In this document: piece by piece, positions 1-64,000 of the stretch
How the letters are laid out: each line of letters opens with the position of its first letter
Numbering within the stretch: position 1 is the stretch's first letter
DNA from: Podarcis erhardii
Taxonomy: Eukaryota
Length of the DNA: 64,000 bases
Direction: 5' to 3' (one strand)
Assembly: GCA_964252035.1 (NCBI GenBank)
Contig: OZ176205.1
Made by a program: the position numbers and the translations under genes
Notes under the pieces: model-generated
Seen by the model: the letters and a program-made list of their open reading frames with translations, nothing else
Databases searched by the model: none
What the model was told of the DNA's origin: nothing

Positions 1-2232
1 AGGAGATCCACAAGGCAGGGCTTGCCACATGAAAGGTTCAGCTCCCAGTAAAGGTCAGTCAAACGTCAGGGACACATGGGGCTATCCAAGAGCACACCAT
101 CAAAAGACCTCAGCTATTGAGATGGTGCATAAGGAATTTGGCAGTCCTCCAGGTACTCTGGACCCAAGATGTTTATGGTTAACACACTCCATTCCCTTCT
201 CCCACTGCCTTCTCACTTTTGCAAAGTTAATACCAGCAGATCCTTACAGGAGGTGGCAGTGGCATCCCACCAGTTGCTTGAGAGGAGCACAGCCAGTTCT
301 TGTTTCTACAAGGTCCCTGGGAGGGAGGAGAAGGGGAGGAGAAGTTGCAGGGCCACCCTGTTTCATTCCAAGAGCATTTGATGCCTCATCTGTTTCATTA
401 TGAACTTCTCAAGTGACTCAGCAGGGATGTGAAACTGCCAGGGTTTGTTTTTTTTTAAAGCAGCTCTGAGACTTGCACACCAACAGAAAGCCCAGCAACA
501 AATCCCAAGCAAGGTTTTCTGATGGTGTGCAAGTTCTGCTTGGTACTATGGGGGCTGGGTGGGTTTCCCATCAAAGCAAAAGCCACAACCTCCCCATTGC
601 TGTTTCTGGAAATGAAATGCCTCTGGCATGCCCAGATGTGCTAAAACAAAACTAAAGGGGTAATGGTAGAACTGCACATCCCCAAGAAATGTCACATAAC
701 ACAGATTTCAGGTGGAGTGGGCAGCGCAGGGTGCCAAGCCAAGGAGATGTAAAATCAAGAAAATGCATCATTTGCAGACATCAAATTTTGTGCCCAAATT
801 TTGTGCCATATTACGAAAGATTACCGAAGTCCACCCCTGGATAACATATCAGAAACAAGCCATCTCCAAAAATTGAATAGTTCTGCTTTGAAACAGCCAT
901 ACCTTTGGAGTTCGCACATCAATATTGGTCTCAAAAAGACTAGTTGGGTTTTTCCTAATAAGAGAAAATCTTCATTAACAAGATGGGAAAATTGGGATGT
1001 GTGCGACTCAAGCGCCATGTCTCCCCAAAAATGAGTGCCTGGGACACTGAAAATGTGGGTGAATGTCAGGTGTGGAAGTGCCTAGAGTATGTGTGAATTC
1101 CACAGGAAGCTGATATATTGTCATGTAGGATGTATTATTTAAGAAGCCTTTGCTTCCTTGTCCCTCTTGAATAGGACCGTTACTCTTTCTCGTTCAATTT
1201 GACATGGATCCAACAGTTCATAATACTCCAAAGCATCTCTCAGTCTTTGCTCGGGCATCCTATTTTAATAAACCAAGCCTAAAACCAACATATTCCACCC
1301 AGTGAGTCTGCTCTCATTGTCTCTGGTGCCACTCTGCTGTAGGCTGGATTTTTCAGGCTTCTTTGCCAAGATCATTCCTAGGCAGTCACACAGATATACT
1401 GCTAGTGCTTGGAAGCAGAATCTTGGTCAGCTCCAGAGGCCAGTTCTGTTAAGGATCACTTCCACATAGCTCAGATGGTGGAGATAGGAAGTCCTATTTC
1501 AGTCTGTTCCCAATCCATGCTGCACGGAAAGAGAATTCCCACTGCACTTCAAGATGCAGTCTGGGGGAGGGATCACAAGATCACCCAGAAAGGAGAAGTG
1601 GTACCGTAAATATTAGCCTGATGGATTCAACAAACTGGTGGATTCATCCATCCCTAATCATAAACATGTGTGTTCAGAGGGCTGGTTGGGGCTAGCATTT
1701 TCCCAGGTAATACAGTCTTCTCACAGGGCAGTACCACTTCCATATTTACCTGGGCAGTTGATTGTTTTAAAGCACCCTTTTGTGAAAATTTCAACCCCAC
1801 ACTCAAAATTAACACCCTGGAGACAATGTTTGTGTATTGGACTTCTCTTGGAGGTGTTAAGTTTTGATCCAAGGTGAAGCTTCCATGCAAAGGCTTTGTG
1901 TGTGCAAATGATACCTGGCAGTGCAGTTCTGTGAGTGGACTGAAGCATGCCATATGGTGAACATTTGAATTGGACATATGTGGAACTCACGTATGTGTGA
2001 TCTGTGGCATCTAGTTGACATCTGAAAAACACTACTTTCATCCTTTTTCTGCATCATATAAGGTGGGATGCCACTGAGAAAATGAGTTCTCAAACTTGGT
2101 CATAGCTGAGCTACCCCCCTGCTCAAAGCAGTGCTGTGCCAAAAATTCCTCCAGTGTTTGTTTTGTAACCATTCTCCATCAGTTCATGAGAAAAGAAGAC
2201 ATAGTATAAAGATTGTCTGGCTCAACACAGAA

Positions 2233-2540
2233 TACCGGAAGGAGCGTCTCCACCCTCATCATTCAGCCCGGACACTGCGATCCAGCGCTGAGGGCCTTCT
2301 GGCAGTTCCCTCACTGCGCGAAGTGAAGTTACAGGGAACCAGGCAGAGGGCATTCTCGGTAGTGGCGCCCGCCCTGTGGAACACCCTCCCATCAGATGTC
2401 AAGGAAATTAACAACTATCTGACTCTTAGAAGACATCTGAAGGCAGTCATATTTAGGGAAGTTTTTAATGTTTGATGTTTTATTGTATTTTTAATATCCC
2501 CAGAGTTGCTGGGGAAACCCAGCCAGATGGGCAGGGTATA
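2233..2540 (+). mobile_element. L2 LINE 3' fragment
   Basis: ORF2 C-terminus RTLRSS...RAFSVVAPALWNTLP...FREVFNV followed by the family 3' UTR. Confidence 0.9.
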
Positions 2541-3371
2541 CGTGATGATGATGATGATTGATCAGGCCCATGCCCCATCTACTTCAGCATCCTGTTCTGA
2601 CACTGGCCAACCGGCTGCCTATGGGAAGCCTGGGACCTGAGCACAACAGCACTCTCCCAGCTTGTGAGTCTCAGTAATGGGTGTTCAGAGGCATACTGCC
2701 TGACAGTGAAGATGGAACATAGTGATTGAGGCTAGTAGCCCTTGAAAAGGCATTCAGAATGAACAAGGGGTGGGGGTGGGGGCTCAGTGGAATTTTCTTG
2801 GGTGGATTGAAGGGCTTCTGCTGTGCTTACTTTGCTTTTGCAAAGGAAGAGAGCTTCTGAGAAATTTGCAGAAATAAATTGTCGCAGCATTGGTTTAAAG
2901 TTCCTGCAACTGTACCTTTGAGCATCTCCAGATGGAGGCATTTGCAAGCATTAGGAATGCTAATCTGGTACCCAAGGCAACCTCAGACCGTGACAGTGGC
3001 AATCCCAGTGCTGTTCACAGCTTCTCCAGGAGGAGTTCAACAGGTGTACAGCAGCTACTGCACAAAAAAAGCAATAGTAGCACTAACGTCCTGTGCCAGA
3101 AGTATGTATCTAGAAGTACATTTCCCCACTTCCTGTTTAGCCATTTGCATGTGGCGATTCAGGGAAAAGGCGGACAAATGATGTCATTCTTGTCCCAGGG
3201 ACGGGGGGTGGGGGGGGAGCGCGATTCAAGATGGTACATGCTAAATATAGAAAGTAAGAAAATATGTTTTAAAATGACTGTCTGAGCATGCACATGCTAT
3301 ATAGGTGAGGCAAGAAAACAAGAGAAAAGGTTTTACAAAGCACCAGAGCTATTTGGATAATAAATATTGGA

Positions 3372-3373
<2 letters not shown>

Positions 3374-3423
<50 letters not shown>

Positions 3424-3431
3424 TAAATAAT
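3374..3431. repeat. (AAT)n microsatellite
   Basis: Direct reading. Confidence 0.97.
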
Positions 3432-3568
3432 TTTATGTACTATTCTCATAGTCTGTTTTTGTTTACTGTGTATATTATTTGCATCATTAATGTATCTCTC
3501 TTTAATTTTTTTGTTATTATACTTTGACTGGCTTGTACTTTGGCAGTAATGAGAATGCTATGCTGGGG

Positions 3569-3723
3569 CATAGCTGTCAACCTTCCCTTTTTTTGCGGGG
3601 AATTCCCTTATTTCAGCACCATTTCCTGCTGCTATCCCAGATTGTTAGATATCCTGTAGACTGCCTCCGGGACAGGTGAAGCTGCTGATCCCTTATTTTC
3701 AAATCTGAAAGTTGACAGCTATG
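3569..3723. mobile_element. hAT-type MITE
   Basis: TIR CATAGCTGTCAAC/GTTGACAGCTATG; perfect 8-bp TSD TGCTGGGG. Confidence 0.9.
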
Positions 3724-6686
3724 TGCTGGGGGAGCACCTGATCTGATCAACAAGGGCTTTTAAGAGCGCTGGCAGAACTAACAAGAGCAGCACATGGAAG
3801 TTAGAGGCTAAAGTTCTTGGCTTGCTCTGTGGGAATGAAGGGCTAGATGGCCTGGGATGGGTGGCACAGAAGGATCAAATAGTTTCACAGTCAAGTCCAA
3901 TTTGTGCAGCCCATTTGATTCTACTTTCTCCAAGTCCCTTACCCAACCCTCTAAAAGCTGTGCAGCAAGCAAGGCTTCTTTTTTATGTGTTTCCAGCTTC
4001 AGGCCACCTGAGTTCCAGCTGCCTCAAACAGCCTTTTAAATCTTTCCACTATATACCAAGTTGATTTTGTAGCGGAATATTTGAATAGCTTACGCTTTCC
4101 TGCCAAGATCATTCACCTGGCTTGCTTTTCTTAAGCCGATACTCAGCTCTACAGCCAATACTTGTTCATATTAGCTCTCTCTGGGCTCCTAGTCCTATGA
4201 CCTGATCAGCAACATTTACTGTTTGTACAGTACAGAAAACATTACAAGCAGCTAGACAGTATAGATTATTAGTCCTCTGTTAAGCTATAGTGAACCTCAG
4301 TAAGTTTGCCACAGATGTTCAAGTTAATGTGAAGCATAGATGTCATCAACCTTTTTGGTCCTGCAAGTGCCAGTCACAAAATGGCTGCCACAGAGGCATG
4401 GCACAGCACAAAATGGCTGCTAGGTGCAGGACATAACATAAATCCATAGCTCTGCCCTCCCTGGACTTCTTTGTCCTCAAACAGCTAGAGGCTAGCTCTG
4501 ATGTGGACTTTCTAGATCAACATTCTACAATAGAGGAAACATTATACCCATGATGTCCTGAAATGAAGAACAACAAGAACAACAAGAACAACATTATTAC
4601 AGGATGCTGTAATGTGTTGTGTTAAGGGACCATGATGTTCTGGGAAAGAGGGGAATCCTGCTGGTTCAAATGTAATTAAACTGTCTCTTGATAATGATAC
4701 CAACTCTGTGACCAGCAATGGAAAGAATGAAGCTAGCAGGTCGCACCATTTGGTATGCAAGTCTTTGCCATGAGGCACACAGTTTCCAAAGTGAACTTCC
4801 CTGAGAATTTCTAATCCCTTCTGTGGTCACTGCACTACTTCTGATAGAAGACATCATGCTGTGAGACCAAAGTGGACCAGACTCCTGTACAGACAGACCA
4901 ATCCTATGCATTCAGATGGATTCCCACTTTGTTCAATGGGACTTGCTGCTCAAATGACTTGATAAAGTCCATGGCTAGGCACAGAGTGGGTATGCCTTTC
5001 AGATGAATTGCTCTTGAGCCAAGTAAATATGTATAGGTTCTCAGCCTTAGAAGAATGGTGCAGTGAGAAATATTCAAAGGATTCAGTACAAAACAAATGT
5101 TTGAATGAAGATCTTGACTAGAAGTCACAAGTGGCATGGAGCTGCCTTTCCACCCTCTTCCTTTGTAACATAAAGATAAAAGATTGGATCCCGATGGGTA
5201 AGTTAGTTGAACTTAGGTTCCATGGAACTCAGGCACATTAGTCAAAATGTGTACATTAGCTCACTTAGGTCCCATCCTGAACAAAGTCATAATGAAAACT
5301 AAATTCATTTAATTTACAGAGCAATCCATACCCTACACCTTACACCATGCTGCAGGGGGGCTGGATTAGGTACCCCTCCACCCCACTGTCCTGGCTTACC
5401 TGGCCATCTCTCAACCACCGAATGTGTGGGTGGCAGACCCATTGGGCCAACAACAGAAGCCAGTGAAAATCCCCAAAACAGGGTGGGGCCGAGCCAGCCT
5501 GAGATTTGCTGGGTCCCAAGCCAGTTTCATTGCCACTGCATGACAACATCTGGCCCAGTATAAACTCTGGGTGCAGCGATCAGGCCCAGATTGGTCCTGA
5601 TCATCCTGTTGCCTTCTTCCACGGCTACCATGGGTGAAGATGCAAGAGTGTCCCTGTCACTCCACAAAACCCTACTGGAGGGGAGGCGGCACTGGATTGC
5701 ATGCCTAGTCTGGACCCATTGGGTCATGGTATGTCACTTTCTGACTTTGCTTCCCATCCCTGGCTGTTGCACGTATAGGGGTAAGATAATGTGCAGCACA
5801 AAATTTATTGTAAGATCAAATTAAGCCCTAGGAGAACCTGTTTCTTAGTAGCTGTTTTAGGGGCATCACTATGAAGACCTCTCTCTCTCCAGATACTTGA
5901 CCTGTATCCTTAAGTGTGAGGCTGCCTGCAAAGATTCTACCCAAACTATGCCCCATGGGGCAACTCCTTTCTGACCCTCATTTATTATAAAGCCCCAGAG
6001 TAGCTCCAGATTTTCCTATTAATCTGGAATCTCTTTGCTGCTGCTCAGCCTCATATTTCAAATTCCTCCTGAGCGTATCTGGTTCTCATTTAAACATATT
6101 GCACTTGCAGGGTTCTTTTGAAAGGGGGGGGGGAGCACAAAGTAGAAAAAAACAGGAATGGATTTTAAGCTAATAAATGGAACATGCAAGTCCAGTAATT
6201 CAGGCTCATCCAATGCACTTTAGTTAAGTCCAGACACTTGTTTACATTGGCTAGACATACGTAAAGTATCATTGGACATGGTCATCATTCTTGTACAATA
6301 TGTATATAATGTACACATGCACTGTCAGGAACTACAGAGATTCCATGAGTTATAAAGTCTTCCTTGCTAAAGGGATAAACATGGTGGGCAGTAATCCTGG
6401 AAGCAATCAAAATGCCTCCAGTTCAGTGATTGTAAAGCCCCCATATACACTGGAGCAGAAAGTCAACCCAGAAACTTTGGGATTAGGTCACAATAAAAAA
6501 CAGTTCCGATAAACAGTTTGGCCCACTATAAAACTATGGACAGAGTTCAGCAGGTGAACAGGAGGAGAAAGAGATATGATTCCTGGCATTTCAGACTGAA
6601 TTATTGGAACTATCTATGAATGGTCTTTCTGGCTCCTGTGGGGAAATAAAACATAAAATGCTGGTTTTATTCCAGATGTGACTAGA

Positions 6687-6879
6687 GGACACAGGAAGCT
6701 GCTTTATACTGAATCAGACAATTGGCCCATAACTCATACACTGGCTGGCAGAAGTGCCCCAGGATTTCAGATAGGGATCTCTGCCAAATCTACGTGGAGA
6801 CACCAGGGGTCGAACCTGGGAGCTCCTGCTTGTAAGGCTGCAAGACAGATGCTCTACCACTGAGCTGCATTCCTCCCCC
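6687..6879 (-). mobile_element. tRNA-headed SINE (further copies at 24660-24797 minus, 50246-50400 minus, 63574-63700 minus)
   Basis: Minus strand AGCTCAGTGGTAGAGCATCTG...CCCAGGTTCGACCCCTGG (A and B boxes) with shared body and GGCAGCTTCCT-type tail. Confidence 0.8.
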
Positions 6880-7709
6880 TAAACTAAGGTGTAGATGTGT
6901 TCCAGACCTATTTCTCAGTCTGGACAAATGTATTAGGGCTGAAATGGACATTGCACAGAAGATCCGTGATCAGATCTCCCAACAAGTTTTAAACTTCTAA
7001 GACAGCCACAGGAGTATGACGTATCCCATGAACCAACATGTTCCATCATGCTATCACTAATAAACACATCAAAACACCAGAGAAGGAGGAAAACGGGGAG
7101 GGGAGCCTCTCCTTACTTCAGACATCTCTGTTGCTGCTTGCTCCACCACACCTAAGAAAAAGGGAAGGGGATATATTTGTAGGGGGTTGGGAACTACAAG
7201 GAATGTTAGAGCTGGGAAGGAATACTTCTAGGGGCAGGGGAGCATAGCAGGGATGGCAGGGGGATTCTTCTGCAGCTCATATTTTAATCCAAGCCAGTAA
7301 ACAGTTTGGGTGTCAACCCCAGTAGATATCCACAAGGCAAGATGGTCCAGTGGGTTACAGCACCATGGAAAGCTCCTAGTGACAAAATCTGGAGGTAGGA
7401 CTGAGGTCTTCAGAGCCTCTTCACCCAGCACAGCCTCCTAAGCTCCATCCTATCACCTGATGAGTGTGAATCATTAAAAGGTCATCACCCTGGCCTGAAG
7501 GGGACAACTACTTCCTGTATTTTCCTGCCTGGCATACTCCTTGTACAACTGTGTGAGTGGATGGTATGGGAAGTAGTAGACACCTCAGGTGAACTGGGCT
7601 CAAGTGAAGACATCATCTGAAGCAGAACCAGGCTAGTCCTTTCTCACTAACATACGGAGTTCTCTGAGAGTGTCAGTAAACATATAGATAGAAGTGATTC
7701 AGTTGATAC

Positions 7710-7950
7710 GATGCAAAAAACTTCTGACAAAGTACCCAACCAAAACCTCCTGCAGAACCTTAACAGTTATGGAATAAGAGGAAAGGTCCAGTTGTGGATT
7801 AGTAACTGATTAAAAAAACACAAAAAGCAGAGAGTAAGAATAAATGGACAGTTCTCCAAATCAAGAAATGTAGAAAGTGAAGTTCCCCCAGGATCAGTAT
7901 TGTGACCTGTGCTTTTTAACTTGTTCAGAAATTTTCTAGAGTTAGCAGCA
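7710..7950 (+). mobile_element. Degraded CR1 LINE reverse-transcriptase fragment
   Basis: Translation with stops resembles FDKVPHQRLL..GIRGKV..WISNWL..KQRV.INGQFS....SGVPQGSVL.PVLFN. Confidence 0.8.
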
Positions 7951-8800
7951 AGCAATGCTTCTTCCCTACCATTCTTCCTCTCCTTGTAATCTTCATGAAA
8001 TTAAGTTGAAATGGGTCTGCAGGTTGCCTGCCCCAGATTTACAGAGAGCAGGGAAGTTGTGGATGTGGATGTGGGTGAATACAAGTAGAAACCTTCGCTT
8101 GTGAGGATGGAGTTTGTGTGTCCGGGCCTAGTTAGCTACCACAGACAGGTGGCTCCCAGAAGGTTATTCACAAGGGAATGTGTTCCTTGAGAGGAAAAAA
8201 GCTCTGACCTAGGAGATGGCAGTCCAGTGGCTTTGTATGTGGAACAAAAATACCAAAGAGGCAAGAGGAAAGCATGGGCTGAAACCGTTGAAGGAAAATG
8301 GAAAAACAAAGATTGTGTTTAAGTGGCCTCCTGGAGGATATATTTCATGCTCTCAGACTTTAGGCCTGTGATTAAATCCCATCTAGCTAATGGGGAGACT
8401 AACATTTAACTACCCACACTCCCACCCACCATATTTCAGTCTGGGAAAAGCCTACAGCCCATCAAACACTCAGAAGGATAGTCTGAAGGAGGCCCAGCTA
8501 TCTAATTTCTCAGCTCCAAAGCATGATGCATACTTTGGAACAGCTAATTTTAAAGAAGAAGTTGGGTGGGTGGGTGGGTGAGATAAAGAAAGCTCTAAGT
8601 GACAGATCTTCCATGAGGCCTGAAGTAAGAGGAGGTTTTATGAACAAAAAGCGTATCAAAGCTATATGTAAAACTGAAGCTGAATGAGGGGGGATTAGAT
8701 TGGATTTATATGCTTACAGTGAGGAACGCTAATCATTTATTGATAGCTGGGTCACTGGCAAAAATTTGGGGCTGGGGATAAGAGAGCTATTTTGCTATAT

Positions 8801-9550
8801 AGGGAAAGGTCATGGTTCAGTGGTAGAACACATTTTGCATGTAAAAACTTCCAAGTTCTGTCTCTGGCATCTCCAGGTAAGGCTGGAAGAGACCTCTGTC
8901 TGAAACCTTGGAGAGATGCAGCCAGTCAGTGTAGACTAGGGGTGAGAAGCTGTATCTGGCTGGCAACCACTTGCAAATCTGACATGGCGATAGGCCTGCC
9001 AGCACAATGACAACAGGTGATTGGGGCACTTTGAAGTCCCCACATCATTGGGGCTTCAAAGCACCATGCAGAACTCAGTGCTTCAGAGCAATACTGATCG
9101 GTGGGCAAGCAAACAAGAGCTTTGCTTGGCAGCTGATCCAATGGAACTTGAAGTCAGTGCCTAGCAACTGATGGTTCTGCCTTCTGCTAGGATCAGCTGT
9201 GCAAGAGTTCCCAGTGAGGAACTCCATAGTACATCTGATCCCAGCTGGCTTGCTCACCACCAATCACAGTAGCAGCAAGCCTTCTGTGGTATTGTGCAAC
9301 CAGAAGCACACTTTAAGGTTCCTGGCAGTGCCTTGGCAGCCACATCTCCACCTGCCCCTCATTTGACATCACATGGTCAGGTGTAGGGGAGGCGGGCATT
9401 GCTTGCAGAAACTGGATTCATGGACCACATTGGAACCTGTGGCAGGTCTAATTAGGCTTGTGGGCTGGAGGTTCTCCACCCCGATGTAGACAATACTGAA
9501 CTAGCTGGACCAAAGATTTTACTCAGTACAGAGCAGTTTCCTTTGTTCCC
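8801..9550 (+). mobile_element. tRNA-headed SINE split by a hAT-like insertion (8937-9484)
   Basis: SINE head and body to ...CAGTGTAGAC (8936) resumes at TGTAGACAATACTG (9485); insert has TAGGGGTG/CACCCCGA ends and a TGTAGAC duplication. Confidence 0.75.
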
Positions 9551-9619
9551 ATGTGTATCTTCTCCTGCCCATCATTCCTTGCTTTTCTGTGTTCTGCTGG
9601 TTCTTGAACCTAATTCAAA

Positions 9620-10060
9620 ATGCTGGTGTTTAAGCCATTAATGAGCTTGTTGGTCAAGGGTAGTAGTTCCCTAGGAATGCTGGGTTTCTTAGAAATGTAT
9701 CCATGATTGCTCAGTGAGCTCAGTAGCGGTGGATAGTCTGTGCATTGCTGGGAAAAACAGACAGTTATAGGAGACTGTTGAGCATAGTCTTTGGTGTCTG
9801 GCAATTGGTAATAAGTATGCCCAAGAAAGCACCCTAGAATCTTCTGAAACGCAAATGGAAGCTATGCTTGGAAAATAAACGAATGGAATGACATGATGCA
9901 CATGGAAGACATATGTATGGAAAATATGCAGGAGTCCTTGGCAGACAAATTTGTGGAAATGTGTGGTACCCTATGAATGGGAAGTTTGCGAGGCACTGGG
10001 ATAACATATGCAAAAGACCTTGGATTCAAGAACTAGCAAGACCATGTCTTCAGGAGAAAG
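9620..10060 (+). mobile_element. Old degraded L1/Tx1-like ORF2 C-terminal fragment
   Basis: Broken-frame motifs ETVEHSLWC (zinc-knuckle end), KKA..LLKRKWK and EWNDM resemble the L1 C-terminus. Confidence 0.4.
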
Positions 10061-13000
10061 AGTATGCATCTGCTGCTGCTGCTATTACTGCAAGAAGTAA
10101 ATGTAATAACAGCCAAGCTTTGATTAGATTAAAGTATGTCCCACATTGTTGAGAACTGTTGGGAGGCCCCAAAGACTTACAATTCCCTGTGATCCCTTGG
10201 AAGAGGGATCTGTTGTTTGATCACCCTGGGAACTGCCACCCTGTGAGGGGAATAGGGGGTTTCCTATCAACTCTCAGTACTCTTAACTAACTCAAAATTC
10301 TTTGGGGGAAGCCATACCTGTTTAGAGTGGTATGATGCATCTTTAAATGTATCGTGCAGATGGGGCCAAAATCCTTCCCATGCCACCTGTCAGTTTAATA
10401 TCAATCAAACCTACTGAAAGCCTTTGTAACACATTGACCATATGTTGTTCACACAGAAAGACACACCTGCAAAGAACAACACAGCACTGAGTGAAAAAGG
10501 GGCCTTGACCTGCACCTCGCCTTTGCTTTATGCTGCTTTCAGTCTGCGTTTTCCATCTCAAGCCGTGTCTTTATTCATCATTTCTTCTCTTTCTTTCACA
10601 CAGTTTCAAGGGTTGCTGACAAACTTTGTTTTCCCTCTAGCTTCCTGCGAAGGGGAGGTATTTTGATTGATGAGCTGAGGTTGCAGTCGACCAGTGACAA
10701 ATTCAAACTACAGCGAAACTCTACTTCACAATTTGGTAATTAGTTTAGTGGAGAAAGGGCTGGAATGTTATTGTGGGAAATGGTTTCAAGAAGGCCTTCA
10801 TGTAAATTCAAAGGGCCACGGCTGGGGAATGGAGTGGGTAGGAGGCTCAGAATGATGTCACTTGGACTTCTTTCTAGAAACTTCCATGGAAATATTAAGT
10901 TAGCACAGGACCTTTTTTGGATAGATCCAAAGGGATAAATTCAATGATGACTCAAATGTAAATTGAGGGGAAAGGGCTCTAATTTCTACTCAAAACTAGA
11001 AAGACACTTAAATCCAATTCATCCCTCCATCACAGCTTTTTACAGTCACTCTATGGACAAATGGGGTGTCCTTTAAATGACCCCCAACTTCCTCTACCAG
11101 TATTTATATCTGTTTACAGTGGCAAAGGATGATTAAACCTAACTTGCATTTCCAATAAAAGCTGGAAGTCTTGTAACTTTCTTACAAGCCTTGTCATTTC
11201 AAGTTTTTACAAGGCTCCCCCCACAAAATGGCATAACTTGCTATGAGAGCCTTAATGTTAGCCATGTTGACATCAGATGTTGTGATAAAAGAGCTTCAGG
11301 AATATACCAGTATTCTTGCAACAATCTGTTAGATAAGCTTTTGTTCAGGATACTTAAGTCTCTCACTGAGGAGAGCTCAGAAATATTCTTGCAGATTTTT
11401 ATTCAGGGAAACAGCCCAAACCAAAGTCTAATTAAAATACCCCCCCATTTGAATATAGTTGCAGTTTTTGAAAATCCAGCCTGATTCTAGGAGCAGATTT
11501 CAGTGGAACTAATGCTAGGTACATAGGGTTCCAGCCATGCAATTGAAACCCCTCATTATGAAGGTCAGTGAAAATCCATTGAAGACTCACTATGTTTCAT
11601 AAGGCTGGAGATACCCATCTCAAAATTAAAAATATGGGCTTTCAGATTATACAGTACTTTGAATGAACCACAAATATGTTCCATTTCATTTTCTTATCTT
11701 GCCTAAAAGGTGGTTGCATTTTGTGTATGGCTTTCTTTGAAAGCAAAAAGTCCCAGTTATTCAATGTAATGAGATTCAGAGTTGTGCAAATAAACAGGGA
11801 AAGATAAATAGTCAAAAGATAATTAGTCAAAGGTTTCCCTTTGACTAATCATTTACTAGCTGGAGAAACAAAAAACAGAATGTTGTTGATCTCAACTAAA
11901 CAATAGGTTATTTTTTATCTATTAATAATATCACCCAAGTATGGATTGCTGAAGATGTTCAGAAATACTTGGGGGGGGGGCATTTATTTATTACATGTAC
12001 ATTGTGCTTTCAGATTACTTGGAAATGGTAAAACCTCGGGTTCCTCTCATAATTGGGTTCATAAAACTATTTCCTCAACCAACCTATCTGGTTATTCTAA
12101 TCTCAGTTATGAATCATATTGAACCTTTCCATGCAATCTGTCTGATCCCTTTCCTAATTCCTCCCATGAATCTCCAAACCCTTCCCTCCCACTCACTTTC
12201 CTTGATTATGATTGATTTACTTGTGTGATTATTTATAATTATTTGTTTCTCATTTTATGTTGTGGATTTGCCTTGGGCATGGTGGGCTTTCCACCATTTG
12301 GAAAGGCAGATATAAGTACAAAAAATATAAACATGAATGAAATAATCCAGATTTCAGCATTTAAACAACAGGTGATTAATCAAAAGAGTGGGCACTTGGT
12401 CATCGCTATGTAGTTGTATATATGCTACATTTCTGTTCATTTAGTGATTCTATTTTTGTTTTATAGACAAAGTGCTTCTCTTGCTAGAATTATTTCAAGC
12501 GGCCATGAATGTTTCACCAGTAACTCTTTGTACTTAAAAAAATCAAATTATACTTTTTTATTAAAAAGGAGGAAAGACATCAGCAAAAAGTGGGGGGCAC
12601 AGATTTACATAAAATTTACATAAGTATAGTTGCAGATTTTGGAAATAACTATTATAATTTAAATAAAAATACAGTGCATCTCACCATGGTGGGGAAGACT
12701 GTGACCAAGTGACTGGTTTGCCTGTTTTGTCTGCTACCAGGGACTAACCCCTGATGGGCCACTTCAAGGCCTCTGCTCTCTCTTATTATGTTTTTTAAAA
12801 ATATTTTAACTGGCCCTTTAAAGAAAGAAAGGACTCCTTCAGTTAAAGGACTGTTCTCTAAAGTAGGACACATGGCCACTCTAGTAGCTTTTGTCATTTC
12901 CTCAGCAAGGTTTCACCAGTAAGTGATTTGCACTTCCGTTCTGAGAACCTGTAGTTTGACCACTGTGTTCTAACTTAAAACTATCTTGAAGATGAATGGC

Positions 13001-14029
13001 CCCACATCCAAATCCACTTCTCAGCAAAGCATTCTTGGGTTGTCTCAGTATCGCCCCTCTTATTGAGATGTATGGTTTTCATTTTGCAGCAAATAACCAA
13101 GGAATGGCATCTCCGCAGCTGTGGTCTGGTCTTGCTGAGCTGAGCTGACTCTGGTACCCATTTTAATAACTGGGGTAGCTGCTCAGCGCAGGCAACTGCA
13201 AAATGAAGGGCAGGGGGGAAGACAGCCCACCAAATTAAGTGAGGGGCAAGAATTGCTCCCCCATCCTGCCCCGGGAGGGTCCTCACAGGACCGGCAGTGC
13301 CTATAAGCCAGTCCATCTGGAGAGGAGAACACCAGGCCCCTCTGAAGGGCTAGGCGGATATAACAGCAATTTATACAGCAATGTTTCCAGATCTTTTTTT
13401 AATAGCCTCCAAATAATACCACACCAAAATGGGGAAACAGGAAAAGCAATATAGAACCCAGAGCATTTAATCCTCCGCCTCTTCCATGCCTCAGGAGGAT
13501 CATGGGAATCTTTTCCCACTCTCTCACTTGCTGACATCCCTCGACATGAAAAGAACGGAGCCCTAGTTGGGAACAGCTGGTATATTTTTAAAACAGGCTG
13601 AGGCTGTGAGCAATGTGTACATTGGGACATTCCCTCTGTCTCTCCCTGCAGCACCAACAGTGTATCTGGTTCTTCGCAGAGTGATATAAAAAAGGTGTTA
13701 CAAGACCTGTGTTTTGAGACAAGGAACAAGGAAGGGGAAAGGAGACACACAACTTGCAATAATGTTCAATAAAGCACTTTCAAGCGTTCAAGGTGCTTCA
13801 CACGTTTTTTACCCTGTAAGTTAAATCAGTATTATTATCCCACACAGCTCCTGCTCCTGTGCCTACAACCATGACTTGCCTCTCGCCCCTTGCTCCTCTC
13901 CCTCTCAGAAAGCAGAAGCAACACTTGATGCTGGGAAGCAAGGCTCATCGCCCCACCCTGCCCGTGCTGCCCCATCCCTTCTGAGGGGGGTGGGGGTGGG
14001 ACTGGGACTGAAAGAGACAGTGGCTTACC

Positions 14030-14342
14030 CAGGGATGGAGGAAGGGGGTGCGGTAGGTGCAGCTCACCCTGTGTGTCACCACTGAGGGGGGTGACAAAAT
14101 GCCGGGCGGCACTCACTGCGGGGCCTGCAGCGCAACCGAGCCACGTGTCTCTCCTAGGAGAGATGTGGTGGCTTAGGCGCACGCAGGCTCTGTGCTGCCC
14201 ACACTGTCTGCCTGCTGCCTCCCCCCCCCCCCAGCTGTAGGGCGGCTGAGTGGGAGGAGGCAGGCAAACTATGGAGGCCCCACAGTGCGCACTGCCCCTG
14301 GGCGCACCGCCCCAGGCGCCCGAGCAGCTTCCTCTGCCACTG
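14030..14342. mobile_element. hAT-type MITE
   Basis: Imperfect TIR CAGGGATGGAGGAAG/CTTCCTCTGCCACTG; perfect 8-bp TSD GGCTTACC. Confidence 0.85.
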
Positions 14343-14370
14343 GGCTTACCTTGGGTCACCTAAGCATATA

Positions 14371-14686
14371 CAGTGGTACCTCGGGTTAAGTACTTAATTC
14401 GTTCCGGAGGTCCATACTTAACCTGAAACTGTTAACCTGAAGCACCACTTTAGCGTACAGTGGTACTTCAGGTTACAGATGCTTCAGGTTACAGACTCTG
14501 CTAACCCAGAAATAGTACCTCGGGTTAAGAACTTTGCTTCAGGATGAGAACAGAAATTGTGCAGCAGCGGTGCAGCAGCAGCAGTGGGAGGCCCCATTAA
14601 CTAAAGTGGTACCTCCGGTTAAGAACCGTTTCAAGTTAAGAACGGACCTCCAGAACGAATTACGTTCTTAACCCAAGGTACCACTG
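14371..14686. mobile_element. Tc1/mariner-type MITEs: partial left end (14371-14455) followed by a complete, oppositely oriented copy (14458-14686)
   Basis: CAGTGGTACC termini with TA at each boundary; internal sequence matches the 56426-56667 copy. Confidence 0.85.
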
Positions 14687-14697
14687 TAATACTAAGC

Positions 14698-14966
14698 CAG
14701 TGTTTCCCAAAGTGTGGTAGGCATACCCCTAGGGGTAAGCAAAAGGATCTCAGAGGGTACAGGGCATAATTTTTTTAATTAACTTTATCGTAGTATAACA
14801 TTCACTATGTCTTAGTAAATTGGTGCCATATATTGTATTGGCTCTAGTCTAGATAAAATAGCATCTTTAAAACCACCCCCAAATTACATTTGTCCGAGAA
14901 GGTGTATGCCAATAAGACGAAACTCTCAAAAGGGGCATAGGATTATTCTGAGTTCGGGGAAAACTG
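14698..14966. mobile_element. hAT (Charlie-like) MITE
   Basis: Ends CAGTGTTTCCCAAA/TTCGGGGAAAACTG; TSD (T/C)ACTAAGC. Confidence 0.75.
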
Positions 14967-15005
14967 CACTAAGCCATTAAACGTTGGCTTATGGGCAGAG
15001 CAATA

Positions 15006-15231
15006 CAGTGGTACCTTGGTTCTCAAACTTAATCCATTCTGGGAGTCCGTTCAACTCCCGAAACTGTTCAAAAACCAAGGCGCAGCTTTGGATTAGCTGC
15101 AGGAGCTTCCTGCACGCAAGTGGAAGCCGTGTTGGACGTTCGGCTTCTGAAAAGCATTCGCAAACCAGAACACTTACTTTCGGGTTTGCAATGTTCAGGA
15201 GCCAATTTCTTCGAGTACCAAGGTACCACTG
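15006..15231. mobile_element. Tc1/mariner-type MITE
   Basis: TIR CAGTGGTACCTTGG/CCAAGGTACCACTG; TA TSD. Confidence 0.9.
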
Positions 15232-17048
15232 TACTAAGAGTAGGAAGGCAGCATGCATTTTTAATTCCATTCAGGAGTGAGAGGCTACTGCCATCCCAGC
15301 TGGCCTGAGCACGGCAAAGGAAAAACAAGCCTTTAAAACAGAGTTTGACTTACACCACCCTTCTTTGCTGGCATACGTTCCGCTGTGTTGCCAGGCCATG
15401 TGACTGAGCTGCAAGCGTTGTTTTTTTAAAAATCTCTTCTTTCCCCCTCCTGCCCCCATCACACCACTGGGACACACTTTCAGGGGACATATGCTGGCAA
15501 ACATTCTGCTGGCTGAAATCAAGGGGTGGGGACAAAACAAAACACTGCGGCTTTGTTTAACCCAGGAATGGAGAATCTGAGTCCCAGGTCCTGAATGTGA
15601 TCCACCTGATCTCTCTATCTGGCCCATGTGACTCTTCCCAGGCCGCATCCCTCTCTAACCACACTCCTCACAGCCCCTGTCCCAGGTGGTTTTGCCGGGC
15701 TGGAATGTGTCCTTAAATTGATAATGTCTCTTGTTGCCTTGATGGAGGACGCAGAGGGGTGTGTACGTAGAAACAAGCCTAAGGTACAAAAGTAAGCTTT
15801 ACATTAATTGTTCCACCCACACCACATTAGCCTTTGTCCCCACCCACCCCTGGCATGTGATGTGGCCCTTAGAAGGTTGTCCAGAATGGAATGTGGTTCT
15901 CAGGCTAAGAAGGATTTCCCTAGCCATATGTGTGTGTGCATGCATGCACATGCATGCATGGGGGGGGGGTTTCTTCTGGGTAGTTGGAGTGGAACCCCAG
16001 GTTCAGCTTGCCAACATATCTTATCTGATGCAAAATTTTAATTCATTTCTGGTGCTGAACATGCATTACTATACCCACATACCTGGAAGTCAACCCCACT
16101 GGCCTCAAGTGGGACTTGATGCTGAATTAGACGTGTGCAGGGTAGTGCTGTAAATCTCAGTTCCGAAAGTCCTGGGCTGTTCAGCAATGTGGTTTCGGGT
16201 ATTCAAGAATGTCGATGTAAAAAACAAACAAGCCCCGGAGCACAACAAACCTCTTGTATATGCAATCTTGCTCAGTCAAATGGGTTCAGAGGGAAACTCA
16301 CTGGGTTTATCGTTTTAATATATTTTCCCTGGGAGAGGGAGAAACATTCCTGAATGAATTGGTGTATATAGCGAGACGCCACACATGAAAATGCAATTGA
16401 TGACTAAGTCTGTGCGCCTCTTCCAGGAGGCCGGTTAACTCAAAAGCAACACGTGCAGCTAGTGCCTTTGTTGCACAATAGCATGATGGAGCCTGTGTAA
16501 AAAAGCTATTTATACTCTCTGATTCAGTTAACGGGAGGCTTGCTCTGATGTGCTGCCAGGGACCTTTAAAGTAGCCCATCCAAACAGATAGAGGAGGGCC
16601 TTGATGATCTTGTTTATCTAACCCTCACACATCCAAAACCCTCTTGCCCCCAAACAGAGTCATATCCTCCTAAGGCATTCCCAGAAATGCGGTCTGGAGA
16701 AACAGCTGGCTGGATTTCTCCAAACTGGTTGGCTTAGTTTTTTGTTTGCTGGGCCTCCACTAGGGATGCATGCATGAACTGTGAGTGACATGCAAAGGAA
16801 CAGACAGAGCTCCCGTTATTGAAACACTTTTAACAGTTGCACGGAACAGAGACTATTGGCAGGAACAGCCTTGTAAGGGAGACCCAAACCAGCCCTTACA
16901 AAGCTCTTTGCTGTGATTTGTTCTCAAGCCGAGAGATGGAGAGGCATATCCTGAAACATTTCAGAGGCTGCTTATTTTAATCTGCTTCAAGTAAGTGTTT
17001 GCTCTTCTCCTCCCAGAAGGTGATGGTGCAATGCCAAAAATGCACCGG

Positions 17049-17690
17049 TGTGCTGGACCCGGGGGAAAGGTACCGTGAGCGTAGTCTGAGTCCACACGAA
17101 GAGGGGCGAGGTCCGAGGCGGAGAGCCGGGCGGGGAACAGGAACGCTGGAACAGGAGGCCGAGCAGGGAACAGGAACACCGGATGGTCAGGAACAGGAGG
17201 CCGAGCAGGGAACAGGAGCACCGGGTGGTCAGGAACAGGAGGCCAAGCAGGGAACAGGAACACAGGAAGGTCCAAAGCCAACAACGACGTTGCTCCCGCA
17301 ACCTGGGACCGGGCTGACTGGGCTTTTATCCTCTTCTAAGGCCAGGGGCGGTCCCGGCCCCCAGGAGCCCCGCCTCCTCTGGCCTTAAGGCGAGCACTCC
17401 TCCTGGGAGCAACCAGTTCCCTTCGCCTCTCTGCCCTAAGCCTCTGCAGATCAGGAGAGGCCGAAGGGTTACTGGGCCCTGGAGGAGGCTCACCTGTAGC
17501 CACTGAGTCCTCAAGCCCCTCTGGGGCCTGAAGGGTTTCACCTGGGGCCAGCTCCTGGTGCTCTGCCACAGGTGCAGGCTCTTCAGCATCTAGGCCTTGC
17601 CCCAGTTCAGCCGGCCCTGGAGGCGGGGACTCCTGTGCAGGCTGGGATTCCTCTGGTTCATCCTCTGAATCGGAATCCCAGGCCATCACA
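17049..17690 (-). repeat. 3' LTR (642 bp)
   Basis: Direct repeat of 22073-22714, preceded on the minus strand by the polypurine tract. Confidence 0.97.
17148..17273 (+). repeat. Three tandem 42-bp repeats in the R/U5 part of the LTR (also 22172-22297)
   Basis: Units start at 17148, 17190 and 17232: GGAACAGGAGGCCGAGCAGGGAACAGGAACACCGGATGGTCA with few substitutions. Confidence 0.92.
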
Positions 17691-18199
17691 CCATCCCCCC
17701 TCCCAGGCCCCCCCCTCAACCGAGGGTCCGGACCCGGCTTGCCGGGGTACGTCGCATGGAACTCTCGGAGGCAGGCAGGTGCGTGGACGTTGGCCGCTGG
17801 TTCCCAGGAACGGTCCTCCGGTCCGTACCCCTTCCAGTCAATGAGATACTGCAGCTTTCCCCTGCGGTATCGGGAGTCCAGGATGCGTTCCACCTCGTAC
17901 TCAGGCTCTCCCTGAACCAACACTGGCTGCGGTCGGGGACGGTTCGGGTGGAACTCGTCGGGTGGGGCCACTGGACTCAGAAGGGACCTGTGGAAGACCG
18001 GGTGAACCTTCAGGGTTGCGGGTAACCGGAGACGGAATGCCACAGGAGAGACTTGGTCCACGATAGGGAACGGGCCGGTGAATCGGGCGTCCAACTTCCG
18101 CGAAGGTCGAGAGGGGTGGAGGTGGCGAGTGGAGAGCCAAACCAGGTCACCGACGCGAAGTTCCGGCCCCACCTGGCGGTGGCGGTCGGCCTGGGCTTT
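17336..18199 (-). CDS. In-frame continuation of pol after the TAA: integrase C-terminus (GPF motif), chromodomain, then an acidic/basic tail encoded in U3 of the 3' LTR
   Basis: Same frame as 18200-22009 (22039-18172 is divisible by 3); FTGPFPI motif; chromodomain YEVERILDSR...YLIDWKGYGPEDRSWEP; no stop until TAG at 17336-17338 inside the LTR. Confidence 0.88.
   Translation of the reverse strand, partial: KAQADRHRQVGPELRVGDLVWLSTRHLHPSRPSRKLDARFTGPFPIVDQVSPVAFRLRLPATLKVHPVFHRSLLSPVAPPDEFHPNRPRPQPVLVQGEPEYEVERILDSRYRRGKLQYLIDWKGYGPEDRSWEPAANVHAPACLREFHATYPGKPGPDPRLRGGPGRGDGVMAWDSDSEDEPEESQPAQESPPPGPAELGQGLDAEEPAPVAEHQELAPGETLQAPEGLEDSVATGEPPPGPSNPSASPDLQRLRAERRRELVAPRRSARLKARGGGAPGGRDRPWP
17694..17704 (-). 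other. Polypurine tract (plus-strand primer)
   Basis: GGGAGGGGGGA on the minus strand, 3 nt before the TG of the 3' LTR. Confidence 0.9.
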
Positions 18200-21100
18200 T
18201 TACGCTTCCTTGGCCTGGTGCAGTTGCTCCACCAAAAGCTGTTGCTGGGACTGGAGCTCTTGAAGCCACTCCGTCACCGCCGGGACCGCGGATGCCGGCA
18301 GCACATCTGGAAACAGCCGTGGATGATAACCGTAACTGGCCTGGAACGGGGTCTGCTGGGTGGACGCATTCACCGCGTTGTTGTAGGCGAACTCCGCCAA
18401 TGCCAGGTGGTCGACCCAGTCATCCTGCTGGTAGCTGCAGTAACACCGGAGGTACTGCTCCAGCACCGCGTTCGCCCGTTCCGTCTGGCCATCGGTCTGT
18501 GGGTGGTAGGCTGACGAGAGGCAGACCTCTGTCCCGAGGGTCTGGTGTAATGCTCGCCAGAACCGGGATGTGAACTGAACGCCCCGGTCGGACACCACGC
18601 GCTCAGGTAGGCCATGCAGGCGGAAGACATGCTGAAGGTACAGCTGAGCGGTTTCCTTGGCTGTGGGTACAGATGGGCAGGGGGCGCAGTGCACCATCTT
18701 GGTGAAATGGTCGGAGAAAACTAGGAGGCAGGTACAACCACGAGACGGGGGTAAGTCCACTACAAAGTCCAACGAAACCGTGTGCCAAGGGCGCGGTGGA
18801 ACTGGCAATGGCTGAAGTAGGCCGGGGGGTCGCCCGGTAGGGCCCTTGGCGCGCCGGCAGACATCACAACCAGCAACGTATCGAGCCACGTCAGCCTTCA
18901 GGCGGGGCCACCAAAACTCACGACTGACCAGATGGGTGGTCCGATACCGTCCAAAGTGCCCCGCTGCTGGGGCATCATGGGCCATCCGGAGAACCTCCAG
19001 CCGCAGTGGCCCTGGCGGGATGTACAGACGACCGTGGTGCAGCAGAAGGCCCTGATGCAGGACCAGCCCCGGATACTGTGGGCTGGACCCTTCAGCCAGC
19101 TCCTGGAGTCGTTCCTGGGCCCAAGCGTCGACCCGCTGCTGTTTCCGCACCCGAGCCTGCAGTGGCTCCGCCTCCTGGGTGGCCAGGAATGCAGCTGGAG
19201 GTAGGATCGTGGTGGGTTCTGCTTGCTGTACCGTGTCTGAGTTGTCTTCAGGTTTCCGGGACAGGGCATCCGCCTTCTGGTTCTGAGAGCTAGGGATGTA
19301 GCGGATCCGGAACTGGAACCGGGAAAAGAACAACGCCCACCGGATCTGTCTTTGGTTCAGCTTGCGGGTGGTCTGGAGGTACTCCAGGTTCCGGTGGTCG
19401 GTTCTCACCTCCACCGGATGTCGTGCCCCCTCAAGATGGTGGCGCCAGACCTCAAAGGCCACCTTGATGGCCAGTAGTTCCCGCTCCCACACAGTATAGT
19501 TACGCTCCGCTGGTAGGAGCTGGCGGGAATAGAAGGCACAGGGTAAGAGTGGCGCTTCAGGTCCATTCTGTTGAGACAAGACGGCACCGAGAGCCGTACT
19601 GGAGGCGTCGGTCTCCACCACAAAGGGTCGAGAGGGGTCAGGATGTTGTAAGATTGGCGCCCTCTGGAAACAGGCCTTCAACCCCTGAAACGCCTCCTCT
19701 GCCTCCTTGTCCCAGGAAAACGGCGTCTTTGGGCGCAGTAGCCGGGTCAACGGGGTGGTGCGATGAGCATAATCTGCGATGAAGGTCCGGTAGTAGTTGG
19801 CGAACCCCAGGAAACGCTGTAGGTCCTTGCGGTTCCGGGGTGCCGCCCATTCTCGAACCGCTGCCACCTTCCCAGGGTCCATCTGCACCCCATCTGGAGA
19901 GAGCCGGTGTCCAAGGAAGTCCACAGTCCGCTGATGGAACTCGCACTTGCTGAGCTTTGCGTACAAACGGTGCTCACGCAAGCGCTGCAGCACGGTCCGG
20001 ACATGTCCCTCATGGTGAGCCGGGTCACGGGAGTAAACCAGTATGTCATCCAAGTACACCACCACGTACTTGTCTAACAAGTCCTGGAACACGTGGTTGA
20101 TGTAGCGTTGGAACACAGCAGGCGCGTTGCACAAACCGAAAGGCATAACCAAGTATTCGAACTGCCCGTACCGGGTCCCAAATGCTGTCTTCCACTCATC
20201 CCCGGCTCGGATCCGAATCAAGTTGTAGGCCCCCCGGAGGTCCAGCTTGGTGAACACCTGTGCCCCTTGCACCCGCTCCAGCAACTCTGAGATAAGGGGC
20301 AAGGGGTACCGGTCTGGGATGGTAATTTTGTTCAGGGCTCGGTAATCATGGCAAGGGCGAAGTTCCCCACATTTCTTCTTAACAAAGAGCACTGGTGCCG
20401 CGGTAGGCGAGGTGGAAGGCCTAATGAACCCACGCTCCAGGTTCTTGCGCAAGAAGTCCTGCAAAGCCTCGCGCTCTGGCTCTGTTAGAGAATATAAGCG
20501 ACTCACTGGTAAGGGTGCTCCGGGCTGGAGGTCTATGCCGCAGTCAAAAGGTCGATGCGGCGGCAGCTGGTCTGCCCCCCGTTCCTCGAACACGTCCTGG
20601 TAGTCCTGGTACACGGCTGGGAGCGTGGGTGCTGCCTCCTCCGTGGGCGCGGCCGCCAGCGTCTCGGATTGAGCATGGGAACATGGGTCTGGGAAGTGCA
20701 CAGTCCGTTTGACCCAGTCAATCTGAACGTTGTGAGCTTCCAGCCAGTCCATCCCGAGCACGAGGGGGAACCGGGGCATAGAGGCAATGTCCAAAGTTCG
20801 CAACTCCCGGTGCTGCTGGAGACACAGGACCAGGGGCTGGGTCTCCTGAGTAACGGCTCCTGAACGTAGAAGCCGTCCGTCAATTGCTTCCACCTGGACC
20901 GGTTCTGGCTTGTTCCGAAGTGGCACCTGATGATGGGCAGCAAAAGCAGTGTCCATATAAGAACGGGTTGCTCCTGAATCCACCAAAGCATGGGTAAGAA
21001 TCCAGGGCCCACCTGGAGGGTATAAACGTACCGGAACCATAAGATGTTGCAAGTCCATTGGTGCGGGCCCATTCTGCGCTGTTTGGGACCCCCGGTAGCT

Positions 21101-22009
21101 AGGGCCATCAGCTACTGGGGGTTGGCGGTTTCCCTGCGGCTGGCGTTTCTCAGGGCAGGACCGAGCGTAGTGTCCACTTCCGCCACAGTAGAGACATAGA
21201 TTCCCCTCCCGACGCCGCACCTTCTCTGCGGGGGAAAGGCATGGCCGCACTGCCCCGAGCTGCATAGGCTCCTCCGATAACTCAGTTGTGACCGTGGGGC
21301 TGCCGGAAGAAACTGGTGCCGAGAACTGGAGGTGTCGTCGGCCCCGGGCCTGGCGACGATCCTCCAGCCGGTCGTCTATCTGTAGACTCCGTTGAATGAG
21401 AGTGTCTAGCGTGGTGGGGCGTTCCATTGTGGCCAGCTGGTCCAGTATCTCGTCCGAAAGCCCTTCGAGATACTGGTCCCGCAATGCCGAGTCGTTCCAG
21501 GTCAAGTCCTGTGCCAACAGCCGAAACTCCGTGGTATATGCGGCCACCGTGGACTCGCCCTGTTTCAACTGCCGAATCGCCCGGTTGGCTTGACTCCCTT
21601 TCTGGGGGTTGCCGAACGCGGCCTCCAAAAGATTGCAAAACCCCATATAGTCTGCCAGCAAGGGGGAGTCTTGCCTGAGTAGCGGCAACGCCCACTTGGC
21701 CGCCTGGTCCTTTAACAAACTAATCAAAAAGTGCACCTTGGTGCGGTCGTCAGGGAAGTTCCGGGCTCGCCCCTGAATATACAGCTTGGCTTGGGCGAGG
21801 AACATGGGAAAGCTGGCCGGGGCTCCATCAAATTTCTCGGGCAAAGCCACTGGGTACTTGCCAGGAGCCGGGGCGTCAGCCCCAGGAGCCGGTAGGGCTT
21901 CCAAGCGCTGCTGAAGTGCCGTAACCGCGTCGCTGAGCTGCTGCACGGTGTGAGTCAAGGCCTGGTTCTTCTGGGCCAAAGCCACCAGCGCAGCCGCCTG
22001 GTCAGCCAT
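18200..22009 (-). CDS. gag-pol: Gag-Pol polyprotein (Gag, CCHC knuckle, aspartic protease, RT, RNase H, integrase core), ending at a premature TAA
   Basis: ATG at 22009 in strong Kozak context (GCCATGG); zinc knuckle CLYCGGSGHYARSC at 21155-21196; protease LVDSGA near 20972-20986; RT YLDD at 20045-20056; RNase H VETDAS; integrase HHCC (HDAPAAGH...CDVC) and D,D-35-E core (SLDFV, SDRG, DGQTE). Confidence 0.95.
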   Translation of the reverse strand: MADQAAALVALAQKNQALTHTVQQLSDAVTALQQRLEALPAPGADAPAPGKYPVALPEKFDGAPASFPMFLAQAKLYIQGRARNFPDDRTKVHFLISLLKDQAAKWALPLLRQDSPLLADYMGFCNLLEAAFGNPQKGSQANRAIRQLKQGESTVAAYTTEFRLLAQDLTWNDSALRDQYLEGLSDEILDQLATMERPTTLDTLIQRSLQIDDRLEDRRQARGRRHLQFSAPVSSGSPTVTTELSEEPMQLGAVRPCLSPAEKVRRREGNLCLYCGGSGHYARSCPEKRQPQGNRQPPVADGPSYRGSQTAQNGPAPMDLQHLMVPVRLYPPGGPWILTHALVDSGATRSYMDTAFAAHHQVPLRNKPEPVQVEAIDGRLLRSGAVTQETQPLVLCLQQHRELRTLDIASMPRFPLVLGMDWLEAHNVQIDWVKRTVHFPDPCSHAQSETLAAAPTEEAAPTLPAVYQDYQDVFEERGADQLPPHRPFDCGIDLQPGAPLPVSRLYSLTEPEREALQDFLRKNLERGFIRPSTSPTAAPVLFVKKKCGELRPCHDYRALNKITIPDRYPLPLISELLERVQGAQVFTKLDLRGAYNLIRIRAGDEWKTAFGTRYGQFEYLVMPFGLCNAPAVFQRYINHVFQDLLDKYVVVYLDDILVYSRDPAHHEGHVRTVLQRLREHRLYAKLSKCEFHQRTVDFLGHRLSPDGVQMDPGKVAAVREWAAPRNRKDLQRFLGFANYYRTFIADYAHRTTPLTRLLRPKTPFSWDKEAEEAFQGLKACFQRAPILQHPDPSRPFVVETDASSTALGAVLSQQNGPEAPLLPCAFYSRQLLPAERNYTVWERELLAIKVAFEVWRHHLEGARHPVEVRTDHRNLEYLQTTRKLNQRQIRWALFFSRFQFRIRYIPSSQNQKADALSRKPEDNSDTVQQAEPTTILPPAAFLATQEAEPLQARVRKQQRVDAWAQERLQELAEGSSPQYPGLVLHQGLLLHHGRLYIPPGPLRLEVLRMAHDAPAAGHFGRYRTTHLVSREFWWPRLKADVARYVAGCDVCRRAKGPTGRPPGLLQPLPVPPRPWHTVSLDFVVDLPPSRGCTCLLVFSDHFTKMVHCAPCPSVPTAKETAQLYLQHVFRLHGLPERVVSDRGVQFTSRFWRALHQTLGTEVCLSSAYHPQTDGQTERANAVLEQYLRCYCSYQQDDWVDHLALAEFAYNNAVNASTQQTPFQASYGYHPRLFPDVLPASAVPAVTEWLQELQSQQQLLVEQLHQAKEA
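21066..21134 (-). other. -1 ribosomal frameshift cassette: GGGAAAC slippery heptamer plus predicted H-type pseudoknot
   Basis: G-GGA-AAC in the gag frame at 21134-21128; stem 1 CCCCCAGUAGCU/AGCUACCGGGGG (11 of 12 pairs); stem 2 GGCCC/GGGCC (loop 21101-21109 with 21066-21070). Same layout as the PEG10/sushi signal. Confidence 0.8.
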
Positions 22010-22060
22010 GGCCTCTGGCTCTTCCCGAACGCACCCCAACGAAGGGGGAGTGCGGGTGGG

Positions 22061-22070
22061 GCGGGAGCAA
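22061..22070 (-). other. Primer-binding site of the self-priming type (not complementary to tRNA CCA)
   Basis: Minus strand TTGCTCCCGC, 2 nt after the 5' LTR; no TGG start; perfectly complementary to LTR positions 22314-22323. Confidence 0.7.
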
Positions 22071-22072
22071 AC

Positions 22073-22714
22073 TGTGCTGGACCCGGGGGAAAGGTACCGT
22101 GAGCGTAGTCTGAGTCCACACGAAGAGGGGCGAGGTCCGAGGCGGAGAGCCGGGCGGGGAACAGGAACGCTGGAACAGGAGGCCGAGCAGGGAACAGGAA
22201 CACCGGATGGTCAGGAACAGGAGGCCGAGCAGGGAACAGGAGCACCGGGTGGTCAGGAACAGGAGGCCAAGCAGGGAACAGGAACACAGGAAGGTCCAAA
22301 GCCAACAACGACGTTGCTCCCGCAACCTGGGACCGGGCTGACTGGGCTTTTATCCTCTTCTAAGGCCAGGGGCGGTCCCGGCCCCCAGGAGCCCCGCCTC
22401 CTCTGGCCTTAAGGCGAGCACTCCTCCTGGGAGCAACCAGTTCCCTTCGCCTCTCTGCCCTAAGCCTCTGCAGATCAGGAGAGGCCGAAGGGTTACTGGG
22501 CCCTGGAGGAGGCTCACCTGTAGCCACTGAGTCCTCAAGCCCCTCTGGGGCCTGAAGGGTTTCACCTGGGGCCAGCTCCTGGTGCTCTGCCACAGGTGCA
22601 GGCTCTTCAGCATCTAGGCCTTGCCCCAGTTCAGCCGGCCCTGGAGGCGGGGACTCCTGTGCAGGCTGGGATTCCTCTGGTTCATCCTCTGAATCGGAAT
22701 CCCAGGCCATCACA
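22073..22714 (-). repeat. 5' LTR (642 bp)
   Basis: On the minus strand begins TGTGATGG and ends CCAGCACA; no differences from 17049-17690 found by eye, and the ORF-track translations of the two copies match. Confidence 0.97.
22348..22354 (-). promoter_or_regulatory. TATA-like box of the LTR promoter (GATAAAA)
   Basis: Lies 25 nt upstream of the putative self-priming 5' end; the same motif and spacing occur in the solo LTR (42211-42217). Confidence 0.55.
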
Positions 22715-25328
22715 ACCGGTTTGGAAACCGAATCGGTTCACTATTTTGGCCCACCCTTGACAGCTTGTCATGCAAAGCTGCACTTAGTGAAATCCCCTCT
22801 TCTCTATGACTGTTAAGGAACTGTGTCCTCCTTTCTATCTAGCTATGAAAAAGCACTCTAGGCCTGTCCCTCAGCTCACACCTAATAAAGTCTCAGATTG
22901 CCCTGAGAATCAGCTTTCACCTAAAAGCTGGAAATGATATCAACAGAGTCCCCTGAGATTGCACCCTCAGGCTTACTCTGCAGATGAAGTGCTAAGAGAT
23001 GTGAACTGGCCAAAGTCTCTCATAAAGTTTGTGGCAGAGAAGAGAGATGAACAACACTGTGGATGAACAGGGTGGCCATATGTCCTATTTTACTCCAGAC
23101 AATCCTCTACTTGAAGGGCTGTCCAGGCCAAAGTCTGGTTTGAATATATGTCTGGTTATCAAGGCCTTCCCCTTGAGGACGATAACACTTCATGCGTTTG
23201 GCAATATGGGCCCTAGTCTGTGAAAGCTTAGGTCATAACTCTGTAACTCTTGAAGGTGCCACAGGACTGTTGTTTTTGCTGCAACAATCTAGCATGGCTG
23301 TCCCTCTGAAAGATGTTGCCTCAGATATGCCAGTGTGCTTTCAGCTTTCTTAACTGATAACTTTTATGAATCAATTTATGCATTCATCTTTCACCACTCT
23401 AGGCATCCTCAAGGTGACATGCATCACAAAAATAACACCACTGAAGTACAATCCCCTCCCCAAAGCCAACAGCAATTAAACAGAGAGACTACGGCTGCAG
23501 GCACCCCATACATTTAGAGCACATTTAAAGCATATGACTTCCTCAAAAGAATCATGGGAACTGTAGTTTACCCCTCACAGAGCCAGCCCCCATGTCAAAC
23601 TACAGCTCCCATTATCCTTTGGAGGAAGTTGTGTGCTTATAAATGTATGATGTGTATGCAGCCTATTGATTTCTATAGGAGCGGTTCAACCATTCTGATT
23701 TCTCTCTCACCGAGATAGCTCAGCTTTAGCTTATAGTCGTTCTTATTTTACTAATATGTTATGGAATAAAATGGGCAAAATTATAATACACCAGAGGGGG
23801 AAACATAGCTCCCTACCTTTTGGTTTTTTAATAAGACCTTGAGCCAATAAGGTCATTTAAATTTACATCCCTTTCCCCAAAGCTGGTCCCTAGAAACCGT
23901 TCTCCCCTGCCCCACATGAATATGCATGCCTACCTATAAGGCTTCTCTTTCTCTCCCCCCGCCCCCCCTTCTCTCAGACTTCCTGACAGAATTCCTACCC
24001 ATCTGAGTGGCCTTCAAGAATGGACTGTAACTCTGCTCAGTCTAAAGTGGGGAAAGGGGGAGACAGGCTTTTCATTTAAACACCCTCCCCCCTCGATCAA
24101 GAGTAAACATTGTTCCTTTCACAAAGGAGCAGATTGTATTAGCTGGGAGATCAAGATAGAAGGAGAGACTCCTATGAGCAGAAGGCAAACGGGATGTGAA
24201 TATAAATTCTGCAAATATTTTCTTTCAGCCGCTGTGCGTAATCCCAGGAAATGGATCCAGTTTCGTTGCTGGAGGTGGGGGAGTGGGGAGCACTCTGCAT
24301 TCCAGTTGCCACAGGTTTCTTTGTGACAGTTTAAATATTTCATCCTGGGGGGGTGGGGGTGGGACTTTTCTTCAGACATTATTTAACCCTGCTCAGATCT
24401 GAAAAAAACACACAAAAGGAAGCAACAAGAAAAAATGGCGACAGGTAAAGGTTTTTGTAATGTGGGATAACAGAAGTGAAAATAGGGACACTTTTGTTTT
24501 CAGCACCCTCTTTTTTGCACAGGAAGATAGGAAGCCAGCCCTGTGTCAAGTCAAACCACTACTCCATCAACCTCCATCAACTGGAATATCTGGTTGGCCG
24601 CTGTAAGAACAGGATGCTGGAGGAGCCTTTTCTCTGATCCAGTAGGGCTTTTATTTTGTTCAGTATTGTCCACAGTGGCAGGCAGCTGCTGTCCAGTGTT
24701 TCAGATGAGGGAAATTCGCAGTTCTGCCTGGAATTGTCTGGGATTGAGTTCTGAATGCAAAGCAGATTCTCTATCACTGAGCTATGGCCTTTCCCCTCCA
24801 GAGATATAGAAAAATACAGAAATGCTGAAACACAGGAAGTATCAGTGCTTGGTCTCTCTCCACAAACCCCACCCTCAATCAGAACACGATTCCTACAAAC
24901 CAGATGTTGCCACAGGTTTCAGAGAGCCTCTTAGTTGCTCTTTCAAAAAACCGGTGAGAGGCACGATCTCGTCTTTTATTCAGGTTTCCCAGAGTTTCTC
25001 TTGAGCTGGGTGGGCTCAATTGCATTAGACCACAATGTTTCTCGAGGCCCGCTATTCCATCTGACAGAAGCCATGAGGCAGCACTGTGGTGGTGTATGTG
25101 GTACACCACATCATTAAGATGCTCTCGCTGGATCCAGAAAAGGTTTCTATCATACACTTCAAGTTACAAACGCCAGCATCTGCCAGGTCCACCAGATGGC
25201 TTCCATTAGAGAGGCCCAAAGTGGTGCCAGTCTCAGGTCTATTTGGCACATGAAAGGGGTGCATTTTATGGGGCAATGTAGCAAATAGAGTCAGAACAAG
25301 AAGTAATTATAAAGGGCTGCCACCAATT

Positions 25329-25800
25329 TGAAGGTGACCCAGAAACTACAATTAATCCAGAATGCGGCAACTAGACTGGTGACAAAGTAGGTCCTGAAAG
25401 ACCTACTTTGGCTTCTAGTAAGTTTCCGAGCACAATTCAAAGTGTTGGTGCTGACCTTTAAAGCCCTAAATGGCCTTGGCCCAGGATACATGAAAGAGCA
25501 TCTCCACCTCCAGTGTTCAGCCTGGACACTGAGGTCCAGCTCCAAGGGCCTTCTGGTGGTTCCCTCACTCCGAGAAGTGAGGTTACAAGGAACCAGGCAG
25601 AGGGCCTTCTCGGTAGTGGCACCTGCCCTGTGGAACGCCCTCCCATCAAATGTCAAGGAAATAAACAACTATCTGACTTTTAGAAGACATCTGAAGGCAG
25701 CCCTATTTAAGGAAGTTTTTAATGTTTGATGTTTTATTGTGCTTTTAATATTCTGCTCGGAGCTGCCCAGAGTGGCTGGGGAAACCACTCTGATGGGCAA
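25329..25800 (+). mobile_element. L2 LINE 3' fragment
   Basis: Same ORF2 C-terminus (VLTFKALNGLGPGY...APALWNALP), 3' UTR, and (TTA)n tail beyond. Confidence 0.92.
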
Positions 25801-25825
25801 ATATAAATAATATTATTTATAATAA

Positions 25826-25861
<36 letters not shown>

Positions 25862-26398
25862 GTCATTCATGAATTTGGATGCATGTTTCACCTTTATAAA
25901 TAAAGACCGGGCATGGAGTGGGCTTATATTTACATTATAGGTTGCCTCAGGGGTCTCTGACAAGTGCAAATAGCTTTCCGTTCAGCTCCCATTGGTTATA
26001 GCCAGACTGCTGATCGACTGCATTTAGTTTCTGCAATGTAGAAGCAGATAAGAGGATGGGATGAAGCTCAAATCAACACTCTGATTTCTCGCAGCTATGC
26101 TATAACTAGGGATGGTCCATTTCAGTTTCTTTCTGCTTCTATTTTTCCAATCTTAAATTCAATGGCCCACATTTGTTCTTCAATCTGTATATTTTTTTAA
26201 AAAAATGTAATGGAAATTCACATTTTATTGCAAATTTCATGAACCGACATATGCATATGATGATGGTGATGATGATGATGATGCTATGCCTTACCTGGAG
26301 AGGAGTCTCAGATGATGACCACAGAGGTTTGGATGGGAAGAAGTAATCATGTAGGGAGATGCAAACATATGTGTAGTGAAATAAACAATAGATAGCTG

Positions 26399-26595
26399 CA
26401 CTGGTGGAGGAAGAGGAGTGTGGGGGGAGAGCACCACCCCCAGCAGTGCGATCCTGGTGGGGTGCCATCACGACTGCCCCCCCGCCCTGGGCAGCAGGCC
26501 CCTGCAGGTGGTGTACCACGCCCCCAGGACGCACGCCAGCCCCGCCGCTGTCTGCTCTCCATCCCCCGGTGCCGGAGCATGAAGCTCTGCCACTG
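26399..26595. mobile_element. hAT-type MITE
   Basis: Ends CACTGGTGGAG/CTCTGCCACTG; TSD G(A/T)TAGCTG. Confidence 0.75.
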
Positions 26596-28366
26596 GTTAG
26601 CTGGCCTCACCTGTGGGCCAAAAAGTTGCTGTGACTTCTGCTTTAATGTTATTTCTCCCTGCAACCTGAACATGAATTAATAAAGACAATTAAATGGGCT
26701 TGTGTGAAAGAGGAACTAGATCAAGTGGTATGTTTGCTAAATGTTGTTAAGATCCACAGAGAAGCAAATCCCTACCATCACAAGAATTCACTATGCAAGA
26801 AAGATGACATCAGGTGACTGACAGGTGGGTTGCCCTGCCTACCTGTCAAGTTGCTTGTGCACCCAACAGTCAGCTGGTTGTTGGGTGACTGGGAACTGCA
26901 GTGCAAGGGGCTTTGTTGAGCATAAGGTTGGCAAATCTGCTTTCTGCAGGAATTGGCTGTGTGATCAAGTTACCCATTGCAGGTCTTCAAGCAGCAACTG
27001 GACAGCTTGGGGATATCTTAACACTGAATTTTCTGCATCATGCAGCGTGTGGTTGAACTCTAAAACTATATGTTTTAATTGGAAGGGGAAAAAACAGATG
27101 ACTTCAGCTCCTGAGAGAGATGGGGAGCTGAGTGGTAGAGCATTTTAGACAAAACATTCAAGAATGTCCATAGAAACGTCATGATAAAAGGCTGTGTGAC
27201 AGAACTCCATTGTTTACACTAATTCTCCCTTTGTTAGGGACCCCTCTGCTTTAAATTTTCCACCTTAACTTTGCTCCCAGGTTTTTCTATTATTGCCACC
27301 CTAGGTTTCCATAGAAATAACCAGGTCAGGGTAACAAAAGACTGTTGACGACGCAGAGCAAAGTGCAGAATGCAGAATGAGTTGCATCACAGCATCACCA
27401 GCGATGGGAGGATGGAATGGATGGACCACTGGTTTGTTCCAGTCTGACAGCCTCCCAGCTGTTATTCAGGAGCTGAGAAAAGGATTAAGAAAAATGCCCA
27501 ATTACAATTTTCTTTCTGTCTGTTGCACATTCTTTTTAGTCTTTTGGCAACTAGTGAAGCAATTGTGTCTAGAATCCTCTTAATCACTCCTCCCACCCAG
27601 CAATAACACAATAGCTGGGATGATGCTCCTTTGCGCCTCCCCCCCCCTTCAGAGCTTAAGAATGCAGTTCTTTCACTTCACCACATCACTAGTAAATTGA
27701 TTTGCAGGCCTCACCCAGAGGCATTTGCCTAGACTTTTCAATACCAGCATATTGCATACGTATTGTTCTGCCTGGGGCAGAATAGCAAAGGCCTCCCTGC
27801 AACCAGGTCAAGATGCAGAGTAACTGAGGTCAGTCAAATTTCTTTGGGATCCTACAAACCCCTCTTCCTTTCCCCAGCAATAGCTGCTTCTGCCGCTTCT
27901 CTTCTTGTTTTTTTGTTATTACTACTGCTACTATTTGGTGCAGTTACCTGAGGCAACCACTTAACTCTACCCAATGGTAGGGCCAGGTCTGCCTACAAGG
28001 AAAAGAACAGCGACCCCACTTCCAACTCAGAACCAGAAATTCCTTCTATATGGTTGGCACCCTGAGGTTAATTCTTAGACGAGTCTGAGATGGTGGCAAT
28101 GGGCAGGGGAGTGAGCTTGAGCTGCGTTGGAAGAGCTGTGGCAAACTTTGAGGATGCTATTAAAATACTGTGCCTTGTCAATGGAAAGATTTCTACTTGC
28201 ACGATGGGCCATCCCCCCATTCTCTCCTGTATGTCCCATGTTCTCCCCAAATCTGCTCCCAAGGGCTGGGGGAGCCTGTAGGACAGATTTAGTGGGCATG
28301 GGGGGGGAGGGAAGAGGGAGAACGTTCTCTGGTGCAAGCAGAAGTCTTTGCACAAATGAAACATTC

Positions 28367-28416
28367 ATATAGAATCATAGAATTGCAGAATTGGAAGGGG
28401 CCATGGGGGTAATCAA

Positions 28417-28455
<39 letters not shown>

Positions 28456-28639
28456 ATATTATTTAAACCCCACCCATCCTGCTGGGTCTCCCCAGCCACT
28501 ATGAGCAGCACCCAAAAGAATATTTAAAAGATGATAAATCTAGTTCATCCACCTGCAATGCAGGAATCTTTTGCCCAATATGGGCCTCAAACTCACGAAC
28601 CCTGAGTTTAAGAGTCTCATGCTCTACTGACTGAGCTAT
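28367..28639 (-). mobile_element. tRNA-headed SINE with CR1-type tail, interrupted by (CAT)n and a short L2 3' end
   Basis: Minus strand TAGCTCAGTCAGTAGAGCATGAGACTCTTAA...GATTCCTGCATTGCAG...TTCTATGATTCTAT; L2 terminus at about 28455-28530. Confidence 0.7.
28415..28454. repeat. (CAT)n microsatellite
   Basis: Direct reading. Confidence 0.95.
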
Positions 28640-30000
28640 ACTGATACAGTGCTGCATAGGATACAAACCTTAAACTTTAACCCCTGTTGAGCTTCCAGTG
28701 ATGCCATCAGGAGCATGATGTGGTACAGAGTCTTCTGTGAAGCCTGGGGCATCTCTTGGATGGGGTCTTCCTTGCCATAACCACTTGCATTGCTTCTGGG
28801 AACAAGGGTAATGGGCAGGGTTCAGTCCTGGTTGGAAAGGGTTGGAATAAGCTGTAGGGAGGCATCAGGCAGCCTGCACATATGTTTTTGAGATATCTGG
28901 CATCACAGAGACTACAAACAGAGTTGGATTCATTTTCAGATGTCTGCTGAATTAATCCTTTTATCTGATTAACTTAGAATCAGATGTAGGGAGTCCACCC
29001 GTCACCCATTATTGGAGGGCACATGGAAATTCTACATTACATTTGCTGCTGCTGCTTGTTGAGGGCAACTAGTACTGATATCTCACTATCTTTCCAAGTT
29101 CATTAACGTCAGGTCAAATTTCCTGGAACTAAAATTCAGTTTACTATAGTTGTATGGTGAACAGTCATTTTACACTGGCCTGGATGATTGCACTCGGATT
29201 TCTGAGAAAAATCGTAACTGAGTTATCCAGATCATTATGGAATAGATTATCCTGGTCCTTAGATGCATAGTTTGTCTAAGCGTTTGGCATTTTCATCTTC
29301 ACAAGTGCTATTTGGTACTCACGAGAATGAGTTTATGTAACATGTTTTGTATAACTTGTGTTTGTTATAAGTATGTGCTGCATATGTCCTGGCAGTGGAA
29401 GGAAGTTGTCAAGAATTAACCAAAGCCAACATTGCGGAAACAAACAAGTTGGCTATATCAGTTAAATGACAATGGGTTTGGAGCTGGATAGGAGACAACA
29501 GTGTAAAAAAAGCCATTTAGGTTGCATAAACCCAAATGTAGGGCATGTAATTCATGGAAATTAAAAATATTACTCTAGTTGGCATGGGTTAAGCCTCTCT
29601 GCAGTGTTGTTGCTGGTTTTGATCATCGTCTGAATAAGGATGCAAGGAAACTGTTCCCCCCCCCCCAGCACAATATGGTATGAGGAAAGGAACTTCAAAA
29701 TTATAGTGATGTGTCAAATGTTCTCCTGTTTCAGTTTTTGGATCGAAAGAAGTACTTTCAAGGGATGGAAATATTTCTTAGAATTTTTTTTGGGGGGGGG
29801 GAGAACACTCACTTGTTCTGATCATTTTCCCACTAGCTGTTATTTCTTTTTCTTTGGTGGTTCACTGGCACAGCAGTGGAGCTTGTCTTCAAGGGGCCCA
29901 GGGTGGGCAGCTGCCCTGGGTGTGTGTGTAGAGGGTGACATGAGGAGAATGCAGTAGAGCAGACACACATCCTTCCAAACAGTCGGATTGGGATGGTGGT

Positions 30001-30078
30001 GTTTCCTGCTTGGCAGGGGGTTGGACTCGATGGCCCTTGTGGTCTCTTCCAACTCTATGATTCTATGATTCTATGATT
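30001..30078 (+). mobile_element. CR1-type 3' tail
   Basis: GGGGTTGGACTCGATGGCC...TTCCAACTCTATG(ATTCTATG)n. Confidence 0.8.
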
Positions 30079-30264
30079 TTAAGGGTGCATGCCTGCTTTA
30101 TCCTCCTGGAGTTGTCCTGCCAGCCCCATGCTGCTTTGCAAGGCTGGAATGTGGAATCAGACACACAAAGCAGCACAGAGATGGCAGGGGCAGCATGAGG
30201 AGCAAAATGCACCCTCAAAAAAACACAAAAAACCCTGTGTCTGACGCAATGTCCCCCTCCCCGG

Positions 30265-30890
30265 CTATGCTATACGATACAATAATCTTTATTGTCATTG
30301 TCCCATACAGAACAACGAAATTGAAAAAATCTACATCAGACATTCAAAAACCAACAAGCCTGCTATCCCAGCTATCCCAGCCTGGTTAGCCCCCTAAAAA
30401 CTCTGATACCCCATAATTAAATACAATATACTCCCATAGAGTCTACCTTACACTGCATTTAAAACCAAAATCGCATTTGGATAGAAATTGTTTCTCAGGG
30501 GGCTAGTCCTAGACTTTATAACCCTGTACCTTCTTCCAGAAGGCAGAAGCTGAAAGAGATCATTTCCGGGGTGCGCACTATCCTGCACTATCTCTGCAGC
30601 TTTCTTATGGCACCTGGCAGCATAGATTTGATCTAAGGTGGGAAGAGTGCACCCAATTATTCTCTCTGCAGTCTTTACAACTCTGGACAGCATTGTTTTT
30701 CCCCTGACCATGCAGCTCCCAAACCACACACACAGACCATAAGTTAATACACTCTCAACAGTACAATGGTAGAATGCCATCAACAGGTCCTTTGAGAGAT
30801 TATTTTTCTAGAGGTTTCTCGGAAAATATAATCTCTGCTGTACTCTCTTCATAAGGTCTTTACTGTTTTCTCCCCAGGTTAGGTCATCTC
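30265..30890 (-). mobile_element. Rex1/Babar LINE 3' fragment
   Basis: ORF FYHCTVESVLTYGLCVWFG...HPGNDLFQLLPSGRRYR..KSRT..LRNNFYPNAI is typical of the Rex1 C-terminus. Confidence 0.88.
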
Positions 30891-30916
30891 TCAACTCCAT
30901 TCCCAACACTGGCATG

Positions 30917-31246
30917 CAGGGGCATATCTGCTATGAAACTATTCTACTTCAGGGCCCCTAAACCCAGAGGGGCCCCATAAACAACCTTAATACACATTGC
31001 TTAAAATTTTTGGGTCTAGTAGACCCAGGCTGAGTTGCACAACTCAAATTGCTATTTGTTGTTGTTGTATATATTTCAACAGTCTCAAAGCTTGAGAGCC
31101 AGTAGCACAAATGTTGTAAAGGTGTGGGGATCTGCCGTGGAACAACTCCATTGCAGAAGGTAACAGTGGTTACCCAGACCCCACTGCTGGTGGCGAAAGG
31201 ATGGCAGTTCATGCTTCAGGGCCCCCCAAATGTAGGTCTGCCACTG
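30917..31246. mobile_element. hAT-type MITE
   Basis: Ends CAGGGGCATATCT/AGGTCTGCCACTG; perfect 8-bp TSD CTGGCATG. Confidence 0.85.
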
Positions 31247-31274
31247 CTGGCATGCACCATATATGAGTTATTTC

Positions 31275-31420
31275 AGTGGTGAGCCCGTCACTGTCTCTTA
31301 GCCTAACCTACCTCACAGGGTTGTTGTGAAGATAAAGTGGGGAGGAGGAAAACTGTGAAGGTCACTTTGAGCTCCTTGGAGAAGAGATGAGATGTCAAAG
31401 GAAAAGTAAATAAATAAATG
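31275..31420 (+). mobile_element. MIR/L2-tailed SINE 3' end
   Basis: CTTAGCCTAACCTACCTCACAGGGTTGTTGTGAAGATAAA...AAATAAATAAAT. Confidence 0.65.
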
Positions 31421-32436
31421 GGCTTAAGGACAAAAATATAAGGCTGAATGGTCATGGAGAGTTTGAAAGCAAGGACAAAAAGTCTGTGCTAGATCTGGGA
31501 GCAGAGAGGAACATAGTGCAAGGATGTGTTCATTAGAAATGATCACGTAGATGTGCAAATGTTTTTGTGGGGGTTTTTTATATACAACTCCTACACAAGA
31601 GTGGTATCAGTGTAGGAAAATCAGGCCTCAAGCAGCCCCAAGAGGCTGAGAGGATTCAGATAACCATGTTTGCTGTTTTTGGAGCAGCGTATAAAACCCC
31701 ATCGTCTGTGGAATAAGTTGAAACAAAACAGGTTTATTAAAATGTAGTGAAAACCAGAGCTTGTTTGTTTGCTTTAAAATATCAGATACATAGGAGCACT
31801 TTTTCGTTTGGCAAAAAATTAAAACGTACAACACTGGTTGACAAACCGTGGCCATAATTCAAATGAATGAGTTGGATGTCTTATAACTTTTAAAAAAGAA
31901 GATGGAATATTTATCTTCTCAATGGAATGAATCAACTGATAGTTTTGGATATAGTTTAATTATTCCATACCGGCATTATAGCTTCGCTAAAAGTTTCCAG
32001 CTGAGACCAAGGATGGTTTTTCCTTGAAGCTTTGAGCAGTTTAAAAATTATTTTGATGGGTTTGCAGCAAAGATGCCAAGACTTATGTCATTTGTTGTAG
32101 CTGCGATGTTATCCTCAATGCTTATTAAATCATAAACTCCTCTACTAATGTGTGCTACAGACTGAGAGGCCATAATGCATGTTCCATAATTGTGTAGAAG
32201 TATGAATGAAACAGAATCTCTGGATAATCTCTCACAGTTACAAATCAAGCCTGTGGGAAGTAGTAGCACAAACAGAAAAGGACACCTACCATTCCCAATG
32301 AATGTGCATTGAGAGTTAATTGCATGTTCACATTTGCATTCATGGTTTCCTCAGAATTTTTGCCTTTGCTTGTTTGTTTAACCCAAAACCACTACAGGAA
32401 GCCACTTTGAATCAGGACTGGAAGTTTGGGTAACAG

Positions 32437-32923
32437 ATCTCCTGGGCATGGTCGGCCAATTGGTACCAAAGAAAGATAAGACCTTTTTTATGTACGCAAC
32501 AACAGCAGCAAGAATCCTTTTGGCGAAGTATTGGAAGACTAAAGAACTACCTACTCTGGAAGAATGGCAGACCAAGGTGACTGAATTTATGGGACTGGCA
32601 GAGATGACCGGCAGAATCCGTGACCAGAGGAAAGAGACAGTGGAGGAGGACTGGAAAAAATTTAAAATCTATCTTAAAAATTGTTGTAAAATTTCGGAAT
32701 GTTAAGATGTCAGGGGATTGGACACAAAGAATTACAGCTATAAATCGAAATTTATAAAGCAGAAACTCTTTTTAAAGAGAACTAAATATAAAAATGGGAT
32801 GAAGAATTGCTAAAAATTTTGAAATTTGGATGCAGTGAAGGGGAGGTTTGGGGAAGTCGCATTATGTTTGTTCGTTTTTTGTTTATGTTGTAAAATCAAT
32901 AAAAATTATTATAAAAAAAAAAA
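32437..32923 (+). mobile_element. 5'-truncated L1 LINE with poly(A) tail
   Basis: ORF2 C-terminus MYATTAARILLAKYWKTKELPTLEEW; AATAAA and A-tail; 17-bp TSD GGAAGTTTGGGTAACAG at 32420-32436 and 32924-32940. Confidence 0.93.
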
Positions 32924-33186
32924 GGAAGTTTGGGTAACAGGAAGAGGATGCTTATTTCTATTGCTGTATGCCGTCTATCAAGTAATGGTCAAGCACTCTG
33001 CTACCAGGGTGAGGTGGGAATGCATGACCAGATCTCCCATTTTAATTTTAACTTGGAGTGGCCCCATACTATGCATTTACTGTGGAACAGCGACCCCTTC
33101 TTTTTCAATTTTTACAGGGCATCTATATATTATCATCAAACCCTTCCTGTGTTTTCCCTGAGCTCTTTCTGAGCTGAATCCAACAA

Positions 33187-33190
<4 letters not shown>

Positions 33191-33220
<30 letters not shown>
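33191..33220. repeat. (TG)15 microsatellite
   Basis: Direct reading. Confidence 0.97.
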
Positions 33221-33224
<4 letters not shown>

Positions 33225-35451
33225 ACGTTGTAAATTGCCCTATGGTCTCTTGATGAAGGATGGCATATACATTTGATAAATAATAATAATAAAATAATAA
33301 TAAGTCACTCTGCTAGCAGAACAATTTCCACTCACAGAACCCTCCTTCTCCTCCCACAGTGTATTGCCCTCCAAATCTCCTCCAGTGAGATTCTTCAAAG
33401 CAGAATTGAGGGGGAGTGCAAGGACTGAGCTGTGGGAGGAGAGGGAGGGAAAGTTTTGTTGCGCAAATGGACGTTGTTCCGCTTCTGCAATGTGTTAGTT
33501 GGACGTCTTGTTAAAGTCTGTGAGGAAAGAACTGAACAGTAGCACAATCTTTACAGGTGTAGCCAACCTTAGCATTTTCGTTCCATCTTTGTCGATTCAT
33601 AGTTGTGAGTTTCCAAACAATAAAACACAGAGGAACCATGTACATGCGTGTGTGAATCAGACATAAGAAGCTGCTTTGTGCACCAGAGGCCTCCTGTCCT
33701 TCAGCAATGAACTATGGATTTGTATAACTGGTTGCTGTTCTATTTCAGCACTAGGTGAACATCCAGATGGATCCCATTCTTATTAATGGTTCAATACACA
33801 TTTTGACCGCAGGCCAACAGGCGTTCAGCAGATGGGATTTTTTTTTTTGAGGCTTGCTGAACTTGTAGTGACCTGAGATTGAAACATGTATTGAGCCATT
33901 TACAAGATGAAAATATGTGTGGGGTTCCGTGATAAGGGGTGGCTACAGAATGCCACCTTATCTTGGAAAAATAACAATAACAAAGGTCATAGGAATCATT
34001 CTTCAAACAGTTGCTGATTGGGAGACTGTGTTAACATGGCTAAAACTAAGTTTGTGCCTACTGGAATAAAACACGCAAAGTTTTGTGTGACTTACATTTC
34101 GACAGGAGCAGGCAGCGTGGTGGGGCAGCACCATTTGCCTCCTGTCAGTCATGTTGCTGCTGCTTATTGGGATGGGGAGCAGTGAGGTGGTGGTGCTGTT
34201 AGTGCAGTGCAAACACACCAGCAGGAATGCTGGATTAGCTCCATCAGTGCATTCACACCACAGCAACCTTGCCACCAACTCATCCCTCTCCCTCAACTAC
34301 CTGGTAAGCTGCAGCAGTGTGATTGGCCAGAAGTCTAGGATTTTATTTATTTTTTTGCGAAATTATTTGAATGTTCCTGCAACCACCTCTGTTCACTGAT
34401 TGCCACAAAAAAAAAGCATCTTTGTAAACAACAGGCAAATTTATGATATATGTAGAATTGACAGGAAATCGGTCCTGTCAATTGGAATGTTCTTTTGCAA
34501 ACTACACTGGGCTATTTACTTATGTAATGATGTCCCATCCAATTTGCATCAACTGAAGACTGGAGCCATGCAAGTTTCCCCCTCCCCTTGAAAATGCTGT
34601 AAAAAAATTGCTCTCTTCCTTTTGGCTGAATGCAATGAAACCAAATGAATTCAGCCCAAGAAAGAGGGCGAATGTTATAGACTGTAGCAAGCATCTTCGT
34701 CACCTGTGGTAAATGGTTACCACCAGAATTAGTGGTGGGATCAGGCTGGAACACAAGACGTTCTTTTTTTTGCAATACAGAACTAGAAGATTTATAATGC
34801 ACAGCCTGTGATGCTAGATGTTGCTGGACTACATATCTCATCATCCTTAGCTATTTGCCATTCTGGATGGGAATGATGGAAGCTGGAGTCTGGCAACTTA
34901 TAGAGAGGCACTGGTTCCCCTCACCTGATTCCAGTAGTGGCCATTATGGTGGGGCGAAGCTGCAGAGCCACCCTCCATACACAAGCATCCCTGCAAGTTA
35001 TCTGGATAGAGTGGGGCAGAGCAGCAGTGAGGTCGGGGTTGTGAAGGTGCAATGGCAGGAGAGCTGATTTAGCTCCACCAATATACCATAAAAAAAACTA
35101 ACATTTGTATGTTTTTATTGGCAGAGGTTTTTGTAGCTGAGTATCACATGCAGAGGGAGTTGGGATGAGTCGAGACAGAAGACTGATATAAAAAGCTCCC
35201 AGAAGCTGTAGCAGATGAGGATCAGGGCTGCCAGGAAACACTTTTTTGGGTAAGAAGAGCATCGTGAACGTGGAGAGCATGTTTTCAGGGTCTGTGTTTT
35301 GGAGCAGATTTGGGAAGGAGTGGATGGAGAAGCAGACAGCTTCCTGATCTGTAAACTGATAATTTTTGGAGTATAACTGAAGTTGGATTCTCTGATCTCT
35401 GTTTCGTTTCAGTTCTGGCCTATTGGGTTTGTTGGGTGGTTTGTGTAACAG

Positions 35452-35816
35452 GTACGCGGGTGGCGCTGTGGGTAAAACCTCAGCGCCTAGGGCTTGCCGA
35501 TCGCATGGTCAGCGGTTCGAATCCCCGTGGCGGGGTGAGCTCCCATCTTTCGGTCCCAGCTCCTGCCCACCTAGCAGATCGAAAGCACTCCTAAGTGCAA
35601 ATAGATAAATAGGTACCGCTTTATAGCGGGAAGGTAAACGGCGTTTCCGTGTGCTGCGCTGGTGCCAGCTTGCCAGAGCAGCTTCGTCACGCTGGCCACG
35701 TGACCCGGAAGTGTCTCCGGACAGCGCTGGCCCCCGGCCTCTTAAGTGAGATGGGCGCACAACCCTAGAGTCGGACATGACTGGCCCGTACGGGCAGGGG
35801 TACCTTTACCTTTACC
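35452..35816 (+). mobile_element. Sauria SINE (Squam1 type)
   Basis: tRNA-like head (GCGGGTGGCGCTGTGG...GGTTCGAATCCCC), family body, (TTTACC)n tail; TSD TTGTGTAACAG at 35441 and 35817. Confidence 0.93.
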
Positions 35817-36946
35817 TTGTGTAACAGGTATGAGGTTCGAGGCTGGAAAAGTGCTACACAAACCAGCAAACAGTCGTCTTTTAAAACAGGTTTGGACAAC
35901 TGGGGTTCATGGGAGTTGTAGTTCAGCAACATCTGGAGGGGCAAAAGTTCCCCACCCATTTTTAGCAACATCTGCATGGCTGGCAGAGGTTCAGCAGGTG
36001 AAGCTTTGCCCATCATTGAGTTGCAACAATAAGGGGCATTTTATCTGTTGAAAATGTTCTGTCTCTGTCTGTGGAGGCCTCCTCTTTCTTTAAGGTTTTT
36101 GATGAAGATGGTGGCTTTTTTTGATGTGATGGCAGCAAAACGGTTACATATTGATTACATTGTCATAGCAACAGGTCTTGAGCCAATCAGAGGCTAACTG
36201 CATTACTTTATTAAATTAGGGACTAAGCATGCACGGGAAATTTTTCTACTCTTGTGCCTGGCCCCTCTAAATACCATACCAAATACTGCTCCCCTTCTAA
36301 ATCATGGATGTGTTTCATATCACCAGTTGAATAAGACATCTGTTCGTATTTCTGAAAACTGTCAGAAATGGAGAGATTAAGAGAGAACATTCCCCTTGAG
36401 GAATATGTGCTTCCATGCTCCAAAGCTATTATGGATTTCAGCTGCAATATTCTCATTGACAAGAGTCAGTTGCTGTTTGCAAGGCATTCTTGGTGAAAAG
36501 GAGCACACAGGGTTTTGAAATATCTGTATCCCTTTTATTCATCTTCTGTGTTGTTTGTTTGTCTTACATTCTGTTTATGCATGATTGTGCAATTGCAGTC
36601 ATCTGCATATAATCATATATGCTTGTGCGGGTATGTCTGTGCAGTTGAACTCTGGCAATGATATGCATTCCAGAAAGGATATGATTGTCTCTGTTGTTGT
36701 CGTTTTTTAAACAGAAGCATTTTTAACCTTCATAGCTGATAAGGAAAGTACACATTAAGATGATAAGCAGATGAAGGGAGGAGGACTGGGGCACTGAAAT
36801 TATTTTTTCTTTTGAGAGTGCTGTGCAGCTCTGTAGACTCTGAGACATGCGGTGCACTCTTACAAGATTCCTATGAGTGAGGACCAAGCACGTTTCCCTT
36901 TGATGTAGCAGTGTCCAGACTGCAGCAGTTTGTGTTTCTCCAGAGG

Positions 36947-37298
36947 TGAAGGTAAAGGGACCCCTGACCATTAGGTCCAGTTGTGGATGACTCTGGGGTT
37001 GCAGTGCTCATCTCGCATTACTGGCCAAGGGAGCTGGCGTACAGCTTCCGGGTCATGTGGCCAGCATGACTAAGCTACTTCTGGTGAACCAGAGCAGCGC
37101 ACGGAAACGCCGTTTACCTTCCCGCTGGAGCGGTACCTATTTATCTACTTGCACTTTGACGTGCTTTTGAACTGCTAGGTTGGCAGGAGCAGGGACCGAG
37201 CAACGGGAGCTCACCCCGTCGTGGGGATTCGAACCGCCGACCTTCTGATCGGCAAGCTTTAGGCTCTGTGGTTTAACCCACAGCGCCACCCGCGTCCC
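36947..37298 (-). mobile_element. Sauria SINE
   Basis: Reverse complement of the same family; flanking TTTCTCCA(G/T)AGG duplication. Confidence 0.93.
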
Positions 37299-37477
37299 TC
37301 TTTCTCCATAGGACTGATTGACATATTTTCTCCATAGGAATGAATGGTGCACATTCATTCTCCATAAGAGTGAATGGCAAGAAACTCTTATGCGCGAGGA
37401 CAGAGGTAGTTTCATCACAGCAAAAACCAAAAAACCCCAGCACTAACACTTTAAAGATGAACACATTAATTGTGACA

Positions 37478-37630
37478 TTAGCTTTTGAGGGGCTCAAGCC
37501 CACTCCATCAGATGCAATTCATGGTAATCCATGAAAGCTTATGGGATAGCATATCTGCTCACCTCTAAAGTGCTACTTGAAAATTGTTTCATTTCTGCTG
37601 AAAGCTATGGCTAATTGGCTATCCCTTTGA
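37478..37630. mobile_element. Penelope-like terminal fragments (similar tails at about 23222-23310, 38380-38412, 40190-40235)
   Basis: GAAAGCTTATG-type start and GCAACAGACTAACACGGCTACC-type tail motifs; degenerate hammerhead-like segment on the minus strand at 37478-37515. Confidence 0.5.
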
Positions 37631-40600
37631 TTGAGATGGTGCCAGACTAATGTACACTGCACCACACAATGAGTCCATTAACAGGGAGGCGGATTTTAAA
37701 GTTAGGTCTCCAGATCCTTCGGTGTGCTTGTTTTTTTTAAAAGGTATAAAGGCAAGGAGGCTCTTACCAACTGGCTTAGTGAGAAAGAAAATGCGTAGGC
37801 AGTATTCTAAGCAAGCAAAGGGTAGTGCACTTTAAGTGCTTTAGCTATTCCTGGCAAAGCACAGACTCCTCTCTGACAAACTTGAGCAGAGGAGACAGAT
37901 GAGTAGGAACTATGAGTCCCTGAAATGAATAGAGTATTCCATGTGCAGAGTATTCCAAAACAGGTATCCTTTCTATAAACAAGGCATCTTATAATCACCC
38001 TGGTAGAAAAGTCTGCTGGATCATGCCAAAGATCCAGCTAGTCCAGCATTCTGTTCTCACACCAAACACACACACACACACACACACAGCATGCGCAGTT
38101 TTTGAACCTAAAGTAAACCAGGAATGCGAACATCCCAACTTCTCTCAAACTTCGTCGCACATATATTTATGGTATCCAAAGCAAAAAAACCACCTTCAGT
38201 TCCAAAAACACACAGGCACCAAAAGTTCCAACACACAAAGAAGTCACCCACCATTTATCCTCCCAATACTCACCCCCCCCCATTAACAAAAATGAATGCA
38301 AATGATTAAGCAAAATACCAGATATTTATTATAAAAAGAGACTCACACACTGTGCCTACTATAGTCAAAAACTTTTGACTATGGCAGACCAACACGGCTA
38401 CCTATCTGTAACTGTGCCTACTATCTCGCTCTTAAAAATTAATTTAAAAAACAAGCTGCTCAAACTAGCTACCACACCGTTTTGCTCGCTAGCTACAAAT
38501 AATTTGTTTTGAACTGTTTGGAGGTGTTGTCTTCAAAGAAAACAAAACTCGGAGCATGCTCAAAAGGCAGGGAAGACTGCTCTTCAAGTACCTCTACCAA
38601 GTCTTGCTCAGACGTTGGAATTACCCTTAAAACAACAGGAGGGCATGGAAATCTGGACAACAGGGGCTGGAAAGCTGGCAATCCTAATGATCAAATTTCA
38701 CATGGTTTTTCTACCCAGAAACACATGGGAAGGATCTCTTCACCACATCTATACTTTGGAATTAGGACTGAATGATTGGGGCAGAGATGCAGGAGTGACC
38801 CATCAATGCAGCAAGGTGAAGCCACTTGCAGTGGGCAGCTGATCCCAGCCCCACACCGCTGCTATTGCCAGCCCCACTCTTCACCACCATAGTGGTGAAC
38901 TACCACCATAGTGCCATTGCTCTGAATGCTGCCCCCTTCCTGCTGCATTGTAGAGGCAGTGTGGACACAGCCACAGGCAAGGGTGCAGTTGCAGGATGGT
39001 GGCAGCTGGGCATGATGGGAGGGGCAGGGCAGAGCCCCAGATCTGCTGGGGGGCATTACCGTGGGGAAGAGGCAGCGCTAGGGCATTTTGCCTACAGCAG
39101 CAAAATGTCTTTGGCCAGCTCTGATTGGACAGAGAAAAAGAGATTGACAGAAGCGCCTGGCTAAGCCTCTGTAAATTCATAGAAGTATAAAATATATGTG
39201 GGACAGGGAAGTATGCATGGCTCTGGGGTTTTTAGGAGGAGGAGTTTAAACAATGGCTTAACATTCTCTTTGGGAGGGCTATGCCCTAGTAACCTAACTT
39301 GAAGAGCTTCCAATGTCTGTGTGTTCTTCCAGCTTCAAGTAAATGAATCTGCCTCTGTGCATGAATGCTGAAAGGGCAGAAAAGCACAGCTTATGTGTCT
39401 GAGATGCACGAGGTCCCAGAATACCATTCAACACAGAGCTCGCTACACTGAATTCTGGCACAAGGCCACGGTGACCTTTCATTCTACTTTTCCGTGCATA
39501 TCCCAGAAACAGCATTTCCTAGTGGCGTAGTTGACATTTCCTGAACGGCCCAAAGGACCAATGAGTTCTGGCAGCAGAGGGTGGGAGCATGGGACGCAGA
39601 TCAGAAGTGATGCGGCTTGGCACTTGGCAAAGCTTTCTGGGACAGTTTGTACAGTGCCTTCTCCTTGCACAATGGTTGTGTCTAGCCATCGCGGTCCAGC
39701 TCCCCTTTTTCATGAGCAAGCCGTTCAACCGAAAAGTAAACAGGAAAAACGTGACCATCTCAGATCTTATAAATATCTGATCGTACATTATTTATAACGC
39801 TACTTTCTCCGGCGTTCAGATTGCAACACAAAGCAGTACGTGACTGATTTTTACATTCTGCATTTTTGACATAATCTGTGTACAGGGTGAACAGTATGCT
39901 ATCCCCCTTCAGAACAAGGAAGGCTCCATAGCTTTATCAAGCAATGGTTTCTACCAAGATGCAAGGTGAGCAGCAGAGACTGATTTCACCATGAAACGTT
40001 TTCTACACCTTTACTCAGCAGCACTGCGTAAGTCCACATGTAGTGTTGTAAGGTTGGGCATTTGGACAGGAGAGATTAATGGAGGCAGAAGAACTGTTGG
40101 AGACGGCCATAACAGCCCTGGAAACAGGGGCAGCCAGTGGAGAGGGGCACCATTACAAACTCGGCCTCCCATCATTGGCATCGCTGAGCTTTTGCTGCAA
40201 CAGACTAACATGGGTTGGCTACCCATCTGGAAACTCCTTTGCTTGGAATGAACCAGTTCAGTTCAACAAAGTGTACTGAATTAGTTCAAAAATCTCAAAA
40301 TTTCAAACTACACCCATAATTACTAGGTAAGCTGATGGCCCATCCACACTTAACTTTTGCCCCCTGCTTTCTAGGCACAGCCCACAGTGCTGTGTTTGAG
40401 TGCCTTTCTTCTTTTGCCCTGGAGCTTTTCCTGCAAAAACCCACTCTTTACTGCTAAATTGGAACAAGTGGCAATTTGGGCAAGCGCTGTACTGCTCAAG
40501 GAAGAGGGGTTTTGTTTTGTCTTTTTACATCAGAAGCTTCTACACAGAGACTGAAAGCCAACTATCGAGGATCCTGTTGCAGCAGATTTCCTGGGTTGTG

Positions 40601-41997
40601 TTACTACACAATCTACCAGTTCTCTGGCTCTGAGTTGGACAAGCGTAACAGTATCTTCTAATGCAGGATAATGTAATCTCCCATATGATTTTGAAATCCA
40701 GTAATCATTCTGTGCTAGTAGTTGTACTCTCTCATTTCATGCTGCAAGCTTCTGCATTCTGTGCTTCCTTTTCATGTCTGATTCACTTATTCAGAGCAAT
40801 CCGCCACAGAACTGAGTGCTCATTGATCTCAGTGGTCTTAACCACAGCTAACTCTGTGCTGCTCATGGCCTTTTGGTGATGATATGGAGAGCTCATTAAT
40901 GGATTTTGAGGTTTTCCTCCTGTCAGGGCATGGTGAGAGTGTTGATCATTCAGCCACTTTGCCATGTGCTCTGTTCTCAATTTTTCTACATCTTCCCGCA
41001 GTTTCCAAAGCTTTGTGGGGGTACAGTAAGTCAAGAAGGGGAGCAGTTGGTGAAACCAGTCCACAACCACATCACCACACCACCTTGGGGCAACCCTCCC
41101 CTCAAGTACGTTCATACAACACACATTTCATTATCTAAACATATCGATGCCAAGCAACTTGGCTCCCAGCTCCTGTAACACCTATAGGGGGGAAATTCAG
41201 CAAAGCGAGAGAATGGGCCCATTAGACAGCCCCAAATAAAGACCTTCCCTTGGAGGCAAAAGACCAAAGTCTTGGCCTGAGCATTATCCTAAGTGACGCT
41301 GACAGCTGATCAGGTTGGGCCTTTTAAACAATGTCTTAATTACAGGACATCCTCTGCTGTGACGTTTTCTAGGGACACTTTCAGCTCTTTTATAAAGGAG
41401 CCTTCTCTGCCCTCCCTCCAGATCGGCGGCCAGGGCTTGAGCAAGAGCTGCTGAAACAGTGAGGATATTGTTCGGTTCTCAGCCTGAGCAGCCTTGGCTT
41501 CATCAGCTGTGAAATTGCCTAGAGAATAACTAAACAAACTAGAGACAAACACTTCTTTAAAGCAGCAATTTCCCCTGCCTGGCATCTGCGTTCAAGCTGC
41601 ATTTCTTGCTCTCCTTTCCCCGCTTCTCCTTTCCTCTCCTGCCTTTCAAAGGCTAAAAGTGTTCTGTGGTGCCCCCAGTAAAGAAAAGGGGGATCTTATC
41701 AGCTTGTTGGGAATGCTAAGCAATCATTGCATCAGCACCGTCTTTATTTCTCCCCAGGGATCCAGGAGCACTTCGAAACTTTGAAACTCTTTTCACGCCT
41801 TCGGTGAACTCACAGAGGGTGAATATGGATTGTGCCCATTTTCCACTGCTCAAAACTCTATGCAGTCAGCTACAGATCCAAATAGAGCCTGCCTGAGTGC
41901 AAATAGTGGGCACCTAGCTATAACCACATAATTGTTGCACAACTCCATGGACAAAAGTGTTTTTTAAGGTGTCTGCACACAGATAAACATAGACCTG

Positions 41998-42594
41998 TGT
42001 GCTGGTCCCGTGGGCTAACCGAGAGGCGAGGTCCGAGTCCAGTCTGAGGTCGATGGTGCAATATGGAGGCACTCCGTAGAAGTTGAAGCTGGGTGCAGGG
42101 CAGGGAGTTGGGTGAGGTCAGGAGCTCTGGCAGAGAAGCAGGTCAGGGATCAGGCTGGAACTGACAACCAACGATGTTGCTCCCACAGCTTCGGACTGGG
42201 GCTGGCTGGCTTTTATCTCCCCCAAGGCATAGGGCGGCCCCAATCCTCAGGTGACTTGCCTCTCCTGGCCTGGAGGCGAGCACTCCTTAGTTTCCTCCGC
42301 CTCTTTGCCCTGAGCCTCTGCAGCTCAGGAGAGGCTGGAGGGTTACCGGACCCAGAGGCAACCTCAGCCTCCTCTGACGGGGCTGAGAGTGGAGCACCTG
42401 CAGGCAATAGGTCCTCCATCACCTCAGGAGCCAGAGCAGACTCAGCTGGTGCCTGCACCTGAGGATCCAGCACAGGTGAGGACCCTTCAGGCTCAGGCCC
42501 CAGCCCCGACTCAGCTGGTTCTGGAGGCGGGGAATCCTGTGCAGGCTGAGATGCCTCAGGTTCAGCATCCGAATCCAATTCCCAGGCCATTACA
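41998..42594 (-). mobile_element. Solo LTR (597 bp) of a related but distinct Gypsy family
   Basis: TG...CA termini resembling the full-length LTR (TGTAATGGCCTGGGA...CCAGCACA); 5-bp TSD ACCTG at 41993-41997 and 42595-42599; U3 alignable to the 642-bp LTR. Confidence 0.93.
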
Positions 42595-44134
42595 ACCTGC
42601 TTCCATGCCATCAGTTGCTTTCACAATTATTTGTGTTGTTTTTAATGCTGTTGGATGTTTTATAATTGTACAGCACACAGATATTTTGTGAGATGGTGGT
42701 CTAGAAATACTGCTATAAATAAACAAAGGACCTCAGGTTTCTGGAGCTTCCAGAGGGCAGGGAAATAGGAATTGAGGGGAGGGGACAACCGCGCACAGCA
42801 CAAGTATTAAGATTCTGGAGGCATAAAACTGAAAGCACTTGTGCGTGAAAGACAGTGCACAAATGTTCACATCAAAAAAAGCAATCCACGTGCACATTAA
42901 TAACCTAGTCTGACTAGGGATAAAGTAATCTGTCAATTTCAGTTTATCTCTTTCTAATTTCCTCAGTATTGAGTTCACTTCTCCACATTTAACTTGACCG
43001 ACTCATGCCATTGTTTGCACTGGTATTGTATTGCAGTCTTTGCCAACCTGGCATCCTCCAGATATTTTCGACTCCAACTCCCAGTTATGTTACCAAACAT
43101 CTGGTAAATGCCAGGTTGGCAGAAGTTGAAGTATAGTATTCTGGCATTATGGTAGGCATTATACTTCAATTTTCCATCCAATGTGACAAAACACAAAACA
43201 AAAATGGGCACACAGGTTGGGAAAAAAAGCCCTTAAAGTGGCCATGTAAACAACTAGCTCTTAATTCTTCTTCCCATTTCTGGCATTTAGACTGTAAGCT
43301 TTCAGTGGGAGATCTGAATTATTTATTTGTCCTTATTAACTACTTATATATAAACTTTTCAATGAGTTTTGCAATGTTCTAGCAACATGTGAATTTAATG
43401 TGTCAAGCTGGCAAAGGCCAAAATATTCTCTTAGGATGAAACTATGTATCTCATTATTTGTATATGTAAAATCGCACTTAAGTATATATGTAAAAACATA
43501 CTTAGTTACATCTCAATCCTGTTCATGCCTACTCGTAAGTAATTTCCAGTGAGTTCAATAGGCCTTACTCCAGATAAATGGGTATAGGGTTGCACCCCTA
43601 AACTGGCCATTTTTATTTTGAAGAAAAAGTAAACACAGAACCTCAGTCTGGAATGTGGCACCTATTTCCTGACTAAAATCCACCCCAAGCTGCTATTTGC
43701 CCTGGCAGTGCTGCAAGGAGCACATTCAGGGGCAAATAGCAGCTGAAGGTGATCGTTTAGCGGGAAACTAGCTTCAGGTTGGAGGCCCTTGACTGTTTTC
43801 TTCTTCAAATCATAAATGTAACATATAGCTTTGCCCTCAATGGGAGCCCAGTGGCCAAAGAGTCTCCTTGTTTTTCAGAACTTTGCATAATCCTAGCTAG
43901 AGAACATTTATAGAAGTCAAGGAGTACCACATGACCCTCACTAGACTGTCAATACACTTCCTTGCTGGCCTGGCTGATTCCCCCATAATTCCCTCTTTGG
44001 GGCAGAGCTGAGTGATGTACACAGGATATACACACTCATCCGTCATCTCTCAAGCCCCCGGTTCTTGCTGGAGTCCTGACTCAACACCTTCCAATGTGTG
44101 ACCATACTGTTCCGCTTTTGCAGAACATAAATAT

Positions 44135-44566
44135 GTTGTTGTTGTTGTTGTTTAGTCGTTTAGTTGTGTCCGACTCTTCGTGACCCCATGGACCAGAGCA
44201 CGCCAGGCACTCCTGTCTTCCACTGCCTCCTGCAGTTTGGTCAAACTCATGCTGGTAGCTTCGAGAACACTGTCCAACCATCTCGTCCTCTGTCGTCCCC
44301 TTCTCCTTGTGCCCTCCATCTTTCCCAACATCAGGGTCTTTTCCAGGGAGTCTTCTCTTCTCATGAGGTGGCCAAAGTATTGGAGCCTCAGCTTCAGGAT
44401 CTGTCCTTCCAGTGAGCACTCAGGGCTGATTTCCTTAAGAATGGATAGGTTTGATCTTCTTGCAGTCCATGGGACTCTCAAGAGTCTCCTCCAGCCCCAT
44501 AATTCAAATGCATCAATTCTTCGGTGATCAGCCTTCTTTATGGTCCAGCTCCCATTTCCACACATA
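44135..44566 (-). mobile_element. BovB (RTE clade) LINE 3' fragment
   Basis: Minus-strand ORF WTIKKADHRRIDAFELW.WRRLLRVPWTARRSN...RALVHGVTKSRTQL; (CAA)n tail. Confidence 0.95.
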
Positions 44567-45684
44567 TCTATAAACGTAAATATAGGTATCTATTTTTCAC
44601 TTAACCAGTACGTGAACCAGAATGCAGCTGTTTTCTGAATTTTGCGGTCCAGTACCCCAATTGGAAAATGGGTGCGAAATTTGCATACAGTAAGGGAATG
44701 TGCATACAAAAATTAGGGGAAATAGCATGCAAAACTGCTGGGAAATGCTTGCAGAAATGTGCCTATTAGAAGCAACATCCACAAAAATGCACATGGATTT
44801 TCATGCAAACTTTTTTTTAAAAAAAAAATTGCAGACTGATGGGGTGACTGAATTTAAGACTATGTAACCAAGATGTCATACATCCCAGTCTCTGGCAATA
44901 GTGATAAATTCACTGGAAATGAGCTTGTCGCTATATGTGCATAGTAAATACTATGAGGAATAGAAACCTTTCTCAAATGCAGGAGTCTTGGTCTGACTCC
45001 ATATTATTGGGTACTTTGCAAAAGATTTGATTGGACTTTAGGGGAAGTTAAGGGACATCTCATGAGAGGCAGCCTGGTTTCTCCAATCCCCCCACACCCT
45101 AGAAAGCCAATAGGTAATTTCAGCCCTCCTATTGAAACTTCATTTCCTGTTCCAGTGACACAATCTGTAAACAGAACCTTTGGCACAGGAGAAATGAAAG
45201 GACATGTTTGAACTGCAAGGTGCTGAGATGGGGTTGAGCTATTTAAACGGTGTGGAAACGAGTGAATGATTTCTGAAGCAGATGACATCATATTTTCCTG
45301 CTGGAAGGCGCCCACTTTGCGGCCCTAACGTCTTACAGGAAAGCTTTGGCTGGAGGAACAGAACAGAGAGTGGGTCTGTGTAAAAATAAAAACAAACTAC
45401 CCCACGTTGCACCTGGCTCGGGGACGACTGGTGTTTGCTTTGAGCAGGTAATTGCAGCAATAGAGAACCACTCTTTTATGGTTTGTATCCTTAAATCTCC
45501 AGCTCAATTTCCTGGACAACCTAGAGCTCTGCTTCATAAATGTTGGAGAAAGACGTACCAAAGAGCCATGCAGAAATGATGGTATATTTCAGACCCTCCA
45601 AGTGTCTATTTTCCAGGAACAGTCCTGGATTTACAGAAGTCGTCCTGGTTTATGATTTGATTCCAGAATGTCCTGCTTTTCCTT

Positions 45685-46440
45685 TGTTGTTGTTGTTTAG
45701 CCGTTTAGTCGTGTCCGACTCTTCATGACCCCATGGACCAGAGCACGCCAGGCACTCCTGTCTTCCACTCCCTTCCGCAGTTTGGTCAAACTCATGTTTG
45801 TAGCTTCGAGAACACTATCCAACCATCTCGTCCTCTGTTGTCCCCTTCTCCTTGTGCCCTCAATTTTTCCCAACATCAGGGTCTTTTCCAGGGAGTCTTC
45901 TCTTCTCATGAGGTGACCAAAGTATTGGAGTCTCAGCTTCAGGATCTGTCCTTCCAGTGAGCACTCAGGGCTGATTTCCTTAAGAATGGATAGGTTTGAT
46001 CTTCTTGCAGACCATGGGACTCTCAAGATTCTCCTCCAGCACCATAATTCAAAAGCATTAATTCTTCGTCGATCAGCCTTCTTTATGGTCCACCTCTCAC
46101 TTCCATACATCACTACTGGGAAAACCATGGCTTTAACTATATGGACCTTTGTTGGCAAGGTGATGTCTCTGCTTTTTAAGATGCTGTCTAGGTTTGTCAT
46201 CGCCTTTCTCCCAAGAAGCAGGCATCTTTTAATTTCGTGACTGCTGTCACCATCTGCAGTGATCATGGAGCCCAAGAAAGTAAAATCTCTCACTGCCTCC
46301 ATTTCTTCCCCTTCTATTTGCCAGGAGGTGATGAGCCCAGTGGCCATGATCTTTGTTTTTTTGATGTTGAACTTCAGACCATATTTTGCACTCTCCTCTT
46401 TCATCCTCATTAAAAGGTTCTTTAATTCCTCCTCACTTTT
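45685..46440 (-). mobile_element. BovB (RTE clade) LINE, 5'-truncated
   Basis: 237-aa open ORF2 C-terminus (YGLKFNIKKTKIM...FELWCWRRILRVPW); (CAA)n tail; 11-bp TSD TGCTTTTCCTT at 45674-45684 and 46441-46451. Confidence 0.96.
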
Positions 46441-46504
46441 TGCTTTTCCTTAGTATGACCCCATTTTCATCAGAGAATTTTTGGAGGGTATGGAGTTATG
46501 TGAC

Positions 46505-46670
46505 TCCCGAGTCAAGGAGATAAGTAACTATGCAACCTTTCAAAGACATCTGAAGGCAGTCCAGTATAGGGTTTTTTAAAAATAAAAATAAAATTTTAAA
46601 AATGTTTTAATATATATTAGAAGCCACCCAGAGAGGCTGGGGCAACTCAGATGGGTGGGGTATAAATAAT
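46505..46670 (+). mobile_element. L2 LINE short 3' fragment
   Basis: GTCAAGGAGATAAGTAACT...AGACATCTGAAGGCAG...CCAGAGAGGCTGGGGCAAC matches the other copies. Confidence 0.8.
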
Positions 46671-47172
46671 AAAATTGTTGTTGTTGTTAATTATTATTCT
46701 TATTGAATATGACACCCCTATTTTCATTGGGGAAATGCTGGATGGTGCGATATTGATGCTGATCAAAATTAACAGGGATGCTTATAAGTAGGGATGGGTA
46801 AATCTGTCAAGTTTAGTTTCTTCTTTCTCCACTCTTTTCGGTTCTCCACTGGAGTTTGCAATTTTTTGGGTTGTTGTGTTTGTTAGTTTTTTAAAAAAAG
46901 AACTCCCTATGAAAATTCACCCAGCATTCTTCTACTATACAGATCTGTGCATGCAAATTTGCCTAACAGACACACCTTTCCCTTATATAATCCATTTTCG
47001 TATGCAGTTTTCACAGACACATGCATTACACACACTTTAGCCAGGCATATGTATTTGTGTACACCTCACTTGGCTACAGAACTGCATTGCAAAATTAGAA
47101 GAAAAGTGAACTTTGAAGGAAGGATGACTATGTTGCAGTTTGTATATTGTTTTAGAAAGTGCAAACTGGGTA

Positions 47173-47528
47173 AAGGTAAAGGTAAAAGGACCCCTGACCA
47201 TTAGGTCCAGTCGTGACCGACTCTGGGGTTGCAGCTCTCATCTCGCTTTACTGGCCGAGGGAGCCGGTGTACAGCTTCCGGGTCATGTGGCTAGCATGAC
47301 TAAGCAGCTTCTGGCAAACCAGAGCAGTGCACCCAAACACCGTTTCCTTCCTGCCAGAGTGGTACCTATTTATCTACTTGCACTTTGACGTGCTTTCGAA
47401 CTGCTAGGTTGGCAGGAGCAGGGACCCAGCAATGGGAGCTCACTCCGTCGCGGGGATTCGAACCGCCGACCTTCTGATCGGCAAGTCCTAGGCTCTGTGG
47501 TTTAACCCACAGCACCACCTGCGTCCCC
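47173..47528 (-). mobile_element. Sauria SINE
   Basis: Full family match; TSD GCAAA(C/T)TGGGTA at 47161-47172 and 47529-47540. Confidence 0.93.
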
Positions 47529-49042
47529 GCAAATTGGGTAGGTATGCCTATAAATGGGAACTGAATCAAATCCCACTCCCACCCACCCACCCCTACTCAT
47601 AAGGAGAGTCCTGCTGGAGCCGGCTGAGGCCCATCTATTCCAGGATTCTCACAGTAGCCCATCAGTAGCCCATGCCTATGAGAAGCCTGCAATCAGAACT
47701 TGAGTGCAGCAGCTCTCTTCCGACTTGTGATTCCCAGAAACTGTTATCCAAAGGCATAGTGGCGCTGACAAAGGAGACAGAACATTTCCATAGTGGTTAG
47801 TAGCCATTGATAGTCTTATCTCCATGACTGATCACAAATGACAGGCTGATAAGCAAACTGTGTTGTGTAAGGAGTCTTCTCATTTGGGGCCTATTGACAT
47901 GACCAAGCCAGCAAGCCCACAGGTTTAATGCACATGTAGTACATATGCTAAGCAGGTCAGCATCCTTTGGTCTTAGGTTATCTGGCACATTTCCCTATAA
48001 CAAATGTGTCTGTATACATGCAGTCAATCAGACACTGCAGTTTGAGAGAGTTTCTGTCCACTCATATTTTTGTAGCACACAAGTGGGGGGCGGCAGAAGT
48101 ATCCTTCAAACACATCATTTCCAGCAATGAGATGCATAGCAATAAAATATATTCACTTGCAGAGCAAAACAGAGCAAAACAATATCTATAAAAAAAAACC
48201 CTGCACTATAAAAATCCACAATATAAGAACCACCACATAAAGTACAGCCAGCCAAAATAAGGCTTTTGAATAGCAGTTCCCAGGATGTGAAAGTTCACTT
48301 CTGAAGCTATAAAAATTCTCTGAAGTGATGCAAAAATTATTTTGAGGCTGTAAGATTGCTCTGAAATAATGTAGAAATTAATGCGTGTCTCTGGTGGTAT
48401 CTGGAAAAACTCAAGAGTCTCAGTCCAGTGGTTAGCTTGGCACTTGACCTATTTCAATTTATCTTCATGTGTTTTAATATAATATACACAGCCTCAGTGA
48501 CCCATATCTTGTGTGTATTCCACAAATGGTTCAATAACCATTCTAGTATCCTTATTCTGGCAGTATAAGAGAACTTCACATCTTGAAAAGTCTGGACATG
48601 GTAATATTATGAAGGGTGATTAAAATATCATTTGAAAACATGATAAAGAGTAAGAGTGTACATGGGCCCCAAGATTCATTTTGTATCTGTAGCTATTTGT
48701 TCATTTTTATTAAATCTGTGATCTCTCTGCTCCTATCTGTGTTTCATTTTCCAAGCTACCCTATCTAGAATGAAGCTCTGTGGCTTCATTCACTATCATG
48801 GCCAATCTAAAAACAGTTTTAATTTGTCTCCCTTTTGGTGAAAATGGATGAAACTTACAGGCACTAGCACCAGTCCAGAGTGGATTACGTTTGCCAAAGA
48901 GCAGACAAATGCGCCAATGGGGTTTTGGGGGGAATTAAAATGGATTTCATTCTCCTCCTTAATCCATATTAGTTTCATAGGTTTTCTCTGCAGGTCTGCA
49001 CAGGTTAGCTGAGAAGAGCTCTCTGTCTCTCTCTCTCTCACT

Positions 49043-49210
49043 CAGTGGCGTAGCGTGGGTTGTCAGCACCCAGGGCAAGGCAAGTAATTTGCACCCCCTA
49101 ACCCGTGGATTTGCGCCCCCTAACCCGTGGATTTGCGCCCCCTAACCCTAACCCCCAGATGTTGCGCCCGGTGCGGCCGGCCCCCCCGCACCCCCCACGC
49201 TACGCCACTG
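49043..49210. mobile_element. Young hAT-type MITE with internal 22-bp repeats
   Basis: Perfect 17-bp TIR CAGTGGCGTAGCGTGGG; perfect 8-bp TSD CTCTCACT. Confidence 0.93.
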
Positions 49211-49280
49211 CTCTCACTCACTCACACACACACACACAGAGAGAAAGAGATCTGCTTCGCGGGGGGGGGGGAGCCATATA

Positions 49281-49521
49281 CCGTGGTACCTCAGTTTAAT
49301 TACAATCCTGTTTACAAACAATTTGGTTTATGAACTCCGTAAAACCGGAAGTAGTGTCCCGGTTTGCGAACTTTACCTCGGTCTAAGAACGGAATCCAAA
49401 CGCTAGAAGGGCACTGGTGGCAGGAGGCCTCATTAGGGAAAGCACGCCTCAGTTTAAGAACAGTTTCAGTTTAAGAATGGACCTCTGGAATGGATTAAGT
49501 TCGTAAACCGAAGTACCACTG
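49281..49521. mobile_element. Tc1/mariner-type MITE
   Basis: Ends CCGTGGTACCTC/AAGTACCACTG; TA flanks. Confidence 0.8.
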
Positions 49522-49949
49522 TATATGTTCCACATCACTTACCACTGGCATCTGCCCACCCCCCAAAGGTTGGGCGACACTGGATGTAGACCCCTGCACT
49601 ATAATATCAACACATTTTGCTAGAAGTCACTGCAATCCTCAAACCAACAGAAAAATGCACTCTTTTCACTCCCCCCCCCCAGAATTAAATACCAAGATAA
49701 AAAAAATCAACCATATATTTATTCAATGCTATTTTTGTAGAAAAAGAGGTGCCACAACTCCCCATGAACTCACCCTTGTTCTCTTTTAATGGCAATGGCA
49801 CCCACTTAAGAGGTAAAAAAAGCCCTTTATGTATTTCTCATTGGTATAAACCGCCTCCTTATATTAATAATATAATATATTTTCAAGATAATTTATCGTT
49901 TTAGCTGGAAGACATATTGTGTGCTTTCTTTAACTGATAGCTTTTTATG

Positions 49950-49950
<1 letters not shown>

Positions 49951-49993
<43 letters not shown>
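49951..49993. repeat. (AAT)n microsatellite
   Basis: Direct reading. Confidence 0.97.
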
Positions 49994-49994
<1 letters not shown>

Positions 49995-50933
49995 CATATC
50001 CTTCACATATTAGCAGCTCTATGCAGCTGACCCAGGGAATGCTGGAGTTTGCTTTTTACCAGGTAATTCCAAGGACAGTGAGCCAGTATTTTATGGTTCT
50101 CATACTTAAAACTCCAGTGCAATTTCCTGAACATGTTGGCATGCCTCTTCATAAATGCTAGGGGAAAGTGGGGGGGGGGTGAGTAGGTTGTGCAGCTCTG
50201 TAATGCGTCCCTGAAAAATCACAACAGCCCATTAGATATCTTCATAACATAGGAAGCTGCCTCAGACCCTTGTTCCATCTAGTTCCTTATTGCTGGTTGA
50301 CAATGATGGACAGTTGTTCCAGAGTCTTTCTCAATGCTGCTTAGAGATGCCAGGAACTGAACCTGGGACATTTAGCATGCAAAGTACATTTTCTCCCTGT
50401 GTGTGAGAGCCACGACCCTTCTCTTCATCTCTTGTGCAAGCAACAGAGGTCAGAGGTGCAAAGTGTCTGTGAAACCAGAACTGGCCCATAGCAAAACCTG
50501 AGGGCAAGAGACAGCCAAGGGTCAGTTTCCTGACACTTGGCCTCACTCTTTGTGATGGAAGAGAAGAATTTCATTGGGTTGACACTGCAACCATCCAGAA
50601 GGAGAAGATAACAGAGGTTTGTCAGCACCGGACCAATAAAATTAAAAAATGTTATTGTGGGCTGTAGAAGCTCTGTGGTTTTATGTTGTTTCTGTGACAT
50701 GATGTGAGACTTGTACATGGTGTATTTTTGCCCTCTCCAAGAATGCTTCAGGAAAGCTTCACAAACACTGGGCTTTCCCCCACAGCCAAGCCATAGCCAG
50801 TGAAGCCAGAATATCCTCAGCAAGAATTTGTGGGGGTGAAACCAGGATATTATTCTTTACTGCAGCCGCAAAACCTAGGAGTTCTCTTTTGTACCTCTTC
50901 TCACTATCAGCTCCACTCTTTTTATCTCCTTTC

Positions 50934-51110
50934 ATAATAAAAGCCTGTTGGATCAGGCCAATGGTCCATCTAATCCTGCATCCTGTTCTCGCAGCGGCCA
51001 ACCAGATTCCTGTGGAAAACCTGCAAACAGGATTCGAGGACCAGCGCACTCTCCCCTCCTGTGGTTTCCAGCAACTGGCATTCAGAAGCATCGCAAGTGC
51101 AAGCAGTGCT
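50934..51110 (-). mobile_element. CR1 3' UTR fragment (similar pieces at about 2558-2745, 47590-47810, 52595-52745; plus-strand piece at about 24530-24660)
   Basis: Recurring AAGAGCCTGCTGGATCAGGCC..CCATCTAGTCCAGCATCCTGTTCTCAC-type motif. Confidence 0.7.
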
Positions 51111-51253
51111 TAGCTGGTGAGAGGCTGGCTCAGTCACCAGAGCTGAGTGGTGGGACATCTCTGCTCAATCCAAACCTCTCCAAGCTTGACATAAGGTGAG
51201 GGATATGGATTACTCAGTTACTGATAAAATTTTCTTCCATGTCACTCTGAAGT

Positions 51254-51628
51254 GCTGTGGTCTAAACCGCTGAGCCTCTTGGACTTGCTGGTCAGAAGGT
51301 TGGTGGTTCGAATCCCTGCGACAGGGTAAACTCCCATTGCTCTGTCCCAGCTCCTGCCGACCTAGCAGTTCGAAAGCATACCAGTGCAAGTAGATAAATA
51401 GGTACCACTGCAGCAGGAAGGTAAATGGCGTTTCCATGCACTCTGGTTTCCATCACGGTGTTCTGTTGTGCCAAAAGTGCTTTAGTCATGCTGGCCACAT
51501 GACCCGGAAAGCTGTCTGTGGACAAACGCCGGCTCCCTCAGCCTGAAAGCAAGATGAGCGCCACAACCCCATAGTAGCCTTTGACTGGACTTAACTGTCC
51601 AGGGGTCCTTTGCCTTTTTACCTTTACC
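51254..51628 (+). mobile_element. Sauria SINE (longer subfamily, head slightly truncated)
   Basis: GGTTCGAATCCC B-box, GCAAGTAGATAAATAGGTACC body, TTTACC tail. Confidence 0.9.
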
Positions 51629-54145
51629 TAAGGACACTATTGCTTACATGGTCTTCTTTGCATTGCATCTATGCTATTATAACCTTCCAGTTCCAAAATT
51701 CATTTCCACTGATCCCATTCATGCCTTCTGCTAGCCTCACTTCCAACCCACCGCCTGGGATTTCATATTGCATTTGCCTTTTGCATCCACTTCATCCAAT
51801 GTGCTGCTGCTTGCTGCTACCCTAGCAATTTTGTGAATGACCATGAGAACCGTGAATAGGTTTTAATGTGGATTTGGACAGGCTCCATCCTCACTAGGAC
51901 ATGCAGTTAATCTCGACAAATGATCACAAGAGGAAGGTTTGCCAAGCCAGCAATAAGGCTGTGTGACCACTTCAAGCAGGCATATTTTCCCCCACGAAGA
52001 AACAGGGGCAGGGGTGTCTTTCCTGAGGAGCTGAAATCTCTCCATCTTGAGACCCCCAGACAAACTCACATGCCTTCTGCGTGTGAGGGAGGGGGTGGCT
52101 GGCTACATATGACATGAGATGAATACTTCTCTTGTAGAGGGGTGAGCACCCATTGCATCCAGCTGCTCAGTCTTTATGGGTGTCTGTGTGTTTACATTCC
52201 TGAAAAGCGGGACTGGGCATCTATTCCAGGGTAAATCACAGAAAACCTCCCCCATTCCCTGCTTTTTTAAGCTTTCTGTTGCTTGGAATGTTAGGGAACA
52301 TCCCCCAAGGCTTCAAGCCAGAGGGGCTGTTGGCCTGGGCCTCTCTTTCTGCCACCCACAAAGCACACAGATACCCATGAAAACAAGGCATTTATAAGGA
52401 GTATAAACTTATGCTCTGTCTGTCAACGAACACTCGATTTGCACAAATAACTTGGGCATCAGCTTTATTAACATTAACTAGCACTGTGTTCTCTGCCTGT
52501 ACTGCTTAATGCCCCAGCTGTCCATTGAGAAGTCTGCACGGACAAAGTTATTTTCCCCAGATGCCACTTTTCATGAGAACATGGCATCCACATAAGGCTG
52601 AGAATAGGCTGCTGAATCAGACCAAAGGACTGTCTATTCCAGCATCATCATCCCTGAATGGCCAACCTGAAATGTCTTTGGGAAGCCTACAAGCAGGACA
52701 TCAGCAAAACAGTCACCCTCCCATTGTTGTTCCTCAGCACCAGATATTTTATTTATTTATTCAGTGTTGTTAGTTGTTTTCTCTTGCCCAAAGCAACTCG
52801 AAGCAACTTGCAACCAAACAACAAAGAAGCCCACGTAGAAACATTAAAACCGAGGGGGGGGTGCATTTAAAAAATCCCACCCACTCTAAAGGGTGACAGA
52901 TAGAGGCCAAAGGCCTGGTTACAGAGAATCATAGAAACACTGAATTGTAGAGTTGGAAGAGACCCCAAGGTTTGTCTAGTCCAACTCTCTCAATGCAGAA
53001 ATCTCGACACATTTTTTCAGGAACAGAATATGAGAACAGGCAGTCCTTCAAGGTCACTGGTCCTAAGCCATGGTGGTAGGAAAAGTCAGAACCAGCACTT
53101 TGAACTCGGCCCTGGAATCAGTGCAGCTGACATAACCCATTTGTGATATGATCATAAAGCATTCTGCACTAACCGCAGTTCCTAAACAGTCGTCAAAGGC
53201 ACCCCCAAGTGAAGTGCTTTACAGTACTTCATTTTCTGGCAAATAAGGAACGCTGTGGAGATTTTTTGGGAGGCGGGAAGATGGTGCTGGTATCTTTCAT
53301 CGGCTCTACAGCCGATGCAAGATAAACAAATCAATTGCCCCTGCACACACTTCCAAGAAAATCTTTTACCCAGGTGGGAAGGGAGGTCAGAGCTTGCTGA
53401 TTTGTTGACCCATGAAAAGAGGCAGTTATTCAGGTGATTACTCTGTACAGGTGCTAATTAAAAAGCAGATCAGGGAGAGGAGGTCACTGTTTGGTGTCAG
53501 TCTCTTGTGAAATTAGCCTCTAGGTGGCTTATATTGTGCCTCCTTGCACAGAAAATAACACCTTCTTGTCAAACCTCTGCAGCTGCCCTCTGTCAAACCA
53601 CCAGTAGTTTATAGCTCTTCTATAGCAAGGACACAGCAGCAAGTAGTTTGGTGGCACCTAAGTCCATTTGATGTTCAGTTCTGCACAGAATCAGGCTGCC
53701 TATGTTCTGACTTAGGGGCAGGCAGCATATTCTGATGTCGAATATTAGAAGTAGGTCAGGCTATATGGCCATCTACATGTTTAGAGATGCTTGTTCTCTC
53801 CACTGCAGTTCATCAAATGCATGGAATGTTGTATTGAGTTGGCAGGCAGGTGGGCACAGGGGGTGGGGGGCAGATGGGTGGAGCAAGGTATCCATGAGGT
53901 CGGAGTGAAATGAAATGCAAGAAATACAGACACCATTGAATACATAAATTGTTCAGACTGTGGCAGGAATCCACCTAGCACTCATGGGAAAATGTGACTT
54001 GATCTTTTAGAGCAATCAAATGAAACTTTAACACATGGCACGATAAAAGTCTGTGATTTTATCAGGACAAGTTACTTGTTGTTTACTGTTGTAACAATTG
54101 TTTTCTCAAAATTTATCTTCTGCACTATGAAAACAAATAAAAACG

Positions 54146-54147
54146 GA

Positions 54148-54198
<51 letters not shown>
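54146..54198. repeat. (GAAA)n microsatellite
   Basis: Direct reading. Confidence 0.97.
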
Positions 54199-54199
<1 letters not shown>

Positions 54200-54317
54200 G
54201 AGCCATTGATAATTGTGCGAAAGGTTAAATGCACGGAATATAATTAAAGCGACCATTCACAAAGCAGTGTTGATGACAGCACAAACATACGGGCATTTAT
54301 GAATTAATAAATCAGCA

Positions 54318-54530
54318 CATCAGGAAAAGCTTTCTGACAGTAAGAGTTGTTCGACAGTGGAACGGTCTCCCTGGGGAAGTTGTGAACTATCATTTTTCGG
54401 AGGTTTTTAAGCAGAGGTTGGATGGCCATCTGTCATGGATGCTTTAGCAGAGATTCCTGCATTGCAGTGGGTTGAACTAAATGGGCCTCAGGGTCCCTTC
54501 CAACTCTACAATTCTATGATACTCCATGAT
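54318..54530 (+). mobile_element. CR1 LINE 3' end
   Basis: ORF2 end (RKSFLTVRVVRQWNGLPGEVV) and terminal TTCCAACTCTACAATTCTATGAT. Confidence 0.85.
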
Positions 54531-56425
54531 ACCTGTTGGTGGAATAACAACCCATTATCCTGATTCAGGTCACAGGTGACAGAACTGAACTCCTTAGCAT
54601 AACTTGAGTCACCCTTTGAAATCCCTTTCTTCATGAATGGCCACCATAGGTCACTAACAGTGTCCTGTGAAGTTGAAATGTTCTTCTACAGGTTTCTTAA
54701 AGGGCACCAAAAGCCTCGAGTTCCTAAGCAGTCTATGAGGTTTTGGGGAACCTGGTATCCAACCCCTACCCAAAATTTAGGAAATGATTGCATCACTATT
54801 CAAAGTTTGCTCACACCAGCTATTTTTCTGCAGCAGCCACATCAGATGAGGCTTCCATCGGCCCTGCTTCTGTCTGCACAAAGCTGGGTTAATGGCAGTG
54901 TTAGATAACTTTGCAAATGATAATGATACAATTTTAGGCCAGTTGTTTCATTCCATTGGAATAAGGAACATGTTTCTCCCCTGTTTTCATGTTGGGGAAG
55001 GAACTTTTATCTTGGTCACAGCCAAGGGAAGACTGCTGGATGCTATAGATTTGCATTATTTCTCTCCCCCCCCCCCAATTCTTGTTTAAAAGAGAATATT
55101 CTATAATTGGTGTGCCTCCTATTCCTTCACCTGGTGCTGCAGCTAAAGAGTGTTATCAGTTCTGGCACAGACACAGCCTTCGCCCCTGCTTTTCAAAATT
55201 ACTCACCTTTCTGGTGATATGGAGTGACCTCTGCTGGACAAAGGAGGCGATGTTGTCCAGTGATGATTTATCCTGGGATAGCTCACTCAAAAGACCCCCT
55301 GATTGGCTGCCCTGGGGGCCATTCAAAAAAAAATTACATGAAGATGGCAATCAGGTACGAGAGAGGTCACGAAGGCCTCTCTGGATTTTTGTGGAGTAAA
55401 CTTGACAGCCTTCCAAACACCTATAATCAACTTTAGATGTTGACTAAAAATAGGAGGAATAGATAGATGATTGTCCAGACACAAAGCTTTATCTGAATAC
55501 TTTTATTTAATTTTTGTGTGCTTTTAGCAACTTGGCTAGAGTAGGCAGGACAAGTTTTCATTAATTTGTTTCAAAGCCGTCTCTGATCCTGAAGGCTCTT
55601 GGCTTGTAAATAATATCCGAAACCTGCAATCCCATGCACACTTACTAAGAAGTAAGCCCCAGTAAACTCAACAGAATTTACCTCTGCATAAGCATGCATA
55701 GGGTTGACTGTACAGCATATAAAACAGGCATTTTAAATCAGTGAAACAGATAAGCCACAATTCTTTGGCAGGTAACAGAATAAATAAGTCTACCATGTCT
55801 ACTCAGAATGAAGTTGCATTGAATTCAATGAGGCTTACTCCCAGGTGCTAGGATTGCAGCCTAAATTCTCTTCATGCTGGGCGGGGGTGGGGGAGTCACT
55901 CACTGACTATACCAATGCTAGTAGAGAAAGAAGAAAGGCTGATCTTTCTTTTGAAAAATGTTACAGTTTGGAGTGAATTCTCTCCTTGTTGGATTGCCCT
56001 GGACCAGAGCCTCACTGGTAGGCCTCAAAATGGCTCAGTGTCTACCCCATGAGACAAAAAAAATCTAAACCAGTAGCTGCACAATTATGGGTAGGGGAGA
56101 AATTTGACCTCGAGCCTACATAATTCCCATTCCCTGAAACAATTTATGAGCTGAAATGCAACACACTTCTCCAATTTTCTGATGGCGTTCTCCAACCGAA
56201 AAAGTGCAGAAAAATGCATATATTAGGAGAAAGTGTGGATAAAAATGCATATATAAGTGAAAATAACATGCAAATTGCATGCAAAAAAGTGTGTGAAAGG
56301 CAAATATGCATACAAGAATGTGTATGTTAGGAGAAATTTAATTAAAACCCTAATGAATTTAGAAAAAGATAGAAATCAAAATTGACAAATTTATCAATCC
56401 AATTAGTGATTCAGTGGATACAGTA

Positions 56426-56667
56426 CAGTTGTACCTCAGGTTAAGTACTTAATTCGTTCCGGAGGTCCGTTCTTAACCTGAAACTGTTCTTAACCTGAAG
56501 CACCACTTTAGCTAATGGGGCCTCCTGCTGCTGCCACGCTGCCAGAGCCCGATTTCTGTTCTCATCCTGAAGCAAAGTTCTTAACCTGAAGCACTATTTC
56601 TGGGTTAGCGGAGTGTGTAATCTGAAGCGTATGTAACCTGAAGCGTATGTAACCTGAGGTACCACTG
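56426..56667. mobile_element. Tc1/mariner-type MITE
   Basis: Ends CAGTTGTACCTCAGG/CCTGAGGTACCACTG; TA flanks. Confidence 0.9.
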
Positions 56668-56747
56668 TAGTTTGGGCCTGGCTTCATATGTCTACCTTGT
56701 GTGAGCAATCTTCTTCTTCTTCTTCTTCTTGGTTTATTATTATTATT

Positions 56748-56950
56748 GGTAGTGGCACCCTCCCTTCAGATGTCAAGGAAATAAACAACCATCTGACTTT
56801 TAGAAGACACCTGAAGGCAGCGCTGTTTAGGGGAGTTTTTTATGTTTGATGTTTTATCGTATTTTTATTATTCTGCTGGAAGCTGCCCAGAGTGGCTGGG
56901 GAAACCCAGCCAGATGGGCAGGGTACGAATAAATAATAATAATAATAATA
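56748..56950 (+). mobile_element. L2 LINE short 3' fragment
   Basis: Matches the 3' end of the 2233 and 25329 copies; (AAT)n tail. Confidence 0.85.
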
Positions 56951-58494
56951 ATCATAATCATGATAATAGCTATGGTAGTTAAACCATTATAGAATTGTGT
57001 GTGGGAATAGCTGTCACTGTACCATTAGACCAACAGTAAATGATGACACACACACATTTCGCCAGGGTGATGGCAATGATGGGGATGTAGTTACTTAATC
57101 ATCATGTCACTGAAAGGGACAACATTCCTGAGCAGCTGTGAGATCAGAAATACTCATGGTGCTTTGTGAGCATGTGGGGAGCATGAAGAAACATAGAGGG
57201 AAAGGTGGACTTCTGGGTTAGTTTAGCCCACACAGGGGACACTCAAATACTGCACAACTGGGCATAGTTCTTTATATATACATATATCTGCTGCTTTGCA
57301 TAATTCTATCCTTCGAGCACATAAAGATGTTGTATAGGTATTGCTGAGAAAGATCACAGAGGGCCAAGAATGCTGGAACTGCTCGGCAGTAACTGTGACA
57401 AACCATAACAGGGCACAGGGTGAGATGGTGGTGTTTACCTGACCTCCTGGCAGTGGAGTCACTGCTGCTTACCAGGTGGGAGAGTGGGAGGGACAAGGTG
57501 GCATAGAAGTCAGCGCTGTGCAAACCCACCAGCAGAGCCAATGCAGTGCTCCTGCAGATGTGCTTGCACAGTGCCAGCCTCTCTACTGCCCTGCCCCTCC
57601 TACTCTCCCTCCTAGTAAGAAGCAGCAGCTTTGCAGCCAGGAGATCAGGTAAACACCACCACTCCATTGTTTACTACTGGTGACAAGTAACCCTTCCACT
57701 GACATGACCTGCTTATTGAGCATTCAACCTGATTCATTTACATGACATTGGCACTTCAGTTATGTGTTGTTGCTGTATAATGAGTATTAATTATGGTTGG
57801 TGTGTGCACAGGTTATATGGCATTTTCAGATGTTGCTATTATCTTACACTTTGGGCATGTATCTGTAGAAAGTAGAAGTAAGCATTATTTTCAATTGCTA
57901 GTGCTACTATGCCATTTCTGCAAACCTTACAGATGCAGGAAATGCAAAAGCCAAATTAAGTGCCCTGTCAACTTTCTCTAAGCCACATTTCAAGAAAGTT
58001 CCAAACCCCAGTATGATGTGATCTCAACATACAGAACAATCAGTCAGTATATGGCACTATTGCTTTAGTAGCCCTTTTAAGTGGTACAGTACATATTCTT
58101 ACCTTGTTTATCTTCACAACTTACCTGAAAGGTGATCCCCATTGACAGCTGGGGAATTGAGGCTGAGTATTGGCCACGTTTACACATGAAAGAAGAAGCG
58201 TGATATCTACTTGCAAGAGCAAGTCCCAGTTTCTGAGGACAGTAGCCAATGCTAGTCTTACCAAGAGTGGATCCACTGAAATTAATGGACACGGACATCT
58301 TATGTTGATTCATTTTCAATTAGTCTGCTCTGGGTAGGGCTTAGCTGAATACAACCTTAAGACTGCGTATGCACTCCTGTTTATTCTACATCCAGTGTGC
58401 TACCATCACTGGTTTGGGAAAATGTGTACACATAACATAAGCCACAATCCATATCTACCCCATTGCTTCTTATTAAAAACTTCATTTTATATAA

Positions 58495-58850
58495 TAATAA
58501 TAATTTATTATTTATACCCCACCCATCTGGCTGAGTCTCCCCAGCCACTCTGGGCAGCTCCCAATCGAATGTTAAAAACAGTACAGCATTAAATATTAAA
58601 AACTTCCCTAAACAGGGCTGCCTTCAGATGTCTTTTAAAGATAGGATAACTGCTTATTTCCTTCACATCTGAAGGGAGGGTGTTCCACAGGGTGGGCGCC
58701 ACTACCGAGAAGGCCCTCTGTCTGCTTCCCTGTAACCTCGCTTCTCGCAATGAGGGAACCGCCAGAAGGCCCTCGGCGCTGGATCTCAGTGTCCGGGCTG
58801 AACGATGGGGGTGGAGACACTCCTTCAGGTATACAGGACCGAGGCCATTT
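58495..58850 (-). mobile_element. L2 LINE 3' fragment
   Basis: Minus-strand ORF ...RTLRSSAEGLL...APTLWNTLP...FREVFNI. Confidence 0.9.
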
Positions 58851-59949
58851 TGTTGCATTTTCCCGAAAACCAGCTTCAATCCAAATTGAGGGGGAAAATA
58901 TCACCTACCTGCATCTTAAGCTGGTATTGTATACACAGTGAAGCAATTGTGTGTTCACCACTTACAAGAATCTATGGATGTATTGGAGAGGTACTGCAGG
59001 TCTGAGTAGCTGATGACTTGAACCCAGGTCTTTTAGGTCCAAAGTCAACAATATATCTAATGTTCCAAATGGACTGAGGGTGTCAAGGAAAGGGGAAAGT
59101 TCAAAAGATCAGGTCAGTATGCAAACAATTGTGATAATTTTACCACTTTGAACGTTTTGTGGCGACTAGATCCATGGGAATGAAAAACAACTGAGCTTCT
59201 TACTAACACTTAGTATCTTAAGATGAGATCTACCAGAGGTCCAGTCTGCCCAAACTGCACATCCATTCTAGAAGCTGTTCTATAAAAGCCACACACACCC
59301 CAAAATGCGTTAGTTGTGTTTATTTGCTCTTGGTGGGAAACAACATTGGAGAAGCTAAAAAAGAAAAATGCATGTTCTTCCTCATTGTCGCTTGTGTGAC
59401 CTGGTCAATGGAAACAGGCCCTCCCCTAATCTGCCACACAGGTGACAGAAGGATGTAAGGTGTTGTTGTGTTCACTGAATCAGACAGTTGGCTCACCTGG
59501 CCCAGAATGCTCTCCCACTAACACTGACTGGTGGGGCTCTCAGGCTGTGCTACCTAAGAGCAGGTGATGGAACCAGGTGGTGCAGCATATGAGGTTGGAG
59601 GCATCGGATCCCTGGAATTACAACGGTGGCTTGTGCCCATTGGGAGAGGTAGGGCTGAAGATAGGATTACTGGCAGTAGGTGAAGCCACAGTCAATGACA
59701 GACAGAGCCATGCTCTGGCTGGTTGCCTGTAAGAAGCCTGGCAAGTAGGGACTGGGCAAGAGCTGTCTGAGACTGGTGTGTAGACCAGCCTCCACTGGCT
59801 ATAGTGCCTTTCCCTTATGGCAGACTGGGGAACTTAGCCATCAAAGAGCAACCCATTTCCCTACTTTGATGCTTTGAAAAAGGAATAGATGGCAAAACCC
59901 CGAAAGAGCTCTGCGTCTCTTCCCAGTGTGATCTGTGACACATCGCTCC

Positions 59950-60335
59950 CAGAGGAGGCAATGATGACCAACAACCTGGAGGGCTTTAAAAAAGAGTTAG
60001 ACAATTTCATGGAGGATTAGGTTGTCAACCTGTGGGTCCCCAGATGTTGTTGGACTACAACTCCCATCATCCCTGAGCTCTGGCCTTGCTAGCTAGGGGT
60101 GATGGGAGTTGTAGTTCAGCAACATCTGGGGACCCACAGGTTGAGGCTGGCAATCATTAGGCTATTAGCCATGATGGGGATGCTCTGCTTCCACAGCTGG
60201 AGGAGGCAGCAATGCTTCTGAATAGCAGTTCCTGGAAAGGCCAGGACAGGTGTCCTACTTGCAGGTTTACCACCAGCATCTGGGTGGCCATTGTAAAAAC
60301 AGGATGCTTGACCAGACTGTGGGCTACTGGGGTGC
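59950..60335 (+). mobile_element. CR1 3' fragment interrupted by a hairpin MITE
   Basis: GGCTTTAAAAAAGAGTTAGACAATTTCATGGAGGA resumes as GGCTATTAGCCATGATGG after position 60143. Confidence 0.7.
60026..60143. mobile_element. Palindromic non-autonomous DNA element (MITE)
   Basis: Roughly 49-bp inverted arms CAACCTGTGGGTCCCCAGATGTTG..ACTACAACTCCCATCA and its reverse complement around a short spacer. Confidence 0.85.
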
Positions 60336-60519
60336 CAGCTGCACATGGCAGTTTACGCGGCTCAGATGTGCTGGATCGGGGCACCAGAGGCCTAAGAAAT
60401 GCACAGCCCCCGGCCAACATTCCCCGAAGCTGGCATCCTTGACTGGGGCATCCTCCTCTCCACTTTCTCTTGTCTCTCATCCCTGCCTTTGTTTCCCTCT
60501 TCCTCTCTCTCTCTTTTTA

Positions 60520-61440
60520 GAAGGCATTTGTTTGATGCTGCGCTGCGGGGGTTCGTCCCCCCGGATTGGTAGGGGTGCGCATTTCAAAGGCCCGCCGGCT
60601 GGAGGAGGAGACGGCTGGAGTATTATGCTAATCGGGAACGAGGGACCCGCCTCCCTCTCCCCGGCCGTACGAGGGGAGCCGGGGCTGAACTAGAGCGAGC
60701 CGAAGAGCGAGGAAAGGTACAAAAAGAGAGACTTGGCTGGCGAGCGCGGAGCTCCTGCAACAGCGGGCGGAGATCCTCGCCCTCGCTTGGCCAGTCTCGG
60801 TTTGGGGAGAGGATCTTTTCCCCGCGCGCCTTAGAAAACTGGATGAAGAACTTTGCGTAAAGGAGCAAAGCGCAGCTCATCTTCTCCCCTGAAGGGTCCC
60901 CCCCCCTCCTCCAGGTTTTTTGGAAAGCGAAGAGCAAACTGGCTCCAGCCAAACCTCCTTCGGCGGATCCTCGGTGAGGGGGAAAAGGGGAAGAGTTCGT
61001 CGGAGCCGCGCATCTCCCTCGCTCTCCCGGGAGAACATGAACAGGGCAAGGCGATTCTCGGCGGGAGCTTTCTCTGGCGCGTCCATCTCGCTGCTGTGCG
61101 CCCTGCTTGGCCTCGCCGATGCCAAAGGGACCTATTACCGCCACCCCGTGCCCATCCCTTACGGCAACCGATACAACCTCTACACCTCAGGATCGAGCCC
61201 CCAGCTCACGCCGGGAAAGCCCATGGGGAAGCACAAGTAAGCGCTGCGCCTCCTTCCGCGCTCCTTCGGCTCACCGAGCTTCCTCGCGCTCTCTCCCTCC
61301 TTCCTTCCGTTCCTCTCTCTTTTCTTCTTCTCAGAAAAGACCCGGGTGGGGAGAAAGGATGGCGAGGGTCTCTTCATCCGAGGGACGTTCCTAGCACAGT
61401 GGCATTACTGGCCAATTGCACCCGGTTTGTGGCAGTTTCA
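60520..61440 (+). promoter_or_regulatory. CpG island / promoter and 5' UTR of EMILIN3
   Basis: Sharp rise in GC and CpG against the CpG-depleted background; reverse CCAAT (ATTGG) near 60565; GC-box-like motifs; no clear TATA. Confidence 0.8.
61037..61236 (+). CDS. EMILIN3: First coding exon of EMILIN3 (signal peptide and region preceding the EMI domain)
   Basis: ATG with A at -3; hydrophobic signal (ISLLCALLGLADA|KG); KGT...RYNLYTSG...KHK resembles the human EMILIN3 N-terminus as I recall it (ARGT...RYSLYTTG...PHK); phase-2 donor CAA|GTAAGC at 61236/61237; lies in a CpG island. Exon 2 not found in the window. Confidence 0.85.
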
Positions 61441-64000
61441 CCCACGGGGCAATTCCTTGGAGGGATATACGTATGGGCGTGTATGCACAGATGTGCGCAA
61501 AGATAGATAGAAACAGACATATGCATGCCTATATAAATAGATATAATGCGGTATGTCCAACGTTAGTCTTACTCAGAGTAGACCACTGAAAATCGTGGGC
61601 ATGACTAATATAGACCTATTAATTTCAGTAGGTTTGCTCTAACTTAGTTGGATACGACCTCCCACTCCCCACTTTAAGGCACAGCGATGTGGGACAAATG
61701 ATGGAGGTTGCTTGTTTCTGCCTCTGGGTGTAAAGACTCGATCGAAATGCCTTTTTCTTCTGGTCAGTCGCGTATATAGCGTTGCCTTTCCCCCTCTCCC
61801 TCACACACCCCTTTCTTCCTTCCACGAAAAGCGGATCTGCCAAAAATTCATATGGATTTTAGCATTCTGGAATGCTCAGGGAAGGGGGTGGGTCGGTGGG
61901 GAGATACTGCATTGAATGGCGGGGAGGGTGCCCCTTTTCCGGAGAGTTTGCTTTGCTTTCTGCGCAGGAGAGCTTCTTTTGCAAAGAAAAGGAAGGATGC
62001 AGATTGCAGGACTGAAGGAGAGGTTTCTCTCTCCCCAACCGCGCCCTTCCACCCATGCATCCATCGCCGATGGTTTTTCTCTTCCTCTCTCGCACACATA
62101 CCGGCAGCAAAGGGAGATTTTCCGTCTGCACGCCGTGAAAACACCGGGCCGAGCACTTTGGCGTCTAACTGCAAGCCGCAGGTGGGAAAGGGTGGTTTCT
62201 CCAGCCAGCGCTGCCCCGTAACCTTTTGCCTGACTGGCTAAGGACCTCTCTCTTTCTCAGAATTCCTCGGTCTGAATTCATCTCCTAGCTGGGTGGAGCC
62301 AGGCAAAGTTTGCACAAAGTTTGCTGGAGGAGGAGCGAGCGCGTTGGAGGGGGCATTTAGCCGGGATCAGGCCTCTCTGCCAAAGGCGGAGGGGATCCAG
62401 GCGGTCAAATCCTGGGGAGCAGCAAACCTTGTATTGGACTTACTTTTTTAGATATGGGAACAAGATAATTCCAAGGGAAGAATGCATTTGTTTCCTGGCG
62501 TCCCTGCCCCCCCCCCCTTACAGTGCTCAGAATTCTTGGAAGGGGAAAAAGGTGTTTCAAATGTGCTTTAAAAGTATAGTGTGCACTCAGCCCTAGTCCT
62601 GAAGGAAGGTCCCATTGATTGTTTAAGCAGAAGTCACCAACGTGGTGCTCATGGGATCCCCTCCTGCCACTCCCTCTCCTGATGAAATTAGGCATGAAAG
62701 CAGCATTATAGCATAGCAAATAGAATCGGTTGTGCTTGGTTTCAGTGTATCTGTGGCACCCACAACTATTTCTCTGGTTTGCAGTGCCCCAAAGGTTGGT
62801 GATTCTGACCTTACAGTTACTATAAGGGTAACTGAGTGAAGTCATAGATGGAGGACCAGTTCAATTCATCACTGATTTGGCAATTTTAAGCTGGAAAGTG
62901 CTTCAAAACTTCGTTGTTTTCCTCCTTGCAACTATGTGAGGTACAACATTATGTTTCTCATTTAATGGGGAACTGAGAGCACTTTCAGGGCTGAGTGGAA
63001 TCAGAAGGAACAGGGAGTAGGGAGAGATTTCCAGCCTAGCTTAATAACCTACTGGTAGACATAGTCAAGATTAAATTGCAAGTGGCCGTTTATTTTGGGA
63101 GCATTTGCTGCTGTTGCTTTTTATGCCACACAGTAACTTCAGCAGCATTATCTATATCTGGACAGGACAGTCTCACACTGTCAAATCAAATCAAAGGAGT
63201 TTCACAGAATCATCAGCCTGGAAGAAACTTTGGAGATCATTTAGCCTCCAGATCATTTAGGATCTGTGATGCAGTGTACAAAGGTCACATCCCCAGCATA
63301 CAGTACATTTAAAGCACATGGTTTCCCACTAAGAATCTTGGGAGCTGTAGTTTGACCTCCCCCTCCATAGAACTATAATTCCCAGTAGCACTCTTAACAG
63401 ACTACAGATCCTATGAATCTTTGTGGGGGAGTCATGTGCTTTAAATGTCCTCTAAATGTATGGTGTGGATGTAACCTCAACATCCCTGACAGGTGGCCAT
63501 CCAGCTTCTACTTAAATATCTCTGGCAAAGGAGATCCCATCGCATCCCGAGACTGCCAGGTGTGTAGTCACAGAAAAGCTGCCTTATGCTGAGTTGGACC
63601 ATCAGTCCATTTGCTCAGTATTATTGCAATGGTGCTTCTCCCAGGTTTCAGACAGAAACCTGGCAATGCCAGGAACTGAACCCGGGGTTTTCTACAGACA
63701 AAAAAGGCACTGTACATTATCGCTGGCATGTAAACCCATGTAATAATTTGTAACAATTGCTGCTCATCGTGTAGAAAACTTGGCAGAAGTGCTGGTAGTC
63801 CTGACCAATAGTCACAAAGGGTCTGAAATGGAGTCAGAGGATAACCCCCTGCCCTCCTTAAACGTCCAGTGAACATCCTGGGATGGAGACTGAGAGGTAT
63901 GGAGTTGTCTAAGAGGCCGGACAGTAAGTTCTTTGAAGGATATGAAATTGTGGTTTGGAAGAGGGCTGCTTCTTGCCTTCCTCTCTTCCTCTCCTCTTGC

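Follow-up and report, generated by a model that had tools for sequence, protein, structure and literature searches.

The locus studied here raises the question of whether the U3 region of a retrotransposon LTR encodes protein and, if so, whether this protein is the end of the integrase or a small protein of its own. The window, i.e. the whole stretch of 64,000 nucleotides of Podarcis erhardii that was analysed (contig OZ176205.1 of assembly GCA_964252035.1), carries a 5.7 kb LTR element on its minus strand, and the features of this element given below are all on that strand. Its 5′ LTR (22073..22714) and its 3′ LTR (17049..17690; 642 nt), compared as a pair, are identical, and the target-site duplication CCGGT flanks both (17044-17048 and 22715-22719). 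A single gag-pol frame (18203..22009) encodes gag, CCHC, PR, RT, RNase H and the integrase core, as assigned with Pfam. The C-terminal part of the integrase follows with a Tf2-like SH3 (GPY/F) domain (17969..18151; PF24626, E = 7.9e-19) and a chromodomain (17756..17899; PF00385, E = 1.5e-15). The initial annotation of this DNA had described a pol frame with no stop after the chromodomain, reading through the PPT into the 3′ LTR as far as a TAG at 17336-17338 and adding 116 residues from an ATG 4 nt inside the LTR. These coordinates hold: the first base of the 3′ LTR is 17690, the ATG is at 17686, and 116 codons plus the TAG (17336..17686) are in frame with pol across the PPT and its upstream G run (17695..17715), so that the 116 residues would form a C-terminal tail of the integrase. 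What had gone unmentioned is an in-frame stop at 18200-18202, which breaks the integrase ahead of the SH3 domain, the chromodomain and the tail. The frame is open from after 18200 across the SH3 domain, the chromodomain and the PPT into U3, but the copy in the window is unable to make the tailed protein because of this stop. Among 30 copies with an identical U3, two carry the same stop and 20 are open over all 502 codons checked upstream.

The gag–PR–RT–RH–IN order and the chromodomain at the integrase's C-terminal end (Pfam) place the element among the Ty3/Gypsy chromoviruses, and the aromatic cage of the chromodomain (Y101, W122 and Y125, numbered in a 287-aa frame) is that of group I. At the sequence level it is of the Tf1/Sushi type: in place of a tRNA PBS it has one that can pair, by complementarity, with the 5′ terminus of its own RNA. 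The bases just past the 5′ LTR and the LTR sequence from position 392 on form a 10-bp stem (22061..22070) that appears in both the MFE and the centroid fold and is present at nine of ten 5′ junctions. This self-priming layout is a trait of Tf1/Sushi elements (PMC6317226), and the element likely self-primes. An SH3–chromodomain tree, built without named reference elements, places it among squamate, amphibian and fish elements. We regard the element as a young chromovirus of the Tf1/sushi type from a lacertid lizard. The pairing position also suggests where R begins, namely at about LTR position 392, 31 nt past a TATA-like GATAAAA box (17324..17330) whose function we infer from this spacing. U3 would then be about 391 nt long and lie upstream of the transcription start, so that it would be present in the element RNA only at the 3′ end, behind pol; the copy of the ORF inside the 5′ LTR (22360-22710) would accordingly precede the start of transcription (about 22323). 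If R begins at the self-priming site, the ORF spans about 351 of the about 391 nt of U3 (~90%), so that the original statement that the whole of U3 is an open frame is true of most of it, the remainder lying outside. Neither AATAAA nor ATTAAA occurs in the LTR (17049-17690).

The family is young and very abundant. A first look gave 1787 candidates, and all 40 of those that were scored are 100% identical in U3. Its copies are scattered over many sites on some 20 large contigs. A Podarcis muralis protein in UniRef that is 95% identical covers the U3-encoded part too. A 30-Mb contig (C19) seems to recur often among the full-length copies in the match lists. Across four subfamilies, a pol frame that continues beyond the PPT into U3 is the normal condition of the family. 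From 150 chromodomain matches, we retained the 104 with frames of at least 1500 aa, chosen regardless of their tail; the tail is included in 94 of them, and the other ten lose it by slips of 1-2 nt in the G run before the PPT. In a second sample of 121 junctions, which is enriched for broken ones, the frame is kept at 49/59 junctions in A1, 18/21 in A2, 8/13 in C and 23/28 in D, and is thus the majority state in each subfamily. A conserved stop before the PPT, which would have spoken against a coding U3, is not the family state. No variant is exclusive to the tail-less copies; they do not form a lineage of their own and look like dead ends or assembly errors.

The tail carries a net charge of −19 over its residues 1-66 and of +8 over residues 77-116. 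The basic end starts with an SP site and a short predicted helix (17423..17458; tail residues 77-88, with the helix at 79-88), followed by the motif RRSARL (17387..17404; tail residues 95-100). AlphaFold2 gives high confidence to the SH3 domain and the chromodomain and low confidence to the tail (block means 47-59), the helix excepted. The U3 peptide has no Pfam match (searched with the solo copy described below), no PDB sequence match and no Atlas match. RRSARL, however, contains the RRSxR core of HMGN proteins and reproduces exactly the six residues with which the HMGN core begins in the HMGN/Dsup motif (RRSARLSA/RRSSR), which likewise stands in a disordered context, as predicted for the tail; cryo-EM shows HMGN RRSAR bound to the nucleosome acidic patch, the arginines of RRSARLSA contacting H2A-H2B (PMC12487698). 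The element differs from HMGN in that RRSARL is followed by KA and not by SA, and there is no homology outside the motif; binding by the tail is a prediction. A second precedent is the Gag of prototype foamy virus, in which an arginine anchor on the acidic patch steers integration (PMC12125541), although this anchor belongs to Gag, is encoded outside the LTR and uses another motif. The match to the HMGN core and the foamy virus precedent together favour a nucleosome tether. We propose that the 3′ end of the genomic RNA is translated through the PPT and U3 as part of Gag-Pol and that the tail is kept on the mature integrase, which would then carry at its end the chromodomain, followed by an acidic linker predicted to be disordered and by a basic helix plus RRSARL. 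This basic end would tether the integration complex to nucleosomes flexibly, at the H2A-H2B acidic patch and beside the chromodomain, with selection acting on the frame and on the ends of the tail and not on the linker. An integrase tail whose helix and RRSARL serve as an acidic-patch tether is in our view the best explanation of the sequences, with a probability of roughly 0.4. If the tail is granted to be translated and selected, the acidic-patch role, argued by analogy, has an even chance.

Similar tails occur in relatives. Five clusters of Anolis proteins (17, 4, 9, 33 and 1 members) run past GDSVM into acidic tails of 84-96 aa that end in SP..RR...RRSARIAAK or in RRSLR, RRNLR or RQSLR variants, with the exact RRSAR in only two of the five. 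Proteins of Rhineura and Vipera have acidic-then-basic tails without RRSAR. In an SH3–chromodomain tree of 64 rows picked by hand out of about 260 proteins, the element of the window forms one clade with the Anolis, Rhineura and Vipera sequences (support 100/98; about 0.9 substitutions per site), and the residues at the junction of these proteins suggest that their tails are also located in U3. The similarity between the Podarcis and Anolis tails is modest: only the motif aligns, its score is reached by 3 and 6 of 200 shuffles, and some 5-mer common to one of the five Anolis tails is found in 7-9% of shuffles. Against local shuffles, the Rhineura and Vipera tails have no significant similarity to that of Podarcis. 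An Anolis-type locus was not found in the viral contigs searched, and no second distant lineage in this genome was seen among the matches listed for the Rhineura protein and PF00385 queries, lists which the young family dominates. In the fish clade the tail has another end, SP-x-Y/F, in 10/147 and 8/103 chromodomain proteins. At four fish-like loci examined as DNA, a terminal SP(E/V)(Y/F) lies 7-29 codons past the PPT..TG junction and is written with different codons, which indicates that at least one clade conserves its terminal motif at the protein level. In many fish-like relatives the stop falls in the PPT, and several other loci of the scan stop in it or ahead of it; no tail is thus universally needed, and read-through is common but not universal. 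It should also be noted that at fish-like loci L264-L267, L280 and L324 pol ends in S(P/D/E)(E/V)(Y/F), with the motif past the PPT in four of them and closing an acidic tail with no PPT match nearby in two, and that three proteins in the fungal-like part of the tree (P0149, P0211 and P0256) also end in short RRSxR-type tails.

The main rival reading accepts a real and selected tail but takes its basic end for a bipartite, phosphorylation-regulated NLS of the integrase instead of a nucleosome anchor. RR-x10-RLKAR indeed fits the bipartite NLS pattern, an SP site lies ahead of the basic end in the Podarcis, Anolis and Rhineura tails, and Rhineura and Vipera keep the basic end without RRSAR; Ty1 integrase is also described as having a C-terminal NLS/targeting segment. 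On the other hand, the small residues of S-A-R-(L/I)-x-A persist in both Podarcis and Anolis, something that an NLS based on charge would not require, and one protein (P0039) retains RRSARIAAR in a tail of 17 aa that has no upstream basic cluster. We therefore consider an NLS to be unlikely, although it is the most serious competitor of the acidic-patch tether.

Is the frame under selection at all? The length of the ORF is weak evidence, because from base composition alone a particular frame would stay open for 115 codons with a probability of 0.035, and the U3 studied here has only 2-10 stops in its other frames; the caution voiced at the outset about GC-rich sequence was well placed. We counted changes between seven subfamily groups column by column and found 42.5 synonymous, 79.5 non-synonymous and no stop changes, with no stop in frame across the groups compared with 3 and 15 in the other sense frames. 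As a neutral baseline we used private changes in 46 solo copies of family B picked by DNA search (50 synonymous, 137 non-synonymous and 6 stop changes, with 2/15 indels in frame). This baseline replaced a first one from copies found by protein search (omega about 0.96), which was biased against amino-acid changes. The changes at the three codon positions number 35/31/55 between groups compared with 62/71/60 for the neutral private changes (p = 0.012). The two fixed indels in the body of the ORF, of 30 and 18 nt, are both divisible by three (p = 0.044 against the neutral 2/15), which is the outcome that the initial annotation expected of a coding U3. Stop avoidance gives p = 0.085 by Fisher's test and 0.023 by Poisson. 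The N-terminal and C-motif blocks, which were chosen by eye, together show 24 synonymous and 30 non-synonymous changes compared with 23/82 for the neutral set (p = 0.0055), the N-terminal block alone giving p = 0.031 and the C-motif block alone p = 0.081; the count test gives p of about 0.10-0.13 for the whole tail and p = 0.84 for the linker. Under GY94 the omega of the tail is 0.49-1.04 in six pairs and 0.70-1.06 in five pairs between families A and B, none of the 11 values being significantly below 1, compared with 0.10-0.20 for the integrase and a neutral baseline of 1.4. An NG86 omega of 0.53 was set aside, since it takes no account of transition bias. The last few codons of the tail switch frame between subfamilies. 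RRSARL is found in representative copies of all of the subfamilies inspected, and the codons of its RRSAR core are identical in the 6/6 lizard copies inspected, so that this stretch, 60 nt upstream of the TATA box, could also be kept as a DNA element. The tail thus appears to consist of a linker that is nearly neutral except for its frame, between ends under moderate constraint, the overall amino-acid constraint being weak. The coding constraint that had been proposed for U3 can be upheld for the frame and the two ends and not for the tail as a whole, and an omega near 1, which had been named as a sign against it, was partly what we obtained.

These data bear directly on the view that the read-through is an accident, in which the GC-rich U3 is conserved as DNA (the att end and promoter elements close to the TATA box) and a peptide with no function is tolerated. 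The values of omega near 1 in several pairs, the neutral linker, the 3.5% chance of an open frame and the RRSAR codons that are identical across lizard subfamilies are all in its favour, as are the tail-less state of about 10% of otherwise long-frame copies and the many relatives that stop in the PPT. Against it stand the excess of third-position changes, the in-frame fixed indels and the zero stops, as well as the persistence of the frame in four subfamilies although the G run is slippery, the motif found at the same place in Anolis although all similarity in the linker has been lost and the fish-like terminal motif conserved with different codons. An accident is accordingly a doubtful explanation, somewhat behind the NLS, and from these comparisons it is quite probable that the tail is translated and selected. 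A selected tail could also have a different task, for example in binding nucleic acids, in particle assembly or in contact with a host factor other than the nucleosome. Ends that are specific to each clade (RRSAR in squamates and SP(E/V)(Y/F) in fish) are what would be expected of short linear motifs with different partners, but no specific partner is indicated and the identity with the HMGN core speaks for the nucleosome, which makes such a role distinctly improbable.

The initial annotation had regarded the frame as preserved in a divergent LTR family and had left open a separate small protein. The window holds an old solo LTR of this family B (41998..42594, minus strand; TSD CAGGT), with a 125-aa open frame (42590-42213) whose TAA falls within its own GATAAAA box, as described. 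Of the two in-frame indels between the LTRs in the window, which had been read as frame-preserving, one of 30 nt is indeed a family-level difference; the other, a 12-nt deletion beside the motif, is private to the solo copy and hence no evidence of selection. The R/U5 regions, said to be rearranged and poorly alignable, do differ, mostly by indels, and the R start is conserved. Although the solo LTR in the window is open, the frame is intact as far as the end of the motif in only 7/23 solo LTRs that were selected by their U5 end; solo LTRs decay once inserted and the frame is not maintained in them. No family B copy with an internal region was found among 30 DNA matches, four PPT-like pattern loci and 150 protein matches (longest frame 274 aa). 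Two bulk RNA runs (204 and 192 reads, most of them 90-99% similar) give sparse coverage of the interior, with the orientation that sense RNA would have in common stranded libraries, and contain no splice joint at a depth too low to exclude rare RNA. A separate protein made from the ATG in U3, by way of a spliced or subgenomic RNA or of host transcripts running into solo LTRs, is very improbable: the ATG occupies the same position in the tails of Podarcis, Anolis and Rhineura, LTR candidates number in the thousands, LTR-matching RNA exceeds internal RNA and annotation pipelines begin gene models at this ATG, but the ATG lies inside the 8-nt att inverted repeat (TGTGATGG versus the complement of CCAGCACA; 7/8 match), CRM LTRs likewise start with TGATG (PMC3059260), the junction in Vipera lacks a Met, and the loss of the frame in solo LTRs proceeds at neutral rates. 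With an ATG that belongs to the att end and precedes the probable transcription start, an integrase tail fits better. The gene models concerned (public Podarcis models P0002-P0006) splice from the LTR ATG into gag or into a host receptor gene; they are probably annotation artefacts, exonisation being possible. The coding sequences of nef and sag overlap the U3 of the 3′ LTR as this frame does, but they are separate genes on spliced mRNAs, whereas this frame is fused to pol.

No precedent in chromoviral Gypsy elements had been known to the initial annotation. There are, however, plant examples: gag-pol extends into the 3′ LTR in CRM group A, whose CR motif is LTR-encoded (PMC3059260), and in several beet chromoviruses (PMC3605345), and the element studied here shares this run through the PPT as well as the LTR start of CRM. 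The likeness extends to the plant CR domain, modelled on CENH3 as a tether, a helix and an R-rich motif (RARAK), in which an LTR-encoded and poorly conserved tether is likewise followed by a helix and by an arginine-rich motif for which nucleosome contact has been proposed (PMC11302176). The CR domain itself, which takes the place of a chromodomain and has TRAR(A)R/K at the start of its helix, is not what we find: there is no RARAK, and the helix precedes RRSARL. CRM elements lack a true chromodomain and are primed by tRNA-Met, whereas this element has a group I chromodomain and likely self-primes; its copies appear to be dispersed over many chromosomes. Tf1/Sushi (V-clade) chromoviruses of vertebrates are alike in domain order, SH3 domain and chromodomain, self-priming and the TGTNA att end; the portions of their descriptions available to us (PMC6317226, PMC3601003) make no mention of a long U3-encoded integrase tail. 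Nor did we find a U3-encoded integrase tail described for vertebrate chromoviruses in the mainly open-access literature searched. The layout is known from plant chromoviruses, and the motif-bearing tail in a vertebrate element appears to be new. More speculatively, the promoter repeat of squamate chromoviruses might encode an acidic-patch anchor in mimicry of HMGN, which would act with the chromodomain to turn the integrase into a bivalent reader of nucleosomes, and clade-specific targeting motifs in U3 (RRSAR in squamates and SPEY/F in fish) might be a parallel to the plant CR domain. If this tentative idea is true, LTR-encoded integrase tails would be a general and overlooked chromovirus strategy. 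A translated tail would in itself mean that the U3 of these LTRs is of dual use as promoter and coding sequence, that integrase annotations that stop at the chromodomain are truncated and that gene predictors make false genes from the LTR ATG. A motif common to Anolis that matches the structurally solved HMGN anchor would in any case offer a testable idea for the contact between vertebrate chromoviruses and chromatin.

Finally, some minor observations concern the other parts of these elements. Family D has two common states: in three of six inspected copies gag and pol form one frame (~1560 aa), as in family A, and in the other three they are separate frames (pol of ~1308 aa). Copies L257-L262 of this family carry a GGGAAAC heptamer near the gag–pol junction, which we take to resemble a −1 slippery site. 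Copies of family D that share one U3 (for example, L149 and L152) carry different R-U5 types, suggesting that R-U5 modules may have been exchanged between subfamilies by template switching. Elsewhere in the window, a weak RT-like fragment at 45700-46449 (PF00078, E = 0.0024, below the cut-off) is probably a decayed LINE.

What the first reader, a model, noticed from the sequence alone, without database searches (positions are those of the whole stretch)
17381..17404. HMGN-like nucleosome-binding motif (RRSARLKA) in the U3-encoded tail
Seen: the tail ends in a basic block containing RRSARLKA (also 22405-22428). The solo LTR has LRSARLQA at 42267-42290, and this is one of the best-conserved parts of the alignment. 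Known: RRSARLSA is the core of the HMGN nucleosome-binding domain, which docks on the H2A-H2B acidic patch, and several viral tethering peptides use such arginine anchors. Inference: in an intact element the integrase would carry a chromodomain, an acidic linker and a second chromatin-tethering or nuclear-localisation module, all supplied by the LTR. That would be an undescribed targeting arrangement.
Basis: partly seen in the sequence, partly recalled or inferred. Interest (0 to 1): 0.7.

Follow-up and report, generated by a model that had tools for sequence, protein, structure and literature searches.

The report
HMGN-like anchor on lizard retrotransposon integrase
A young jumping gene in a wall-lizard genome ends its integrase with a short arginine motif almost identical to the one HMGN proteins use to grip nucleosomes; related lizard elements keep the same motif, so it is probably a second chromatin anchor that nobody seems to have described, though binding has not been tested.

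Summary
RRSARLKA is encoded on the minus strand at 17404..17381 and 22428..22405, and LRSARLQA at 42290..42267.

The context is a 5,666-bp Ty3/gypsy chromovirus (17049-22714, minus strand). It has identical 642-nt LTRs, a 5-bp ACCGG target duplication and one in-frame stop in integrase. Its closest relatives are Podarcis muralis copies.

The pol frame crosses the polypurine tract into the 3' LTR. The last 117 residues are therefore U3-encoded: 73 acidic, then 44 basic. The chromodomain is not; it lies upstream of the LTR.

The tail is real coding sequence. dN/dS is 0.44 against a 69%-identical solo LTR, and both indels are in frame.

The motif is the best-conserved block of the tail:
- RRSARLKA in every Podarcis copy seen.
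- RRS[A/L]RIAA in 11 distinct Anolis tails whose flanks all vary.
- RRSARIAARV at the end of a frog-clade element, with different codons.

Snake, a probable worm-lizard element (P0271) and a second Podarcis family keep the acidic-then-basic tail but lack the exact motif.

RRSAR is the segment resolved on the H2A-H2B acidic patch in HMGN2 cryo-EM. Yeast Dot5 RRSARIAT is functional.

This is a motif match, not HMGN homology: Pfam finds nothing. Binding is inferred. A nuclear-localisation role remains a live rival.

The parts
17049..22714 (-). Complete Ty3/gypsy chromovirus insertion (5,666 bp). It encodes a single gag-PR-RT-RNaseH-IN frame.
   Evidence: LTR pair found. Pfam domains gag/DUF4939, zf-CCHC, RVP_2, RVT_1, RT_RNaseH, Integrase_H2C2, rve, SH3_Tf2-1 and Chromo. 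99% identical over the integrase region to Podarcis muralis P0121.
17044..17048 (.). Target-site duplication ACCGG. The second copy is at 22715-22719.
22073..22714 (-). 5' LTR (642 nt, TG...CA). It carries an untranslated copy of the tail ORF, including the motif at 22405-22428.
   Evidence: 100% identical to the 3' LTR; motif confirmed.
17049..17690 (-). 3' LTR (642 nt). Its first 355 nt continue the pol reading frame.
18203..22009 (-). gag-pol reading frame from the likely ATG (22009-22007, MADQAAAL...) to the codon before the in-frame stop.
18200..18202 (-). Single in-frame TAA that interrupts the integrase. The same frame continues downstream. Database copies are open through this position.
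   Evidence: P0121 and P0266
17969..18151 (-). Integrase C-terminal SH3-like domain (SH3_Tf2-1).
   Evidence: Pfam E = 7.6e-19; AlphaFold2 model confident here.
17756..17899 (-). Chromodomain. It lies upstream of the LTR, is of HP1 type, and keeps all three aromatic-cage positions (Y, W, Y).
   Evidence: Pfam Chromo E = 1.4e-15. Alignment to CBX5 and CBX1 with E = 6e-15.
17691..17704 (-). Polypurine tract GGGAGGGGGGATGG. It lies inside the reading frame, directly before the LTR start TGTGATGG.
   Evidence: The same arrangement occurs in L002, L001 and L003.
17471..17689 (-). U3-encoded acidic linker: 73 aa, net charge -19, no Lys or Arg.
   Evidence: predicted disordered.
17339..17470 (-). U3-encoded basic C-terminal block: 44 aa, net charge +8. 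It holds SP-LQRLRAERRR and the motif.
17381..17404 (-). HMGN-like motif RRSARLKA (residues 257-264 of the 278-aa C-terminal piece).
   Evidence: conservation
17336..17338 (-). Stop codon TAG of the pol frame, inside U3.
17323..17330 (-). TATA-like GATAAAAG, 5 nt after the stop. It is conserved in the solo LTR, where the stop lies inside it.
41998..42594 (-). Solo LTR (597 nt) of a diverged subfamily, with target duplication CAGGT at 41993-41997 and 42595-42599. Its tail ORF is still open and carries LRSARLQA at 42267-42290.

Best explanation
The window holds a very young chromovirus (Ty3/gypsy, Metaviridae) of a lacertid lizard. Its pol frame reads through the polypurine tract into U3 of the 3' LTR. 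The integrase therefore ends, after its SH3-like domain and an HP1-type chromodomain, in a 117-residue disordered extension: a 73-residue acidic linker followed by a 44-residue basic block.

The core of the basic block, PRRSARLKAR, is a short linear motif of the HMGN type: Arg-Arg-Ser-small-Arg-aliphatic. I propose that it works as an arginine anchor that docks on the H2A-H2B acidic patch of the nucleosome. The integrase or intasome would then touch a target nucleosome at two points, the methylated H3 tail through the chromodomain and the acidic patch through the tail. This would raise affinity for nucleosomal (heterochromatic) targets, tether the pre-integration complex to chromatin, or both.

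The serine may make the contact switchable by phosphorylation, as in HMGN. The acidic linker may mask the basic block within the same molecule.

Shown here:
- the anatomy of the element and its tail;
- that the tail is coding sequence under purifying selection;
- that the motif is the most conserved part of the tail, at the protein level, in at least three lineages;
- that the tail is predicted to be disordered.

Inferred:
- acidic-patch binding, from identity with the RRSAR segment resolved on the acidic patch in HMGN2 and HMGN5 and from the functional RRSSRLTS (Dsup) and RRSARIAT (Dot5) motifs;
- cooperation with the chromodomain;
- phospho-regulation and masking by the acidic linker.
For: Anatomy:
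- Identical 642-nt LTRs, TG..CA ends and a 5-bp duplication.
- One frame from gag to the tail with a single TAA.
- The LTR starts inside the frame right after the polypurine tract, and the stop lies 5 nt before a TATA-like box.

The tail is coding:
- Against the solo LTR, dS = 0.62, dN = 0.27 and dN/dS = 0.44 (bootstrap 0.28-0.68; 0.1% of replicates reach 1).
- Both indels are in frame (+30 and -12 nt).
- Only this frame is open in both copies.

The arrangement is shared:
- The Crotalus element has an LTR pair, and about 109 codons of pol lie inside the 3' LTR.
- The same polypurine-tract/LTR-start junction lies inside the frame in L002 and L001.

The motif is conserved:
- RRSARLKA[R/K] in six Podarcis proteins.
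- RRS[A/L]RIAA in 11 distinct Anolis tails. 7 of the 8 motif columns are invariant, while the 7 columns before and the 6 after all vary.
- RRSARIAARV* ends a 16-residue tail in P0008/L001, which groups with frog elements in the tree.

The constraint is on the protein:
- Podarcis uses AGG AGG AGT GCT CGC CTT and L001 uses CGG AGG TCG GCC AGG ATT. Over the whole octapeptide 12 of 24 nt are identical against 6 of 8 residues, and Ser uses different codon families.
- In the 13-sequence tail alignment the anchor Arg is the only invariant column.

Other points:
- The tail is predicted disordered, with pLDDT below 50 for most of residues 150-278, while the SH3 and chromodomain are confident.
- The chromodomain aligns to HP1 alpha/beta with the aromatic-cage positions kept.

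Literature:
- RRSAR (HMGN2 residues 22-26) is the segment seen on the acidic patch, with R23 and R26 as the main contacts. Phospho-Ser24 is modelled as repulsive (PMC12487698).
- The Dot5 motif RRSARIAT needs its three arginines for nucleosome binding (bioRxiv 10.64898/2026.01.14.699602).
- Retroviral tethering through arginine anchors is established for foamy virus Gag (PMC9040877).
Against: - No binding data exist for this peptide, and none can be computed here. The cited cryo-EM paper reports that AlphaFold 3 does not place the HMGN motif correctly.
- Similarity to HMGN is limited to 6-8 residues. Pfam HMG14_17 and PDB sequence searches find nothing. [quoted passage not shown]
- The motif is not universal. 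Snake elements (RRRRQLARV, RRRRQTSRDK, RRRWDRRR), P0271, P0003 and a second Podarcis family have Arg-rich ends without the RRSxR spacing. A generic basic function might therefore be enough.
- The solo-LTR variant has lost the first Arg (LRSARLQA), and two Anolis subfamilies have Leu in place of Ala.
- Basic C-terminal integrase tails are known to act as nuclear localisation signals (for example Ty1; from my own knowledge).
- The motif-coding DNA lies 51-74 nt upstream of the TATA-like box. Within the Podarcis family, cis-regulatory constraint therefore cannot be separated from coding constraint.
Confidence: 0.55

Rival explanations
1. The basic block, including RRSARLKA, is mainly a nuclear or nucleolar localisation signal for the integrase or pre-integration complex. 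Alternatively it is a generic nucleic-acid or intasome contact. On this view the resemblance to HMGN is incidental to being Arg-rich.
For: - The last 44 residues carry 12 K+R and contain two basic clusters (RAERRR ... RRSARLKAR) about 10 residues apart, which is a bipartite-like layout.
- Related snake, P0271, Podarcis-B and P. lilfordi tails keep the Arg/Lys-rich end but not the exact motif. That pattern is expected when composition matters more than sequence.
- C-terminal NLSs in LTR-retrotransposon integrases are known (Ty1; my own knowledge).
Against: - An NLS constrains composition, not exact sequence. Here Ser, the small residue, the i/i+1/i+4 Arg spacing and the following aliphatic residue are kept. 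They are kept across Podarcis, Anolis and a frog-clade element while every flanking position drifts, and with different codons.
- The short-tailed element P0008 keeps the motif and almost nothing else.
- The two functions are not mutually exclusive.
Confidence: 0.25
2. The conservation belongs to the DNA, not the protein. The segment lies in U3 just upstream of the TATA-like box and is kept as a promoter or enhancer element. The open frame and the motif are then by-products or chance.
For: - The motif-coding DNA lies 51-74 nt upstream of GATAAAAG.
- The full LTR and the solo LTR are nearly identical at the nucleotide level across the motif.
- A single RRSARL is expected about 0.012 times per window, so it will turn up in a genome-wide scan.
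Against: - dN/dS is 0.44 with in-frame indels, and only one frame is open over about 120 codons in both LTR subfamilies.
- Database copies encode the tail as the end of full-length 1,551-1,559-aa polyproteins.
- The motif recurs in Anolis and in L001. In L001 only 12 of 24 nt are identical and the Ser codon family differs.
- The expectation per tail is about 1e-4.
Confidence: 0.04
3. The motif is a regulatory or docking site of another kind. One option is a basophilic-kinase phospho-site (Arg-Arg-Ser). Another is a contact for a host chromatin factor other than the histone surface, by analogy with the MLV integrase C-terminal tail that binds BET proteins.
For: - The invariant Ser follows two Arg, which is a PKA/Aurora-type context (my own knowledge).
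- The tail is disordered and terminal, as in the MLV integrase tail (PMC4027182 listed).
Against: - No specific partner is suggested by any search.
- The same residues are fully explained by the HMGN-type binding mode, in which the Ser contacts H2A and its phosphorylation is the off-switch.
Confidence: 0.12

Closest known systems
HMGN nucleosome-binding motif (RRSARLSA) and the HMGN-like motifs of tardigrade Dsup (RRSSRLTS) and yeast Dot5 (RRSARIAT)
   Same: The first six residues (RRSARL) are identical to the HMGN core. The Anolis and L001 version RRSARIAA differs from the functional Dot5 motif only at the last residue. The three arginines at i, i+1 and i+4, the Ser at i+2 and the aliphatic residue at i+5 are all kept. 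The motif lies in a region predicted to be disordered.
   Different: There is no detectable homology outside the motif (Pfam and PDB searches negative). The Lys-rich DNA-contacting half of the HMGN domain is missing. The acidic region comes before the motif rather than after it. The carrier is a retrotransposon integrase, not a chromatin architectural protein. Binding is untested.
Plant CRM-clade chromoviruses (and some Bingo elements), whose gag-pol ORF extends into the 3' LTR
   Same: The pol frame runs through the polypurine tract, and a presumed targeting module at the integrase C-terminus is encoded by the LTR (PMC3605345).
   Different: In CRM elements the chromodomain-derived CR motif itself lies downstream of the polypurine tract. 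Here the canonical chromodomain is upstream, and the LTR adds a separate acidic/basic extension. The hosts are squamates, not plants, and the sequences are unrelated.
Chromovirus integrase chromodomains with the full aromatic cage (HP1-like, linked to heterochromatin targeting)
   Same: An HP1-type chromodomain follows the integrase SH3-like domain, with all three aromatic-cage positions kept.
   Different: The described chromoviral targeting rests on the chromodomain alone. Here a second, conserved candidate nucleosome contact follows it.
Viral arginine-anchor tethers: KSHV LANA, CMV IE1, prototype foamy virus Gag chromatin-binding sequence
   Same: Short, disordered, Arg-containing peptides of integrating or episomal viruses that dock on the H2A-H2B acidic patch. 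For foamy virus Gag they influence integration-site choice (PMC9040877).
   Different: The sequences and binding conformations differ. Those peptides lie in Gag or latency proteins, not at an integrase C-terminus, and none has the HMGN-type RRSAR pattern.
MLV integrase C-terminal tail (binds BET proteins) and the Ty1 integrase C-terminal NLS/AC40-binding region
   Same: A short, unstructured C-terminal integrase appendage that determines localisation or target choice.
   Different: Those tails bind host proteins or importins, and they are not LTR-encoded.

Membership tests
Chromovirus (Ty3/gypsy LTR retrotransposon with chromodomain integrase) | LTR pair with TG..CA ends and a short target-site duplication | tested here: met
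   642-nt LTRs that are 100% identical, with the duplication ACCGG.
Chromovirus (Ty3/gypsy LTR retrotransposon with chromodomain integrase) | Domain order gag - PR - RT - RNase H - IN | tested here: met
   Pfam hits occur in this order along the 1279-aa piece.
Chromovirus (Ty3/gypsy LTR retrotransposon with chromodomain integrase) | Chromodomain at the integrase C-terminus | tested here: met
   PF00385 with E = 1.4e-15 after SH3_Tf2-1; aligns to HP1 chromodomains.
HMGN protein family (Pfam HMG14_17) | Profile-level similarity to the roughly 30-residue nucleosome-binding domain | tested here: not met
   No Pfam hit at E up to 10 for the whole tail, the basic block, or the Anolis, L001 and Crotalus tails. 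No PDB sequence hit.
HMGN protein family (Pfam HMG14_17) | Core octapeptide RRSARLSA | tested here: met
   RRSARLKA matches 7 of 8 residues, with the first six identical (consensus from PMC12487698).
HMGN protein family (Pfam HMG14_17) | Lys/Pro-rich second half of the binding domain following the core | tested here: not met
   The motif is followed by RGGGAPGGRDRPWP in Podarcis and by KNLAN in Anolis. The expected HMGN pattern is from my own knowledge.
HMGN-like short linear motif (functional class: HMGN, Dsup, Dot5) | Arg at i, i+1 and i+4, Ser at i+2, small residue at i+3, aliphatic residue at i+5 | tested here: met
   RRSARL in Podarcis and RRSARI in Anolis and L001. Variants are RSARL in the solo LTR and RRSLRI in two Anolis subfamilies.
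HMGN-like short linear motif (functional class: HMGN, Dsup, Dot5) | Lies in an intrinsically disordered, accessible segment | tested here: met
   AlphaFold2 pLDDT is below 50 for most of residues 150-278, with no secondary structure predicted.
HMGN-like short linear motif (functional class: HMGN, Dsup, Dot5) | Evolutionary conservation above that of the flanks | tested here: met
   codon-level difference.
HMGN-like short linear motif (functional class: HMGN, Dsup, Dot5) | Arginine-dependent binding to the nucleosome acidic patch | not testable with these tools
   This needs EMSA, pull-down or cryo-EM.
CRM-type LTR-encoded integrase C-terminus | gag-pol ORF continues past the polypurine tract into the 3' LTR | tested here: met
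   355 nt of the ORF lie inside the LTR. The same holds in the Crotalus element, which has a verified LTR pair.
CRM-type LTR-encoded integrase C-terminus | Chromodomain/CR motif located downstream of the polypurine tract | tested here: not met
   The chromodomain at 17756-17899 lies upstream of the tract at 17691-17704.
Classical nuclear localisation signal | Basic cluster(s) sufficient for importin-dependent import | tested here: inconclusive
   Two basic clusters are present. No predictor or assay was available.

The most novel reading that the evidence does not exclude
A group of vertebrate chromoviruses (lacertid and anole elements, and at least one frog-clade element) carries a two-part nucleosome reader on its integrase. 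One part is an HP1-type chromodomain for methylated H3. The other is an HMGN-type arginine anchor for the H2A-H2B acidic patch. The second part is written into U3 of the LTR and overlaps the element's own promoter region.

This would be the first HMGN-like motif in a mobile element. It would also be the first case of direct acidic-patch tethering by a retrotransposon integrase.

A more remote possibility, which I rate at a few percent at most, is a historical link between the vertebrate-restricted HMGN motif and these vertebrate elements, by capture in either direction.
Probability: 0.45. Interest if true: 0.75.

Novelty: new variant of a known kind. Interest (0 to 1): 0.62.

Why it matters
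How LTR retrotransposons and retroviruses choose integration sites is usually explained by one tether: a chromodomain, a host factor such as LEDGF or BET, or Gag on the acidic patch. A conserved HMGN-type anchor placed after a chromodomain would give a simple, testable model of bivalent nucleosome recognition by an intasome.

It would also add a mobile-element member to the small, recently defined class of HMGN-like acidic-patch binders. The 2025 structural paper predicted that this class is 'an untapped realm'.

The case also shows that almost all of U3 (355 nt up to a few bases before the TATA-like box) can be coding sequence under purifying selection. This matters for annotating squamate LTR elements. 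Public gene models currently splice this LTR ORF onto gag or onto host exons.

The peptide is short, so the key experiments are cheap.

Tried and rejected
- Plus-strand reading of the given coordinates gives GLKASTPP, so the finding is on the minus strand.
- Pfam found no HMG14_17 or any other family, even at E = 10. I scanned the whole tail, the 44-aa basic block, and the Anolis, L001 and Crotalus tails.
- phmmer of the tail against all PDB chains at E = 10 found nothing.
- A word search with the 117-aa tail alone returned only two truncated Podarcis fragments. The length window hides full-length polyproteins. I therefore searched the 1279-aa piece restricted to its integrase region, and that search found the Anolis family.
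- I used the one big HMMER search because the finding's own refutation test is conservation across relatives, and the word search is blind outside its length windows. Its top 150 hits are mostly Ranitomeya frog gene models that fuse an integrase end to host exons. It added tail-bearing lineages without the motif (for example P0271) and no new motif-bearing lineage.
- The look-up of the Vipera locus failed because the gene range was too long. The look-up of Anolis P0132 failed because the protein is not on record. The codon-level test therefore rests on L001 alone.
- A Markov-simulation estimate of chance timed out. I replaced it with an analytic expectation from six-frame residue frequencies.
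- The 87-aa alternative-frame ORF in the LTR was considered as a possible overlapping gene. I rejected it because it is broken in the solo LTR.
- Capture of a host HMGN exon was considered. There is no similarity beyond the motif, so there is no support.
- No N runs occur in the window and nothing looked human.
- The interrupted pol was searched only as two separate pieces.
Full report
**1. What is at the coordinates**

Read on the plus strand, the three stretches give GLKASTPP, GLKASTPP and GLEASTP*. Read on the minus strand they give RRSARLKA (17404..17381), RRSARLKA (22428..22405) and LRSARLQA (42290..42267).

**2. The element**

Positions 17049-17690 and 22073-22714 are identical over 642 nt. 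On the minus strand each copy starts TGTGATGG and ends CCAGCACA. The whole 5,666-bp unit is flanked by ACCGG on both sides.

Between the repeats lies one long frame. It runs from the likely ATG at 22009 through these domains:
- gag (DUF4939, Retrotrans_gag, zinc knuckle);
- protease;
- reverse transcriptase;
- RNase H;
- integrase (H2C2 zinc finger and rve core).

A single TAA at 18202-18200 interrupts it. The same frame then continues (KAQADRHRQVGPELRV...) through an SH3_Tf2-1 domain (17969-18151) and a chromodomain (17756-17899). It reaches a TAG at 17338-17336.

This is a nearly intact, very recent insertion of a Ty3/gypsy chromovirus. I do not state what stands at the break in other copies, only that database copies are open there.

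The nearest proteins are Podarcis muralis polyproteins: 99% identity over the integrase region, with members of 1,551 and 1,559 aa. The window is therefore from a wall lizard or a very close relative. Nothing in it looked human, and it has no N runs.

**3. Where the LTR begins relative to the protein**

The purine run GGGAGGGGGGATGG (17704-17691) sits inside the frame (..GRGDG..). The LTR starts at 17690, which is the third base of the Gly codon. The remaining 117 codons (VMAWDSD...RPWP) are therefore LTR sequence.

The stop lies 5 nt before a TATA-like GATAAAAG (17330-17323). The ORF thus fills almost the whole presumed U3. The transcription start was not mapped, so 'U3' is an inference from the TATA-like box.

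The chromodomain is not LTR-encoded.

The 5' LTR copy of the ORF lies upstream of the promoter and should not be part of any pol product. Public gene models that splice it onto gag (P0004, P0101) look like artefacts.

**4. Is the tail really coding?**

A solo LTR of a diverged subfamily lies at 41998-42594, with the duplication CAGGT. It is 68.6% identical at the nucleotide level.

- It keeps the same frame open for 126 codons.
- The two indels against the full element are +30 and -12 nt, both multiples of three.
- The other two frames carry 3 to 11 stops in both copies.
- Nei-Gojobori estimates over 113 aligned codons give dS = 0.62, dN = 0.27 and dN/dS = 0.44. The bootstrap interval is 0.28-0.68, and 0.1% of replicates reach 1.

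Part of the divergence accumulated neutrally after the solo LTR was fixed, so this estimate is conservative. The tail is therefore a translated part of pol under purifying selection.

The same architecture is found elsewhere:
- In a Crotalus adamanteus element a verified LTR pair starts about 109 codons before the pol stop.
- By the same in-frame junction of polypurine tract and LTR start, it is also present in a Logan contig (L002) and an ENA contig (L001).

**5. Composition and structure of the tail**

The first 73 residues have 19 Asp+Glu and no Lys or Arg. The last 44 have 12 Lys+Arg and 4 Asp+Glu.

An AlphaFold2 model built on a 12-sequence alignment is confident for the SH3-like domain and the chromodomain. 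It gives pLDDT below 50 and no secondary structure for most of residues 150-278.

The chromodomain aligns to HP1 alpha/beta chromodomains (E = 6e-15). Tyr, Trp and Tyr occupy the three aromatic-cage positions. The identity of the cage positions is from my own knowledge of HP1.

**6. Is the motif more than chance?**

From six-frame residue frequencies, RRSARL is expected 0.012 times per 64-kb window. RRS[AS]R[LI] is expected about 1e-4 times per tail of this composition. A single hit found by a reader scanning many windows would not be convincing. The test is conservation in relatives.

**7. Conservation**

- *Within the Podarcis family.* Six database proteins from at least three subfamilies all read [AS]PRRSARLKA[RK]. 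The solo LTR reads KLRSARLQAR.
- *Anolis carolinensis.* A chromovirus family with clusters of 366 and 94 members, 60% identical in integrase, has a 126-residue post-chromodomain tail that is otherwise barely alignable. It ends ...EAASRRSARIAAKNLAN. Among 11 distinct Anolis tails, 7 of the 8 motif columns (RRS-RIAA) are invariant; the only change is Ala to Leu in two subfamilies. All 7 columns before the motif and all 6 after it vary.
- *ENA contig L001 / P0008.* It has only 16 residues after the LTR start, and they end RRSARIAARV*. In a tree of the SH3 and chromodomain region this element groups with Ranitomeya frog elements (SH-aLRT 91). It lies outside the squamate clade that holds the window's family, Anolis, snakes and a second Podarcis family (SH-aLRT 85, internally unresolved). 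The tree rests on 148 columns and a quick search, so it is only a rough guide.
- *Codons.* Podarcis uses AGG AGG AGT GCT CGC CTT AAG GCC. L001 uses CGG AGG TCG GCC AGG ATT GCA GCA. That is 12 of 24 nucleotides identical against 6 of 8 residues, and Ser is encoded by different codon families. The constraint is therefore on the peptide, not on a U3 DNA element.
- *13-sequence tail alignment.* It includes Podarcis, the solo LTR, Anolis, L001 and three snake-type elements. The only columns after the LTR start shared by at least 70% of rows are one Gly, one Pro, an SP pair and R-R-S-x-R-x-x-A. The third Arg is the single invariant column.

**8. Limits of the conservation**

Several related tails keep the layout of an acidic run followed by an Arg/Lys-rich end but lack the RRSxR spacing:
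- snake-type tails: ...DARRRRQLARVRQQ, ...DARRRRQTSRDKQR, ...IRRRWDRRRQQKER;
- P0271, from assembly GCA_030035675.1 (which I take to be a worm lizard; not verified): ...ECRQQKVRQKRGRPVSLRPKR;
- P0003;
- a second Podarcis family: ...RRKLPRRESRRRVSVK;
- a P. lilfordi element.

The big HMMER search (20,974 hits at E up to 0.001; best 150 inspected) added no further motif-bearing lineage. So the exact motif marks some lineages, while the acidic-then-basic U3-encoded tail marks the wider squamate clade.

**9. Comparison with what is known**

*HMGN and HMGN-like motifs.* HMGN proteins bind nucleosomes through RRSARLSA. In the 2025 cryo-EM structures the resolved segment on the H2A-H2B acidic patch is RRSAR (HMGN2 residues 22-26). 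R23 and R26 are the main contacts, R26 is the canonical arginine anchor, and phospho-Ser24 is modelled as repulsive. Dsup uses RRSSRLTS in the same way (PMC12487698). Yeast Dot5 has RRSARIAT, and its three arginines are needed for nucleosome binding in vitro and for chromatin association in vivo (bioRxiv 10.64898/2026.01.14.699602).

The Podarcis motif equals the HMGN core at its first six residues. The Anolis/L001 motif differs from the Dot5 motif only at the eighth residue.

Beyond the motif there is no homology. Pfam HMG14_17 does not match any of the tails at E up to 10. The PDB sequence search is empty. The Lys/Pro-rich second half of the HMGN domain is missing. I therefore file this as an HMGN-like short linear motif, not as a member of the HMGN family.

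*Other precedents.* An LTR-encoded integrase C-terminus has a precedent in the plant CRM clade and in some Bingo elements (PMC3605345). There, however, it is the chromodomain-derived CR motif itself that lies behind the polypurine tract. Arginine-anchor tethering by viral proteins is established for LANA, IE1 and foamy virus Gag (PMC9040877). I found no paper that links chromoviruses with HMGN, and none that describes an acidic-patch motif on a retrotransposon integrase. The searched library is incomplete.

**10. Most likely mechanism**

The integrase carries a disordered C-terminal arm whose tip is an HMGN-type arginine anchor. Together with the H3K9me-type chromodomain, it would let the intasome hold a nucleosome at two points. 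This could stabilise capture of nucleosomal target DNA in heterochromatin, or tether the complex to (mitotic) chromatin. The Ser offers an HMGN-like phospho-switch. The 73-residue acidic linker could fold back on the basic tip until it is displaced.

The anatomy, the coding status, the conservation and the predicted disorder are shown here. Binding, bivalency and regulation are inferred. I put about 0.55 on this reading.

Rivals:
- NLS or other generic basic function: about 0.25. It is compatible with the degenerate tails of snakes and is not exclusive of tethering.
- Another docking or kinase site: about 0.12.
- DNA-level conservation or chance: about 0.04. This is contradicted by dN/dS, the in-frame indels and the codon differences.

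**11. Verdict**

The finding is a new variant of a known kind: a chromovirus integrase with an added, conserved, HMGN-type motif encoded in U3. It is moderately to highly interesting because it is cheap to test. It also bears on integration-site targeting and on the newly opened search for HMGN-like acidic-patch binders.

Noticed in passing
window 41998-42594 (minus): A solo LTR (597 nt) of a diverged subfamily of the same element, with the 5-bp target duplication CAGGT on both sides. Its pol-tail ORF is still open, and its stop codon lies inside the TATA-like box.
   Followed up: yes
window 18200-18202 (minus): The LTRs are 100% identical, yet the integrase carries one in-frame TAA. The copy is very young but cannot make full-length integrase by itself. 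Database copies are open through this position.
   Followed up: partly
window 17148-17272 and 22172-22296: Three tandem copies of a 42-nt unit (91% matches) lie inside each LTR, downstream of the TATA-like box. The solo LTR does not align over this part.
   Followed up: no
window 17326-17589 (minus), same in the 5' LTR at 22350-22613: An 87-aa ATG-initiated ORF in another frame overlaps the tail ORF. UniProt/Ensembl models P0131 and P0182 use it as an N-terminus fused to gag. P0004 and P0101 splice the tail ORF of the 5' LTR onto gag. The alternative frame is broken in the solo LTR, so these look like gene-model artefacts.
   Followed up: partly
P0132 (Anolis), P0027 (Podarcis lilfordi), P0159/P0161 (Podarcis muralis, second family) tails: An acidic run followed by an aromatic 'GF' (EEENLGF, EEEFIGF, EELEGF, SFRGF) recurs in the acidic linkers of otherwise unalignable tails. 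It may be a second short motif. The window's tail has AWDSDSEDE instead.
   Followed up: no
L001 (ENA ERZ27260165, contig k141_8243) 16-567: A chromovirus from the frog-element clade whose post-chromodomain tail is only 16 residues long and consists essentially of the motif (RRSARIAARV). The host organism of this contig is unknown.
   Followed up: partly
proteins P0269-P0401: Many Ranitomeya imitator gene models fuse a chromoviral integrase C-terminus (SH3 and chromodomain) to unrelated host exons such as proteases, kinases and GPCR-like proteins. These are probably annotation read-through from insertions in introns.
   Followed up: no
window 22040-22072 (minus): The sequence directly after the 5' LTR (GTTTGCTCCCGCCCC...) does not start with the usual TGG of a tRNA primer-binding site. 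I did not examine the priming mode (tRNA or self-priming).
   Followed up: no

Follow-up and report, generated by a model that had tools for sequence, protein, structure and literature searches.

The gag and pol genes of a retrotransposon in the lizard Podarcis erhardii have been joined into a single reading frame by the gain of one base, and fusion by this route is recurrent in the family to which the element belongs. The window, namely the 64,000-nucleotide stretch of contig OZ176205.1 (assembly GCA_964252035.1) analyzed here, contains a copy from subfamily A, one branch of a live Tf1/sushi-type retrotransposon family. Its junction is neither an error nor a private lesion, and the fused form is fixed in the young, expanding subfamily A. 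The frameshift signal that survives in A is more likely a relic than a switch working in reverse. On the usual view retroelements require Gag in large excess, and single-ORF elements are common nonetheless. To our knowledge, the switch from frameshifting to a single ORF has rarely been seen in progress.

Results

Architecture of the element

Shown in Table 1 are the coordinates of the features. On the basis of its sequence the element is a young chromovirus LTR retrotransposon of the Tf1/sushi type, within Ty3/Gypsy. The domains of the Gag-Pol ORF, as assigned with Pfam, are in order a DUF4939/Ty3 capsid, a CCHC knuckle, protease, reverse transcriptase, RNase H and integrase, and the protease motif is intact. 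The C-terminal chromodomain of the group is also present by Pfam and is located, in the window copy, past the premature stop. The primer-binding site is of the self-priming rather than the tRNA type, as judged from its 10-bp duplex. A TATA-like GATAAAAG lies ~25 nt ahead of the predicted self-primer. By similarity only, the named proteins closest to it are wall-lizard Gypsy models, PEG10 and Ustilago elements.

Table 1. Features of the retrotransposon in the window.
Feature	Positions	Strand	Detail
5' LTR, TG...CA	22073..22714	-	642 bp; 642/642 (100%) identity with 3' LTR
3' LTR	17049..17690	-	642/642 identity with 5' LTR
Target-site duplication, 5 bp	17044..17048	+	second copy 22715-22719
Self-primer, predicted, at transcript 5' end	22314..22323	-	10-bp complement of primer-binding site
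Primer-binding site, self-priming type	22061..22070	-	10-bp duplex with predicted self-primer
Single Gag-Pol ORF, 1269 aa	18200..22009	-	ATG 22009, stop 18202-18200
CCHC zinc knuckle, aa 272-285	21155..21196	-	sequence motif
Slippery heptamer G_GGA_AAC, in phase with ORF	21128..21134	-	frame reading
Spacer, 5 nt	21123..21127	-	heptamer-to-stem 1 distance
Stem 1, 5' arm	21110..21122	-	fold
Stem 1, 3' arm	21088..21100	-	fold
Five-C run; four C in frameshift-type relatives	21117..21121	-	fifth C pairs in stem 1
TAG, gag terminator in frameshift-type relatives; here in unused +1 frame	21112..21114	-	frame reading
TGA, -1 frame; also in frameshift-type relatives	21108..21110	-	frame reading
Stem 2, 5' arm, GGCCC, inside stem 1 loop	21102..21106	-	complementarity
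Stem 2, 3' arm, GGGCC	21066..21070	-	complementarity to GGCCC
Premature stop, integrase tail of window copy	18200..18202	-	stop here in 2/69 aligned copies
Frame past premature stop: Tf2-type SH3, chromodomain, acidic tail into 3' LTR	17339..18199	-	Pfam
Polypurine tract	17691..17715	-	sequence

The gag-pol junction

On the minus strand the junction reads CAG GGA AAC CGC CAA CCC CCA GTA GCT GAT, and G_GGA_AAC is the sole in-phase X_XXY_YYZ within the 1269-codon ORF. A preliminary description of this DNA had placed the heptamer in phase, put gag and pol in one frame, and predicted that a -1 slip would reach the TGA after PPTPSS; reading of the frames bears out all three. Such a slip would yield a Gag of ~300 aa. 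In subfamily A pol lies in the zero frame of gag, and in subfamily B it lies in the -1 frame. A long zero-frame product together with a short -1 frame closed by a stop constitutes a ribosome-sink layout, and this is found in the window copy.

The two-stem structure that had been proposed was upheld in part. Stem 1 begins 5 nt past the heptamer and folds at -21.7 kcal/mol, a value matched or surpassed in 7 of the 860 windows of 45 nt taken across the internal region and stronger than that in B (-17.8). Pairing of stem 2 with the stem 1 loop is a possible second stem; it could form in 10 of the 10 junction types examined, as judged from complementarity, and covariation is slight. When all 79 nt of the cassette were folded as nested pairs, however, the result was no better than shuffles (z -0.45, 62/200).

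The extra C was misplaced in that description, which took the one-C form AAACGCC as the parental allele. This candidate is rejected, as it has no match in the genome, against 127 for the extra-C junction. The differing base lies instead in the C run: frameshift-type relatives retain AAACCGCC and differ from the window junction in the length of that run. The five-C form, which has the stronger stem, outnumbers the AAA form by 127 matches to 11.

Descent and age of subfamily A

The 127 matches are exact copies of a 26-mer of the fused junction, and in trees the junction forms sort by subfamily. Interrupted copies (L056, L202, L098 and L040) misplaced the root in some of these trees, which served for groupings only. 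In a tree from which L056, L098 and L102 were left out, the fused A clade (support 0.98) is nested among the frameshift-type copies L190 and L164. Subfamily A descends from -1-frameshifting ancestors via a one-base gain that fused gag and pol. An origin from a PEG10/sushi-type -1 layout had been suggested beforehand; relatives with that layout indeed reside in the same genome, as outgroups of the fused clade.

Eighteen of the 20 A copies fetched carry two LTRs, the identity of which is at least 99.4% in all and complete in 10, and nine of the 20 retain the full 1624-codon frame. In pol, shared variants comprise 23 non-synonymous or stop changes to 43 synonymous, compared with 150:82 for private variants (p=2e-5), which indicates purifying selection on pol after fusion. 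All 97 fused A-lineage junctions among the first 100 of 147 matches listed keep the heptamer. Since A has diverged by only ~1.2% from the time of fusion, this retention is not distinguishable from recency. Conservation of the cassette within A is powerless as a measure, ~1 shared change being expected in ~43 nt.

Recurrent fusion in subfamily B

Subfamily B is young, coexists with A in the same genome, and keeps the ordinary -1 frameshift layout. In a census of 80 B junctions, counted by eye, 55 (69%) are of the frameshift type, 25 carry a +1 gain, and none shows any other length change. The fusing insertions are of five types, with a sixth in L183, and the 10 copies sequenced represent no fewer than seven combinations of type and haplotype. 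They all fall between the last cysteine of the knuckle and the stem; most lengthen runs of A or G, and two are not run extensions. The heptamer is left out of phase by 16 of the 25 gains. One of the six fresh types keeps the phase, whereas two of the three established fused lineages (A and C) do so.

A further indel is present in none of the 97 fused A-lineage junctions among the first 100 of 147 matches listed (p=2e-10). Elsewhere, the remaining 4.3 kb showed four 1-nt indels across 31 B copies, with the purine tract excluded. The recurrence of +1 gains, the lack of any other length change, and the lack of a second gain at the 97 fused junctions argue that fusion is selected. As a pattern, fusing gains are shown to recur across the family and to be favored during retrotransposition.

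Fused B copies are mostly not sibling clusters and are not measurably younger than frameshift-type B copies (p=0.34). Such non-sibling copies, in a subfamily still 69% frameshift-type, are a poor fit to a simple large advantage.

Subfamilies C and D and distant relatives

Subfamily D, to which 92 of the 100 matches listed (out of 147) belong, is expanding and fused, with the heptamer out of phase and the stem decayed. The 29 D copies fetched all have the fused junction, and none has an in-phase heptamer or a further indel there. Three of three have an open frame and LTR pairs 99.1-100% identical. In D, stem 1 has ceased to be the most favorable fold, and two older D relatives are without the heptamer letters. 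Lineage C gained the five-C form independently and kept the heptamer phase; that form also occurs in the wall-lizard UniRef model P0001. Across the fused lineages, the signal is absent in D and in the 16 out-of-phase B gains and present in A and C, which are too young to test.

The gag and pol trees conflict for B and D, which implies co-packaging between subfamilies. The A-B synonymous distance is 0.13 in gag and 0.28 in pol. Subfamilies of both layouts are ~90% identical within the one genome, and fused copies outnumber frameshift-type copies several-fold. Of 150 distant relatives, 67 span the knuckle to the protease in one protein; Gly-Asn follows the knuckle in three of these versus 13 of 39 Gag-only proteins, and in some of the "fused" set the gene model may span the junction only through a spurious intron. 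A search with a loose knuckle-plus-heptamer pattern was uninformative, as an abundant, unrelated repeat dominated the matches.

Discussion

On balance, we lean toward a convergent loss of programmed frameshifting, like that reported for Drosophila 1731, in which the signal was left over. A one-base gain in the ancestry of A fused gag and pol. Fusing gains are favored most likely because every ribosome then makes Gag-Pol and the RNA is freed of a stop lying 4 kb before its end. Capsid would arise mainly through cleavage of the polyprotein by the protease, as in Tf1, with extra Gag perhaps supplied by frameshifting relatives. The heptamer and stems of A, a presumed recent leftover, probably still send some ribosomes into the TGA. 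This residual slip probably gives a minor 300-aa Gag, of which the lineage would be independent. The 16 B gains and subfamily D, all without an in-phase heptamer, indicate that fusion does not require a slip into a stop, and the presence of the TGA in frameshift-type relatives argues that it is not an adaptation.

Splicing and polyadenylation were considered as other routes to Gag. AATAAA and ATTAAA are absent from it, its five donor-like matches and one acceptor-like match define no clear Gag-ending intron, and no splice joints within it were seen in the four runs examined.

A possible though doubtful alternative, which extends the inverted logic raised in the preliminary description, is that recoding was reversed and selected, such that Gag-Pol is the default product of A and free Gag is supplied by the -1 slip into the TGA, which would act as a ribosome sink like that of cardioviruses. 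What stands of that proposal is that A keeps the phase, the stem, and the 5-nt spacer, the last as given for PEG10 in PMC2800197. The phase is perfect, the gained base strengthens the stem, and the heptamer is kept throughout the A-lineage junctions listed. The five-C form arose again in lineage C and is found in P0001, two of three established lineages keep the phase as opposed to one of six fresh types, and a near-identical cassette must work in B, where pol is conserved. Such a slip is unneeded, however: subfamily D (29/29) and 16 of the 25 gains in B manage without the phase. The TGA is older than the fusion, Gly-Asn is kept in just three of 67 distant fused relatives, and selection for fusion would itself suggest a low slip efficiency and little Gag. 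It is likewise doubtful that A and C inverted the gag-pol signal by one base, with the slip yielding capsid and the kept phase making their fusions lasting, unlike most fresh fusions in B. If true, this would be ribosome-sink frameshifting in a retroelement, evolved more than once in one family.

It is unlikely that the fused subfamilies are Pol-rich dependants on Gag supplied in trans by frameshifting B elements in shared particles. B is young and coexists with them, and the tree conflict for B and D implies co-packaging. In gag, variant counts point to purifying selection for B (shared 2:8, private 30:17, p=0.016) and reveal none for A (14:14 vs 66:34, p=0.13) or D (p=1), but this contrast is non-significant once CpG sites are removed. 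A Ty3 fusion mutant, in which capsid is reportedly limiting, would be a precedent. A second is BARE2, which relies on BARE1 Gag (PMC3735527). Against such dependence, fused copies are several-fold the more numerous, identity between the Gag proteins of D and B is only 83%, and gag dN/dS among A copies is still 0.18-0.37.

An unselected polymerase-slippage hotspot at the structured junction is very unlikely as the source of the +1 gains, even though most extend A or G runs and the fusions in B arose for the most part independently. These runs and stems show no further indel in the 97 A-lineage junctions or the 29 D copies, neither -1 nor +2 changes occur among the 80 B copies, and two gains are not run extensions. 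Indeed, the A control largely refutes a hotspot without selection. A copy-specific lesion or assembly error, also suggested beforehand, would suit a differing base that lies within a homopolymer, but it can be dismissed given the 127 exact copies and a junction form that follows subfamily in trees. Contigs of run X1 across 21117 (summed depth 2536) omit no base, weak evidence in that contigs may end in the run; in runs X5, X13 and X15 a base is omitted in about two thirds of the contig depth, and contigs that end in the C run render the rest uninformative.

Within a single genome lie the frameshifting parent, six or more kinds of fresh fusion, and three established fused lineages, which come with and without the phased signal at ~90% identity. 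These natural cassettes allow direct tests of whether a frameshifting element is limited by slip efficiency, RNA decay or host restriction, and they also bear on reverse reuse of a leftover signal.

Comparison with known systems

The 1731 element of insects is of the Copia type. In Drosophila its fused ORF, formed by single-base indels at the gag-pol junction, reportedly spreads at the cost of the frameshifting form (Kalmykova et al. 2004, cited in PMC2582038; PMC5443660). In the lizard family, too, fused forms arise via 1-nt indels, expand, and outnumber frameshifting forms. Unlike 1731, it is a Ty3/Gypsy chromovirus of a vertebrate, and its -1 signal combines a heptamer with a predicted pseudoknot. 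Many independent fusions can be observed within the one genome, and the phased signal persists in some fused lineages.

In cardiovirus and some flavivirus ribosome-sink -1 frameshifting, and in dnaX gamma, the slip leads to an early stop; the sink lowers polymerase relative to the upstream structural protein (PMC5009743). Subfamily A shares the long zero-frame product and the slip to an early stop. In those systems the slip is measured and conserved, whereas in A both the slip and selection for it are hypothetical. No report of inverted gag-pol frameshifting, or of the lizard family itself, was found in the open-access literature searched.

The PEG10/Edr signal consists of G_GGA_AAC, a 5-nt spacer and a two-stem 3' structure, as described in PMC2800197, PMC13622457 and PMC5009743. 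The lizard cassette has the same heptamer and spacer, with the second stem possible, and the pol-frame peptide LPGPAVEGPS of PEG10 (P0006) aligns with PPTPVADGPS of B. In A, by contrast, pol is in the zero frame, and a slip would end translation rather than extend it.

Tf1 and Tf2 are single-ORF elements that reach Gag excess through degradation of Pol, and Tf1/sushi members outside fission yeast reportedly rely for the most part on -1 frameshifting (PMC10085805, PMC7175516). The lizard element has in common with Tf1, Tf2 and sushi-ichi the domain order, the chromodomain and the self-priming site. It differs from the group in that both layouts coexist among its closely related subfamilies.

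Results

The element and its junction

The LTR retrotransposon in the window is bounded by identical LTRs of 642 bp and a target duplication of 5 bp. Its single ORF of 1269 codons encodes a capsid, a CCHC knuckle, a protease, RT, RNase H, and an integrase, with an SH3 and a chromodomain following in the same frame past a premature stop that is present in 2 of 69 aligned copies. Among named proteins, PEG10 and Gypsy models from wall lizards come closest. The primer-binding site displays a 10-bp pairing with the LTR sequence directly after a TATA-like box, which points to self-priming, a hallmark of the Tf1/sushi group (PMC10085805). In several copies the tail beyond the chromodomain is switched by length changes in the G run of the purine tract.

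Positions of the features in the window (contig OZ176205.1) and in the searched genome, G000
Feature	Location	Remarks
LTR retrotransposon	17049-22714	minus strand; 5666 bp
Slippery heptamer	21134-21128	in phase
C run	21117-21121	differs in natural frameshift-type relatives
TGA	21110-21108	ends the -1 frame
ORF extension into 3' LTR	17339-17690	~107 codons; acidic, proline-rich tail after chromodomain
Tandem units of LTRs	17148-17272, 22172-22296	three 42-nt units each; number differs among copies
Solo-LTR-like remnant	42169-42594	same family, old; 69% across 440 nt
DNA-transposon-like element	14369-14688	small; inverted repeats of 65 nt, separated by 190 nt and 88% complementary
Copy L199	G000:C6:25523950-25530550	stop at window copy's integrase codon; 1.4 Mb apart, not tree sister
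Copies L165/L166	G000:C1:17127700-17139300	tandem B copies 5 kb apart, apparently one LTR in common; similar pair on C19

The in-phase heptamer, the downstream stem, and the -1 frame closing at a TGA, all noted in the preliminary description, were confirmed on the window sequence. The heptamer is the sole such site within the ORF. Stem 1 begins 5 nt after it and by fold ranks in the top 7 of 860 windows, and a second stem is predicted to be possible; the nested fold of the whole junction cassette was nothing special versus shuffles. The extra base had been misplaced, however, for the form originally proposed occurs in 0 copies in G000.

Subfamilies

The family in G000 falls into four or more subfamilies that share about 88-92% identity. 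Contig C19 (30 Mb, 2% of the genome) holds 32 of 150 family matches, as expected for a non-recombining sex chromosome. A tree was built from 70 internal regions, with 3 interrupted copies left out. In it the fused relatives of the window copy, subfamily A, group together in a single clade (support 0.98) that includes an older AAA form (11 copies), and the outgroups are frameshift-type copies. Among the first 20 A copies listed, 18 carry two LTRs with an identity of 99.4% or more, and the full 1624-codon frame is retained in 9. The notion of a copy-specific lesion or assembly error is contradicted by this single clade, by the young copies, and by 127 occurrences of the junction 26-mer in G000. 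The observation is real and family-wide. Amino-acid changes in A pol are depleted among shared variants (23:43 versus 150:82 private, p=2e-5), which argues that subfamily A replicates with its own Pol.

Subfamily B, equally young, retains the PEG10-like layout, with pol in the -1 frame and the gag stop six codons past the first codon of Gly-Asn. Of 80 B junction matches, counted by eye, 55 were frameshift-type and 25 one base longer, with no other lengths. Of the gains, 10 precede the heptamer, 13 fall inside it (9 of A, 4 of G), and 2 are of other types. Ten sequenced fused B copies represent at least seven type/background combinations, a count that recombination may inflate; six of the ten were picked for being fused. 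Despite these frequent gains, B remains 69% frameshift-type. Subfamily C contains both forms.

Of 147 matches, the first 100 include 92 from subfamily D. All 29 fetched D copies are fused through a gain upstream of the heptamer, and the three checked have open frames and 99-100% LTR pairs. Stem 1 is no longer the best fold, although an older relative, L231, retains it; two older relatives are without the heptamer letters. Wall-lizard protein model P0002 has the D-type junction and P0001 the phased five-C type. Mosaic gag/pol ancestry in B and D points to recombination between subfamilies.

Discussion

One-base fusion has arisen repeatedly, fused forms have spread, and heptamer phase is dispensable. 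Among the first 100 of 147 A junction matches, 97 were fused and 3 frameshift-type, with no further length change (p=2e-10). Since the same runs gain nothing more in A, fusion is favored, and mutability alone is insufficient.

Selection for inverted recoding, whereby Gag-Pol is the default and a -1 slip into the TGA yields Gag, seems unlikely. The heptamer is kept in all 97 of those fused A junctions, the stem is stronger in A than in B (-21.7 versus -17.8), and A and C keep the phase. Yet D expands without an in-phase heptamer, 16 of the 25 B gains lose its phase, the TGA is older than the fusion, and A is young. Among the 150 best distant matches, 67 are fused, some perhaps as gene-model artefacts, and 44 are unclassified; Gly-Asn occurs in just 3 of the 67 as opposed to 13 of 39 Gag-only relatives. 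Some slip into the TGA is nonetheless likely, judging from the A cassette, which is B's working signal plus one stem pair. The PEG10 slip reaches 60% in placenta (PMC5009743), and at such a level inversion would hardly alter the ratio; the advantage of fusion suggests a lower efficiency here.

The benefit of fusion would be more Pol per RNA, and perhaps also the sparing of RNA with an early stop from decay. Gag may be released through protease cleavage, as in Tf1, where a 26:1 excess arises from Pol degradation (PMC7175516). Gag from B might supplement that of fused elements, because discordant gag/pol trees imply shared particles and because B, unlike A or D, shows detectable selection on gag, albeit not significantly without CpG sites.

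In the open-access library searched, we found no prior description of this lizard family and no report of a frameshift into a stop in a retroelement; in cardioviruses and flaviviruses such frameshifting lowers polymerase (PMC5009743). For Drosophila 1731, too, fused-ORF variants are reported to have spread following single-base indels, as cited in PMC2582038.
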